DNA from: Chrysemys picta bellii | Taxonomy: Eukaryota | Assembly (NCBI RefSeq): GCF_011386835.1 | Contig: NC_088792.1 | Span: 57,722,001 to 57,786,000, forward strand | DNA: 64,000 bases | Reading direction: 5' to 3' | In this document: positions 1 through 64,000 of the stretch, one piece after another | Layout: each line of letters opens with the position of its first letter | How positions within the stretch are numbered: the first letter of the stretch is position 1 | Notes under the pieces: model-generated | Seen by the model: the letters and a program-made list of their open reading frames with translations, nothing else | Databases searched by the model: none | What the model was told of the DNA's origin: nothing | Translations under genes and position numbers: made by a program

Positions 1-69
1 GCTTTACAAATGGTTAGTAAAGCCACACAGTACCCCTGAGACGCATGTGAGTAATACCTATGTGGGTAC

Positions 70-250
70 CTGTTTCTCTGCTGAGAGAGGACTGAGATTA
101 ATAGCTTCTCTGTTGATCAACCTGTTTCACAATGATCTCTGAATAGCATGGCAATAACTTTAGGTCATTCCTCACCTGGGTCCAATTTTGTGACTGAGAT
201 CTGGAGGTAAAAAGGCTAGAAATATCCAGCTTCCAGTATTCCATATTTTA
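70..250 (-). mobile_element. LF-SINE fragment
   Basis: Minus strand AGCCTTTTTACCTCCAGATC...CCAGGTGAGGAATGACCTAAAGTTATTGCCAT...CTCAGCAGAGA resembles the recalled LF-SINE consensus. Confidence 0.6.
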
Positions 251-1228
251 CTTAGTCACATTCAACTTTTTTGTATCCCACAGAAAACAGTCCTTAAAGA
301 TGAGGGTTTTCCTTCCTATGGACTCACCATACAGGCTTGTAAACTTGGCAGACTATTTCTAAAATAAATTAGTCTCCGTCCAAGCTGTGATGAAGATGAT
401 TTCCCAGATCTTAAACAGGACTTCATGCAACCAGAGTGGAACTTATTTCTAAAGGAGACCAGTTTGAAATTCAGTTGCTGTATCTATGGTGCAGTAACTG
501 CCATGATAATTGCTTTGATAATTAGAACTAACGATTACTGTTAGAGTTCCTAAATCTGTCTTTATAAATAGATACTCTGTCTACTCCCACAATTTAGCTC
601 CATAAATATCTTTATAGTAGGATTCTTTTTTAATATATACAAATTGTTTCCTTTATGAGGAATGATAAAAAATATTCTAATGAATGCATGGAGCCTAACA
701 TTTCAAAGTGGCTGCTTAAATTGTATTCATACAACCACTATGTGTGCAAAAAGATTTAGGCACATATAATATTGCTTGTGCTGCAAACTTATGTGTACAT
801 CCGTAGGAACAAATATAGGATTTCCATATGGAGTTTAAGTGGCCAAAAATTGGGCCCCTTGTTGTAAATGTTCCCTCAAAAGGAATTCTTAGACTCAGAT
901 GGTTGGTAACTTAAAAAATATACTAAGGGCCAAATTCTTCTCTGATATGGCCATTGATCTTTAAGGCCTTTGTAAACAGAATTTGGCCGTTTTTTATTTT
1001 TTTAAATAATATTGTCATTGCTTCCCCCATTATGCCCTTCCTAAATTCTATTCAAGAGTTGACCCTCGCTTTATTCCCTCTGTTGCCTGCTTGCAGTTAT
1101 AATGACTGCTGTCTAATTCTGCCCAGATGTAAACTGCAGTCCTTCCCACTGAATTCAGACATGTCAGGGCAGAGTTTAGCCACTAGATAAACTTATTAGA
1201 AGTGCAAATGACCATTGGACTATTACTA

Positions 1229-1417
1229 CACCTCTACCGCGATATAACGCCACCCGATATAACACGAATTCGGATATAATACGGTAAAGCAGTGCTCCGG
1301 GAGGGTGGGGCTGTGCATTCCAGGGGATCAAACCAAGTTTGATATAACGTGGTTTCACCTATAACGCGGTAAGATTTTTTTGGCTCCTGAGGACAGCGTT
1401 CTATCAAGGTAGAGGTG
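1229..1417. mobile_element. Tc1/mariner-like MITE
   Basis: TIR CACCTCTACCGCGATATAACGC versus CACCTCTACCTTGATAGAACGC (19/22), flanked by TA on both sides. An alternative reading gives a TTAC duplication. Confidence 0.8.
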
Positions 1418-2889
1418 TATTACAAGCAGATATTGTACTGAGTTAAACAATTCACTACTCTCTTTGGTGTGTGTTCCCGGTTTATAGACAGTTTTGTAAG
1501 CTGTTTTTACTGAAAAGAGTACATTGTATGTAAGAAGGCCTATAAGTTTTCTAATTAAAGTGGAGTTGTGGTAATAACAGAAAAATGTGTGTATACCACC
1601 TTGTACTCACTAGATCTCATTAGCTTTGAGTCCTATCAGCTTCACTGCAGGGTTGAGCTGTATTCTATTTCTTATGCATCATCAAAAGCATTGTGTCTAG
1701 ATTCTACTGTTTGAATAAGTGGCAAAACTCCCATTGTGACATTAAAGGGGTAAGAGCAGACCCTACATTTCAGCTACCAGGCCAAGTTGTTCTCTCTGTT
1801 ACAATCCCATTGAGGACTAAAGGGTTGTACAGTTGAAACTGAGGACAAATTTAGTCACAGACTCTTTATTAATACTGGTGATATGTAACCAGAAAGAAAA
1901 TACTTTCAAATCCCTAAAAATCAAATTTTGGGTGTACTATGAATTCATGTGGTGAATTTGCCCATTGAGAGACAACACTCCATAATGTTAATTTTCCAAA
2001 TTCACTTTTGGTCATAAGACCTCACTTTAGACTACTCTTGTGTGTACTTTACATAGGAAGGTAAGGTGTTAGTAGTGTATAATTAGTGAAAAAAGACTCT
2101 CTTGGTTTTGGGAAGTATTTGCTTTACTGTCACAAATTAATTGTGCTCAAAACATAATATCAATTTCAGGTAAAGATTTTTATGACACACACTCATATTC
2201 TTCTCTGCTTTCTTTGGTTGAATCAAGGTGAATAATGACTCGCATTTTTGTAACTGAGGAATTTGAATGCAATTTTTTTTTTACTCTAGATCTCTACAGT
2301 TTGACACTATCTTTTTGAATAAGTCAATAATTACTGGGTAGAAATAACAGTCGCTTCATTCATCGAGTATAATTTGAATGATTTAATTATGTGGATGGAA
2401 GATTTTAGTTTTTCAGCTTTGCTGTTTACTTCCTTTTTTGAGTAAAGATTATCAACCTAACATCTTTTTGGCAACTGAGGAACGAACAAACAGAGCTTGT
2501 CAACATTGGGATATTCAGGAAAATTAATCCAAATTAATTAAAGTTGTGAATTTTAAAGAGGATTAGTTTAGCTGCATTAAATCCCTGTGTGGTCTTTCTC
2601 ATTCAGAATTAAAGTGGCTTTAATTTGATTTAGCTTAGTTTACTTACAAGACTTCACTTCAGTGATTTTTTTTTTATGTCACTGCACATCAACTGGTCAT
2701 GAAGCCATGAGTGCTCCCTGCCACCCTTATATGTTGTGACAGTGAAAAGTTATACTGCATGCATGTGTGTTCCTGATTGGTGAGAGAGACTATGGGTTTG
2801 TCTATCCAGGGACAATCTCCTTACTTAGAAGTCCAAAAATTTGCTGGGTTTATGCTTATCCTGGCACAAAGGAGGTGAATCCAAGGGTT

Positions 2890-3462
2890 CTTGGGAGAAA
2901 TTATTTAGTGGCCTCGGAGTGCAGCCACCAACTCTTGCTGGTGGCGGTTGTCACACACATTCCTAAAACACTTAATTAGCGTTAGGAAAAACAAATATTC
3001 ACATAGACATGTCCAAATCATTGTAATTAGCAATAAATAAATCTGTTGTGAAAAGTGATATTAACAAATGTACAAGTATAATTTTTCACAGCAAGCCTGG
3101 GGACAAATTAAGCCCTAGACGGGGGTTGGGGAGATAGCAGGGGGTAGGGACGATGAAGGGGGGAGGCAGTGGGGCTGGAGGATGGAGCAGAAGCCACGCG
3201 GATGGAGTCTGGGGCAGGAGCCTGAAGCCCATGGCCAGAGTCTGCCACCCCAGGGCTAAAGCCCAAAGTCTGAGCCCCACCACCCCTGGGAAGGTGAGGA
3301 ACTCACTGGCTGCCTGCTCCTCCAGCGTTGTGCCCCAGGTGTCTCCAAAGGGGGACAGGGCCAAACCCCTGCTGATGTCCCAGCAACTAAGGTGGTGCAT
3401 CCAGGAGCACCAGGGAGGGGTAGGGACAAAAAAGCCACTGGTGGCCGCATTGAGAAATGCTG
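2890..3462. mobile_element. hAT-like non-autonomous fragment
   Basis: Right end GGCCGCATTGAGAAATGCTG with a GC-rich interior; left TIR and TSD not found. Confidence 0.55.
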
Positions 3463-4007
3463 GACTAGAACACCCACTTAGTGCTAGGACAGACTCTCTT
3501 ATTACCAGTCCTGGAAGCCATATAGACCATACGACTATTAGCATTGTGTAAGTTGGCATATTACCAGTTTCCACAAATATTTTTGGGATTTACCCTTTCC
3601 TAATTATATTGTTAGTGCCCCTGGGTTTTTTTATGGCTCAGTAGAGGATGTTATGAAATTATACAGCACAGAGGTATTTTTTCTCTTCTCTTTGGTGAGT
3701 CATCTTTTCTCTGTTGGAAGAACACGTATCCCTTGAGGTTTCAGTGCAAGAAGAAAGACCTTATGGCTCATTGCACAGCAATCCGTCTTCAAGACCTGAG
3801 TGCCCCCTCCCCTTACTTGTATGTTATAACACTTAACCTTTATTTTTATTTTTTAATTCAAGCATAATCTAGGTCCAGTAGTGTACATTTTTGTGTGCCC
3901 AGAAATAAGAAACTCTTTATTTTTAGGCATTTTACTTTGTATATGTGGTACAGACAAATTAAACACATTACACTGTTGTAACACCTAGTTCATATGTTCA
4001 TATGCAT

Positions 4008-4260
4008 CGTGATGACTTAGTGGGTAAGGTGCTAACCCGGGACACGGGAGACTCCAATTCCTTGCTCTTCCATGGGCTTCCTGTGTGACCTTAGGCAAAT
4101 CACATAGCAAACCAAGGCACAGAGAGGCTATCTCCAAAAATAGGGATAATAGCACTTCTCTACCTCATGGGTATAGTCAGGATAAATACATTACAAATTG
4201 TGAGGCACTCAAATATTATGGTAATGGAGGCCTTATAAGTCCCTAGGATACATACATACA
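4008..4260 (+). mobile_element. MIR-like CORE-SINE
   Basis: tRNA-like head, core TGTGACCTTAGGCAAATCAC...AAAAATAGGGATAATA, short-repeat tail. Confidence 0.7.
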
Positions 4261-5431
4261 TGCTCACCTCTGCATCTTCTCGTTATACCACAGAAGATGC
4301 AAGTAATTTTCATACACAATCTTTTTAAAACATCATTAATGTTGTTTGTAGGCCACATCATTGAGAATAGCCCATCTTTTATTTTCTGTACAAGATCAAA
4401 ATATTTTTTGTATCCTACATCTTTAGACAAAGGGAACTGAACAATCTAAGTAGTACTATGGGATCGTTAGAGTGTAATGTAGAGTGTTTACACTCCCTTT
4501 GATTTTAACTATTTATTAATTAAACTAATGAATAAATAATAGTGAAATCCTTCCAAGGAAGAAAAGTTTGAGAGAAATGCCTGACCCACAGTAACTTCTA
4601 CTTTGAATTCCTTGGGATCTGATTTTGTGTGCGTAAGTCTGACATGAAGGTTGAGAAAGTACAAGTTAATAAGAAATGAAGCATAGTCTATTCAGTAGAC
4701 TCACTTCTAGAGGTAGGCTGATATTTCTTTGAATTAGCCAGTCCTTGACTGTTGCTTGATGTGACATACATGAGAGAATATTTGCTAAAGGTCAGCTTCC
4801 TTAGAATGTGGAATTGCTTTCCAAGCTGGAGGAGTGGAAGCAGGTGCCTCTTCCAAGCTACTCTAAAACAGAGGCCATGCAAAGTCAAAAACTCACCACT
4901 TTCCAGGGCATTAACTTTATTAACAAAGAAAATAACAAAACCATAAATTTCAGCTCAAGATTTCTCCCCAGTTTACATCCTGGATATAGCTCAGTCCACA
5001 CTCAAAGACCTTTCCCCCTAGACAATCACACTCCTCTTCCTTATATCTGGGTAGAGTAGCAAGCCACCTGCCAGGAATAAATCAGCAGAATTCCCTTGAA
5101 CCTCCCCCAGGAGAATCAACATTTATTAGCAGGGTAGGGTGTTTCTGAGAAACACTACAACTGGAGTATGCAAAGTGCTAAAATACATAGCGTAGGGAAC
5201 AAGGCTGCATTGATGTGGTGCCATAACAGATGACCCAAGTAGGTCTTTTCCTTTTTTATTTCTTTAAATGTTTGTAGAGACTTGCCTGAACCAATTTGCC
5301 AGATTGCAACACCAGGAAGCTGGCGTCATTATCTTATGTCGGATGCCTGCAGGTATATAGAGGAAATGATACCTCACACAGTGGCTTCCCCCTTCTTTGA
5401 GACAGGTGGAGCATGATTCTGGCTTAACATC

Positions 5432-5857
5432 TGTGACGGAGCAGGGAGCGGCGCGGATTTGACCTGGGAATGTTGCAGGGGGGTTACATTGGGGATGGAA
5501 AGGAAGCTACCTGAGCTGTAACCTGAGCCAGGAGTGGGTTGGGAGAAGTGACACCTTCTGCCAGGGAGACTGAACAAAGGAGAGGAGGAGCAGAGGGGAG
5601 GGGAGAGAAAGCTGCTGGAGAAGTTTTTGTTTTCAGTTTGGGCTGGGTGGTGCAACGCAGGGAACCCCACGCTGGGGTCTAAGCTCCCTAAACCCCCCAG
5701 AAAGACTTGATTGAGGGGTTCTGGTTGTACCTACACGCTCCGCTTGGGACTATGTTCCTGTCATCTAATAAACCTTCTGTTTTACTGGCTGGCGGAGAGT
5801 CTCGGTGAATCTCAGGAAGGGGGGTGCAGGGCCCTGACTTCCCCACACTCCGTGACA
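5432..5857 (+). mobile_element. Solo LTR (426 bp)
   Basis: TGTGACGGAG...CTCCGTGACA termini; exact 5-bp TSD ACATC; internal AATAAA near 5767. Confidence 0.9.
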
Positions 5858-6512
5858 ACATCTACTTAGAGGATTCCATGGACCTGGAGAAGGAAGGCTG
5901 GGGGAAATGAAGAGGCACTCTTTGAAGTGGTTCTATGATTCAAGGAACAGTTGAACCAGACCAGGTGCCTTCTCATCACTTAAGGAGACAGAATGCTCTC
6001 TCTCTGTTCACGTGTAGCATCTCTTTATCCTAAAGGTTCACAAATATATCTGCCAATAACAGGAAACACTCCATAAGCTACAGCTATTTAACAATGTACA
6101 GTAGCAGCTTGGGACACAAGTGAAGCGCATCATGTCAAATTGAAACAGCAAAGATAATGTGGTAGTTAATCTGAGTAATTAGATCCTGGAGTTGTCCAGA
6201 CACCAGTACCAATATTGCTACTCTTCTCAAAAGTGCTACAGGATTTTTAATTGCCATGAGGATTTCTACTTTCCATTTTATACTGATGATCTGAACAAGC
6301 CATTACCTCCCACGAAGGAAGGAAAAGAAAGCAATACGTCTTAATTTGACTGGTCCGCTGGGGGTACAGCTCAGCATTTGGAACTTTCCTTTCACCAGTC
6401 TTTTGATAAGAACAGGTTTAGAACATGAAACAATTGAAATCAGGATCGGAGCTCATTCATCCGGTTCACGTTGCTTAAATGCTGAGGTGTCCCAAAGTTT
6501 CTGGTTTCCATG

Positions 6513-6620
6513 GTAAACAAAGCTGCAGTGTTTTTCTTTTGTTCCGGTTCAGTGCAAATATTTGCACGCTGGGAAATGTTCAGCTCCACAGACCTATACA
6601 TCAGCCATCTGCTTATAAAA
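6513..6620. promoter_or_regulatory. Candidate forkhead (FOXA) enhancer module
   Basis: GTAAACA at 6513-6519, 16-bp palindrome GTGCAAATATTTGCAC at 6552-6567, TATAAAA at 6614-6620; locally retained CpGs; no repeat recognised. Confidence 0.45.
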
Positions 6621-9585
6621 GCCAACACCCTTTTGCTCAGAGACGGATATAGGGGAGTATCCTGTTCTGTCAGTTTCCTAATTCCTGGGCCTCAGTTCAT
6701 TGACTTTTAAAAGTCCAAGTTCATTAGACCTTCCCTGTTCAAATTACAGCTGATAAGTCTAGAAAGGAAAATGTGTGAGAAGCAATAGAAGCTGCTGTCA
6801 CAATGAAGCAAGTCTGTAGCCGAGCTAGAAGAATGCCAATGATGTAGATGTGTCCTCTTCTACAGGCTTATAACAGATTATATTGTAGACACATCTACAT
6901 CATTGGTCTTCCTGAATGATAGTTCTGCTATACTGCTATTACAAACTCGATTCAATGTTTAAAAACAAAAACAAACAAACAAAAAACACAGCTTTTATTG
7001 CCCCTCTCTCTCTCTCTGTCTTTTTTCCTTCCTGGCCTTCTCAGCTGTAATCTAAACAGAGGAGACCAAACAAACCTGGACTTTCTAATGTCAATGAATT
7101 GTGGTCTAGGAATAAGGCACTTGAAGGAACAGGATCCTCCCCCTATATCACAAGAGAAGGAAATAAAAACCGTTGATAAATCGTCCGCAGCGAATACAAT
7201 GTAGCACAGCAGCCAAGAGAGGGGAGGAGACAGGAGGGAGCTTCCTCCCTCTTCTAACTATTCCATCCCTATCTTTTCAGGGCAGCATCAGAGGGGGAGG
7301 AGAAAGGAGGAGGAAGACACTGCTGGTCATGTCATGGACTACCATGTTATTTAGCTTAAAACACACATCTCTGAGAAATGACATAAATCTGAGATTTCAG
7401 CTTCTTGTTACAGCACCAAGTCTGGTACATGGAAAAGTAAATCTCAAGGGGGGAGAAGGGGCAGGTCAACTGTTAATTTAACGAGACTTTAAAACTGAAG
7501 AAAGAGGAACACATTGAACTCTACAAATACACAATGTGTTTGTTCTCTGAACACATAGCTCCACCCAATGGACTGGATCTGAAACCTCATTACCTTAAGG
7601 CTCCTGAAATCTTTTCTTTTATGCCATCATTTCAGGTCTCTAAATCCTCTCATTTTTTCTACTGCTATGCTCCCTCCTAGACCCTCTAAGTCACAGGTAT
7701 TTTGATCTACTTGTGTTAATATTTGTGGCATCTGATCTGATTCTTAGCCACTTTGTTTTCATGTCCAAGGAGGCTAAATTATCAGCAGTGGCCATGTTTG
7801 TGATACTGCCTACTTCTCCACCATTGACTGCTGTGCTGGTGATTTGTTTTGGGTTTATGCTGGGTTTTAATTTTCATATTCAAGCTCTTTAGGGCAGAGA
7901 GTATGCATTCTTATGTCTTACACCATTTAGCACATATGCAGGTGCTGCTGTAATATGAATAATTATAATAGCCCAAAATCTTGCTTCCCGTGTAAATTAG
8001 TCCCATTACATCTAGTTGATAAATTTTAATGGACATCTAGTCTCATGTCATCAATACACGATGGAATTAAAGATCAAATTCTGTCCTTGGCTGAAGTTAA
8101 TAAGCTTGCAAGGCTACAACGGAGGGTAGAATTGAATCTGATACTTAGGACTGAATAAATGAGAGAAGAAAGAAGGTGAAATCAGAAATGGGATCTTCCA
8201 GCTAGTAGGCCCAATAAAGCTAATCAGACATAGAACTAAAATGTTGAAAAATGCTTCATTTTGTGTTGATCAAACCAAAATGTGGTGTTTCAAAGTTTTT
8301 TTTTTAAAATGTTTTAAAAGCAAGGGACATCCCAAAGTGAACCGTCTTTCCGAAATAAGACATCAGAACCTTTTCTTTCAGAAATGCAGATACAAACTTC
8401 TTCAACGTGTCTGTTTTTTCCCCTTTTTCTGCAGAAAAAGTTCATTAAAATGGACTCAAAATCATGAATTGCTTTGGTCAACCTGAATCTGCATTTTTCT
8501 GCAAAAAAGTTTTCAGATTAAAAGTTTTGTCTAGCTCTAATAATGACTTATTTCAGTGAGGTGAAGTGAGTATTATTGATGAGAAAGGTAGGGTTGAGAG
8601 GGGGGTAGGGAGTTTGAAGGGTTACTCAGAAAGGGAGGAATGGCTTTATACCTAATGGGAGGCATCTATAACAAAAATAAACTGTTTCATAAAGTGCTTT
8701 TAAAATGCAACAGTAGGGGTTGCAAGGCACCCTAACCAGCAACACGAGTGATTATTGTTTTAATAAACATGGACGGGGAATAGGTGAGCTTGTTAAAGCT
8801 CAGGAAGCCCCTCTCCTGTGTCATGACCCTTGAAGAGGCCAGGTTCACTGGGATTCTTTGCATTCAGAGAGCATAGAGTCTCTGCACGGCTGCCATCACT
8901 ATTAGCACTAGCCTTTGTAAAACGGGTGGATCATGTCCTTGACCCACTCCCCCAAATTGGCCAACAGCACTGGCTGGGAACAGAGGGGAGCAGAGATTGC
9001 ATTGTTTCCAGTGGTGGTGCACTGCTAATGCTGCTTCCGGGGCTCCTGACCTCCTCCCCACTTCCAGCATGGGGCTGATACTATATTCCATAAACCAGTC
9101 TGAGGGTTGTGCCGCTGAAATCTGTACAAAAAATGTGTAACAGCAAATGTTAAGCACTTGGCTGCATTGCATGTTTGTGCTATTAGGAAAAACCTTGCTG
9201 TTACTGGTTCCATTATTAAATTATGATATAAAACATACAAGGTGTGGAATGTAGCTGAGTTAACAATGCAATTGGAGTCTTAATTGGTGCAATTCTTCTG
9301 AAATTGCCCAACCTTAATGTTGCATGAATTCCTTCTTGTATGCATTGGATTTGGGCCCCAAATGTTTGCTGGCAAAATGACAGATGTACTCTCAGTGCCC
9401 AGAGACTATGCATATTTTTAAGGTAAAATTATACAGATACCTGTCTCTAAACATTCCATGTATGCCCCAGTGGAATGTTTCTGCTCTGCTGCTGAGTGCA
9501 CCAGTTGCAGGTGGTTGATTTCAATGACATGTTTATGGTTGACTGACTGGAGCACTAAAGATGTAGGGGCGGTTTGTTTTTGATG

Positions 9586-9672
9586 GTGGTGTAGCCGTGT
9601 TGGTCCCAGGATATAAGAGGGACAAGGTGGGTTAGGTAATATCTTTTATTGGATCAGCTTCTGTTGGTGGAG
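9586..9672. mobile_element. Penelope-like fragment (different subfamily)
   Basis: GTAGCCGTGTTGGTCCCAGGATAT...GACAAGGTGGG...GTAATATCTTTTATTGG, recognised from memory. Confidence 0.65.
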
Positions 9673-10177
9673 CGCATAAGGGGAGCATTAGTAGTCAAAG
9701 AATTAATGTTGCAAGGTCTTTGATCTTGGACTATTTGTGGGGGAGGAGCTTTTTGTTTTTTTAGTATAGCTGTTATAGCTTCAGCCCTTGAGAAAGAAGC
9801 TGACAATGCCATTCAGTTTGCATTTAATGGCTCCAAGTACTTGCCCTATAAGAAGCATAGTTATAAAAATGTTACTGAATTTGGGGGGGGGGGGGGGGTT
9901 GCCTTGTTTCGCCTTCACATCCTTGTATTCTTAAAACTGGCTTTTGGTTTTGGAATTATGCAAAATTCAGTATGCGCAAGGTAGGCCTGATTCTCCTTTG
10001 ACTTAAAGTGGTGATTTGTATTTTTAATTCATGGCAGAATTGCTTAGAGCTAGAGATAGGCACTTTAAAAAATTCTTTATAAATCAAAATAAATAACACC
10101 ATTGACTTCAGTGGAGTTACTCCTGAGGAAAACATGAATAGATAAGTGTAATTTACCCTTTCCCACAATAGAAAAAA

Positions 10178-10566
10178 CAGGGTTCACCTGATGAAATGAA
10201 TAGACATCTGGTTTAATACAAACGAGAGGAAGTACTTTTTCACACAACTAACCTGTTGAACTCATTGCTATGGGATGGTGTATGACCAGAAGTATAACAG
10301 GGTTCAAAAAAGAGGCAGATATATTGATGGAGGACAGGTCCATCAATGGCTATTAACCAAGATGGGCAGGGATGCAACCCTATTCTAAGGGCAACTCTAA
10401 ACCTCTCACTGCCAGAAGCCGGGAGGGGAAGACAGGGGTAGATCATTCCAGCTGCCCTGTTCTGTACACTCCCACTGAAGCTCTGGTACTGGCCACCATC
10501 GGAGACCGGATACAAGGCTAGATAGACCATTGGTCTGAGGCAGCTTGGCACTTCTTATGTTCTTAT
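10178..10566 (+). mobile_element. CR1 LINE 3' end
   Basis: ORF2-end and 3'UTR similarity plus a (TTCTTATG)-type tail. Confidence 0.8.
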
Positions 10567-11670
10567 ATTCTAAGTAACACTGGTGTGACCAAATTCAGGT
10601 TCTGTGGCTTTCTCCTTTTAAGTTATATCACTATAACGTTTGGTGGAGATGAGTTGTCTGGGTTTATTTTCAACATACATGTGTTTTGTATTTTTCCAGC
10701 AAAAGGCAAGGAATAGAATGTTCATACATTTATAAACTCAAATCAGTCTTGCAGCTCAGTGTAGCTGTTTCCTTTATATTACTGTATGTATGATGAATGA
10801 CCTTTCCTTACTACAAGTTTTATACAGTGTCTGAATACATAGAGTACAAGATGAATGTATGAGTCTTTTATGACTGGCCCAGTCACCCTTACATGTTATA
10901 GTACCAGCTTAAGTGGTAAGGAAGGAAATAAGATTTCTTTTGTCCAGACTCTTAAAATGCAGTAACATCAAGTCTTCAATACTGGTTTAAGAAGCCATGC
11001 CCTTCCATTTATTTCACTCACAGCCTCTCACTGTATTTCCAATCACTGTGGGAGTGAAAATCATTATGATTGCTAGGCATATTTCTTGCAGTCCTCTGGA
11101 ATGGTAAGTGGCTTTTTGGACTTGACCAGAGAATATAGAATATTGTTCTGCACTGAGGAGTCAGTCCTTGATACATGAAGGACACCAGGACTCACAGCTA
11201 GGGCTCATTAAAAAATAAATTTATTATAAATTGAAAATTTTCATTTTCATTGATATTTCAAGTTTTCACCAGGGGGACCCACCCGCCCCCCATTCCAACC
11301 AGGTCTAATCTGACACTTGAAAATGACAGCAAAGTGAAACCACTTTTATTCTGGCTATTCTCTGGATTTCCTATGCCACACATACAATTTAATTGTGTAT
11401 CAAATGAGTAAACCAAACAGGGTTAGGAGGGACATATTTGACAGTTTTATTTTATTTTCAATATCTTCCTACAGGTACAAAATTCATTTCACTGGGTGTC
11501 AAGATAGTATACTATTAGTGACTCATGTAAGAAATTGAATTTTTCTTTAAGCATACAGATCATTTCTCCCCATGTCTCTCTCAAACTCTGTTATAACAGC
11601 AAATCTCTTTATTAACAACATTTTACTTTATAGCTAGGAGTAACTTAATTACTTCTTAACAAATGAGTCT

Positions 11671-11912
11671 ATGGCAGTGTTCAAAAAAGGACTAGATAAG
11701 TTCATGGAGGATAGGTCCATCAATGGCTGTTAGCCATTGGGCAGGGATGGTGTCCCTAGCCTCTGTTTGCCAGAAGCTGGGAATGAGTGACAGGGGATGG
11801 ATCACTTGATGATTAGCATTCCCTCTGGGGCACCTGGTATTGACTACTGTCAGAAGACAGGATACTGGGCTAGATGGATCTTTGATCTGACCCAGTTTGG
11901 CCGTTCTTATGT
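11671..11912 (+). mobile_element. CR1 LINE 3' end (PsCR1-like)
   Basis: GGACTAGATAAGTTCATGGAGGATAGGTCCATCAATGGC...GGCCGTTCTTATGT. Confidence 0.85.
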
Positions 11913-12238
11913 CTGGGTGTTATGGCCCTGAAGCTTATGTTGAAGCTGAGAATTCCTTCCTTCTAATCCATTGCATTAGTATATTTTCCTCAAAGTCAAA
12001 GGCCTTTGCTGAATTTTATCTGACAGAGCCCAAACTGTTCACTTGTTGTATATTCAGCATCAAAGTATATGTTCTGCTTTTAACAATCACATTATCGTAC
12101 AGAAGAATGCTGGACACAAAGACGAGCCACTCCCACACTGCCAACTGAGCTTCTCTTGAAAAGTTACAATGAACATATTATCCTTTTCTGCTCCAGCCTT
12201 TCTAGGAAATGTCTTCTGATCTGATCCTCTCAGCAAAG

Positions 12239-12244
12239 TTTATT
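12239..12244 (-). terminator. Candidate AGR3 polyadenylation signal AATAAA
   Basis: First AATAAA I find on the minus strand after the stop codon (plus strand tttatt); implies a 3'UTR of about 0.4 kb. No transcript evidence. Confidence 0.5.
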
Positions 12245-12251
12245 AACTGGC

Positions 12252-12336
12252 GCAGGCTACGAAGCAGTCATCAGATGGGATGGGTTACAACTTCTGGTCA
12301 AGCTTTACTGGACCAGATTTGAATCAGTGACCTAGA
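12252..12336 (-). mobile_element. LF-SINE fragment in the predicted AGR3 3'UTR
   Basis: Minus strand CTAGGTCACTGATTCAAATCTGGTCCAG...TGACCAGAAGT...CCATCTGATGACTG resembles the LF-SINE tRNA head. Confidence 0.6.
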
Positions 12337-12636
12337 ATTCAAAGAAATTTTTTTTTGCATCGTTTTACCATTCCCCCTGAATTTATCTGTGCAGCTAAGG
12401 TTTTACATGTTTTAAATATTTCCGTTCATCCATTCTAAACATTCAGTTCACTTTCAGAAGTGTTATATATACCTGGGAATATATTTTTTTCATATGAAAT
12501 TCTGTGTACCACAATTGATTGCTATAAGGTTTAAATGCTAATACAGACAAATCATCTAATGAGTATATTTCAAACGTGGAGGGGTTCCTTGTACCATTTC
12601 ATCTTGTAGAGGTTATGGTGATTTCACTGCCACAAG

Positions 12637-12686
12637 TTACAGTTCAGTCTGAATAAGGCGTAATGCTTTCTTCATGTTCTCTATCA
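12637..12686 (-). CDS. AGR3: AGR3 last coding exon, (L)[15 protein letters not shown]
   Basis: 50 nt ending in TAA (12639-12637); ttcttcttccag acceptor. It is the tail of ORF-track ORF 12637..12876. Confidence 0.97.
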
Positions 12687-15600
12687 CTGGAAGAAGAATA
12701 AACCGCAAATTAAAAAAATATTTGAAGTACGTTTCTATCTGAAAATAAAATCTCAATTTATCAAAATGTTTCGCTTGTGAATTAATTGATGTATATTGGG
12801 GCACAAAATATATTGTAGATCTTTTATTGTGGGATTTTTGGCACTGTTTACTGAAACCGAGGGTGTAGAGTTTCATGGTTCATCACTACTAAGAACTTGA
12901 CAAGCTCCATTTCATCACTTTTCACTTCCCTTCATTTTTCATATTTTAAAATTGATCCTCAACAGTAAATCTTATAATCATGCTTGAAGAGCTAACATAC
13001 AAATCAATAGACTTCAGTACATCTAATATTCTATTTGGGGTAAGAAAAAAGCTATGCATTCTGATAGATGCTGTGACATGAAAGGGACAAGGTCAACTTG
13101 AAAAATTACTTTTCTGTCTGACAATGAGTAATCCTAGGTTGTACCTAAGTAACTCTAAATTTAAAAAGTTGGTAGAAAAATATTTTCTCAATTTTTTCCC
13201 TAGACTGTTTACTTTGTGCATTTGACAGTCCTTTTGTGGATAGTAATTTTCACTGTGCCAGTTAAACCCTGGTCCTGTAAACTTATGAACGCATGCGTAA
13301 ATTGACTCAATTGAGTAGTCCTACTAATTTCAGTGGGAGTATTTGTGTACTTAAATGCTTTGCTGGATCAGGACCAGAGTGTTCGACCCCTTGCAAGAAT
13401 TACCGTAGGTATTTTTGGGGTGCGGAGCAGGAAGGACAATGAAATGCTGTCTGATCCTCAAGCACAGGTCAATGGGTAGGGTATGTCTCACTGGTCACAG
13501 TGTGAAATGCAAAGCATTCACAGTGTGGATACTTACAGAATGGTATGTCTTGGGGTTCGTAAGTATAGAGTCGATTAGAATATCTTCCAGTGATATCAGC
13601 TCTTACTGTAAGAGAGGGGTCTGAAAAAGTGGACATATTATACAATTATCCCATTGCATTCTCAGTAACAGCATCTTCAATGTCTACTGGTTGTGAATAT
13701 GAGGCAGAGTCAACTTAAATATAGTTTTGGAAGATACTAATTTAGAACAAATGGAATAATTACATTCTTTTCCACCCAGAGTTCTTATTACACTGATGTA
13801 CTGAACGAGTGACAGATTTATTTTAAATATTATGTATTAATTGTTAAATAGGGATATATGTTATGTTCACCAGTATGTATATTCTATTGCATGTTTAAGG
13901 GAAAATATCACAAAAAGAGGCCAGTCCTCTTGAATATATATATTCAGTAGGGCTGTCAAGCAATTAAAAAAGTGATTGCGATTAATTGTGTGATTAAAAA
14001 AATTGTCATTAATCTCACAATTAATCGAGTGTTACTAATGGAATACCATTTATTTAAATAATTTTGGATGTTTTTTACATTTTTAAATATATTGATTTCA
14101 ATTACAACATAGAATACAAACAAGGTTGTTTACATTTGCAGGAGATAATGCTGCCAGCTTCTTGTTTACAATGTCACCTGAAAATGAGAACAGGTGTTTG
14201 CTTGGCACTATTGTAGCCGGCGTTGTAAGATATTTACATGCCAGATGTGCAAAAGATTCATATGTCCCTTCATGCTTCAGTCACCATTCCAGAGGACATT
14301 GGTTCATGCTGACGATGGGTTCTGCTCAATAACGATCCAAAGCAGCACAGACCGACACATGTTCATTTTCATCATCTGAGTCAGATGCCACTAGCAAAGG
14401 TTGATTTTCTTTTTTGGTGGTTTGCATTCTGTAGTTTCCACATTGGAGTGTTGCTCTTTTAAAACTTCTGAAAGCATGCTCCACACCTCGTTCCTCTCAG
14501 ATTTTGGAAGGCACTTCAGATTCTTAAACCTTGGGTCGAGTGCTGTACCTATCCTTAGAAATCTCACATTGATACCTTCCTTGCATTTTGTCAAAGCTGC
14601 AGTGAGTGTTCTTAAAATGAACACCACATGCTGGGTCATCATCCAAGACTGCTATAACATGAAATATATGGCAGAATGTGGGTAAAACAGAACAGGAGAC
14701 ATACAATTCTCCCCCAAGGAGTTCAGTCACAAATTTAATTAACACATTATTTTTGTAATGAACGTCATCATCATGGAAGCATATCCTCTGGAAAGGTGGC
14801 CAAAGCATTAAGGGGCATATGAATCAGATATGCTAAGCATATCTGGCACGTAAATACCTTGCAATGCTGGCTACAAAAGTGCCATGCAAAAGCCTGTTCT
14901 CACTTTCAGGTGACATTGTAAAAAAGAAGAGGGCAGCATTATGTCCCATAAATGTAAACAAACTCATTTATCTTAGTGATTGGCTGAACAAGAAGTAGGA
15001 CTGAGTGGACTTGTAGGCTCTAAAGTTTTACATTGTTTTGTTTTTGAGTGCACTTATGTAACAAAAAAATCTACATTTGTAAGTTCAACTTTCATGATAA
15101 AGAGATTGCACTATAGTACTTGTTTGAGGTGAATTGAAAAATACTATTTCTTTTACAGTCAATATTCATATTAAAAAATAATATAAAGTGAGCACTGTAC
15201 ACTTTTTGTATTATGTGTTGTAAATGAAATCAGTTTATTTGGAAATGTAGAAAAAAATCCAAAATATTTAATACATTTCAATTGGTATTCTATTGTTTAA
15301 CAGTTTGATTAAAACTGTGATTAATAACGATTATTTTTTTTTAGTTAATTGCGTGAGTTAACTGTGATTAATCAACAGACCTAATATTCAGTATGTAAAA
15401 CTATGCACATACATTGGGTAAGGCATTCTGGCTCTGAAAGCTCCACATAAATTATATGAATCATGTATTACTGTGATTCTCAGACTTTTACTTTCTGAGG
15501 GCCAACTTTTATTATCCTCTCTTTGGCTCACTTCCCTTCTCTGACTAAAATTCTCATAACTTGAATTATATGGTCCGATCACCACAGTATCTGAGCGCCT

Positions 15601-18037
15601 CACAATCTTTAATGCATTCATCCTTTAGATGATAACAGTATCATCCAAAATACTATTATCCTCATTTTACAATAGGGGAACTAAGCCATAAAAAGACTAA
15701 ATGATTTGCCCAAGTCACTTAAGGAGTCTATGATGGTGGAGGTATTTGAACCCAGGTCTCCACAGGCAAAGTTAGGGCTATAGCCCGTGCACCATTTTGA
15801 GACTTGAAAATGATTCATTCTGAAGACCGCCAAGAAGAACACCTTGGATTCCTGGTGATCTACAGATCAGGGGCTTAACAGCCACACTGAGCTCGTCCAT
15901 CATTGATCCTACATGATTTCTCTCTCTTTGTAACAGTTTAAAAAAAAATGAAAATTCCACCTTTGCCATGAAGATACAATTCTGTGTGTTTGTAACTGTC
16001 GGTTTATATCCCCCTCATTGGCCCTTTCCTAAAAGAGGCAACTTGTTTGAAAATAATAACTATAGGGACCTGTCAACAATACCCTTCTGTGATGTTGCAC
16101 TCTATATGATTTTATGAAAGTATGCTGATGAATGCGAATATAATGTAATTAAAATATGCTTCATGCAAAAAGTTTCTTGTAAGGTATCATTACAAAACTT
16201 ATAATCTACTAAATGTGTTCATCCTATTTGTATGAATGTATCATTCTTGTATCTGAAACTAGGAATATGAAATATAACTCTGAGGGCCTATTGTAATTAT
16301 GCAAAATATGGGCCATTAATGGTGGTTTGGAATCATGATGGCTCCCATCAGTCAGGACAATTGACTGTAAATGGCTCTGTTTTACTTGTAAATCTTTCTG
16401 TATATATGTGTGCTGGCAAGTGGGTAATGAAGTCTTACAGTGACATGTGATCATGTCTTCTGAACTGGAATCCATAACCTGGTGCTTTTCCATTTAGAAG
16501 GAGGGGTGGGAACACAGAGAGGGGAAAAAGGATTCCCGCCTTATGCAAAAGATATACAAGTGGGTTGACCAGAACAAAAGGGGCAGTCATCATGAGAAAT
16601 CCCCTAGCTACCACCTGAGCTGGAACCAGGGCTGTACCAGGGGAAAGGATTGTGCCCAGACTAGGAAGGTGTCCAGTCTGTGAAAGAAACTTATTGAAAC
16701 ATCTCTGAGGGTGAGATTTTTATCTGTATTCAGTGTTATTACTGTACTAGGCTTAGACTTGCGTGTTTTTTATTTTTATTTTGCTTGGTAATTCACTTTG
16801 TTCTGTATCAGGGGGTAGCCGTGTTAGTCTGTATCCACAAAAACAACAAGGAGTCCGGTGGCACCTTAAAGACTAACATATTTGTTTGGGCATAAGGTTT
16901 TGTGGGTAAAAAAACTCACTTCTTCAGATGTGAAGAAGTGAGGTTTTTTACTCACGAAAGCTTATGCCCAAATAAATCTGTTAGTCTTTAAGGTGCCACC
17001 GGACTCCTTGTTGTTTTTGTCACTTTGTTCTGTCTGCTATTGCTTGGAACCACTTAAATCCTACTTTCACTTTTTACTTTTTAATTAACCCAGAGTATGT
17101 ATTAATACCTGGGAGGGGCAAACAGCTCCGCATATCTCTCTATCAGTGTTATAGATGGCAAACAATTTGAGTTTACACTGTATAAGCTTTATACAGGGTA
17201 AAACAGATTTATTTGGGGTTTGGACCCCACTGGGAGTTGGGCATCTGAGTGTTAAAGACAGGAGCACTTCTTAAATTGCTTTCAGTTAAGTCTGCAGCTT
17301 TGGGGCATTTGGTTCAGACCCTGGATCTGTGTTAGAGCAGACTGGCATGTCTGGCTCAACAAGACAGGGTGCTGGAGTCCCAAGCTGGCAGGGAAAGCAG
17401 GGGCAGAAGTAGTCTTAGCACATCAGTTGGCAGTTCCCAAGGGGGTTTCTGTGATGCAACCCATCACACCTTCATCCCCCCATCTCTCATCCCCCGCATG
17501 GGGCTTATGGCAGCTGTAAGGGCTGGCACTTAGAAAGAGAGGGACCAGGATCGACAGGAGTAGTGGTGGTGTCAAACACTCATTAGCATAATTTCCCCAT
17601 TTACAACCTCTTCCATTTGAGCAGCCCTGGGATTGCATTGCAGCTTCAGAGCACCCCTACCCCCATGTGGCATTGGATTCAATTCTTTTTGGGATCAGCT
17701 GGTCTCATGCAAAGCTGGGTTATATTGCAGGCAGACATATCCCTTTTTTACCAGCCTAGTGACGAGTGCATTACAAATACACACTGCACCCACTGTGAGA
17801 CTATTTGCAGGGACATACTATTGCAATGCTGTATGAGCAATTTATTAGACATTCATGGAGATTTCTTTCTAGTTAGGCAACTCAGTAAACTCCTCCTTTT
17901 GCCAAACTTGCCAATAGCTGAGACTCTGCTTGGTTTTGGAGGGTCAGGGAAATATGTATATAGCATTGATTTCTTTTGTGGACAGATCTGTGGTGAGCTG
18001 CCTGGTAGACTGATTTTAAATCCAAGTTGTTTAAATC

Positions 18038-18069
<32 letters not shown>

Positions 18070-21000
18070 TTTTTTTTTCCATAGCTTGTGGATCCCTTCC
18101 CCTTCTGCACCATCTGCCAGTGCTGCATCTTTCATTTATTATCTCCTTTCCAGGATGTGGAACCATTGGCCCCTGCCATCTCCCTCACCCCAGGGGCCGA
18201 AAGATTCTACACTGAGTGGCAATGTTTTGAAAATTTCACACCATGTTCAAGCTCAACCCAGGAGTGGGAAGAGCCTATGGTAATGGAATTCTAAGATTGA
18301 AGGGGGGGCTCAAACCCAAGCTACTTTCACATACACTTCACCCCCAACTCTCACCTATCCCTTACTCCTCTAGTGTGCTGGACGAGATGAACCTTGCTTT
18401 TTCTGTGTGCGTGTGCGCATCTGTCTATCAGTGCTGTCGGCTGCTAGAGGAGATATTTAAATACTCCCTCATTCTTCTCTTCTCTAAACTGATAAGTCTT
18501 CAGATAGGTAAAAGGCTGTTATAAAGAGGAGGAGGATCAGTTTTTCTCCATGTCCACTGAAGGTAGGACAAGAAGTGATGGTCTTATTCTGCAGCAAGGG
18601 AGATTTAGATATTAAGGGAAATGTTCTAACTATAAGGGCAGTTAAGCTCTGGAATACGCTTCCAAGGAAGGTTGTGGAATCCCCATCATTGGAGGTTTTA
18701 AAGACAAACACCTGTCAGGGATGATCTAGGCATATGCCTCAGTGCAGGAAGATGGACTAGGTGATTTCTCACGATCCCTTCCAGCCCTACATTTCTATGG
18801 TTTTGTTTGATGCCTTGAAGGAGGCAAGGGTTTGGTATATACCATGCTAACTCAAAAATTAATAAATTAAAATGTTAAATATCCTGTATATCATGAGGGA
18901 GAAAATTCCTATAACACATACATACTATTGAAATGAGGTTTCATTTTTAAAGAAGATATATATTGTGCATACCTACAAACATGATTCGAGGTACATATTG
19001 TCCATCAGGTGACAAGTTCTTATCTGTGGTTTCATGCTGGCAGGAAAATTAAGAGCAAATTATTAAATATTCATTTGCACTTTGTGAAACTAGCGAATAG
19101 GAGCATATGAAGCCATGGTAGATAATACTAACGTGACAACGTATGCTGAAATGCATCAATTTAAAACGTGCAATATATATCTCCTTACCATGAGATTTAG
19201 CATGATGAAGTTATTTTGAGCCATTTCTTGTATTTCCTCATTTTCTGCAAAAACCTTCTTCAGTGCTAGAAAAGATGTGATGGTTTTAAAAGCTGTTCTC
19301 AATCACTTCTTCTAAAACCTATTTTTTCTTCTTCACTGGGGCAACATATGCATGAGACTTTGCTTTCTCCACATTTCTAATGAGACAGGTCACAGATCTA
19401 TCACCACATTTTGGTTTTGTCCTGTGTCGGGACAACCTTCAGCTATACAAATGGAAGCTTTCTCCTGTTATTTCTGAAGCCTTTCATTTCAATGGGTGTC
19501 AAGCAACAGCTTGACAAAAGTGTATTATTCTCCGTAAATTCTTCTTAGGTCAATTTCAGCAGTCATGCCCCAGTCTCCTTCTCTGGTTACCAGTTCAGGA
19601 GGAAAGAACAATATTAAATCTGTTCAATGAGTTAGGAGTAAATTCATGCATCTTAATTTAAACCGTCTAATACTGCATCAGGCTTTGCAGAACAGCTTTG
19701 TAAGGTATTTTTTCATGTTCTCTGTTGTAAAAGGCTTGTGGTGGGGTTTGTAAGCAGCCTGTTTTCATTATTTACTTTTTGGAGATACTTTCTATTGAAT
19801 ATGCAGCACATCTGAGAAAGTGATTCAGTGTTACAGATAACTATAGAAAGGGGCCATATAACAATCTAGAGATTGGCGGATATATGTTCTAAAAATCTTC
19901 AAATTATTAGTTTAACAGTCAGACAATTGAAATTACCTTGGCAGTATTGACAGTCCTCCAGATGATGAATGACCATCAGTGGTTTGTTACTTTAATAACA
20001 ACAAAAAATACATAATTAGATCATCTGATGAGTGTAAAATTAGAGTCACTTGGATAAACAGGCCTGGATATGCAACTGCGGTAGCATCTTATGTTACACC
20101 AAACTAATAACTAGACTGAGGCATTGGGAAGAATGGGGCATATTTCTGAGTGTCATGTAACTCGTTCATAAAAAGGAACGCAAGAAAATAGAGATGCAAG
20201 ATATATTCTAAACTGAGAGGTTCTCAGCTTGGAGACTGCAGAGGATCATCTTTTTATTATTGCTTAATATATAGTTCCAGGAAGGCTTACAAAGAGAAGC
20301 ATTCTCCAACCTAGCCCAGTCTTGTGGACACTTACTACTGAGTAGAGCTAGTCAAAATTTCCTTTCTCTGGTTTTCTACAAGTTTTTTTTTTCCCCATAA
20401 AAAAATCTATTTTTGATTAAACTGCCCTTCCCTTGAAAATTGGCTATGAAAAGTTTCATTGAAAAATTGGGGGGGGGGGGGGGGAGGGGGGGAGAGGGTG
20501 TTGAACAGCTGCGGAATTGGCTTAAATTTTTCCCGAAATGAAAAATGTTGATGAAATTTAGATATCTTTCAACATATTGGGGAAAAATATACTCTATCAT
20601 AAGCCGGTTCGTTTATAAGCCAACCCCCCCCAAGATGGATAAGTAAAAATGGAAAATTTTTATGACCCGTTCTTAAGCCAACCCAGGGGTCAGCAAACTT
20701 CGGCTCCCGGGCCATGAGGATAAGCCGCTGGCGGGCCGAGATGGTTTGTTTACCTCGAGCGTCCACAGGCACAAAGGTAAACCTTAGTAAACGAAGTGTC
20801 CCGGCATGCCAGATATTTACCCTGACGGCTGGGACAGCAATTGGTGGGGAAATTTTTTTTGGGGGGGAGAAGCTGGGGGTGAGGGGAGTAACCCATCCTA
20901 TCTCTTCCCACCTTATCTGGGAAGGATGTCTCTGGCCTGGCTGGAGCTGCTCCAGCGGGCCAGACCGGGCGGTGCGGCCGCAGCATGTTCCAGCGGGCTG

Positions 21001-24000
21001 GGACGGGCGGTGCGGCCGCAGCATGTTCCAGCGGGCTGGGACGGGCGGTGCGGCTGTAGTATGTTCCAGCGGTCTGGGACGGGCGGCGCGGCCGCAGCGT
21101 GCTCCGGCGCCCAAGCGGCGCAGCCACAGCCTGCGCTGGGGGGCGGGGCTGAGCGGCATGGCTGCAGCCTGCCAGCCCCGGAGCTGCAGCTGCTTCGGAG
21201 GCTGGGGGGAGAGCAGCGTGGCCAAAAGCAGAGAGACTCTGGCCCCGCCTCTTCCCTTCTGGCTGTGCTGCTTCTCCTTGCGCCCTCTGTTGGGGGGAGA
21301 GGCTGTGTCCCACCTCTCCCTCTCTATACCCATTCATAAGCTGACCCCCTTCTCTGGTGCTTCCCTTTTTTACTAAAAAAATTTGGCTTATGAACGAGTA
21401 TCTATGGTCAGGGCTGGCTTTAGACCGATTCCGCCGATTCCCCGGAATCGGGCCCCACGCCTAAGAGGGCCCCACTCCCCTGGCCGGAGCGCAGCAAGCC
21501 CTGCGGCTTCACTCCCCTGGCGGGAGCCGCGGCCCCGCTCCCCCGGCCGGAGTGCCGGCCCGGCAAGCCCCGAGGTGCCGCTCTCCGGTCAGAGCGCCGG
21601 CCAGAGCCCAGCAACCACGTGGCCCCGCAACCCCGGCCGGAGCACGGCAGTCCGAAGTGCTGCTGAAGACTCGGAGCGCCGCCCAGTGAGTACAAGCCCC
21701 TCTTGCTAAAGCCGGCCCTGTATACGGTAATTAAAATTTTTAAAAGACAAATTTTTATTCTTTTTTTGACCAGTTCTTGTGCTCAGCACAGTGCTTATTA
21801 CTATGTGTTTTGCCACTGTAGTCAATAGTGCTCAGTAGGATTTTCCTCCTTGCTTTCACAAGGTATGCAACAGATTAGTTGCCCTTCTTTTAAACCTGAG
21901 TTGGTAGGTTGGCCTGGGACTGTGCTTTGTTGCTGTAGAAAGAAGTGGGTTTGGAGGAGTGACCTGGAGGAGCGTGAGGTTATGAGGTGTACAGGAATCC
22001 TCAAGTGTACTTCCCACTGAATCCATAGTGATGCTTATTCAAGAACTCATTCTGGACGAGTTGTGAACAGTGAGGAACTGCCCATGTATTTAATACTATA
22101 AGCCAAAGGGGAAAGCATTGAGATGATAGTTAATACAACAGAATGTTGCCTGAGGTTCTATTACTGGCTCATGCTGTTGTGGTAAAGCTGAGGAATTAAT
22201 CAAATATAAATACCATCATGAAAACAAGTCTGTTTACTTTCTGATAATAGACCTTTATCCTGTGGCAATTTTCTATTCCATAGCACACACATAAACGCCA
22301 ACATCTTGTCTAACAGTGCTTGATGCAGTAAGCCACAGTGCGATTACCAAAAAGATGTTGCTTTTATTTATAGAATTACATTTTTGTTTTGTTACAAGAT
22401 GCTTTCTATATTAGCTAGAGTGGGATTTTTTGTTTTGCTTTGTTTCTTTACAGTACTTTGATTAGATAGTTCAGCTGACTTGACAACTTTATCTTTTCTA
22501 AATGTTCTTTACCTTTTTCTTGCTTGAAAAAGCCCTTCTTCATAGGTTTGCACCCAAGTAATATCATCTCCCCAGCCTGTAATCACAATGGAGGGATTAA
22601 TCAACAGAGTCTTGAAAATAACTTCTGTTTTGGGCATTTATCAATATCTTGCACAGAGATAGGATTTTTTTTTTATCCAGTGCCTTCAAAACTCCATGTA
22701 GATATTAAGTCTCTCAACTTTTGAGTATTACACTAATTTAACAGATAAGTAAACTTAGGCACAAAGGACCAGGGAACAGGTTTACAAAGGTATTCAAGTT
22801 TCTGAAGAGGCAGATAGGCACCAAGTTGGAATTTCAAAAACACCTAGGCAAGTTACTTGCCAAACTTAAGCACTTAGGCAAGCACCTAGTGGAATTTACA
22901 ATCTTCATTAGTCCTCAGGTCCCTGAGTCTGGCTGACCTGCATTTGATGCAGAGCCTGAAGTCAGGGGACAAAAGTAGGATGAAAAAAGAGTTCCCAACA
23001 CTCATAGTTGTGGAGAAAAGTTTGAAAATGTGACCCGTAAAATTTCAAATACCAGCAGACAAAAGGATTCCAAAATCAATATTTAAAAAAAAACAACCTC
23101 ATATTTTTTAATCTAATCTCATAATTTTGGGGCCTGAATCATGATTTTTTTTTAACATTAGGAGTTGGCAACACTAAGTCTGTTCATGCAGTCTTTATCA
23201 AGAATTAATATTAAAAATATTTCCAGATGAATTACCAGCCTCTCTACTCATCCCCACCTAGTCATTTTCTGGTCTTGAGGAGGGTATTGTCCAATTGATT
23301 CATGTGCCTTATCAGATCCCCAATGTGCAAGTTCTTGTTTAATAGGTTCAGACTCCTCAACAATGTTACTTCCCTATTAAGGCTGTGGTGGGAGTACTAT
23401 TGCTGCAAGAGTTGAACACCAATTGATTTGGATTTGGAACCAGCTGAAGATCCTGCCTGATTCTTCTCTGCTGAGTATCTTGGTCAATCTCAACCATGTA
23501 GGAGCTTGTAGTAAAGCTCCACCTTGTGACAACAGCCAATATTGTTCAATCTCTTTCCTTATCCAGTCTTGTCAGTATTTGATCTTCGATAAGATTTGGG
23601 CTGCATTCTAATGGGTTAAAGAGGAAGGCCTGAGATGTTTTAAATCTGGTATCTCTTGGCCTCCTATCATTTAAGGAGGACCATTTAGGTTAATGATGTA
23701 TCTCTCAGGTTGGTAATATTATTCTGATCTGTTTCACCAATAAGCAGCTGAGCTTGGCTTGAGTCAGTGACTGAGGTAGGGGGTTGTTTTATAGCTCAGA
23801 AGAGCTAATATAAGGTCTCTTTATTGTAGTAGAGATTTCTTAGCAATCTGGACTGCTGGAAAGAGCAATATACTCCCTTATTAGTTCTGGGGGCTGCAAG
23901 TTACATACTTAAACTTATACTGTGTCTCAGAAGCCTGGAATTTAGAGCAAGCAAGCTGTCACATGCTGTCAGTGACTATTTCTTCCACATTTCCAAAATA

Positions 24001-26764
24001 AGGAATGATGCCTTATGCTGCAAAATTCAAATGATTCTAGCTTCCATTTTCAATCCTGTCCTATGTGGAGTGACATATTAGGGCTTGGTCCTGGCATTTT
24101 TTTAAAGCATTGCTGGTCAAGGACTGTAGGACTTCAGTATGATTGCAATAGGTTATCAGACTTTCAGCTACAGAGAGTTCCCCTCTCTTTGCATGGAAGG
24201 ATGTGTGAGCCCTCAGGGGTACTTGGGATTAGATGGGAGTTATATGGTGCATGTGCCTTGTGCTAATTCTCTTTGTGTGGGATGAATTTTGCCAAGTGTG
24301 AGTTATGGGTACTTGAGGACTATAGAATTCTTAAATATTACATGATAGGCAGGGCCAGCTCTAAGCACCAGCAAAACAAGCTGGTGCTTGGGGTGGCATT
24401 CTGGCATGGGCCATGCCGCCCCTTCAAGCAAGAAAAAGGTAAAAATGTGCCCCGGCCGCCCTAACTCACCTCCGCTGCTGCCGCTGCTCGCCCTCCCTCC
24501 CAGGCTCTCAAACCCGGGAGGGAAGGGGAGATCCCGCGCGGCCGCGGCGCGCGAAACAGCTGATTCGCACGCTGCGGCCACTCGGGATCTCCCCCTCCCT
24601 CCCAGGTTTGAGAGCCTGGGAGGGAGGGGGAGCAGCGGCGCGCGAATCAGCTGTTTCGCACGCCGCGGCCACTCGGGATCTCCCCCTCCCTCGCGCGTTT
24701 GAGAGCTTGGGAGGGAGGGGAGACCCTGAGTGGCCGTGGCGCACGCGCTGCTTCTCCCTCTCCCTCCCTCCCTCCTAGGCTTGAGAGCCTGGGGGGAGGA
24801 GGCAGGGCTGGGGATATGGGGAAGGGGCAGAGTTGAGGCAGGGCCGGGGGTGGGGTAAGAAAAAAACAGGGGTGGGGGGCAGCCAAAATTGTTTTTGCTT
24901 GGGGTGGCAAAAATCCTAGAGCCGGCCCTGATGATAGGGAGAGGCAGGGGAGGTAGCTGGAGATTATGCAAAGCAAGTAATCTTATCCAAATTCCACAAA
25001 TGGAGATGGAGAAGTGGCAAGGACCTTGCAGAGCTCCTAAACTATTCCTGTACCCATATTCTTAAGGGAATTAATTAACAGAGAGAAAATCATTACATTT
25101 AAAGTTAAAGACTAGTTAACATTAAAGTTGAAAATTTTGCATAACAAGGAACTTCTTAAGTGTGAAAATGAACAGCTAAAGGACAGGAGATAGATATGTG
25201 AGTATCCTCATTGGTCAGTCTCTAAATGTGCTTCTGTTCTGGAAAACAATTAAGCAAAAATAGTGTGTGTGGGGGGGGGAGGAAGTCTGTGATTTCCATG
25301 TTAAATGTGTCAAGTTGGGTTATTTGTTTCTAGTACGTCATTATTAGTAACAAGTTCTGCAGGCCAAATGAGGCTGTGATGTGCCACACAAAGCAGTGCA
25401 GGTTGAGTGAATTAACCTGATAGGCTGCAACTGAAGGAGAGACAGAGCTTGAAAGGCTGATTGAAGGTTGAACCCAGCTGAGAAGGAACAGACAGGGCTG
25501 GAATAAAGCCAGGAAGTTAGCAGCAGAAAGCTGCTGCAGGGGAAGTGGTCTGCAGTCACTCCCTGGGAGAAGGGGATTTGGATTGATAAACCTAGAGAGT
25601 GGGGAGGCTAGAGGGTGAGAGCAAAGACATAGGAAGGAGGCCAGGGAAACAGCAGCAGGGTCTGGGTGCAAGCAGCAGGGCCGGCTCCAGGGTTTTTGCT
25701 GCCCCAAGCGGCAAAAAAAATAAAAATAAAAAAATAAAAAAAAGCTGCGATCATGATCGACGGCAGCTCCACCGCGCTGCTTTCTTCTTTGGCGGCAATT
25801 CGGCGGCAGGTCCTTCCCTCTGAGAAGGACCGAGGGACCTGCCGCTGAATTGCCACCAAAGAGCCTGATGTGCCGCCTCTTCCCCTTGGCCACCCCAAGC
25901 ACCTGCTTGCTGAGTTGGTGCCTGGAGCCGGCCCTGGCAAGCAGACCATAGGTACTGGACATACAATGCCTGACCTGGCAACTGGAGTGTAATAGGTGGG
26001 CCCAGGTTCCCCTACCAGCCACTGGGATAGTAGCATAAACTGAGCAGTGGAGCCAAAGACTGCCTGGGACAGATGCCCAAAGGGACTCTGATACCCTGGA
26101 ATGGGAGGGCTGTACAGTGACCTGGCTGGAGGACTAAGTCACGAAGAAGGAATACCCTGAGTTCCAGCGAGAGATCACGGGGTGAGGAAAGGTATGCCAG
26201 ACCAGAGTGGAGCTAATTCCCAGAGCAGCGAGGAGGAGGCACCCTAGTGGTGAGTGGACTCCGTGAGAGAGGCCCTCAGTGCTATCTGTACAACTCCAGT
26301 GCTTCATTGGGTTTGCTCAGGCATAACTTATTGGAACTGTGTAAATTATTTCATTGCACAAGATGAAACAGAGCCCTACTCCCTGTTAGCTCTGCTGGTT
26401 TTGCAGAGCTAAAAGGAAAAAAAAATCAGTAAACGTGAGGGGTGGGAATGTAAAGTTAAGAGTGAATGCACACAAGGGGTAGATCTGTTGAATAACAAAA
26501 AGTGCTCTTTTCATATAGCCCTTTTCAGAGAAAATAAGCACACTTAAAATAAACATCATATGCTATCAAATGTCTTAAAATAGAAGAGTATATTGAATTT
26601 AAACATGTGGCTGCATTTTATATTAACTAAACAATTAAATAAAGTGAACATACTGCACCTCTCGACAGCGTCTGGGGAGCTCTTTTTTCCTTTTTGATTG
26701 CCATCGCGAGGTTGGAAGAAACTGCGATTAGCAGGAGTGACAAAGCCAATGCTGAATGCATCAT
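12637..26764 (-). CDS. AGR3: Anterior gradient protein 3 (ER-resident PDI/thioredoxin-fold protein), complete spliced CDS of 7 coding exons, 165 aa
   Basis: Join(26764-26659, 22576-22513, 19989-19937, 19265-19189, 19036-18973, 13620-13537, 12686-12637) = 106+64+53+77+64+84+50 = 498 nt, open, all introns GT-AG, phases compatible. Translation: [165 protein letters not shown]. Closely matches human AGR3 as I recall it. Confidence 0.98.
13537..13620 (-). CDS. AGR3: AGR3 coding exon, (D)[27 protein letters not shown](L)
   Basis: 84 nt; ccactttttcag acceptor, T|GTAAGT donor. Confidence 0.97.
13948..15383 (-). mobile_element. hAT non-autonomous element with transposase remnant and long inverted arms, in AGR3 intron 6
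   Basis: TIR TAGGGCTGT / ACAGACCTA; exact 8-bp TSD ATATTCAG. The minus strand encodes ALDPRFK...CPLEW*LKHE...[27 protein letters not shown] (hAT dimerisation domain). The plus strand repeats the same C-terminus at about 14830-15000. Confidence 0.92.
15585..15790 (-). mobile_element. MIR-like CORE-SINE (similar copies at about 34760-34900 -, 35945-36070 -, 46585-46730 +)
   Basis: Reverse core CTCATTTTACAATAGGGGAACTAAGCC...ATGATTTGCCCAAGTCAC. Confidence 0.7.
16088..17468 (+). mobile_element. Solo LTR in AGR3 intron 6 (with nested Penelope-like insert)
   Basis: TGTGATG...CATCACA termini; exact 5-bp TSD CCTTC. Confidence 0.88.
16807..17019. mobile_element. Penelope-like element end forming a near-perfect palindrome
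   Basis: GTAGCCGTGTTAGTC...GGTGGCACCTTAAAGACTAAC motif followed by its reverse complement; 14-bp flanking direct repeat TCACTTTGTTCTGT (16793-16806, 17020-17033). Confidence 0.85.
18041..18080 (+). repeat. (CT)n plus poly-T simple repeat
   Basis: Direct reading of the sequence. Confidence 0.9.
18512..18803 (+). mobile_element. CR1 LINE 3' end in AGR3 intron 6
   Basis: GGTTGTGGAATCCCCATCATTGGAGGTTTT...CCCTTCCAGCCCTACATTTCTATG. Confidence 0.85.
18973..19036 (-). CDS. AGR3: AGR3 coding exon, [21 protein letters not shown](D)
   Basis: 64 nt; ttttcctgccag acceptor, G|GTATGC donor. Confidence 0.97.
19189..19265 (-). CDS. AGR3: AGR3 coding exon, (A)[25 protein letters not shown]
   Basis: 77 nt; catcttttctag acceptor, ATG|GTAAGG donor. 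Confidence 0.97.
19937..19989 (-). CDS. AGR3: AGR3 active-site exon, (S)[17 protein letters not shown](A)
   Basis: 53 nt; AG at 19990-19991, GTAATT donor; TGT CAA TAC TGC at 19952-19941. Confidence 0.97.
20950..21108 (+). repeat. 38-bp CpG-rich minisatellite, about 4.2 copies
   Basis: Unit TTCCAGCGGGCTGGGACGGGCGGTGCGGCCGCAGCATG starting at 20950, 20988, 21026 and 21064. Confidence 0.95.
21409..21720. mobile_element. hAT MITE inserted inside the right TIR of the mariner-like element
   Basis: TIR CAGGGCTGGCTTTAG / CTAAAGCCGGCCCTG; 8-bp TSD TCTATGGT / TATACGGT (6/8, one difference a CpG transition). Confidence 0.85.
22513..22576 (-). CDS. AGR3: AGR3 coding exon, (G)[20 protein letters not shown](S)
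   Basis: 64 nt; AG at 22577-22578 and GTAAAG donor read on the minus strand. Confidence 0.97.
24350..24930. mobile_element. GC-rich hAT MITE in AGR3 intron 2
   Basis: TIR CAGGGCCAGCTCTA / TAGAGCCGGCCCTG; exact 8-bp TSD ATGATAGG; internal hairpin repeats. Confidence 0.93.
25375..26268 (+). mobile_element. Solo LTR in AGR3 intron 2 (contains a nested hAT MITE)
   Basis: Starts TGTGAT and ends CCGTGAGA (terminal CA decayed; compare CCGTGACA of the 5432 LTR); exact 5-bp TSD GAGGC. Confidence 0.75.
25676..25936. mobile_element. hAT MITE nested in the solo LTR
   Basis: Perfect 16-bp TIR CAGGGCCGGCTCCAGG; exact 8-bp TSD GCAAGCAG. Confidence 0.95.
26659..26764 (-). CDS. AGR3: AGR3 first coding exon (signal peptide to PQTLSR); the whole exon is 26659-26803 including 39 nt of 5'UTR
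   Basis: ATG ATG CAT TCA GCA TTG...CAG ACG CTG TCG AGA G|gtgcag; acceptor ttgctttgttttccag ending at 26804; A at -3 of the first ATG. Confidence 0.96.
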
Positions 26765-28074
26765 TATCTCTTTAAGAAATCCCCTTTCAATGCAGCCGTG
26801 AAACTGGAAAACAAAGCAATCTTTTTAGTTGGGTGGGTTCATTACAAGTTGCCATCTGGAAGATGATTTTAATAGCATTCTAATAATCTACACCACAAGG
26901 ACTGTTTTGTTTGTTTTTGGAAACAGTGGACTTGCTTGATGACAATAGTCCAGAGTCCAGGTGGTCTACACTAGATACGTAAGCATCCTGCAAATTTGTC
27001 AGAAATATACCCGGAGAACAATATAGAGTTACTACTATAGTTTTGAACAGTGAAAAATTAATCAGTTTCACTTTTATTTCTAGTCAATTTCTCATTCCAG
27101 TTGTTATACACTAGTCTAATCTTATAATTATTGAGTTGAAAACATGGCAGGACAATGCTTCTGGGTTGTGTTTTCCTTTCCCCAAACTGTATTGTTGGAA
27201 TTGTTAATAATAATAAAAAAGAATGGCATGGGAACATTTCTATTGACAGTAGGTTTTGTGCTCCAACTCTAGTTGATAATATCCGCTCTAAAAAAGTTAG
27301 CTGAAATTATAAAAAGCTTGTCTTCTGGTAGACTCCAGTGTAACAAGAAACATCAGGAAGGGATTTCCCAGAAAACAAACAAATATTTTTGCAATTTAAA
27401 ATTACAAAGTGAAAAACACATTTATAATTATATTTTTTTAAAATGGCTTTTAATAATGAAAGAACATCAGTGCTTCCACTGAGAAAAGTATTTGAAAGTT
27501 TGAGTGTCAGTCTGATCTTTGTCCAAAATATCTGAATATCTTAACTCAGAAAACTTCATGGAAATTACAGTATTCTAGGGGTACTTGTTTTTATTCATGA
27601 CAAAACTCGCATGAGAATAGTCACTCTCGAAACTTCATGATTTCTGCTTCTGATTAGAAGTAAAAAGGGCAAAATCTGTGCAAACAGGATTTTTAGTGTT
27701 TTAAATCAAACACTTTTGAACCTAGTTAGAATTTCTGTTTTAAAAAAAATGGTGCTTTCCCCCCCCCTCTGGCTGGTCCAATCATTGCTAGGTATTGTAT
27801 CTCCAAAGCCCCATGTGTTGTTTGAATGTCATTGGCAAAGTATGCAGTGTTGGTGGAACTGCATGCTGCAGAAGAGAACACTGAATCTCTGTATTGGCTC
27901 ACTATCACTTGTGATGCTAATTTTGATGTCAGCGCTTTATGCATAATACAATCTGTTGAGAATAATAATAAACTAAAATGTTCCTGTTCCTGCTATAAAT
28001 CCAGTTCCTGCTATAAATAAATCAGAGGGCTAACTCCTCCCCACCCTGGTGTTTAATTAAGTTAAACACCAATG

Positions 28075-28683
28075 TTGACACAAGAATTAATGGATATAAA
28101 CTGGTCATCAATAAGTTTAGGCTTGAAATTACACAAAGATTTCTAACCATCAGATGAGTGAAGTTCTGGAACCCAGCCTTCCAAGGGGCGCAGTGGGAGA
28201 AAAAAAACCTAACTGGTTTCAAGACTGAGCTTGATACGTTTATGGAAGGGATAGTATGATGAGACTGCTTACAATGGCATGTAGCCGATCTGCGACTGCT
28301 AGTACAAATATCTCCAAAGGTTGGGTATGGAACACAAGATGGGGAGGACTCCAAGTTACAGCAGAGAATTCTTATATATATCTGGCTCTGGGTCCTGCCC
28401 ACATGCTTGGGGTCTAACTGATCACCATATTTACGGATGGGAAGGAATTTTTCCCTGGGTCAGATTGGCAAAAACCCTGGGGAATTTTTGCCTTTCTCTA
28501 CAGGATGGGGCCTGGGTCACTTGCAGGTTTAAATTAGTGTAAATGGTGAATTCTCTGTAACTTGAAGTCATGATTTGAGGACTTCAGTAATTCAGCCAGA
28601 GTTTTACAGGAATGATTCTGTGGCCTGCAATGTGTAGGAGGTCAGAGTAGATGATAGTCCCTTCTGGCCTTAAAGTCTATGAG
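28075..28683 (+). mobile_element. CR1 LINE 3' end with long 3'UTR in AGR3 intron 1
   Basis: AATGGATATAAACTGGTCATCAATAAGTTTAGGCTTGAAATT...GTCCCTTCTGGCCTTAAAGTCTATGAG. Confidence 0.8.
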
Positions 28684-30167
28684 AGAGGCCTCTGACTAAA
28701 AATACAAACCAAGCCAGGATGAAGCCTATTGTAATGGAGAATACCTTAACATTTGAACCCAGCAGCTACATTCATTGTGGAATTTCACCAGGACCAACTA
28801 AGACTGAATCCTATCAGTGTAATAATCACACCATCATCTCAGTATGGGCAGTCATGAAAAGTTTTGGGGCTTTTACACTGCCTATACGCAAGCCCGCCAA
28901 TGTCACAAGTAGCACTGTTACTAACTCCAGTTCTGGCAGGTGCATTCCAGTACTGGTTCTCCTCCACCTGTCAGTCTCAACACAAAAAAACAGATTCTCT
29001 TAAAGAGGCCACAATAGAATTTGCTGCTTAGAACAAAAACAACAAGAACAACAAAATCCTTGCAAGTGTTATCCTCTCCTAAGGATTCCATAACTATTAA
29101 GAGACTCCGCTAGGCTTCTAAACAATCAGTAAAGTCACCATAACATTTTCCCTCCCAACCCTGGTCCCTAGTGGTTCACTTTGTTTCTTCTGGGGTTTTA
29201 AGAATCCTACAATTTTTTCTTTGTTTTACATACCCCACCCTCAGTGTTGCGTGTAGCAGATACCCTCCCTCCATTCAGTAATGGATGAGATCCCCTTTGG
29301 AGCTCTTTAGCTTGCTGAAGGGTTTGAAGTTCAGTGCTGAGAAATGGGAGGTCTCCCACTGCTTCATAAAGAGGGACTAAGACTACTGCTTTAACCCTGG
29401 GACTGAAAAATTATTGGGAACAGGAAATCAATCCCAAATTCTCTTCGGGGCTCTGCCGATCATTACCCATGGCCATTAAAATGATAGGTCTGTAATCTAC
29501 AGCATAAACTCAACAAAAATATTCCTTGTAGCCATTGCATGTGGGGGTTAATAATCCTTAGCATTAGATAGGCTTTAGTATTAATCTTTGATCGGTCTGT
29601 CACTTATATTTTGTTCTATATTTTCAGTGCTGTGAAAACATTAATAGTTATGGCTTGGTGAAACAGTCTCAGGTTTCTGATGATAGAACAGCTATGAAAT
29701 GTGCAAATCAGTAATTTCCTTCAAGATAAATAAGATGCTTCTTACAGTCAAGAAATCTCAGGAAATAAACACAGTTTTTTTAGCTCAGGGCCAACAGAAA
29801 TATTTTTCTCACACTTAAATAACTTTTTCCCCCCCAGAAAATCATAATGAAGAAAGCCCAGGATGGCTTCTATGACAGATAATTGCCACCACTGTTGATG
29901 GATGAAGCTTAAAAATCCATTTTTGATATTATGAGACCCAATGCCAGTGTGCTGGTTTAAACGGTGAATTCATTATAGGACACACCCTTGAAATCCGTCC
30001 CACTGCTCTGTTACATATTCCCTGTAGAAGAATTTTTTTTTGCCAGTTAACCTTTTTTATTCTTCTTCCCCATCAGCACGCACATTATAGGTAGATTATA
30101 TACATCATAGATAACATAGATTCACTACCAAATAAATACATATTAATGCTGAAAACTGTTTGCTCAC

Positions 30168-30241
30168 CTTAGCTGATCAGTTCTGCTGATAAAAGTTCTT
30201 CTTTCTGGAAGTGGCTAGTTTAAAAATGGGTGTGATTTATA
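30168..30241 (-). promoter_or_regulatory. Predicted AGR3 core promoter and non-coding exon 1
   Basis: On the minus strand: TATAAAT at 30241-30235; Inr-like CCACTTC with its A at 30212 (TATA at -29); strong donor AAG|GTGAGC at 30168/30167. This gives a 45-nt exon and a 3364-nt first intron. Confidence 0.65.
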
Positions 30242-31871
30242 CATACAAGAATATCTGACCTGCACAGTTCTATGAGCACAGCAACAAGAGTGTATTCGCC
30301 TGCAAAAACAACAGGAACCAGTTAGTCAGAAACCAAGAATTTTTTTTCTTCCCACACCCCTTTTACCCTCCCCTTTAACTTTTTACTCTTGTGAATTCTC
30401 ATGCCTGTACACTAAATACTCCGATTTCTCTCCATCTTGGCTTGTATCAGGTGTCGTCATATTGGGACGCAAAATAAATAGTGACTTGTGTGTGTCTGTG
30501 ACTTTTTTCCCCCAAATAGTTTGGATCTGGCCTCAGTCCAGTGAAAAAAGAAACCATCAGTGAAAGATGAAACTGTATGTGCTATTATTCCCAATGAATG
30601 GCTGGGTTCACTGGTGCTGGCAGATTAGATATGAAGTTAATAGGAAGACACAAGAGTTACTTTGTATGGAGGAATGTAATTAACAAATGAAGGAAACTTG
30701 TTTCTTTAAATTTAGGAGGAAAACAGAATGCTACTTAAAAATCATGAATCTAAGGATTATATTGTTTCTTTAAGTTAAAGTTTAAAGATTAGGAGGTTTT
30801 TTAGACATGATGCCTAATATAATTCTGACCCAGCTTGACAAACATAGACGCGCTTCATGCCCTTGAATACAAAAGGAATTACCTAGGTTATCTTTGTCTG
30901 CTCTGGTGCACCTTTTGCATAGAAATCGAGATACATCAGAAGCAATCTCTCTAATATAACTGGATTCTTTCTCTGACATTTTATATTAATGAGTAGTATT
31001 GTAGTAACTGGTGTAAGATCATGTGTCTTAAACCAAAATGATTTCCTCCAGTTCTCTCTCAACTGAATTTTGGCTCCAGCTTTTAGCTCTGCTACTTTGG
31101 CCCATCCCTGGTTATAGCTCATTGATGGCTGAAATTATCACATGCGGACTTCCATATATGATTAAAAAAAAGCTCTGGAAAAATTACAGCTTTGTTTTAT
31201 AGAATTTCCTTTTGGAAAGTTTGCTTTCTAGTTGGTATCGCCACACATGCATTTTCTCCTTATTTGCAGTTTCAGTGAAACAACTATTTTTTCACTAAGC
31301 TATGAAAATGTGACTTCTTATTGTGTATACAAAAGCCATCTTTAATATTTGTAATTGAGTGCACAGAAGTTTGTATTTCAAGTATTTTTGCATTTAATTA
31401 CACAATATTTTCACTACCTTAAGGATCAAATACAAAGAGAATGTGGACTGGTTAGAAAATAGGAAGCAAACCTTTGTTTTAAAACAAATAGTTTTATTTT
31501 ATGTGTTCATTTAGATTTTGGTCTAAAGAACCTTCACAGCAAAGGGCATCCATCCATCCAAAGCGCTGAGCTACCTTGACTTACACTTTAAAAGTGTAAT
31601 CACCCAGGAATGCCAAACTTAAAATAATACAAAGCCTCAATATGTCTTACTCTCCACCTTACTACAAATTGCTTAGTAATTAAAGAATTGTTTGGAGAAA
31701 AATAGGACTGAAAAATGTTGTACGTTCATTTAAGGATGTTGATGGATAGATTTGACAGGATTGTTCCTCACCTCCTGGAGGTACTCTACTGTTGTTGGGA
31801 TTCAAGGCATAGTAGTTCAGTCAGATGGGATTATAACTGGAGATGGGCTAAATGCAAAGCTGCTTAAATTA

Positions 31872-34414
31872 CACTGGTCTACAATTTTTGAGAAGTCGTC
31901 TGCTTCAGAGATAAAATGTGCTATTTATTATGTATTTTGATGTGCTGAATTCAAATATGACAATTAAAACAACTGATTGGCTACTGTTTCTAAGATATTT
32001 AAGTTTTTACATTTTATGTCTATGTATATTGTGTAGATAGTAGAGTTTTAATCATAAATTGTAAACCTAGGTCTTTTCATGTGTTTATGGTTGCTTTACA
32101 TGAGAATATGTCACCTGTCCTGTTTATGTAACACTTTAAAAATCCGCAAAAGGGTTATATAAATAAAATGTATTAGGAAACAAAAGGCAAAAAACTATTC
32201 TGTACATAGTTTAGTCCTAGTCAGTGTCTACTTGGCGCTTCTTGGCTTGTCTCTTGTATTCATTAAATGGAGCATCTCTTGTCACTCTCCAGCAATAGTC
32301 TGCAAGCATTGATGGGCTCCATTTGCCCCGATAGCGTTTCTCCATTGTTGCAATGTCCTGGTGAAATCGCTCGCCGTGCTCGTCGCTCACTGCTCCGCAG
32401 TTTGGTGGAAAAAAATCTAGATGAGAGTGCAAAAACTGTATCTTTAGTGACATGTTGCAACCAAGGCTTTTGTATGCCTTGAGGAGGTTTTCCACCAACA
32501 CCCTGTAGTTGTCTGCCTTGTTGTTTCCGAGAAAATTTATTGCCACCAACTGGAAGGCTTTCCATGCCGTCTTTTCCTTGCCACGCAGTGCATGGTCAAA
32601 TGCATCATCTCGAAGAAGTTCACGAATCTGAGGACCAACAAAGACACCTTCCTTTATCTTAGCTTCACTTAACCTTGGAAATTTTCCACAGAGGTACTTG
32701 AAAGCTGCTTGTGTTTTGTCAATGGCCTTGACAAAGTTCTTCATCAGACCCAGCTTGATGTGTAAGGTGGTAACAAAATCTTCCTTGATTCAACAAGTGG
32801 TGGATGCTGAACACTTTTCCTCCCAGGCTCCAATGACTGTCGGAGTGGCCAATCTTTCTTGATGTAGTGGGAATCTCTTGCACGACTATCCCATTCGCAG
32901 AGAAAACACCAGTACTTTGGTCTGCAGACTGGATACACAAGCAAGAGAGCAACAACCTTCAAATCGCCACAAAGCTGCCACTGATGTTGGTCATAGTTTA
33001 TGCACCTCAAAAGTTGTTTCATGTTGTCATAGGTTTCCTTCATATGGACTGCATGACCAACTGGAATTGATGGCAAAACATTGCCATTATGCAGTAAAAC
33101 AGCTTTAAGACTCGTCTTTGACTAATCAATGAACAGTCTCCACTTATCTGGATCGTGAACAATGTTGAGGGCTGCCATCACACCATCGATGTTGTTGAAG
33201 GCTACAAGATCACCTTCCATGAAGAAGAATGGGACAAGATCCTTCTGACGGTCACGGAACATGGAAACCCTAACATCACTTGCCAGGAGATTCCACTGCT
33301 GTAGTCTGGAGCCCAACAGCTCTGCCTTACTCTTGGGTAGTTCCAAGTCCCTGACAAGGTCATTCAGTTCACCTTGTGTTATGAGGTGTGGCTCAGAGGA
33401 GGAGGATGGGAGAAAATGTGGGTCCTGTGACATTGATGGTTCAGGACCAGAAGTTTCATCCTCTTCCTCGTCTGACTCAAGTGAGAATGATTCTGGTGCA
33501 TCAGGAACCGGCAGTCCTTCTCCGTGGGGTACTGGTCGTATAGCTGATGGAAGGTTTGGATAATGCACAGTACACTTTTTCTTCCTTGACACACCTTTCC
33601 CAACTGGAGGCACCATACAGAAGTAACAATTGCTGGTAGGATCTGTTGGCTCTCTCCAAATCATTGGCACTGCAAAAGGCATAGATTTCCTTTTCCTGTT
33701 CAACCACTGGCGAAGATTTGTTGCACAAGTGTTGCAGCATATGTGTGGGCCCCACCTCTTGTCCTGATCTCCAATTGTGCAGCCAAAATAAAGGTGATAG
33801 GCTTTGTTAACCATAGTGGTTATACTGCGCTTTTGTGATGCAAAAGTCACTTCACCACAAACATAGCAGAAGTTATCTGCACTGTTTACACAAGTACGAG
33901 GTATCTCTGCTCACTTTGGCTAAACAGAAATGTGTCCCTTTGCAAAATCAAACACTGACAAATAAGAGAGCACGACACTGTATGATTTCTAGAGCTGATA
34001 TAGGGCAATTTGTTCAGCAGAGTGATGTAAGCTTCGTTATGATTGCATCATCCATGACTTCTAGGAATAACATGATGCAATTCATATCATGTATGACGCA
34101 ATACCAGCTTCAGATTGCATCATTCATTGTTTTGCCTAAAAAGCAAGTACTGTCCAAACCCAGTCATAGATTTATTCATAGTTCCAGTCAAAAATGTATT
34201 TTAGTCATTTCTGGTTTAAATTGAGATCCCTTCCCTTTATAACTCACTTATCCTCTGCCATTCCCAAGTCAAGGGTCGTATATACTGACCCAATAGCATA
34301 TCTTGAAAACTAGAGCCAATCAACAATTTTAAGCATCATTTTCGTTCTCAGTGACCCAGAATTAGTAAAGTTTGACTACATTTATTTCAGAAGCATTTTG
34401 GCTGTAGAGCAGTG
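31872..34414 (-). mobile_element. Full-length Chapaev3-type (CMC superfamily) DNA transposon, 2543 bp
   Basis: Ends CACTGGTCTACA / TGTAGAGCAGTG (TIR 11/12), exact 3-bp TTA TSD (31869-31871, 34415-34417), internal transposase. CAC termini with a TWA TSD are the Chapaev3 signature as I recall it. Confidence 0.88.
32217..33904 (-). pseudogene. Disabled transposase of about 562 aa (FCYVCGE / PHICCNTC / CYFC zinc-finger region; LFID, LCGDLK, SDEHGERFHQ core motifs)
   Basis: Assembled from ORFs 33122..33850, 32744..33076 and 32217..32744. Lesions: start ATG>ATA (33904-33902; intact in copy 2), TAG at 33124-33122, a 20-bp inversion at 32919-32938, and a 1-bp frameshift at LPP(L)HIKLG near 32765. 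Confidence 0.9.
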
Positions 34415-35459
34415 TTATCAGGCATCTGCCCTGTCAGATATCTTCTGTGCTCCTACCTATATATCCTACAGTCTCATGCGCAACCAATAAGTACGGGCCT
34501 AGGAGCACAGAAGATAAATATCTATATTTTTGGCATATAGCTAACATGATTGTGATCAGTCAGGAGCTGGAAATACTTGTTGCCCTGATTCACCTTTTGG
34601 CTTCTCCTTATCTCCATCCACCCACTTGGTCCACTTTCATGGCACAAGCACAATTCTATTCCTCTATAAAACTTCTGATCTTTTAGCGCCTTTCATCTGA
34701 GGCTCTTGAAGCACTTTGGAACTATTGAATTACGTCAGCGTCTCCCCGCCTCGGCAGGGTAAATACAGTTTTCTCAGTATTACAGATGGGGAAACTGAGG
34801 CAAGGAGGCTACATGACTTGCCAATGGCACAAAAGTTCATGGGAGAGCCAGGAGCAGAACCCATATTTCTTGACCCCGAATCCCATTCTCTAGCCACAAG
34901 CTTCTGACACTGCTGTGCTTTCAATGGGCTTTAAAAGCTCTTGCTTGGGTACAGCTTTGGCAGTCTGTGTGCTGATTCCAACAGGACAGAGAAATGTCAG
35001 TCAGATATAGAGAAACCTGTCAAAAGGATGTCACTGTCATAATGGAGGGTTTGGACACTGGAGGGAGTTGACTTGACTGTTACAGAGAGCCATGCTAGGT
35101 GCCTTAAGTTTCTAAACCCAGTCACTGCTCATGAGGTGGAACTCTCTAACCTGCATATATGCAGCGTTCAGGTCAGTGTGAGTTTGAAAATGGAGCTCAT
35201 ACAAGCAGAGCCAGCCTTCCATCACAGCTTGTCAGCTGGACTTATCTAAATATCAAACAATGACTAGTATAGGTGCAGCAGCAATTACCTGCCAGATATC
35301 AAATCCTTACACTGAACATGTACTTGTGCTAACTGCCCTGTCGAGCTTGGGTTTTTAACCATTAATGCTGGATAGTATACATATAAGGTGAAGTGGAGGG
35401 GGAGGTATTTTACAGCCTTTCCACCCCACCCCCGCCCTAAAGGATTAGTTTCTGAAGTA

Positions 35460-35506
35460 ATAAATTTGTTAGTCTCTAAGGTGCCACAAGTACTCCTGTT
35501 CTTCTT
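35460..35506. mobile_element. Short Penelope-like fragment
   Basis: TTTGTTAGTCTCTAAGGTGCCACAAGTACTCC motif between 12-bp direct repeats GTTTCTGAAGTA. Confidence 0.75.
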
Positions 35507-36126
35507 GTTTCTGAAGTAGCAGCTAACTAGAAATGTACTATACGTATGCAAATGCTGCACCTATCCAGTTCTAAAATCAGAACACATGTGAATAAGTTAT
35601 ATGGGAACTAAGCCATAACTAGGCTGTAAATAAGTCGGAATAAGGCACACATAGAGGGTAGTCTGTTAGGAAGAGGCGAGTTTTTTGAAAGTTACCAGAC
35701 AATAGAACTGCTATACATTGTCTGAGTAACCATTTAAGGAAGGTTTAAATGACTATGGACCCATCTAAGGAATTCCTTGTGAAATGCTACCTTAAAAAGT
35801 GACCTTTGGATTGAATTTTGTCATTTTTTAATATAGTGAGAGAATAGTATAACCTAATATTTATATAGAGCTTCACCTGTTCAAAATCCTGTCCAGACAT
35901 TAGCTGATTAAGATTCACAAAACCTCTAATGCAGTTGGAGATGGGTAAGTGGTGCTATCCCCATTTTACAGTTAGGGAAAGTGAGGCAGAAAAGTGAAGT
36001 GACTTGCCGCAGGCCATGCAGTGAGGCAATGACACCGCTAAAATGAGAGCTCAGGATTTCTCAACTCCCATCTTGGCTCATTCTGAAGTCCCTTGGCTCC
36101 TTGGTTAGGCTGTTTACAGTTCTACA

Positions 36127-36225
36127 GTCATAGAGTTTAAAGCCGGAAGGGACCATTATGATCATCCCATTTGATCTCCTGCATAACACAGACCAAAGAC
36201 TCTTTCCCAGTAATTTCTGCATTAA
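36127..36225 (-). mobile_element. CR1 3' tail fragment
   Basis: TCATAGAGTTTAAAGCCGGAAGGGACC is the reverse complement of the tail at about 28655-28683. Confidence 0.75.
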
Positions 36226-37003
36226 GCCCATGCCATTCAATTGCCATGCTGTGCACAGTTGGGTTGTGTAACTTTTATTCTTGCGCTGTTTTACTCAGTT
36301 AATTCACATTATAAAGTCAGGGTACCAAACAACTTCTGGAACCCCTCTCCCCAACCCCCACAAAACCTGATGATTTCTCTCTGATGTGTGCTGTTTTGTC
36401 ATATGCTATTGCTTATCTTCTTAATGCCAAATATATGATCCCTCTGTCACCTTCAGTTGTGGCTGTTAGATATCTGAACATCTACTGTTGCAAGGAAGAG
36501 AGATCACATTTGATTAAAATGATACCAGAAGTCTCTTCTTCTGTTTTTGCATATTAAAGCACTCCACCCTTCTATTTTCCGTGCACAATTGAAAAATTCA
36601 TATCCAATGCCTCCTTTTACTCTTACTCTTATAGGCTATCATCGAGATTAGGTTCTTTATAAACACCTGACTAGATAGTGTAAACCATGGAAATGAACAG
36701 GGTGTGTAGTCCAGTAGCACTACACTAATATAAAGAGAAATTACATTTTTAAAACCGTTTTTAATTTTAGCTTCTATGATTTTGAATATCTTTCAAACTT
36801 GAACATTTCTTATCTCACAAGTGATGTGGTTTTCAACTTGCCAAACTGATTTTTATTTCTTCCTGTTTCTTAATGGATTTTGTTGAAGCCATAGCTGAGG
36901 GCTCATTTCTTAAGTACTTTAACTTAAAAAGAAAGAAGTAGGGGAGAAGGTGTGGTTAATTTGTTTCTAAAGAAGATCAGTGATTTCATTACTTAAGTGG
37001 ATA

Positions 37004-37017
37004 GCGCCATCTGCTGG
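37004..37017 (-). promoter_or_regulatory. CTCF core motif
   Basis: CCAGCAGATGGCGC matches CCASYAGRKGGCRS at 14/14; CpG retained. Confidence 0.6.
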
Positions 37018-39255
37018 TACAATAGAGCCATGCAAACAATGAGAAGCGATGAGAAACTCAATGGAGTCTGGCTAAAAACTGACTGCATTTCTTTAACAGC
37101 TGAAAAACAACTGCTTGACCCGTTGTTTTGTAAATAGGTCATAATGAGCTTCCTTGATGATGATTAAAATGAATCAGGTTTATGAAGGGAAAAGAAAATG
37201 TATTACAATAATTGATGAAGGGAATGATCAATTCATGGTTCCACTGATTCGTAACTCCCATGTGAAGCTTTTTCTTCCGCTTCTCAGTTCTGAGTTGTCC
37301 CAGAAAGATAATGTCATTGAGGACAATGTATGCCATTGCTCATTTTAGCATGGGAGTGAAATCCTGGTCCCATTGAAGTTAATGGGAGTTTTGCCATTGA
37401 CATCAACGGGGCCAAAATTTTACCCTGGATTTTCAAAAACTCCTAATGGAGTTATGCACCCAACTCCCATTGAGTTTCAATGGTATTTGAGTTCCCAATT
37501 TGCTATGTATCACTTAGCCCTATTACATTGTGAACTCTACTGTAATCCTAGTAAGAATGCTCAGGTACGGCAGTGTACACCTAACATACAATACTTACCA
37601 ATCTTAATCAACCTTGGGCTGGCTGACTGCCCCAAGAAGACTAGGGAAGGAGCAGAATAGAATTAGGGGCTTTGATTACAAATTGTCCAAATTAAATGGG
37701 CTGTGTAAGTAGAGAGGCTGCTTGCACCCCTTGTGCCCTGCTCACAGCCTTTTGCACTTAAGGGCCAGTTACAGATAAGTGAATTTCCCACTTCAGCAGC
37801 TCATTGGCCCAGATGTAAGACATGTCTGAAAGTATTCTCAGAGAGAAAGTAGTGATAATAGAAAACGGCATGTATAAAGAGGGTATTGTTCTAAACCCTG
37901 CCCAGCAAACCATGCTGCATGGTCTTTTAACACCTAAGAAAGCGCTAAAAACAACCCCCAAGCCAAATTATCCCTCTCATCCACCTGCTGGAAAAAACTT
38001 GTAGAACTATACAGGAAATACCTTTGTTTAATTTACTGAGTCAGTAAGTAACACAGACTGTAGTGTTAATTTGTAACATACACCTGTTATAGTGCTCTTA
38101 AAAATTTAGAAGGGCGATCTCTTGAGAATTAGGTTTGCACAAGCAGTTATGTGAATAGTTTTACAATGTGTTTAAAGTACAAGTACTGACATTATGTTTT
38201 ATTTGTTTTTCCTATTCTTTTACTGTAGAAGGTTGAAATCTAAACTCAAATGATTAGTGGTCTTGTAAGAAATCAGAGGTTTTGGTCTTATTTACAAAGA
38301 CTGAAGTCAAATGTCTTTGGGCTTTCAATCTGTGTAAAGTTAAACTGAGTGCAGTTTTAGTTTCTGAATCTGGTTTTTGTATATTTAGTTTTCAGTTTAA
38401 ATCAAGCTAGAGACATTCTTAACATAATGGAGTAAGTGGAAAGTTTCAGGAGTATCACTTTTCAAAGGCTTTAGAAAAAAGAAGGCATAAATATGATCCT
38501 CAAAAATAAATAACAAATACCAAAAAATGATCTTGTTACTGTGACTGTTTATACAACATTAGAGAAGACCAGACTTACTTTTGGTGGTTACTAAACTTCT
38601 TTGGTGAAAGCCACAGAAATGAACGTTTGTGAAATCGTTTAATCACTGCTAAATAACATCTACTAAAGCTCTTATTAGTAGATATCACAATGTGGTGTAT
38701 TAGTCTTCCATGGAAAAGGGTCTATTTCCTCTTGTACCATTCAGATGTGAATATAACCAAAAGTGTTCTGTTTCCACTTGACATCCTGTGAGTCCAATCT
38801 CTGAATGTTCTTTTCCTGCTGTTGTACTTCCTCAACTCATTGCTAGAAGACCATCATAAATACTAGAGAACACATTGACCAGGAGCTATAACCTGAAAAT
38901 TGGATATGGGCTAAGGAGGATTTGGGGGATGGTGAATGAGGGTCCATCAGACTATGGGGGTGAAAACTGGAAGCAGAATATTTCCCTGTACACGTCACTA
39001 TTCTTCAAAATGCACAGCACGACTTGCATCTCTATCGTAGCTTCCAAAGGCCAATCCACTTTGAGCTATGGAACTGAAGATGCTAAACTACTAACACAAT
39101 CATATTAACTTGTACACTAATAATTTTATAGCCAAGTATTTTAGAGTTACATGTGAATAATTAACTGATAACAGATATTTCATTTCCATCTCTTTCTTCT
39201 GTAATCTTTAAACACTTGCACATTGATAGCTTCTCACTGAAATGATGATACTGTA

Positions 39256-39790
39256 ATTCTGCATTTTTCTATATTGCTTTTCATCCCCAAAGGTCTGGCA
39301 AGTTGATATAGACAAACTATACACAAGGACTACTTTGCTTTGTCAGTGAAATGCATCTGCATCTGTGGGGAAACGCATCAGTGGCTGAACAGCATCAAGC
39401 CGCACTACACAACATTTTGGGACAGCAAATAAGTGAAGATGAATATTATATTCCATTGAAACCACTGTAGAGTACTACAGTGATTGGTAGCTGACCATCC
39501 AAGTAGCAATTCAGTAAAAGCACAAAGATTAACACCTCTCTCCTTACAATATGTGCTGTATTGACCACAAGTGGATAGGAAGGTCCTGGCTTTGTCTTAT
39601 CTGAAAGATGGCACCTTGAACAGGACAGTGTCTCCCACCACCATGGCTGAGTATTGTCTGAGAGCTGATTCTACAATTTGGCAGGCAGCACTCACCATTC
39701 AAATCCTACTTTGTGCTTCACCCAGAAAGGAAGTCTGTCACCTAGATAACAAATCAGGTCAATCATGCTTAGATTGTGGGAGGTGAGGAG
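39256..39790 (-). mobile_element. Near-full-length AmnSINE1 (5S-derived Deu-SINE)
   Basis: The minus strand gives GGTGCCATCTTTCAGATAAGAC, GGTGTTAA, GTTTCAATGGA, TGTTGTGTAGTG, GCGTTTCCCCACAGA, TGCATTTCA and GGGGATGAAAAGCAATATA in the order of the AmnSINE1 consensus as recalled. Confidence 0.75.
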
Positions 39791-41233
39791 CTCAGAGCCC
39801 AGCTGGAGTAGAAGCAGTAATTCAAAACTGCTCTCTCAAAATCTCTATATACTTCTACATAGGGATTAAAAAGATTTTAATAACTCCCAACATACATATG
39901 CATTTTAAAAGGTATTTGAAACACCTCCTTAGTTAGATAACTAGTCTACAGAGCACAATGCCCAGACAGATTATACACTGAACTGGATGAGAATACATCC
40001 TAAAACATTTATGGCCTGATTTCTTCAGAGATGATGAGCACTCAGTGCCCACTGCTGGCAGTGGCAACAGCAGGTGTGTATCATCTCTTGACATTGGGCC
40101 ATTAATAACATTGTAATCAGGAAAAATGTATTTTAAAACAACACAGCGGAGGATCAGATTTCAGAACAACCCAAGAATACTGCACACTAACTTGCAGGGT
40201 TTTTCCATCAGTGAAAGTGTCTACTTGCCTTAGGGGTCTGAATGACAACCAGAAAATCTCTGATTCATCTCAATAAAGTAGTTGAATGAAAACTAGATAT
40301 CATATGCTTCGCCCTCTCCCCGCCTCTCCCCAAGGGCCCATTCACCATTGTGGAAACTCCACTTCTGGCATTACAAGATGATTCACAACAGATGTGCACT
40401 TTAAAAAAAAAAAGTGCTCTAGGTGATGCTAGAATGATTAAAATACAAGTTTTGCTAGTTCTGAGCCACAGTGGTTTTGTTCCTACTGAATAACTGTTCT
40501 TTGTTGGGTTTGTGTTCTGGTTACTTTCCACAACAATTATTTACAGTAAACCTAACTTCATAACTGGCAGAACACTTATTGAATTACTCTTCTCAGTGGT
40601 TTATATTGGCTGTAAACTTTACTCTGTTTCCCAGCCTAATGCCTAAGCTCCCCTGGCTCACATCTTAGCCTTCATCTTGTTCCAATAGCGTTGTCTCCTA
40701 CCCTCTCCAGTTTGTCTGCTCACACTGACTCCTCCATCTTTGAACTATCCTGCAGTGTAGTCCTGGCAAACCTTGCTTCCTTAATCTTTCTGCCAGGATT
40801 ATTTTCTCTTTCTCAGCTGCTCTGAAGTTCTGAGGTTCCCTGACTCACTGCCGTCTTTCCATCTGCTTCCCTTTGCCCAATAAGATTATTTCCCACTCAC
40901 GCTAGGCCTCCCAAAGCTTCCAGCTCCTTTTACAGATACTTGGGATGGATGAATATAAGGAAAAAATGGAACATATCACTGAAAATGTGTGTTGATGGAT
41001 AGGATCAGATCATCCATGGATATGGTTGACTAACTTCTTTAGCATAAAAAAGACATGTTGCCAGATACTGTATTTAATATTTCTATAATATGCTAATAAC
41101 ATTGAGCAGTACTAAGGAGTAGCGTGGGGCAGTACTGCTCCAGGGGGAGCACTAGGAGGCATTCTGCCCATCTCCCAGGGGCTCCCTGGTGTGCATGAGA
41201 ACACACACACTGCTACGCTGGAAGGACAGCAGC

Positions 41234-42430
41234 TGTGATGCAGTGGGGTTCACCCAGACCAGTAAAGGGTTCGGTCATCACCTGTGTTCCAACTCTGGGT
41301 GCTCACAGCCCTGACTCTAACAGCCAGCATACAAGCATGCAGGTCTCAACCTGGCTTTCACCACAACGAGTAACATCTTTCTGCAGTGTCCACTCCCTCT
41401 CACTTGAATGCTCACGCAACTGTATTAAGTTCTCTGCTCCTTTGAAAGAGATGGTACACAACAGGCTTACTGAGTTGACAAACCCACCACTTCAATCAAA
41501 GCACTGAGTTGGTTTATTGTAAAAGTAAAATAACTTTATTAAGAAATGGACATAGGTGTAAGTGATATCAAGTATAAGGAATAGGGATAGAAATTGTTAC
41601 AAACAAACCAAAAGTAAAAAAATACACATCTAAAACTCAACCTAACAAATAGTCTTTCATTCCAAGAAGTTTTTCTCACACAGTAATTCTTCCAGCATGG
41701 CCGGCCTGTCCTTTAGCAAGGACCAAACACACTGGAGTCCTCAGGTAAAGGATAACTTAGGGGTTCTCTCCTCTTCTTTTTATAGTCCAGTAAATTTTGA
41801 AAAGTGTTCTTTGAAAAGTAAGCCCAGATAGAACTTCTCTCTCTCCTGCTAGGATATAGATGCCATGCTATCTTTTTCCCTCACTTATTAGCTTAAGTGC
41901 TTTGTCTACCTTACATGTAAACTTACTTCCATTGTCTCTGCCTGATGGCTAGGGTGGTCAGATAAGCAAATACGCATTCCTTTGTCTAGGAAGGACTGGG
42001 CTTATGCATTTGCTTGCCAAGCACATATATATAACTTTTTACACACACCCCTACATCAATTGTGGGCAACCTGCAGCCCGCAGGCTGCACGTGGCCTGAC
42101 AGGGTAATCCACTGGCGGGCCATCAGACCGTTTGTTTACATTTGCACGGCCACCCACAGCTCCCATTGGCCGGAAACCTTTGTATGGCCACTGGGAGCTG
42201 TGGGCGACCATGCACATGTAAACAAATGGTTTGGCGGCCCGCCAGCGGGTTACCTTGACAGGCCACGTGCGTATGTATTTTGGGGACCTGCGTGTTAACA
42301 GTTTGTATATAATACCTTACATGACACCTTTTAGATACAGATTATGCCAACAGTGTGTGAGGTATAGTGAGTGTGCCAGGCCTGACAAGAGTTACTGACA
42401 CAGAGTAGTGAACCACCAATGGGCTCCTGT
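41234..42430. mobile_element. LTR-like element with a truncated hAT MITE inside (about 42057-42268)
   Basis: TGTGATG start; the inner piece begins CAATTGTGGGCAACCTGCAGCC (hAT-type end) and resembles the hAT-like segment at about 20685-20830. No TSD found; right boundary approximate. Confidence 0.5.
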
Positions 42431-45400
42431 CATCCCATGGCAAACCAGCTCTGGTGGCTGGTCAGAGGGTGAATGGGTGGTGCTACAATTCCACCTGCTT
42501 CCTTTGGCCCATTATGCTTTCTGGAGGGAGCAGTTTGGAAGCAGCCCTTGTATTCTCTAAGTCCAGTAGCTTTTTTTATTTCCCCTTGCATTGAGCTGCT
42601 ATGTAATGGTGAGCCACAATCTAGTCCACTGGAATAAGACTACAAAACCTAGAAGCATTGATCATATTGAATCTGTTCTAATGCAATGATACAATAAGTT
42701 TGTATAAATCAGAGAATCAAATGCAGTAAGGTGATCATTAAACTCCTTTCTTTGGGGTATATGTTGTCTGTACCCAATTCCATATATTTCCAGTTTAAAA
42801 GTGAATGACTACCTTTTTCACAAGGGTGTTTGTGGGTATTGCCTAAGGTTTATCCGGCAGCCATCCTGCATGTGGAATGTCTGCAGGATTGGGCCAAATA
42901 TATGAGTAGTCTGAATAGATTACAAATGGTTTTAACTGTGAACCTATCAATGTTGGGTGAAGGTTCTAGTATGTCATCCAAGTAGTGTGTTGTTTCTTCA
43001 CAAGCTATTTATCGCTTTAGTAGGACTCTTGTAGGAGGCAGAAAATAACACCGTCTTGTGGTATTATTTGCATTTCTAGATGGTGGAAATATTGAGTGAA
43101 TAACAGAATTTGTGGTGTTTCTACTCCATATCTGACTTATTGAGGCAACAAAAGTCTATAGAAAAACAAAGGCAAGCATCAATATATTTGGGAGTTTGGC
43201 GGGCTGGCGTTCCTGTTGAGCAAATATGGAATTTCAATATTTATATCTTTACAAACCCTCAAAGAATACTGATGTGGTCCATGAGATAAGGACTTGATAG
43301 ATACAGTTCCTCTAGTTGGCAGTGTTGCATTGTTAATAGTTAAAAGATCGATGTTCTTGTTTCAGCTTCTTTGGAACCTCCTAATGTGTTCAGGACAAAA
43401 ACTTTAAACAAAAAACAACTACATGTAAATATTCACAATGCTAAGGGAAAATGTTAAAAATGCATTTAAATAATAATGATTTTAGGGGGTTTTTTGTCTT
43501 CATTTTTTTTGTGCACACAGTAATTTGAGGCAGGACAGGAGCAGAAACTCAGACCAGATTTTAGGGAAGAGAGCCAGGAAATTCAGCATGTGTTTGGAAG
43601 AGACTGAGAGCTCAGAAATATTCAATGAAACTTTCTGACTGCCACAAGAAATGAAAAGCAGCTGCATTCCCCTACGGTCAAAGTGTCCTATTAAAGACTT
43701 CACAAGCAAGATTGGTCTCCAGAAACAGATTGGAATACTTTGCTGCAGCTGTGAAAGTGAGTCAACCAGGCATCTGTTGAAAGAGATGGCTGTTGCTGCA
43801 GTATTTTTATGATGATTTTCTGCAGTGACATCACTCTCTGCTTTAAAATGTAATACTATATAAATAAAAAACACTGTAAAGGGGAAGTATTTGGGTCTTG
43901 AGTACAGGCATTCCTTTACCTATTATTATAACTAAGGGTCCATCCTAGGGCTTAACTCCCATGAGGCATTGACTCAGGAGGACATGAGAACTCAGTATGA
44001 CTTAGCATTGGGCTCCCTTTTAGCCCACTATTCTTCAACCAAACCTTCTTAAGGCTTGATCCTGCAAGCTGCTGAGAACATATTTACCTTTAAGCACCCC
44101 CACTGATGTCAATAAGACAATTCATGTGCTTAAAGTGTGCTGGGTTAGGGTCAGATGGTGCCGGATCAAATGCTTAGTAAGCAGTTATGAACGCAGCACT
44201 CATGCTATGAGCTGAAGCTGCCTTTTCTGTCCCTGTTGGTGTCTGGCTGTTAGGAAGATGTTCTTAATGAGCACCCCTCATCAATCTAAAAAACCAGGGA
44301 GCTTCATTAAGGTCTAGATTCCAGCTCTGATTGTTGAATTATGGAGGGAATTCAAAATACGATAACTTCAGTGTGATACAGCCTTGAGGTCACTGCATGG
44401 GCCTTGTTTCTGATATACAAAAATTAGAGTAAGTTTGAATTCATTCTGTACAATTCCATGAAGTAATCATTCATCATCAATCAGTTATGATATCATAAAG
44501 CATTTTTAACTCAAGCAGAGAAGGAGAAAATATCAATGAATTTCGACTCTCTCTTCATAAAGAGCCTGTTTTCACACAGTTATTCTCTGTAATGTAGACT
44601 AAATGAAATTCAGAAAGCAATCTAGAAGAAAATGTTTCAAAACAGATTTTTTTTCCCCAAAGGTTTTTGAGGAGTCATGGTCTCTCTAATTATATGTCAT
44701 GTGTCAGAAGCAAAACAAAGATATTAGTGTCTAAGTGAAGACAACACCACACTAAATGTAGGTCAGCAAGAGAACACTTTAAAGATGGGAATATCCAGGA
44801 AGGTGGACACATCCACTGGCATGAATTTATTCTTGTGGTCTTCAACATTCTGTGAAACAGGAAGATCAGACTCCAGCATCTATTGCCTAAAACCTCACCT
44901 CTATAGTTACTTTCTATTCCTACCCTAGATTCAGTGTAATGTTTTCTGCTTTTTTTATACTGAAAGCCAACATGCCTGACATAGAACCAGTTTTAATTCT
45001 GGAGTGGCTTCTATCTGGCTACAACATTTAAAAAAAAATTAAGTCAAGGACTAATAAGAGGCAGATAATGACATAACCCAATGCTCAGCATTACAGGTGA
45101 GGCCTGGGGTCAGCCTGGGATGCACAAAGATGATCCATCATCTATTGCACTGGAATCACTTGGACTTTCCTATTTCATTTCTAAATTACCTCCACAAATT
45201 GGGTGCTGTCTCAATACAGATGTTAGTAGTAACTTACGGCCTCAAAAACACAGGAGGAAGCTCTCTTTTTGAGCTTAAATGGGCTGAGGTGATTTGAATA
45301 AGAGCATTGTAGATCAGCATTAGCAGGAAGAGTGCTCTATAGTCAGCGAGGCTGGGCCTCCAAATTTAATTAGCCAGGATGTGGTTATCTCATGCGCAAC

Positions 45401-46889
45401 TGCCCCACAAGTTGTCATATAAATACATATAATTTTGTAAGTGGTCTGAATATGTGAAAAACACAGAGAAACTAGATGCTTTTGGCACCTACGCTACAAT
45501 ACCCTGATACTATAATAATATTGGTCAATGAAGGGTTTCAACTTTTTTTTAAAGGTTAACTCACTGACTCTCTCTATCCTATATAGTCTTAGACTAAAGA
45601 ATATGCTTCATTGCTTTACATTCCTATTGCATTTGAACAGAACATTTTCAGATTGTTCAAGCACTGTGAGATGACATCTTTATTATTTAATCTGTCTCTG
45701 CGTCTCTTGGCAGCACAACACACAAAAGCCTCTTCCAATTAATTGCCATCTCTCTGTTTAGTAAAATATCAGCACGTTAATAATGCCACATTTCTGGTTT
45801 TGAACACGATTCCAGGAAATACATCACAGATGTTTCTGTCAGAGAAGTGATGCTTTGGGAATGGCGGGATAACAACAGGGGATATGATTTAGAGTGTTAT
45901 CCCATCGTATTACTGCTGATCGTCAAAGCTTTGACACCGGAGTACCAAGAAGAGAGCTCAGACTTGGCAGGAGAGGTAGAATAAGCACAAAAGTGAATAG
46001 GTGAACAAGGGTTATAATATTCTCAAATGCAAACCCATTTCTCTTGGACTGGATACAGAACAATGTCTGAATTTTCTCATGTGTTGGGGACAGTTTACTC
46101 AAAGCTCCATATATTTCAACATATGGTTAAATACCATAACCACATTACTGATACATAGATTAATCTTACTAAACCCTTAAATCTATGACACTGGTTAGAA
46201 ATGACCAACAGGATACACCTGCTCTGGTAATTGTTGTTTCACGACCCTAATTGTAATAGCTTCCAGATAGCACAAGAAGCATGCACTCGGCTCTTCATAA
46301 ATGGTTTTCCAGAATAGGGGAGCAAGTGAAACACCTCAGAAAAAGACATTTATAGATTCAGGCTGAAAACTTGGCTGCTGTTCATTTATTATGATGAATA
46401 TTCAGTTGTGGTAGAGAAACCAGAATGTTTCTTCTTCCTTTCCCTGATGTTATGAAGGCTGCATCACTGTTTTATACAAATCTAGCTCTCTGCAATTGTA
46501 ATGCATATTGCTCAAACAGTTGTATCCTCCCCCCGCTCCTTTTTTTTTTGACACTTATGCTGCCTTAGAAAGAACTATTCTGTAGTTAGGGTATGGGCCT
46601 ACTGGCTGAGACAGCTGGGTTCTGCCACAAATTTCTACATTGGGCTTGGGCAAATTATTGAACCTCCTCTGTTTCTACCAAAGGAATGATTGCCATTTTG
46701 CAATCTAATAGGGATAGCATGAGATCGTGAAAACTTTATAGAATTGCAAAGTATTACTGTCAAAACTGAAACAAATATGGATCATTTAAAAACATTTGTC
46801 TTCTATATTTATATCAGGTACCTCTCCTAACCTTAAATTACCAAGAATCTGAATCTATTTTCCAGACCTTTCCCTCACATAAATAAAAA

Positions 46890-46943
46890 GGGTGAAATCC
46901 TGGCAAACCCCCCACTGACATCAACAGAGCCAGGATTTCACCC
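46890..46943. repeat. Short palindromic repeat (one of many 50-100 bp hairpin remnants, e.g. 929-987 and about 37350-37425)
   Basis: Perfect 15-bp arms GGGTGAAATCCTGGC / GCCAGGATTTCACCC. Confidence 0.8.
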
Positions 46944-48033
46944 AAAATAGTCATCTTTTTAGCACATTATTATAACATGGGTAAGCAAAATAGAGCAAAG
47001 GCAATCAATTACAACTGCAATTTTGTCCTGGAAAGCGGTTCCCTTATTATGAGTCTTAGTGATGATACCAAGTCTGAGTATTTAAGTTCCAAAAGCCAGA
47101 GTCAATTTCTTGATTGCTTATCCACAAAGTTTCCTACTGATTCATGATCCCAAAACAAATAACCTTTGCTTCTGTTGGGCCTATATTACTGTTGGACATA
47201 ATGAAGTTGATTTGTAAATCCTCTCCTGTAATGCTTTTTCTATGGGACAGAAGCCTCTCTTATTATGACCTAGGTGAGGTTTCCAGGACTGGGAAAACAA
47301 AGTTTCTGTTTCCTTGACCTTTGTATAAAATGATTCCCCTTTTTCTAGGTTACCAATATTCCCCCCCTCACACACAAATACAGGCCTCCTAGATTTCATT
47401 TGGCTTCAAGCAGTTTCCATGTAATCTGGGTTTTACTAATACACTCACTTTATATCTTCAGAATGTAACTCTTCTTCTTAATTATTCCTACCTACTTAGT
47501 TCCAGTGGTTCAGGGCTCCATTTTATAAAGAAAACAGTTGAGGATCTTGCTCCCAGAAGCTAGAAAGAGTTTCAGTTATTGGTTAAGGTCTTCACAATCT
47601 CTAAGAACCTGTGCAGTAAATTATTATTTTTCATAGACATGTTTTCCACTAAAATATGATTCCACACTGAAAAATGACTGTACAAATAGCATTTTTTTAA
47701 TGCTTATGTGTATTCAGTTAGGTCACAGATGTTCTTCTCTTTTTATACTCTTCTTTGCACTAAAGGTCCAATAGAGCTATGGGAAAAGTGAGTGTGATTC
47801 TGGTCACATATGTGGTCTGGCAACAAATGTGCTTACTTTGGGCTTGTTTATACCGGTACATCCAGTAAATTAATCTGAATTAACTAAAGGTGTGAATTTG
47901 AAGTGGATTAGTTTAAACTGCATTAAACCCTGTTGTGAACATTCTTATTCAGAATTAAAGTGACCTTAATTCAGTTTAGTTTAATTCACTTTGGAATTGA
48001 ATTAAATTAACAAAATTAAGGCACTTTAATTCT

Positions 48034-48380
48034 GGGTATGTCTACACTGCACGAAAATAAAACACAACCCTTCCCTTCCCCCCCCCCCCCCCCGCCCACT
48101 ACAGTAGGCAGTCTCTGAGCCAGGGTTAACTGACTTGGGCTTGTGCTATGGGGCTAAAAATAGCAGTGTAGAGTTCCTGGTCAATCTGGAGCCTATGCTC
48201 TGAGACCCACCTCCCTTGCTGGGTTTCAGAGCCAGGGCTCTAGCCAGAATGGGAACATCTATACTGCTGTTTTTAGCCCTGTAGCGCAACCCCAAGTAAG
48301 TTGACCTGGGCTCTGAAACTAGCTGACACAGTCTCTCTCTTCCCCTTCTCCCTCCCTCCCCCCCCAGTGTAGACGTACAA
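48034..48380. mobile_element. PIF/Harbinger-like MITE nested in an AT-rich palindromic MITE (host about 47840-48489)
   Basis: TIR GGGTATGTCTACACTG / CAGTGTAGACGTACAA; 3-bp TCT duplication. Host arms AACTAAAGGTGTGAATTTGAAGTGGATT / AATCCATTTCAAATTCACACCTTTAGTT. Confidence 0.75.
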
Positions 48381-51300
48381 TCTGATGGTCCATTCAGGGA
48401 TTTAATGTGGTTTAAGTAATCCATTTCAAATTCACACCTTTAGTTCATTAAGAGACATCTAGTAAAATTAATGTCTGTAAACAAGACTTACGTTTCAGAT
48501 TTAGAACCAAATTCTGCCCTCAGTTATACTTGTACAACCCCATTGAAGACAGAAGGAGCCTATTTTTTCCCCAGGTTATATGGGAACGACTCTCACTGCA
48601 GTAAATGAGTGTTGCAGCCATGTAACTGAGGGAATAGTTTGTCTTTTAGTGATGATATGTGAGCCAGAATGAATGCAACCTGATTTTCAGATCGAGGTTG
48701 TGTTTACAGGGCTGGCGGTTGGAGGAGTGTGGGGGACATTTTCACTTGTAAACTGAGCTAACGATGTACAGTGTACCTTTTGAGAGGCATAGAAAACTTG
48801 CACTTTACTTTCACATTCCCTGAGTGGGGCAGGGAAGGAAAGGAAAATTACTTAGTTTCCATCAGTGGTTATAGGATTAGAGTGATGAGACTATGAAATG
48901 AAAATAACAGCTGCCAATTACTGAATTTGCTTGCCCATGTTGACAGAGTATAGAATTCCAGGAAAGGCAAGTTCAAATACATTTTAAAAAAAACCAACAA
49001 CCTTTAGTTGCAAGATCTAATAAGGGGAGGAAAATCCAACACAAATGATATAGCTGTGGCCAATGGAAAACACACTGGCAAGAACAACTTTAGCATATTG
49101 TTAGAGAACATGAGTTAGAGTGAGTATTAAGTTCACAGTGAAACATTACAACATTAGCTGATAAAAGCAGGTTACGGAGAGGGAACTGGACTGGTAAGAA
49201 GACTGTTAGTGGGGTATGAAGACTTTGAACTTCTTGAGGTCCTTGTCTGAAATTCTGCTCAGGCTGGCAGTGACAAAAAGCAGCATATGTGAAAAGAGAT
49301 TTGTCTCAGTGCATTTCATCATGGACTGGTGTCCAGTCAGACACTAGACCCACCACTGCAGTAGCTATTCAGTGGGTGTGACATGGATACCATACATTTC
49401 ATGGCTAGTGCATTCAGCACAGGATTAAGACAGTGTGGAGACAAGTACGTCCATACTCTACCTGCTCTGTGGCTAAAAGGCTCACCATAGTCTCCCCCAT
49501 GGCAGCATCCTATCCTTTTGGGGGGGGGGGGGAGGGGGAGGAAGTGGGAATAGGAGTAAGACATGAGTCACAGAATTAATATCAAACATCAGTGGGTTGT
49601 TGTACCATTCTCTGACCTAAATGCTGTACTGAGTTCTGTTCATCATGTGGGGAAAAACAAAACCTTCCCCTGATTATGTTCTGTTATGAGAGTTGTGTTG
49701 TGTGGGGTGAATTACTCACCATGCTGGGATAATGCCAAGATAGAGATAGTGTGAAAACCAGTTATTTATTCACTGTTTTTTTTTAATTAATAAATTTATT
49801 TGGCAAACAGTTTGCACTGCTTTGACTTGTTTCAGAGCTTGCTTTTCAGAATTAAGGAATCGAGTTTTTTAATTGTTCTAAGAGAAGTTTGGTTCCTGGT
49901 TCCTAACCGAGCCAGTTTGTGTTGATCTATACAAATATTTATATAAAGGTAGAATTACAACAAATCACATATAATTCCTCACCACACTCAAAGCACAAAC
50001 AAAGCAGAGAGGATTAGAATAGGATGACGCCACATAGTATGACTCTGAAATTGAAAACAGCCATTGACCTAAAAGGTCTGGGTGATCTAACCGTGCATAA
50101 CTAGAGCTGTAATTACCTATCTTAGTTTGTTGCCTTATGTATAGCATCAATCTCTTTCAGCAACTGGGCCCTGTAGGGTGGGCAAATAGTTCAGGAGTAA
50201 AACTGATCTTTTGCCCAGGGTGCCATCTGTAAGTCAGCTTTTTAACTATATTTTGTCATAAGTATTTTTGTATGCCTCTGCATCACTGAAATTGGTGGTG
50301 TAATTGTCATTGGGGGAATGTTAATGCCCAGGGGTTAATTTATGTAGAAGGGAAAGAAAGAAAGGAAGAAAGAAAGGAAGGACAATGATATTTCTTCTAG
50401 GAAGAAGTGGTGGTTAATCACTGAGACTACTTAATTATGTAACTATACCTATCTTTATTGTACCTTGTCTTCCATCCTACCTTGCCCTTGTTCCATCTGA
50501 CTGCACTTTAGCAGAAACCTAGCCAATGAGCTCTTTGATGAGGCGGCTGTCTGAGTTACATTCATTTGTAAAATGCCCAACACAATGGGGCCTGGTCCCT
50601 GACTGGAGCGTCTAGTCACTACCATTGGGTGAATAACAAATAATAGTTGCAAAACAATTGAGCAACTATAGTAAGAGGAGCGGCAAAACTTGGAGGAGGC
50701 TACAAAAACATGAAAATAAAAGAGGAGCTGCAGAGAGAGGGTTTTGGCAATGGAGGAGAATGAGAACAGAAATACCCTACATCACAATCAAGTTTGGGAC
50801 CACAGGCTGATTCACTGATGTGTTTTATCTACCCTGCAGGTAAGTATGGATCATCACAGACATTCTGAAGTAGTGCAGAAGGCACTAAAATTAGACTCCA
50901 ACTAAATGAGAATCCGTCCTAGGCCTACTCCTTATCAACATGGGGGAATTAATGCTAGGCCTCCTGGACTACAGTGCTTGAATTCACCATATCCCAAAGT
51001 TCTGCCTGGGGAGGGAAATCAATGTAGCCAGATCCTTGGGTACAGCCAACGTGCACAGAAAGGAAGTCAGTCTGTGGTGTGCAAAAGGAGTTTTAAAGCT
51101 TTCCTTTGCACGGCCCTGATTCTGGTGCTTTTTACATACCATTTCCCTCACTCACACCAGCCTGTAATGCCATGGAGGACTGAAAATGTTGCCCAAAATT
51201 GGCATCTTGTGAGCCTGACCATGCCTCCTTTTTTCTAGCCATGCCCCTTTCTCCCCAGGAAGGATCTGACCTGCACTAGTGAAGTGTATGGAACTTCTAG

Positions 51301-51978
51301 AACAGGCCTTAAGCTGGAGGTAAAGAGTATGTGGTGTGTATATAAGCTCTTATGTCAGCTCAGTGTCATTTCAGGATCACTGGGGTGAACCACTCTGAGC
51401 TGGCTAGGCTGAGTTTATGGTTTACACATGACAAAAGTACATACAGCATCAAGCAGCCTCAGTACACCCACGGACTTGGCCCCATATTTCCGCTGTCTCT
51501 GAAGTTCATAAACCAGAACGCTGCTTATAAAAACCATCCTCCAGATGTCCCAGAAATATCCTTCAGAGGAAGAGTTTTACAACCAATAAAGCTCCACAGT
51601 ATAAAGACTGAGATGTATTGCCTCACTGTCAAAACTACTCTACGTTTCTGGAAAAATGTTTTATAGTGTAGCAGTAGGGGGAAAGGACGTTTCTTTTGAC
51701 TTGGAGATGGGAACACCTGGGAGTAGCTATATAAAAACAGACACCAATGAAGTAAAATATTATTCTGTGAATATGAGGACTATCTTGTGGACTTCTTCCC
51801 TGATTATTGGTACTAGAAAAAGATACCTGTCTTACATGATTATTAGGACTAGAAAGATACATCTACCTGAGTGGTTTGAGGTTGGAACTTTCCCACTATG
51901 GCTTATATGCACTTGGTCTACTTGATCTTGGAAGAGAAAACAGACAAGACCTCTGAAAGAGGTCATGCTAGAAGAGAG

Positions 51979-51991
51979 AGGTCAAAGGTCA
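51979..51991 (+). promoter_or_regulatory. Perfect DR1 nuclear-receptor element
   Basis: AGGTCA-A-AGGTCA, with an extra AGGTCA at 51960-51965. Confidence 0.45.
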
Positions 51992-53194
51992 CCTGAATTA
52001 GAATGTGAGAGTGGAAGCAAGGATGAAAATTCAGCAGAAGACTGTCAATGGGGAGACACTAAACAGAGAACCTCCAATAATGGCCCAAAGTCACTGAAAT
52101 AATCCATGAATTAGGGTTCTACTGGGTTCTACCTGCTGGCTAAAATATGGGAATAAAGGAACAGAGCTGGGTGAGAACTGGATTTTCTGCTTCACAGGAA
52201 ATTCTAAGGCTTCAGTTTTTTTTTTCTATTCCCAAAATGGAACAAAACCAAAAAATGTTGTGCAAAATAAAAAATTTGGGGGGAAAAAATCACTTTGGGT
52301 CAATCAAAATGTCTAGTTTCAATTAAAACTGAAACAATTCATTCTGATTTTGGCTTTATGTTTATAAATTTTTTAAAAGTGGCAGTCATTTTGAAATGGA
52401 AAGCCAAATTGTTTTCATTCTGAAAAGGTCAAAATGGAACGCTTTGACTTTATTGAAATGCTTAATTCTGGTTTTGTTACTCAGTGAAATTTTATTGAAA
52501 TGGACGTGTTTCTGCAAAACATTGAGCTTTTTGCAAATTAATCCTTTTCCAATGGAAAAACATACATCAAAAAATTTTCCGCCCCTACAAAGGAGTGCAT
52601 GGGAAAACATCTTTTAAAATTATTTTTTCCTGCCTCTTCTCTTTGGACAGTCTTTGATAATGCCTCATCCTTTTTACCTTAAAAGTGAAGGTTCACAGTA
52701 GATGATTTTCCAACATCCTCTGTAATGAAGACTTGATGCAAAGAAATTATTTAGCTTAATCCCTGGAATGTCCTTATTCTCTTTATTGCTCTCTCTTACT
52801 TCTTTGATTTCAGCAGACTTGGCATTTATAACAGTTTTATCACTTTGGCTTTTTGCTCTTTTAAATTCTTTTTAAAATCTCCTTATGTCCCTCTTACACT
52901 TTAACCGCCATAGTGCTTGCTCCTTCTATTGGCTTAATTTGGGTTATTTTCCATTTTCTGTTAGATACCAGATTGGTTTAAATGACCTTTTGAGATTTGA
53001 GCTTTAACCAAACCATGTATTTGTTGTCTTCGTACTGCCTTTATTTTGTGAAAAGATGTACATGCCTTGTCTGATGCTGTTTCGGGGCATGGTAGTAGTG
53101 TTCTAAATGTTTCCTATCCCAATGTTTTTGGTATGAGTCCACCCAAATTACATTAATTTTTGTCTTCTCCTATGGTCACTACTATGTAGTAGCT

Positions 53195-54852
53195 CAGGGG
53201 TCGGCAACCTTTCAGAAGTGGTGTGCCGAGTCTTCATTTATTCACTCTGATTTAAGGTTTCATGTGCCAGTCATACATTTTAACATTTTTGGAAGGTCTC
53301 TTTCTATAAGTCTATAATATATAACTAAACTATCATTGTATGTAAAGTAAATAGGTTTTTTAAATGTTTAAGAAGCTTCATTTAAAATTAAATTAAAATG
53401 CAGAGCCCCCCAGACCGGTGGGCAAGACTCGGGCAGTGTGAGTGCCACTGAAAACACTGCTCTACAGCCAAAATGCTTCTGAAATAAATGTAGTCAAACT
53501 TTACTAATTCTGGGCCACTGAGAATGAAAATGATGCTTAAAATTGTTGATTGGCTCTAGTTTTCAAGATATGCTATTGGGTCAGTATATACGACCCTTGA
53601 CTTGGAAATGGCAGAGGATAAGTGAGTTATAAAGGGAAGGGATCTCAATTTAAACCAGAAATGACTAAAATACATCTTTGACTGGATCTATGAATAAATC
53701 TATGACTGGGTTTGGACAGTACTTGCTTTTTAGGCAAAACAATGAATGATGCAATCTCAAGCAGATATTGCGTCATACATGATATGAATTGCATCATGTT
53801 ATTCCTAGAAGTCATGGATGATGCAATCATAACGAAGCTTACATCACTCTGCTGAACAAATTGCCCTATATCAGCTCTAGAAATCATACAGTGTCGTGCT
53901 CTCTTATTTGTCAGTGTTTGATTTTGCAAAGGGACACATTTCTGTTTAGCCAAAGTGAGCAGAGATGCCTCGTACTTGTGTGAACAGTGCAGATAACTTC
54001 TGCTATGTTTGTGGTGAAGTGACTTTTGCATCACAAAGGCTTTCTTAACCATAGTGGTTATACTGCGCTTATCACCTTTATTTTGGCTGCAAAATTGGAG
54101 ATCAGGACAAGAGGTGGGCCCCACACATATGCTGCAACACATGTGCAACAAATCTTCGCCAGTGGTTGAACAGGAAAAGGAAATCTATGCCTTTTGCAGT
54201 GCCAATGATTTGGAGAGAGCCAACAGATCATACCAGCAATTGTTACTTCTGCATGGTGCCTCCAGTTGGGAAAGGTGTGTCAAAGAAGAAAAAGTGGACT
54301 GTGCATTATCCAAACATTCCATCAGCTATAGGCCCAGTACCCCACGGAGAAGGACTGCCGGTTCCTGATGCACCAGAATCATTCTCACTTGAGTCAGACA
54401 GGAAGAGGAAAAGGATGAAACTTCTGGTCCTGAACCATCAATGTCACAGGACCCACATTTTCTCCCATCCTGCTCCTCTGAACCACACCTCATAACACAA
54501 GGTGAACTGAATGACCTTGTCAGGGATTTGGAACTACCCAAGAGTAAGGCAGAGCTGTTGGGCTCCAGACTACAGCAGTGGAATCTCCTGGCAGGTGATG
54601 TTAGGGTTTCCATGTTCCGTGACCGTCAAAAGGATCTTGTCCCATTCTTCTTCATGGAAGGTGATCTTGTAGCCTGCAACAACATCGATGGTGTGATGGC
54701 AGCCCTCAACATTGTTCACAATCCAGCACATCAAAATACATAATAAATAGCACATTTTATCTCTGAAGCAGACGACTTCTCAAAAATTGTAGACCAGTGG
54801 AATCAGCTCACGTGCAGCCTTTGGCACACGTGTCATAGGTTGCCTACCCCTG
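53195..54852 (+). mobile_element. hAT non-autonomous element (host of Chapaev3 copy 2)
   Basis: TIR CAGGGGTCGGCAACCT / AGGTTGCCTACCCCTG (15/16); exact 8-bp TSD TAGTAGCT (53187-53194, 54853-54860). Confidence 0.93.
53455..54799 (+). mobile_element. Internally deleted second Chapaev3 copy (1345 bp) nested in a hAT MITE
   Basis: Both termini intact (CACTGCTCTACA / TGTAGACCAGTG). 3 mismatches in the first 214 bp versus copy 1. ATG at 53965 (MPRTCVNSADNFCYVCGE). About 1.2 kb deleted after ...LNIVHNP. TSD AAA/GAA. Confidence 0.92.
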
Positions 54853-55008
54853 TAGTAGCTCATTTATAATTACTTCACTGTGCTAGTGTTATATCCACCA
54901 CAGCATTCACTTACCAGGTTTGGTGGGTGGTTGTGGCATTTTCATAACACTTTCTTGTAGTTCGGTCTCAGGTAAAAACCAACAAATGACTGAAGAAAAA
55001 TTGTAAAA

Positions 55009-55037
<29 letters not shown>
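55009..55037 (+). repeat. (AAT)n microsatellite
   Basis: About 9 uninterrupted units. Confidence 0.95.
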
Positions 55038-55040
<3 letters not shown>

Positions 55041-55128
55041 TCCGTTATGAATCTACTCTGATCTGGATGATATTTACTACGTGTTTTTCTTTTTTGTTGT
55101 TTATTATTGAAGATAGTAACAAACATCC

Positions 55129-56711
55129 TGTCAGGAATAAGGATGTGCAGTAGAGCCAGTCTCCAGATGGCCTAATGAGAGTAGCTGCCTACTTGGCTAC
55201 CCCATCTCATTGGTGGGAAGAATCAGAAGACTGGCTCTTAAGCCCAGCACCAGTTTGGCAGTTTCAAGCTGTCTGGAATGGCTCAGGAGCATGAGTATCG
55301 ACCTCAGGGCAGGTTACAAACCAGGCTGTGAGTTCTATACTTAGATTTCACCAACCCAATATCAAGTGTGAACTCCTCAAGGACTAGATCAGCCTTATAA
55401 TGGAGTCACAGACAGTCCCCTGGGGTATTCTGATCTATCTTGACACTCGGGCAAGTTTGCCATTGGGATAGATGGTCCCTTACACCAAACATCACAACAG
55501 GACTCAGGTTACTCTCAGTCCCAAAGGATCAGTACTTACTCCAGATCAGTTGCACCTTTGATCCTATAGCAAAGACAACACTTGTTGCCAATCCTTTAAT
55601 AAATTAACTGAAGGTTTATTTACTAAAAATAAGAAATTAGTTACAAGGTTAAAGCAGGTAAACATACACACATAAATGTGTTATAGTCTTAGGTGATAGA
55701 GGCTACTGTAATATGCAAGCTCTATACATCCTCTAGGGCTAACCCAGGCTAAGCAGTTGGGGTTCCCTTACTTATGTTTAGTATCAGAGGGGTAGCCGTG
55801 TTAGTCTGGATCTGTAAAAAACAACAAAGAGTCCTGCGGCACGTCTGACGAAGTGGGCATTCACCCACAAAAGCTTATGCTCCAATACGTCTGTTAGCCT
55901 ATAAGGTGCCACAGGACTCTCTGTTGTTTTTTACTTATGTTTAGAAATCTTGCCCTCCTAAAGTCCAAGCTGCACAGAGCTCCAGCTTCTTGTCAGGGAT
56001 TTTTGTTCCCTTCCCCCAGAGTTGAAGATGATGGGTCAAGTCCCCAGGCATGTCTCCTCTTCAGGGTGTGGGGAGAGCAATTAACAAAGTCTTTGTTCTC
56101 TGATGTTTTACAATGGCTCATTTAGTTTCAATGGGCCTTCTTGGTGGGCAGGATCTAACACCTTTTGTAGGAAGCCAGCATTTTACATTGCTTAATGTTC
56201 CGTTCCTGCTTGATGACTTACACAGTTACAGAGGTTTACAACGCAAACACTCAATGTAACCTTATAATATGGGGTACAGATGTTAAAGTGAGATTACTAC
56301 ATGCTGCATCCTACAAGCATTTCATAAAATCTGAACACATTTTCATAAACTTAACACCTATTTTAACAAGACTAACACACAGGGGAGCCAGACTGGTTTC
56401 CAGCTACGCATTGTTCAGTGCTCAGTTGAGGCCTAGGAGCTATGGCATGAGCTGGTACCTGGTATGCCAGCATCACAGGCGGCTGCTCAATGCATTCGCC
56501 CATGGCTGCGGTAGCGCCTGCCCCTGCCTCGCCTCACTCCAGATAACCTGGCTCTGTCCACTCCGTTCCAATTCCTGACTTCTGACTTTGGCTCTGACCC
56601 TTGGCTTTGGCCTCTGGCCTTTGACTCCTGCTCTGATCCTCGCTCCCCTTCCTGATTACCGACGCCTGCTCCCATCACTAGGCACGACCACTGATGTCCC
56701 AGTTTCTGACA
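55129..56711. mobile_element. Outer LTR-like element interrupted by a second LTR-like element (about 55262-56477)
   Basis: Outer ends TGTCAGGA...TTCTGACA (TSD only 3/5). The inner element ends CATCACA and is flanked by GGCAG/GGCGG. Confidence 0.55.
55782..55930. mobile_element. Penelope-like insert within an LTR
   Basis: GGGGTAGCCGTGTTAGTCTGG motif plus an inverted part; 14-bp direct repeat TTACTTATGTTTAG (55768-55781, 55931-55944). Confidence 0.8.
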
Positions 56712-58410
56712 CAAACTCTTTTCATACAAAGAGTTCAGTGTGTCCCTTTTACTTCTCTATTTTGAAATCCTAATCCTACCATAATGATGCTGTTATAATT
56801 TCCATAGCAACTAATTGATATAAAAATGACTCCATACAGGGAATAAGCAACAGGAGCAGATGAACTTTTAGGAAACAATTATATTTTCATGCAGGTAATC
56901 AGTAGTACTAAAGAACATGGGACAAAAAGTAGAATACATTACATTAGCAGAATGGTTTCTAAATAGATTGACATTTCAAAGAAAGTGTTGAAAAATAGTG
57001 TCCCCTTAAACTTAGAGTGCTGGGACTTGCACACACAGTCAGTATTGTTAGCCATGCATCTCTCCCCTACCAATTTTGTTGTGGCAGAAAATGTACCCAC
57101 TGAAGTGTTTCATGTTACTTTTTATAACTGCTTCCTTGTTCATCATTTCAGAGAACAGGATGTGCAAGAAAAGACTGACAAACCTCTAGCTGGTATAAAC
57201 CAAACTGCTCATAGCACAGCATCTAGACCTTTTTTCAGCTATGAATAAAATACAGATCTGGCTAAAAGGGTCTAGACAGGATTTCCTTTATGGAGCACTA
57301 GCTGTTTTGTGGTTGGAAAGCAGTAGCATAATAGAAACAACCCCTCCCCCCTCATAATAGATTGTCCATTTTCATTGGCAATTTTGTAGTCCTGTTAGAT
57401 TTTTATTTGTATTACAAGATAGAACATGTTTTAAATGTGACAAGGATCCCTGGAGTTTGAGTTCCAGTGTGTAATGCAATCAGTTATTAGCAATTCCAAC
57501 CCCCATTTTTCCCCGCCGCAGAGGCCTCCTGGCAGTGTGAAGTTTCTGTGCACAAGGGAGGGCAGATTTTGGGTGGCTGAATAAAGGGGCATGTACCCCG
57601 GGCATAGTCCGAGTTCAGCTTCATGGAGACTCCTTGCACATAAGATGAGGATGGGAAACAGGTGGGCTGGAGACTGAACATGAGGATCTACTGTTATATG
57701 GATTCTCCCATCCTTGCCCCACTGCAGAGGACATACAAGGAGCTACAGGGACTACGCTGTCCATTAGACTGGAAAATGTTCTGTGCGGCTCCTGCATGGA
57801 GGTGGGGGGGAGTAGTCTTAGGGAGGGTATTAGAGTGCTTGAATTCACACAATGGTAATCTAAATCTATCACTGGCAGATAGATTTGGTATTTATGGTGC
57901 ACCATGGTGGGGTTTCGTGTCCCTGTCTTATGGCTTCCTCTGCTCTGTAAGCTTCCTCTGCTCTGCTCCTCTAACCACACCCCACACCGATACTGAATTT
58001 TGTAAAGTGAAACACAGGGAAGAGTCTGGCTAATTAGCACAAAAGTACTGATAAATGTTAGCTCTCCATCAGCAATACCTCCCATTTCCCAAAGCATGGA
58101 ACTCTGGGAAATTTTTTGCAGGTACTACTTGTGGGTCAAAGTTGAATAAGAGCCTGGTCCAAATCCCATGGTAATCCAAGAGAGTGTTTCCACTGACTTT
58201 AAAAGTAATTGTATCAGGCCCTAAAATCACATATATTGATGTAGAACTTGCTTTAATGGGAATGTTGGAATGGTTTAACTGTAGATCTTGCGCTGCTTTA
58301 AGCCACAGCCACATGTGTCAAATAAAACCCAAACTGACAATAAACACACCCTGCTAGGGTTCTCATCAGCTCAGTGAAAGTTTGCTGTTGTGTGTCTGAG
58401 GTAATGTGTC

Positions 58411-58442
58411 TGTTTTGTTTTGTTTTGTTTTGTTTTGTTTTT
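58411..58442 (+). repeat. (TGTTT)n microsatellite
   Basis: About 6 units. Confidence 0.9.
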
Positions 58443-60265
58443 AAACGATTGCTGTTTGAAGAGCCCTTGTTTTACACAGGAAATCTGTCCTTGCTCACTT
58501 TGAGACTGATTCAGACGGGAACTTTTAATAATCAGGAAGTTTGGCTCTTAAAGTGAAATGTGACCCAAGCAGCTGAGCTGCAAATAAGAAGTTGTGATTG
58601 AAAAGGCATCTTCATGAAATGAATAATTGAAAATATCTGGCCTCATTTTAGACATTTATGGTAGCATACTGGATCTTTATAGTAAACAAGAAGAGATGAC
58701 AAGAAACACTTTCAGATGTGGTCACGGAGCTCTGAATGCAGTTAGAGGAAAGCAGAGTTCATTCCTCCATGTGGAAAACAAATTTTTCCATAAATTTCTG
58801 TACGTACAAAAGTAAAATGCATTGCATGTCTAATGTAAGACACATGGCAATATTCAAGATCTGTATTTAAAATGCGGTAAAGCTGGATAAAGTAAATTAG
58901 TATTTATATTAAGATTGCATTGAAGGACCCAATCAGGATTGGAGGCTTAGTGTACTAGGCATTGTACAAACACATCAGAGTCCCCACCCAGAAGCATTGA
59001 CAAAAAACAAAGGATGAGGAAAATGGTTACAACATACAAGCAAAAGGTCAGGGTTGTTCAGGTATGTGTCACATTAGTTTGGGGGTGGGATAAAGACACT
59101 TGGGGTTAAATTAGGACAGAGGCAAGGATTGTTGGTGCAAGAAAGGGATGTCTACAAAAAAGAGAGGAAGACTGACAAGGCGGGGAGATAGGAAAGGGTA
59201 AAAGAGAGTAGAAATATGGCGGGATGAAGATGAAAAACACAGTGGCCCACAAGAGCGAGGCTGGGTTGCTAAGGGCTGCAGTGGTAGGAGTGGGACGAGA
59301 TGAAGGTGACCAAAAGCAGCACTGCAAATGAGAAAAATATCTTGAGACTAAATTACAGAGTTGGGTGAGTGACACTGCCTTGAGGCTGCAGCTGCTCTTC
59401 TCCATGTGAAGGGGGGCAGGAGAGTCTGTTAGGCCCAGCGCCTTGGGGGTCCATCTGGGGAAGGAAGGGTTGGCTAGCCAATTGTTATGACATGCACAGT
59501 ATAATACGGAATAGCTAAGTTGGTTGTTAAAAGTGAAACGTGAATGTAGAGGTGAGTATTTTATAGATGGTAGCATAACAGCTCTGGGGCGGAGGGCATG
59601 CATCCCCAAGCACTCCTGGAGTTACTTTGCACGAGTGTAAGTGATGACAACACAAGGTACAAGGCAGGTGGAATCAGGTCTATTCTGCCTGCCTTCCACA
59701 GGAAGAATACCTCCCCCACTCTAGTTCAGTGCTGTAGAGACTTAACAGAGCCCTTCGGGACTGGTGGTTGAGAGCTCAGCAAAGATATTTGGCCAATACA
59801 CAGCAGCAGTTTAAAAAACAAATGAGATGCTTGAGTTCATTAAAAAAAACCCTACAAAATAATGGAGAAAGTGTTGCTCTAATGTAATAATGCAATGTGA
59901 ATTCAAACTACAGTGCTTCATGTGTTGACATGCAGCGACTTTCTGCTATTATGCTAATTACAGCAAGTTATTATTTTTAATGTTTTTCCAGATTTGGGTA
60001 ATGCTGAATACAAGACTTCAGAGTGTTTTTGAGCTGATGGATTGGAGAGGCAGTGGTGCAGAACACACTGTAAGAGCAAAAAATAAAATTAAAGTGAAAA
60101 CATTTTACATATTTTCAGTGACTTTTAAAACTATTTATCGTTTGTGTCAGTTGAAATACCTACCAATTATTTTAGTTTAAAAATATGCTAGTTTCAGGTA
60201 GCTCAGAGGCAGGGACTTTAATCTTTTTTTTTTTTTTTATACAGCACCTAGCACCTTACAAAGCA

Positions 60266-60366
60266 CTGGCTGGGATGATTTAATTGGTGTTGGTCCTGCT
60301 TTGAGCAGGAGGTTGGACTAGATGACCTCCTGAGGTCTCTTCCAATCCTAATCTTCTATGATTCTT
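60266..60366 (+). mobile_element. CR1 or CR1-tailed SINE 3' end
   Basis: GGTCCTGCTTTGAGCAGGAGGTTGGACTAGATGACCTCCTGAGGTCTCTTCCAA...CTATGATTCT. Confidence 0.8.
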
Positions 60367-60819
60367 CAAAAGTAGGTTGGGTGTGAACCTTTTAATAAGA
60401 AACCAGATTTCTGTATTGTCTGTAAAAATGACATAATTGCACAGCTGACTATTTTAATCTGGATTTTGCTGTTAATTCCTCTTGGGTGACATCCATCTTC
60501 GCTGTATTGACTCATAATAACAGCACTAAGCAAAACTTTCCAGGAGCAGCTAGAGACTTTCTAAAATCACTTTAAGACACAAAAATGATCTTTCAAAGAG
60601 GAAAGCACTTAAGGAAAGCTCAGGAATCAGCAGATTATAAGTGGAAAGTACAGGACAGGGCTAAAGCGGGGTCACTGGGGAAAGGATGTACACATAGTTG
60701 CTCCTCCTCCAACCCCCCAGAGATCGACAGAAAAGGTGGAGGATATTTAAGGTCTGATTCTCAGAGTGCTGAGAACGTGCAGCTCCCACTGATTCTGGAA
60801 TTCAGGGTGCCCAGTGACA

Positions 60820-61534
60820 TGTTATGGAATCATGACATATTAAAGGCTATTGTTTTAATTGGATGGTCTTGTCAGGAACACAAGCACTGACTAAATGCTC
60901 CAGATAAAGAATGCTTCCCACAGGAACTAAAAACAAGGGGGGAAGGAGGAAATTAATACAAATTCCCAATACTGAAACAATGCAGGTAACAAGTCTTCTG
61001 AAGTTTTACCTGCCTGAGGGAAAAATCACATAGATTGGTCTGACTTGGTTCAAAAGCCTTAGTGGACAAAGAACTTGAAATGGAATAAAACAACCCTGAT
61101 CTGAGAACGGATAGGCATTAGACTGTGACCAATGGAACCAGGCCTGTGGGAGGACCTGAAGTGTTTTAGGCCTACTAGGGTCTCCATGTGGAACAAGGGT
61201 TATACCCGGTAAGCTAGGCATGAATATAAGCTGTTTATTGTTTTGAAGATATGTTTTCTCTGTAATGCCTTTGTTCTGAATAAATAATACTTAACTAGCC
61301 AGCTTTCAGAAAGTAAACCCTGGGAGAACAGACTGCAGGTGCTGAACTGAAGTCAGAGCTGCTGAGGTAATCTCAGTGAATTGCAGGGGTGTGCAGCCTA
61401 AAGCCTTGGACTGGACAGAGACAATCACAGGGGTCTGCCCCAAGAAAGGTGATGCCTGGAAGCCTGAGAGCTAAGTGATATGCCCTTGAGGAGACCACAA
61501 GGAGTTAACCACAGTTAACGTGGGTACTGTGACA
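60820..61534 (+). mobile_element. LTR-like fragment
   Basis: Ends TGTGACA, internal AATAAA near 61279, LTR-like composition; left boundary and TSD not resolved. Confidence 0.4.
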
Positions 61535-61917
61535 ATCAGCACTTCTGAATAATTAGTGCCTTAATACTGCCGAAGGTGGGGTGCCCAGGAAAAGTATTGG
61601 GTGGCAAAGTCATAGCAGCACAGCTCCAATGGAGATGTGACAGAGGGGCTAGAGATTTTATATTGGCACAAGCACTATGCACATTTCCCTGGCCAATCCT
61701 CTCTGGTTGGGGACAGAACAAGTAGTCATTGTGCCTATCATTCCTCACAAGAAAGCAATCTTAAGAAAGCTCTGCAAGGGGAATCATCTCAGTGTGATGC
61801 AAATATTTAGCCCCAATTATTTAATATACAAAAGAAAATGTAAATGAGGAGGGCAGGAAGAAATCACAAAGGGAGAGCAATTGGCTGTAAGAATATAATT
61901 GTTTAGTCCGTGCATCC

Positions 61918-62701
61918 TAGAGCTGACTGAAAGTTTCCCAGTGGAACAGTTTTTCCATCAGAAAATGCTGATTTGATGGAACTGAAATGTCCTAATTGCG
62001 ACAAAACTTTTGATGGAAACCAGACAAACACACACGGAGATCATGAGGGTGCCTGGCTTTCCAGGCTGTCCAGTTTCCCGCCCGCCCAACTTCCCAGGCT
62101 GTTTGTTTAGCAGGTGAGTGGGTGGGTTGTTTGACTCCCCAGCATATGCCGCCTTGGTTGTGATTAAGAACACAAATATTTCAGAAATGCAAATTTTTCT
62201 GCAGAATGGAAATACCATTTCCCACATAGCTCTAATGTAATTCTTATATACTTTGCTTAGATCTGCTCCAATCAAGGCAAGTGTAATTCATGTAAAAGAG
62301 AGAAAAATGGGGAAAAAAATCATTTTTATTTGAAATTTTTCCAGTTTTGTTTGAGAAGTTTCACTTAAGTGGAGATGGGAAAAAACACCCTTTCTCTCTC
62401 TCTTTTTTTTTTTTTATTCCACCCATTATCCCCACTCCTGCCACCGATTATTACCACTGGATAAAGGGAGGTGTAAAATGTAAAAACGAGAAAAAGAAGG
62501 TGACATGCTTTCCTTTTTTTTATTTCATTCCCCCCAAACCAAAATGAATAATTACTAACTCGCTCGCTCCCTCCAAAAATACCCCCCCCAAAGAAAAAAA
62601 TCAGTGAAAGCAGAAGTATTCTTATGAAAATTTCCATTTAGTTAAAGGCCATTTTTCATTAAAAAATTGTTTTGCAATGGAAAAACCGTTAACCAACTCT
62701 A
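61918..62701. mobile_element. AT-rich MITE-like repeat(s); related copies near 8240-8540, 20342-20580 and 52160-52620
   Basis: TAGAGCTG...CAACTCTA ends with an AAAATGTTT-rich interior; boundaries approximate. Confidence 0.45.
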
Positions 62702-64000
62702 ACTGTGCTCTTTTTGATCCAAGTGCACTGATTCAGTTGAGAATCTTTCCACTGATTTCACTGGGCTTTTGAATCCAGTCCCTTATGAGCAAATGTTGTC
62801 TTGTTTCCACATTATGTTAAAAGGAGATCCAAGGCTTTATAAAACTTTTCCTTAGACATATTATGCTACATGTAGTTTCATTTCTGCATGTCTTTGATTT
62901 GTGTGTATGTGGCATCAAAAGATATGAAGTAGAGAGAAGTATGGGTTTACTTCCCTTTTAGAGAGGTTTCATGGTAACTTCTCTGTTGACTGGTGTTTTC
63001 ATATATAGCAGCCCATTGGACTATTTAGTTTTCAATATGGAAGAAGAGACTTGCATTAACCTATTTTCATGGCAACCTTCACGGAAGATTTTCCAAACTA
63101 GTGATGAATAAAAAAGGTTTGCAGCCATGGAATTCCATTAGAAAAATTGATGTAGTAATATTTTAAAAGAAACCTGGCTATTTTAAATAGATTTTCTAAG
63201 GTCCTGCTGAGGACCCCTCCCAACACCCTATCTGCCAAAAATAAACTCTCTCTTCTTGCTTCTGCTCTGGAGCTACTTCTGCAGATGGCTCAGTGAAAAG
63301 GGGGGAAGCAGCCCTGGGGCGGGGGTCATCAGTCATGAACGACACTTCCTGTGCCTGTGGATGCGCTTGAATAGAAAGGATGCTCTAATGGTCAGTTCTA
63401 ATGACAGGGAAGGATGTATCTGGAATCTGTTGCTATGTCTTAAAACCAAAGAATTAATGGTCCTATTAATTGTGCAGGCTGTACTGATTTTTTTAATACA
63501 AAACTTATTTACTTCCTTTTGGCAGAAAACTCCACTCAGTGTCTAAGGAAATACTCAAATTATTGGATAGCTATTTAGCTACCAGCTGGCCACTCCAGTG
63601 GTATTTGAGCATGAATTGAATTTAACATCTTAAGACTTATTATAATCTGTTAAGCACTGGGCCACGTAGAGTGTCTGGTGCAAAGCCACAATAGAAGATA
63701 TTGTACCTTAATGGCACTCCCTTCTTGTGGTCAGAGCAGAGACCTGGCCATGGACTTGCCTCTTCTTTCTTGCCCATATTGGGATGGTCCATTAGTGGGA
63801 AGCAATCCTTGCACTCAGGTCTTAAATAGTAGCCAGCCTATTGTGGGACCTAAATTTGAAGCCATTTTTTATGCCCCCCTGCCCATCTTATGCATTCACA
63901 CAGAGGATGGCCACAGTATGGCTCATAATCACTCAATCAAATAAACCAGGGGTATGTTGTAAGGGACACACTGTAGCTGGAAATATTATAAGTAGATGAC

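Follow-up and report, generated by a model that had tools for sequence, protein, structure and literature searches.

The CQYC Motif of Turtle AGR3: a Probably Ancestral and Possibly Workable Dithiol-Disulfide Site

Introduction

The question raised by the AGR3 gene of Chrysemys picta bellii is whether the second Cys of its CQYC motif is real, whether it is a novelty or an old feature of the protein and whether it could support dithiol-disulfide exchange. In recent reviews, AGR3 is given without qualification as a CQYS or CXXS protein, as read from the human sequence (PMC12384036, PMC8394676, PMC12561257), and the general mechanism of CXXC vs. CXXS sites has been summarized (PMC12384036). Here, the turtle gene is described as it stands in a 64-kb stretch of DNA (hereafter the window), and its motif is compared with those of AGR3 and related proteins of other vertebrates.

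The AGR3 Gene of the Window

AGR3 lies on the minus strand and is intact. Scanning of all six frames for motifs, together with examination of the exon boundaries, identifies seven coding exons, with AG/GT at every internal border, whose spliced coding sequence of 498 nt reads in frame into 165 amino acids and a stop codon. Exon 1 (26659–26764) contains two adjacent ATGs and a hydrophobic, signal-like N-terminal segment, a putative signal peptide by analogy with other members of the AGR family, and ends with the first base of G36 at a GT donor. It is followed by exon 2 (22513–22576), which has AG/GT borders, and by exon 3 (19937–19989), which is 53 nt long, is flanked by AG and GT and encodes the active site of the thioredoxin fold. 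Exon 4 (19189–19265) precedes exon 5 (18973–19036), which encodes the conserved Y-V-P-R loop, and exon 6 (13537–13620). Exon 7 (12637–12686) ends with Q-T-E-L (residues 162–165; 12640–12651) and the stop codon TAA (12637–12639); this C-terminal QTEL is a KDEL-like tail for ER retention. When the window was searched by tblastn with the spliced protein, each exon was matched once and no second AGR paralogue, AGR2 included, was found within the 64 kb. An Rfam scan of the whole window gave no match, and Pfam found no family in eight long ORFs elsewhere in it.

The family was recovered by comparing the stop-free stretch around exon 6 with a representative library and then using opossum AGR3 (P0031) as the query. 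Among the library matches were full-length proteins with the sequence HHLEDCQYC. The window protein is identical at 164 of 164 residues to the RefSeq AGR3 of Trachemys scripta elegans (XP_034615264.1; P0222), and the identical protein is encoded, with the same exon structure, in three turtle assemblies. At the DNA level, the AGR3 locus of the window is 97–98% identical to two emydid loci (GCA_027887155.1 and that of Trachemys, GCA_013100865.1) and about 79–86% identical to that of the pleurodire Emydura, where the second Cys codon is TGT instead of the TGC of the window, a synonymous difference that keeps the Cys. The RefSeq sequence also stands under three further accessions from other turtles, one of which is numbered next to AGR2 of Emydura macquarii; that Emydura AGR3 and AGR2 have consecutive accession numbers in RefSeq hints that the two genes are adjacent. 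AGR3 is reported to adjoin AGR2 in a Snx13/Ahr/Tspan13 block (PMC3573343). Turtle AGR3 shares 94–96% amino acid sequence identity with bird AGR3, 88–91% with mammalian AGR3 and about 62–66% with AGR2, and by similarity it groups with AGR3 rather than with AGR2, Ag1 or TXNDC12, its best match in the PDB being 3PH9. The gene of the window is an ordinary, intact and already annotated turtle orthologue of AGR3 (PDIA18).

The CQYC Site and Its Predicted Structure

Positions 19941–19952 of the plus strand read gcagtattgaca, the reverse complement of which is TGT CAA TAC TGC. On the minus strand, these codons encode C70-Q71-Y72-C73 within exon 3, with C70 at 19950–19952 and C73 at 19941–19943, and these two are the only cysteines of turtle AGR3. 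This numbering takes the first of the two adjacent ATGs as the start; from the second, where RefSeq begins, the same residues are C69 and C72. The initial annotation had reported these codons, with the C70/C73 numbering, in an intact AGR3, and re-reading of the sequence and the seven-exon model confirm both. It had further contrasted a complete CXXC with the CQYS of human AGR3 and the CPHS of AGR2, a difference borne out when the exon 3 stretch was compared with the PDB: human AGR3 (3PH9) aligned residue for residue, with CQYS at the motif, and human AGR2 has CPHS there.

In an alignment of 46 AGR-family sequences (alignment A1), the first Cys of the motif is invariant, the fourth position is either C or S, an Asp or Glu precedes the first Cys and the V-P-R of the Y-V-P-R loop is nearly invariant. 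Active thioredoxins usually carry an aromatic residue before the first Cys. An acidic residue in its place may disfavor formation of a reactive thiolate.

Pfam assigns the protein to Thioredoxin_7 (PF13899) with an E-value of 4e-28. A sequence search of the PDB returned 3PH9 with an E-value of 1.6e-87, AGR2 entries near 1e-67 and ERp18/TXNDC12 (1SEN, 2K8V) at 1e-24; 1SEN ranked seventh in this search. An AlphaFold2 model of the RefSeq protein, built on the 46-sequence alignment, has a mean pLDDT of 81, with values of 89–98 over the active-site region and low values over an N-terminal helix at residues 2–21. In RefSeq numbering, the model has a strand at 60–65 followed by a helix from residue 70, so placed that the first Cys (69) is predicted to cap the helix and the second (72) to lie in its first turn, an arrangement canonical for thioredoxins. 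When the model was submitted to Foldseek, human AGR3 (3PH9) came first, with 92% identity and a TMt of 0.88, followed by AGR2, by ERp18, including its oxidized form (2K8V), and then by bacterial DsbD-gamma, DsbH and thioredoxins. By Pfam and by the modeled fold, turtle AGR3 belongs to the thioredoxin-fold or PDI family. From what is known of thioredoxin folds, P116 of the Y-V-P-R loop (18989–18991, exon 5) is a candidate for the cis-proline facing the active site.

The geometry of this fold makes it plausible that a CQYC AGR3 is a catalytically competent dithiol-disulfide oxidoreductase. AGR3 is a small, single-domain PDI-family protein of the secretory pathway. By the established mechanism of thioredoxins and PDIs (PMC12384036), C70, capping the active-site helix at its N terminus, would be the exposed nucleophile that makes mixed disulfides with client proteins. 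C73, in the first helical turn, would be the resolving cysteine, with the client released through formation of an intramolecular C70-C73 disulfide. The protein could cycle in this way between the dithiol and the C70-C73 disulfide, as does its paralogue TXNDC12/ERp18 with its CGAC site, and, like ERp18, might act as a reductase, an oxidase or an isomerase. The CXXS forms, human AGR3 and AGR2 among them, would be expected to isomerize disulfides or to hold their clients longer and could not resolve a mixed disulfide on their own.

Cys and Ser at the Fourth Position across Vertebrates

The active-site tetrapeptide was compared across all proteins retrieved, and the two states were counted in 199 AGR3-like sequences that share 70% or more identity with the window protein and are 155–175 amino acids long. 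The set is rich in primates, and AGR3 of carnivores, pangolins and monotremes is absent from the listed cluster members. This is the mapping of C and S across orthologues that the initial annotation had proposed, and it gave Cys at the fourth position in 155 of the 199 sequences and Ser in the other 44, two of which are not true AGR3, one being a chimeric model from Myotis and the other an Ag1 of Coregonus.

All sauropsids sampled have CxxC, including the crocodile, lizards, geckos, snakes and every bird, in agreement with the CQYC suggested for bird AGR3 in the initial annotation. The same holds for nearly all frogs, for salamanders and for one caecilian (Geotrypetes, CEYC). The lungfish has CKYC and the coelacanth CKFC; sharks and rays have CKYC, CQYC, CRYC and similar motifs and the chimaera has CPHC, the "AGR3-like" names of the shark and lamprey proteins being those given by NCBI. 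The caveat of the initial annotation that CQYC might be ancestral and not new proved right, and the state is older than the sauropsids, as the lungfish, coelacanth, sharks, rays and chimaera attest. Among mammals, CxxC is found in all sampled marsupials and xenarthrans, in rodents (Mus musculus, Q8R3W7 or P0300; rat, hamster and gerbil), rabbit, pika, treeshrew and colugos, in ruminants such as the cow, in pig, peccary, whales, bats and moles, and, within primates, in the strepsirrhines Otolemur, Microcebus and Prolemur and the colobines Semnopithecus, Trachypithecus, Rhinopithecus and Pygathrix. In marsupials, xenarthrans, rodents, lagomorphs, ruminants, whales, bats, treeshrew, colugos, strepsirrhines and colobines, the motif reads CQYC or CPYC.

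Ser is found in hominoids, cercopithecines and platyrrhines, in Equus and rhinoceroses (Perissodactyla), in Hippopotamus and in all Afrotheria sampled, which are elephant, dugong, manatee, two sengis and a golden mole. Squirrels are divided, with Ser in Marmota and Callospermophilus and Cys in Ictidomys and Sciurus. Among amphibians, Ser occurs in the caecilians Microcaecilia and Rhinatrema, in the frog Mixophyes and in a partial Pelodytes model. Among the AGR3 sequences sampled, Ser thus appears only in scattered, derived lineages. The initial annotation had treated CXXS as the mammalian state and suggested that mammals had lost the second Cys; the first statement is wrong, given that mouse, rat, cow, whales, bats, xenarthrans, marsupials and lemurs have CxxC, and Ser is limited to scattered mammalian lineages instead of marking mammals as a group.

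When the trait column is left out, a quick maximum-likelihood tree implies 11 changes between Cys and Ser, and a tree built with the column implies nine; shuffled labels require at least 35. The accepted species phylogeny agrees, with about 8–9 changes by our estimate; this number allows for either a reversal from Ser to Cys in colobines or three losses that occurred in parallel among anthropoids. The spread of the two residues and the number of changes together point to a CxxC ancestor of jawed-vertebrate AGR3, with human CQYS as a derived form. Colobines show an apparent regain of the second Cys, although the anthropoids around them bear Ser.

Ancestral Dithiol Site or Near-Neutral Position

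The reading that we favor, with a probability of roughly 0.6, is that the window encodes an ordinary turtle AGR3 whose CQYC is ancestral, strongly conserved and functional as a dithiol-disulfide site. Retention of Cys in most lineages, together with the synonymous TGC/TGT difference within turtles, argues for constraint on the codon. Within the searchable literature, no assay was found for an AGR3 with CQYC; a study of the Agr3-deficient mouse (Bonser et al., 2015) lies outside its coverage. A further step is to propose that AGR3 began as a genuine CXXC dithiol oxidoreductase and was repeatedly converted to a one-cysteine, CXXS "holdase-like" form, which we put at somewhat below even odds. The conversions would be those in anthropoids, perissodactyls, hippopotamus, Afrotheria, marmots, caecilians and one frog, and colobines would have undergone what looks like a reversal from Ser to Cys.

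The main competitor is that the second Cys is nearly neutral, AGR3 being mainly a non-catalytic binding partner or chaperone, or a protein for which the first Cys suffices. Cys and Ser would then be interchangeable at position 73, and CQYC would be kept by weak constraint and by the one-step path between TGC and TCC. About 8–9 independent changes between Cys and Ser while the rest of AGR3 remains about 85–92% identical are what such a position might show, as are the Cys of colobines within otherwise Ser-bearing anthropoids, the function of AGR2 and most Ag1 proteins with CXXS and the invariance, across the AGR family, of the first Cys alone. Against this, Cys has been kept for more than 400 million years by the vast majority of lineages, among them sharks, birds and most mammals, and also by the two turtle suborders, which differ synonymously between TGC and TGT. 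The 9–11 changes on the gene trees, compared with at least 35 for shuffled labels, also mean that the state is strongly bound to clades and does not drift freely. On balance, we consider near-neutrality unlikely, though a serious competitor. A strict need for the second Cys is argued against by the Ser replacements without loss of the gene, by the invariance of the first Cys only and by the acidic residue that precedes it. The replacements, some 8–9 without gene loss, and the apparent regain in colobines suggest that AGR3 can fulfill its core function without the resolving cysteine.

Compared with the ancestral, conserved site that we prefer, the idea that CQYC is a turtle- or sauropsid-specific innovation, which made a new oxidoreductase from a CXXS ancestor, is very improbable. 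Its only attraction lies in a human-centered literature that lists AGR3 as CQYS, and it is contradicted by CxxC in cartilaginous fishes, coelacanth, lungfish and amphibians, in every sauropsid sampled and in marsupials and most placentals. It is also contradicted in print, where CxxC stands as the majority state: the AGR3 signature has been given as Cys-Gln-Tyr-Cys/Ser, with two cysteines in the "majority of AGR3 orthologues," and AGR3 has been described as restricted to Sarcopterygii (Grassme et al., 2016; PMC4839744). Turtle AGR3, with CQYC at 70–73 and QTEL at 162–165, follows this signature. No paper naming AGR3 together with CQYC was found in the searchable literature. Because the two-cysteine state has been published (PMC4839744) and the turtle protein is in RefSeq, the CQYC state of AGR3 is already known rather than new, and it is not peculiar to this genome.

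The reality of the codon itself was examined in sequencing runs. The stretch 18800–20200 was found in runs from 12 studies, and four of these (X8, X4, X15, and X17) were compared with the window. X8, an independent DNA sample with the same organism label from a different study, has no differing letter across 19941–19952, and X4, which carries a second organism label, covers the same positions without a differing letter. X15 and X17, presumably RNA runs, matched with small shares of their sampled words, as expected for exons only. Spliced contigs from both runs join 19036 to 19189 and 19265 to 19937, exactly where the model places the borders of exons 5, 4, and 3. The joints have CT..AC ends (GT..AG on the minus strand), and the contigs show no other letter in exon 3; their loose ends at 19993 run on into the sequence of exon 2. 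The AGR3 gene therefore appears to be transcribed, as judged by these transcript-like spliced contigs. The initial annotation had named reads or cDNA with TCC or TCT as a sign of assembly error; neither codon was seen, and all four runs carry TGC. The TGC codon is therefore not an assembly error, and with identical letters in two DNA runs and two spliced, transcript-like contigs, Cys at this codon in three other turtle assemblies and an identical RefSeq turtle protein, a true Ser codon hidden by faulty assembly or sequencing has a negligible probability.

For this genome, the result is of little consequence, the turtle gene being one ordinary bearer of the ancestral state. It bears more on how AGR3 is described. 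The CXXS label used in reviews is human-centered, whereas mouse, rat, cow and most other vertebrates have CXXC; the active sites of human and mouse AGR3 differ, which is relevant when results of biochemistry or of inhibitor studies are carried from one species to the other. If AGR3 was indeed an ancestral oxidoreductase that was repeatedly converted, the catalytic mechanisms of human and mouse AGR3 would not be the same, and both the reading of mouse Agr3 phenotypes and drug work on the human CXXS site would have to take this into account. The repeated switches between Cys and Ser, with colobines unlike other monkeys and apes, provide a natural experiment on the resolving cysteine.

Comparison with Known Relatives

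Turtle AGR3 of RefSeq (XP_034615264.1) and the window protein share all 164 residues, CQYC and QTEL included, and differ only in that RefSeq starts at the second ATG. Mouse AGR3 (Q8R3W7; P0300), of 165 amino acids, is 91.5% identical to the turtle protein and has CQYC in common with it; its tail reads QSEL where that of the turtle reads QTEL, and it has one extra Cys in the signal-peptide region. Human AGR3 (3PH9; Q8TD06; P0233) has the same fold (TMt 0.88) and is about 88% identical overall and 92% identical over the part aligned with 3PH9, but it has CQYS where the turtle has CQYC. This Ser is common to apes, cercopithecines and platyrrhines and is not shared by colobines or strepsirrhines.

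TXNDC12/ERp18 (1SEN, 2K8V) is a single-domain, thioredoxin-fold paralogue of the ER that is about 40% identical to turtle AGR3 and is matched by Foldseek with a probability of 1.00, its oxidized form included. Both proteins have a complete CXXC, whereas the dipeptide between the cysteines differs. The TXNDC12 site is given as CGAC with a KTEL tail (PMC12384036); a table in another review gives CGHC and an EDEL tail for human TXNDC12 (PMC8394676). Redox activity is documented for ERp18, whereas none was found in the searchable literature for any AGR3.

AGR2 (2LNS, 9I3F) has the same fold as turtle AGR3 and is about 63–66% identical to it overall and 72–74% identical over the solved domain. Emydura AGR2 (P0201) reads CPHC at the motif. 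AGR2 typically combines CPHS with a KTEL tail, whereas turtle AGR3 combines CQYC with QTEL.

Cysteine and serine at the second active-site position

The AGR3 proteins fetched from databases for anthropoid primates, which lie outside the window, differ at the second active-site position. CQYC is found in four colobine genera (P0239, P0243, P0273 and P0127), whereas hominoids, cercopithecines and platyrrhines possess CQYS (compared proteins P0233, which is human AGR3, P0247 and P0137). As read from the protein sequences, this distribution implies that either Ser may have reverted to Cys in colobines or Cys may have been replaced by Ser in three parallel losses within the anthropoids. Among squirrels, AGR3 of Marmota and Callospermophilus carries CQYS (P0347, P0350 and P0356) and that of the related Ictidomys and Sciurus carries CQYC (P0198 and P0004); the CQYS of the former two genera looks like another recent and independent switch.

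Among the turtle AGR3 loci, the codon of the second active-site Cys is TGT in the pleurodire Emydura (locus L003, around 7367-7385), in contrast to TGC at 19941-19943 of the window, which is shared with the two emydid loci. The difference is synonymous and Cys is retained.

Other AGR paralogues also vary at this position. AGR2 of the turtle Emydura macquarii contains CPHC, a complete CXXC motif (AGR2 proteins compared, P0201 and P0325), one AGR2-like model of Chelonia mydas contains CPHS, and CPHC is also present in some teleost Ag1 proteins, such as those of Megalops and Hoplias. These motifs indicate that gain and loss of the second cysteine are not confined to AGR3.

Sequence differences and intronic repeats

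Contigs of X8 (an independent DNA sample with the same organism label), X4 (a second organism label) and X15 (a run guessed to be RNA) share three nucleotides (TGT) that are absent from the window, inserted after 19275 in the intron that immediately precedes exon 4. X8 differs from the window at four single bases, including 19308 and 19333 within the same intron, while the difference at 19053, also found in X4, is in the next intron. None of these insertion or single-base differences between the X8, X4 and X15 contigs and the window is exonic; they represent normal polymorphism or small discrepancies between assemblies.

The AGR3 introns also contain GC-rich minisatellites at 20948-21137 and 24480-24720, with units of 38 nt in about four copies and of 91 nt in two copies with 80-88-nt inverted arms. 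Local GC peaks there at 0.52, compared with about 0.40, and long spurious ORFs arise from them on both strands.

Start codon and residue numbering

Two adjacent in-frame ATG codons open the AGR3 ORF (26759-26764, minus strand). The RefSeq turtle models begin at the second ATG and are 164 aa long; those of birds and mammals, by contrast, retain two residues ahead of the conserved His. For this reason AGR3 residue numbers differ by one.
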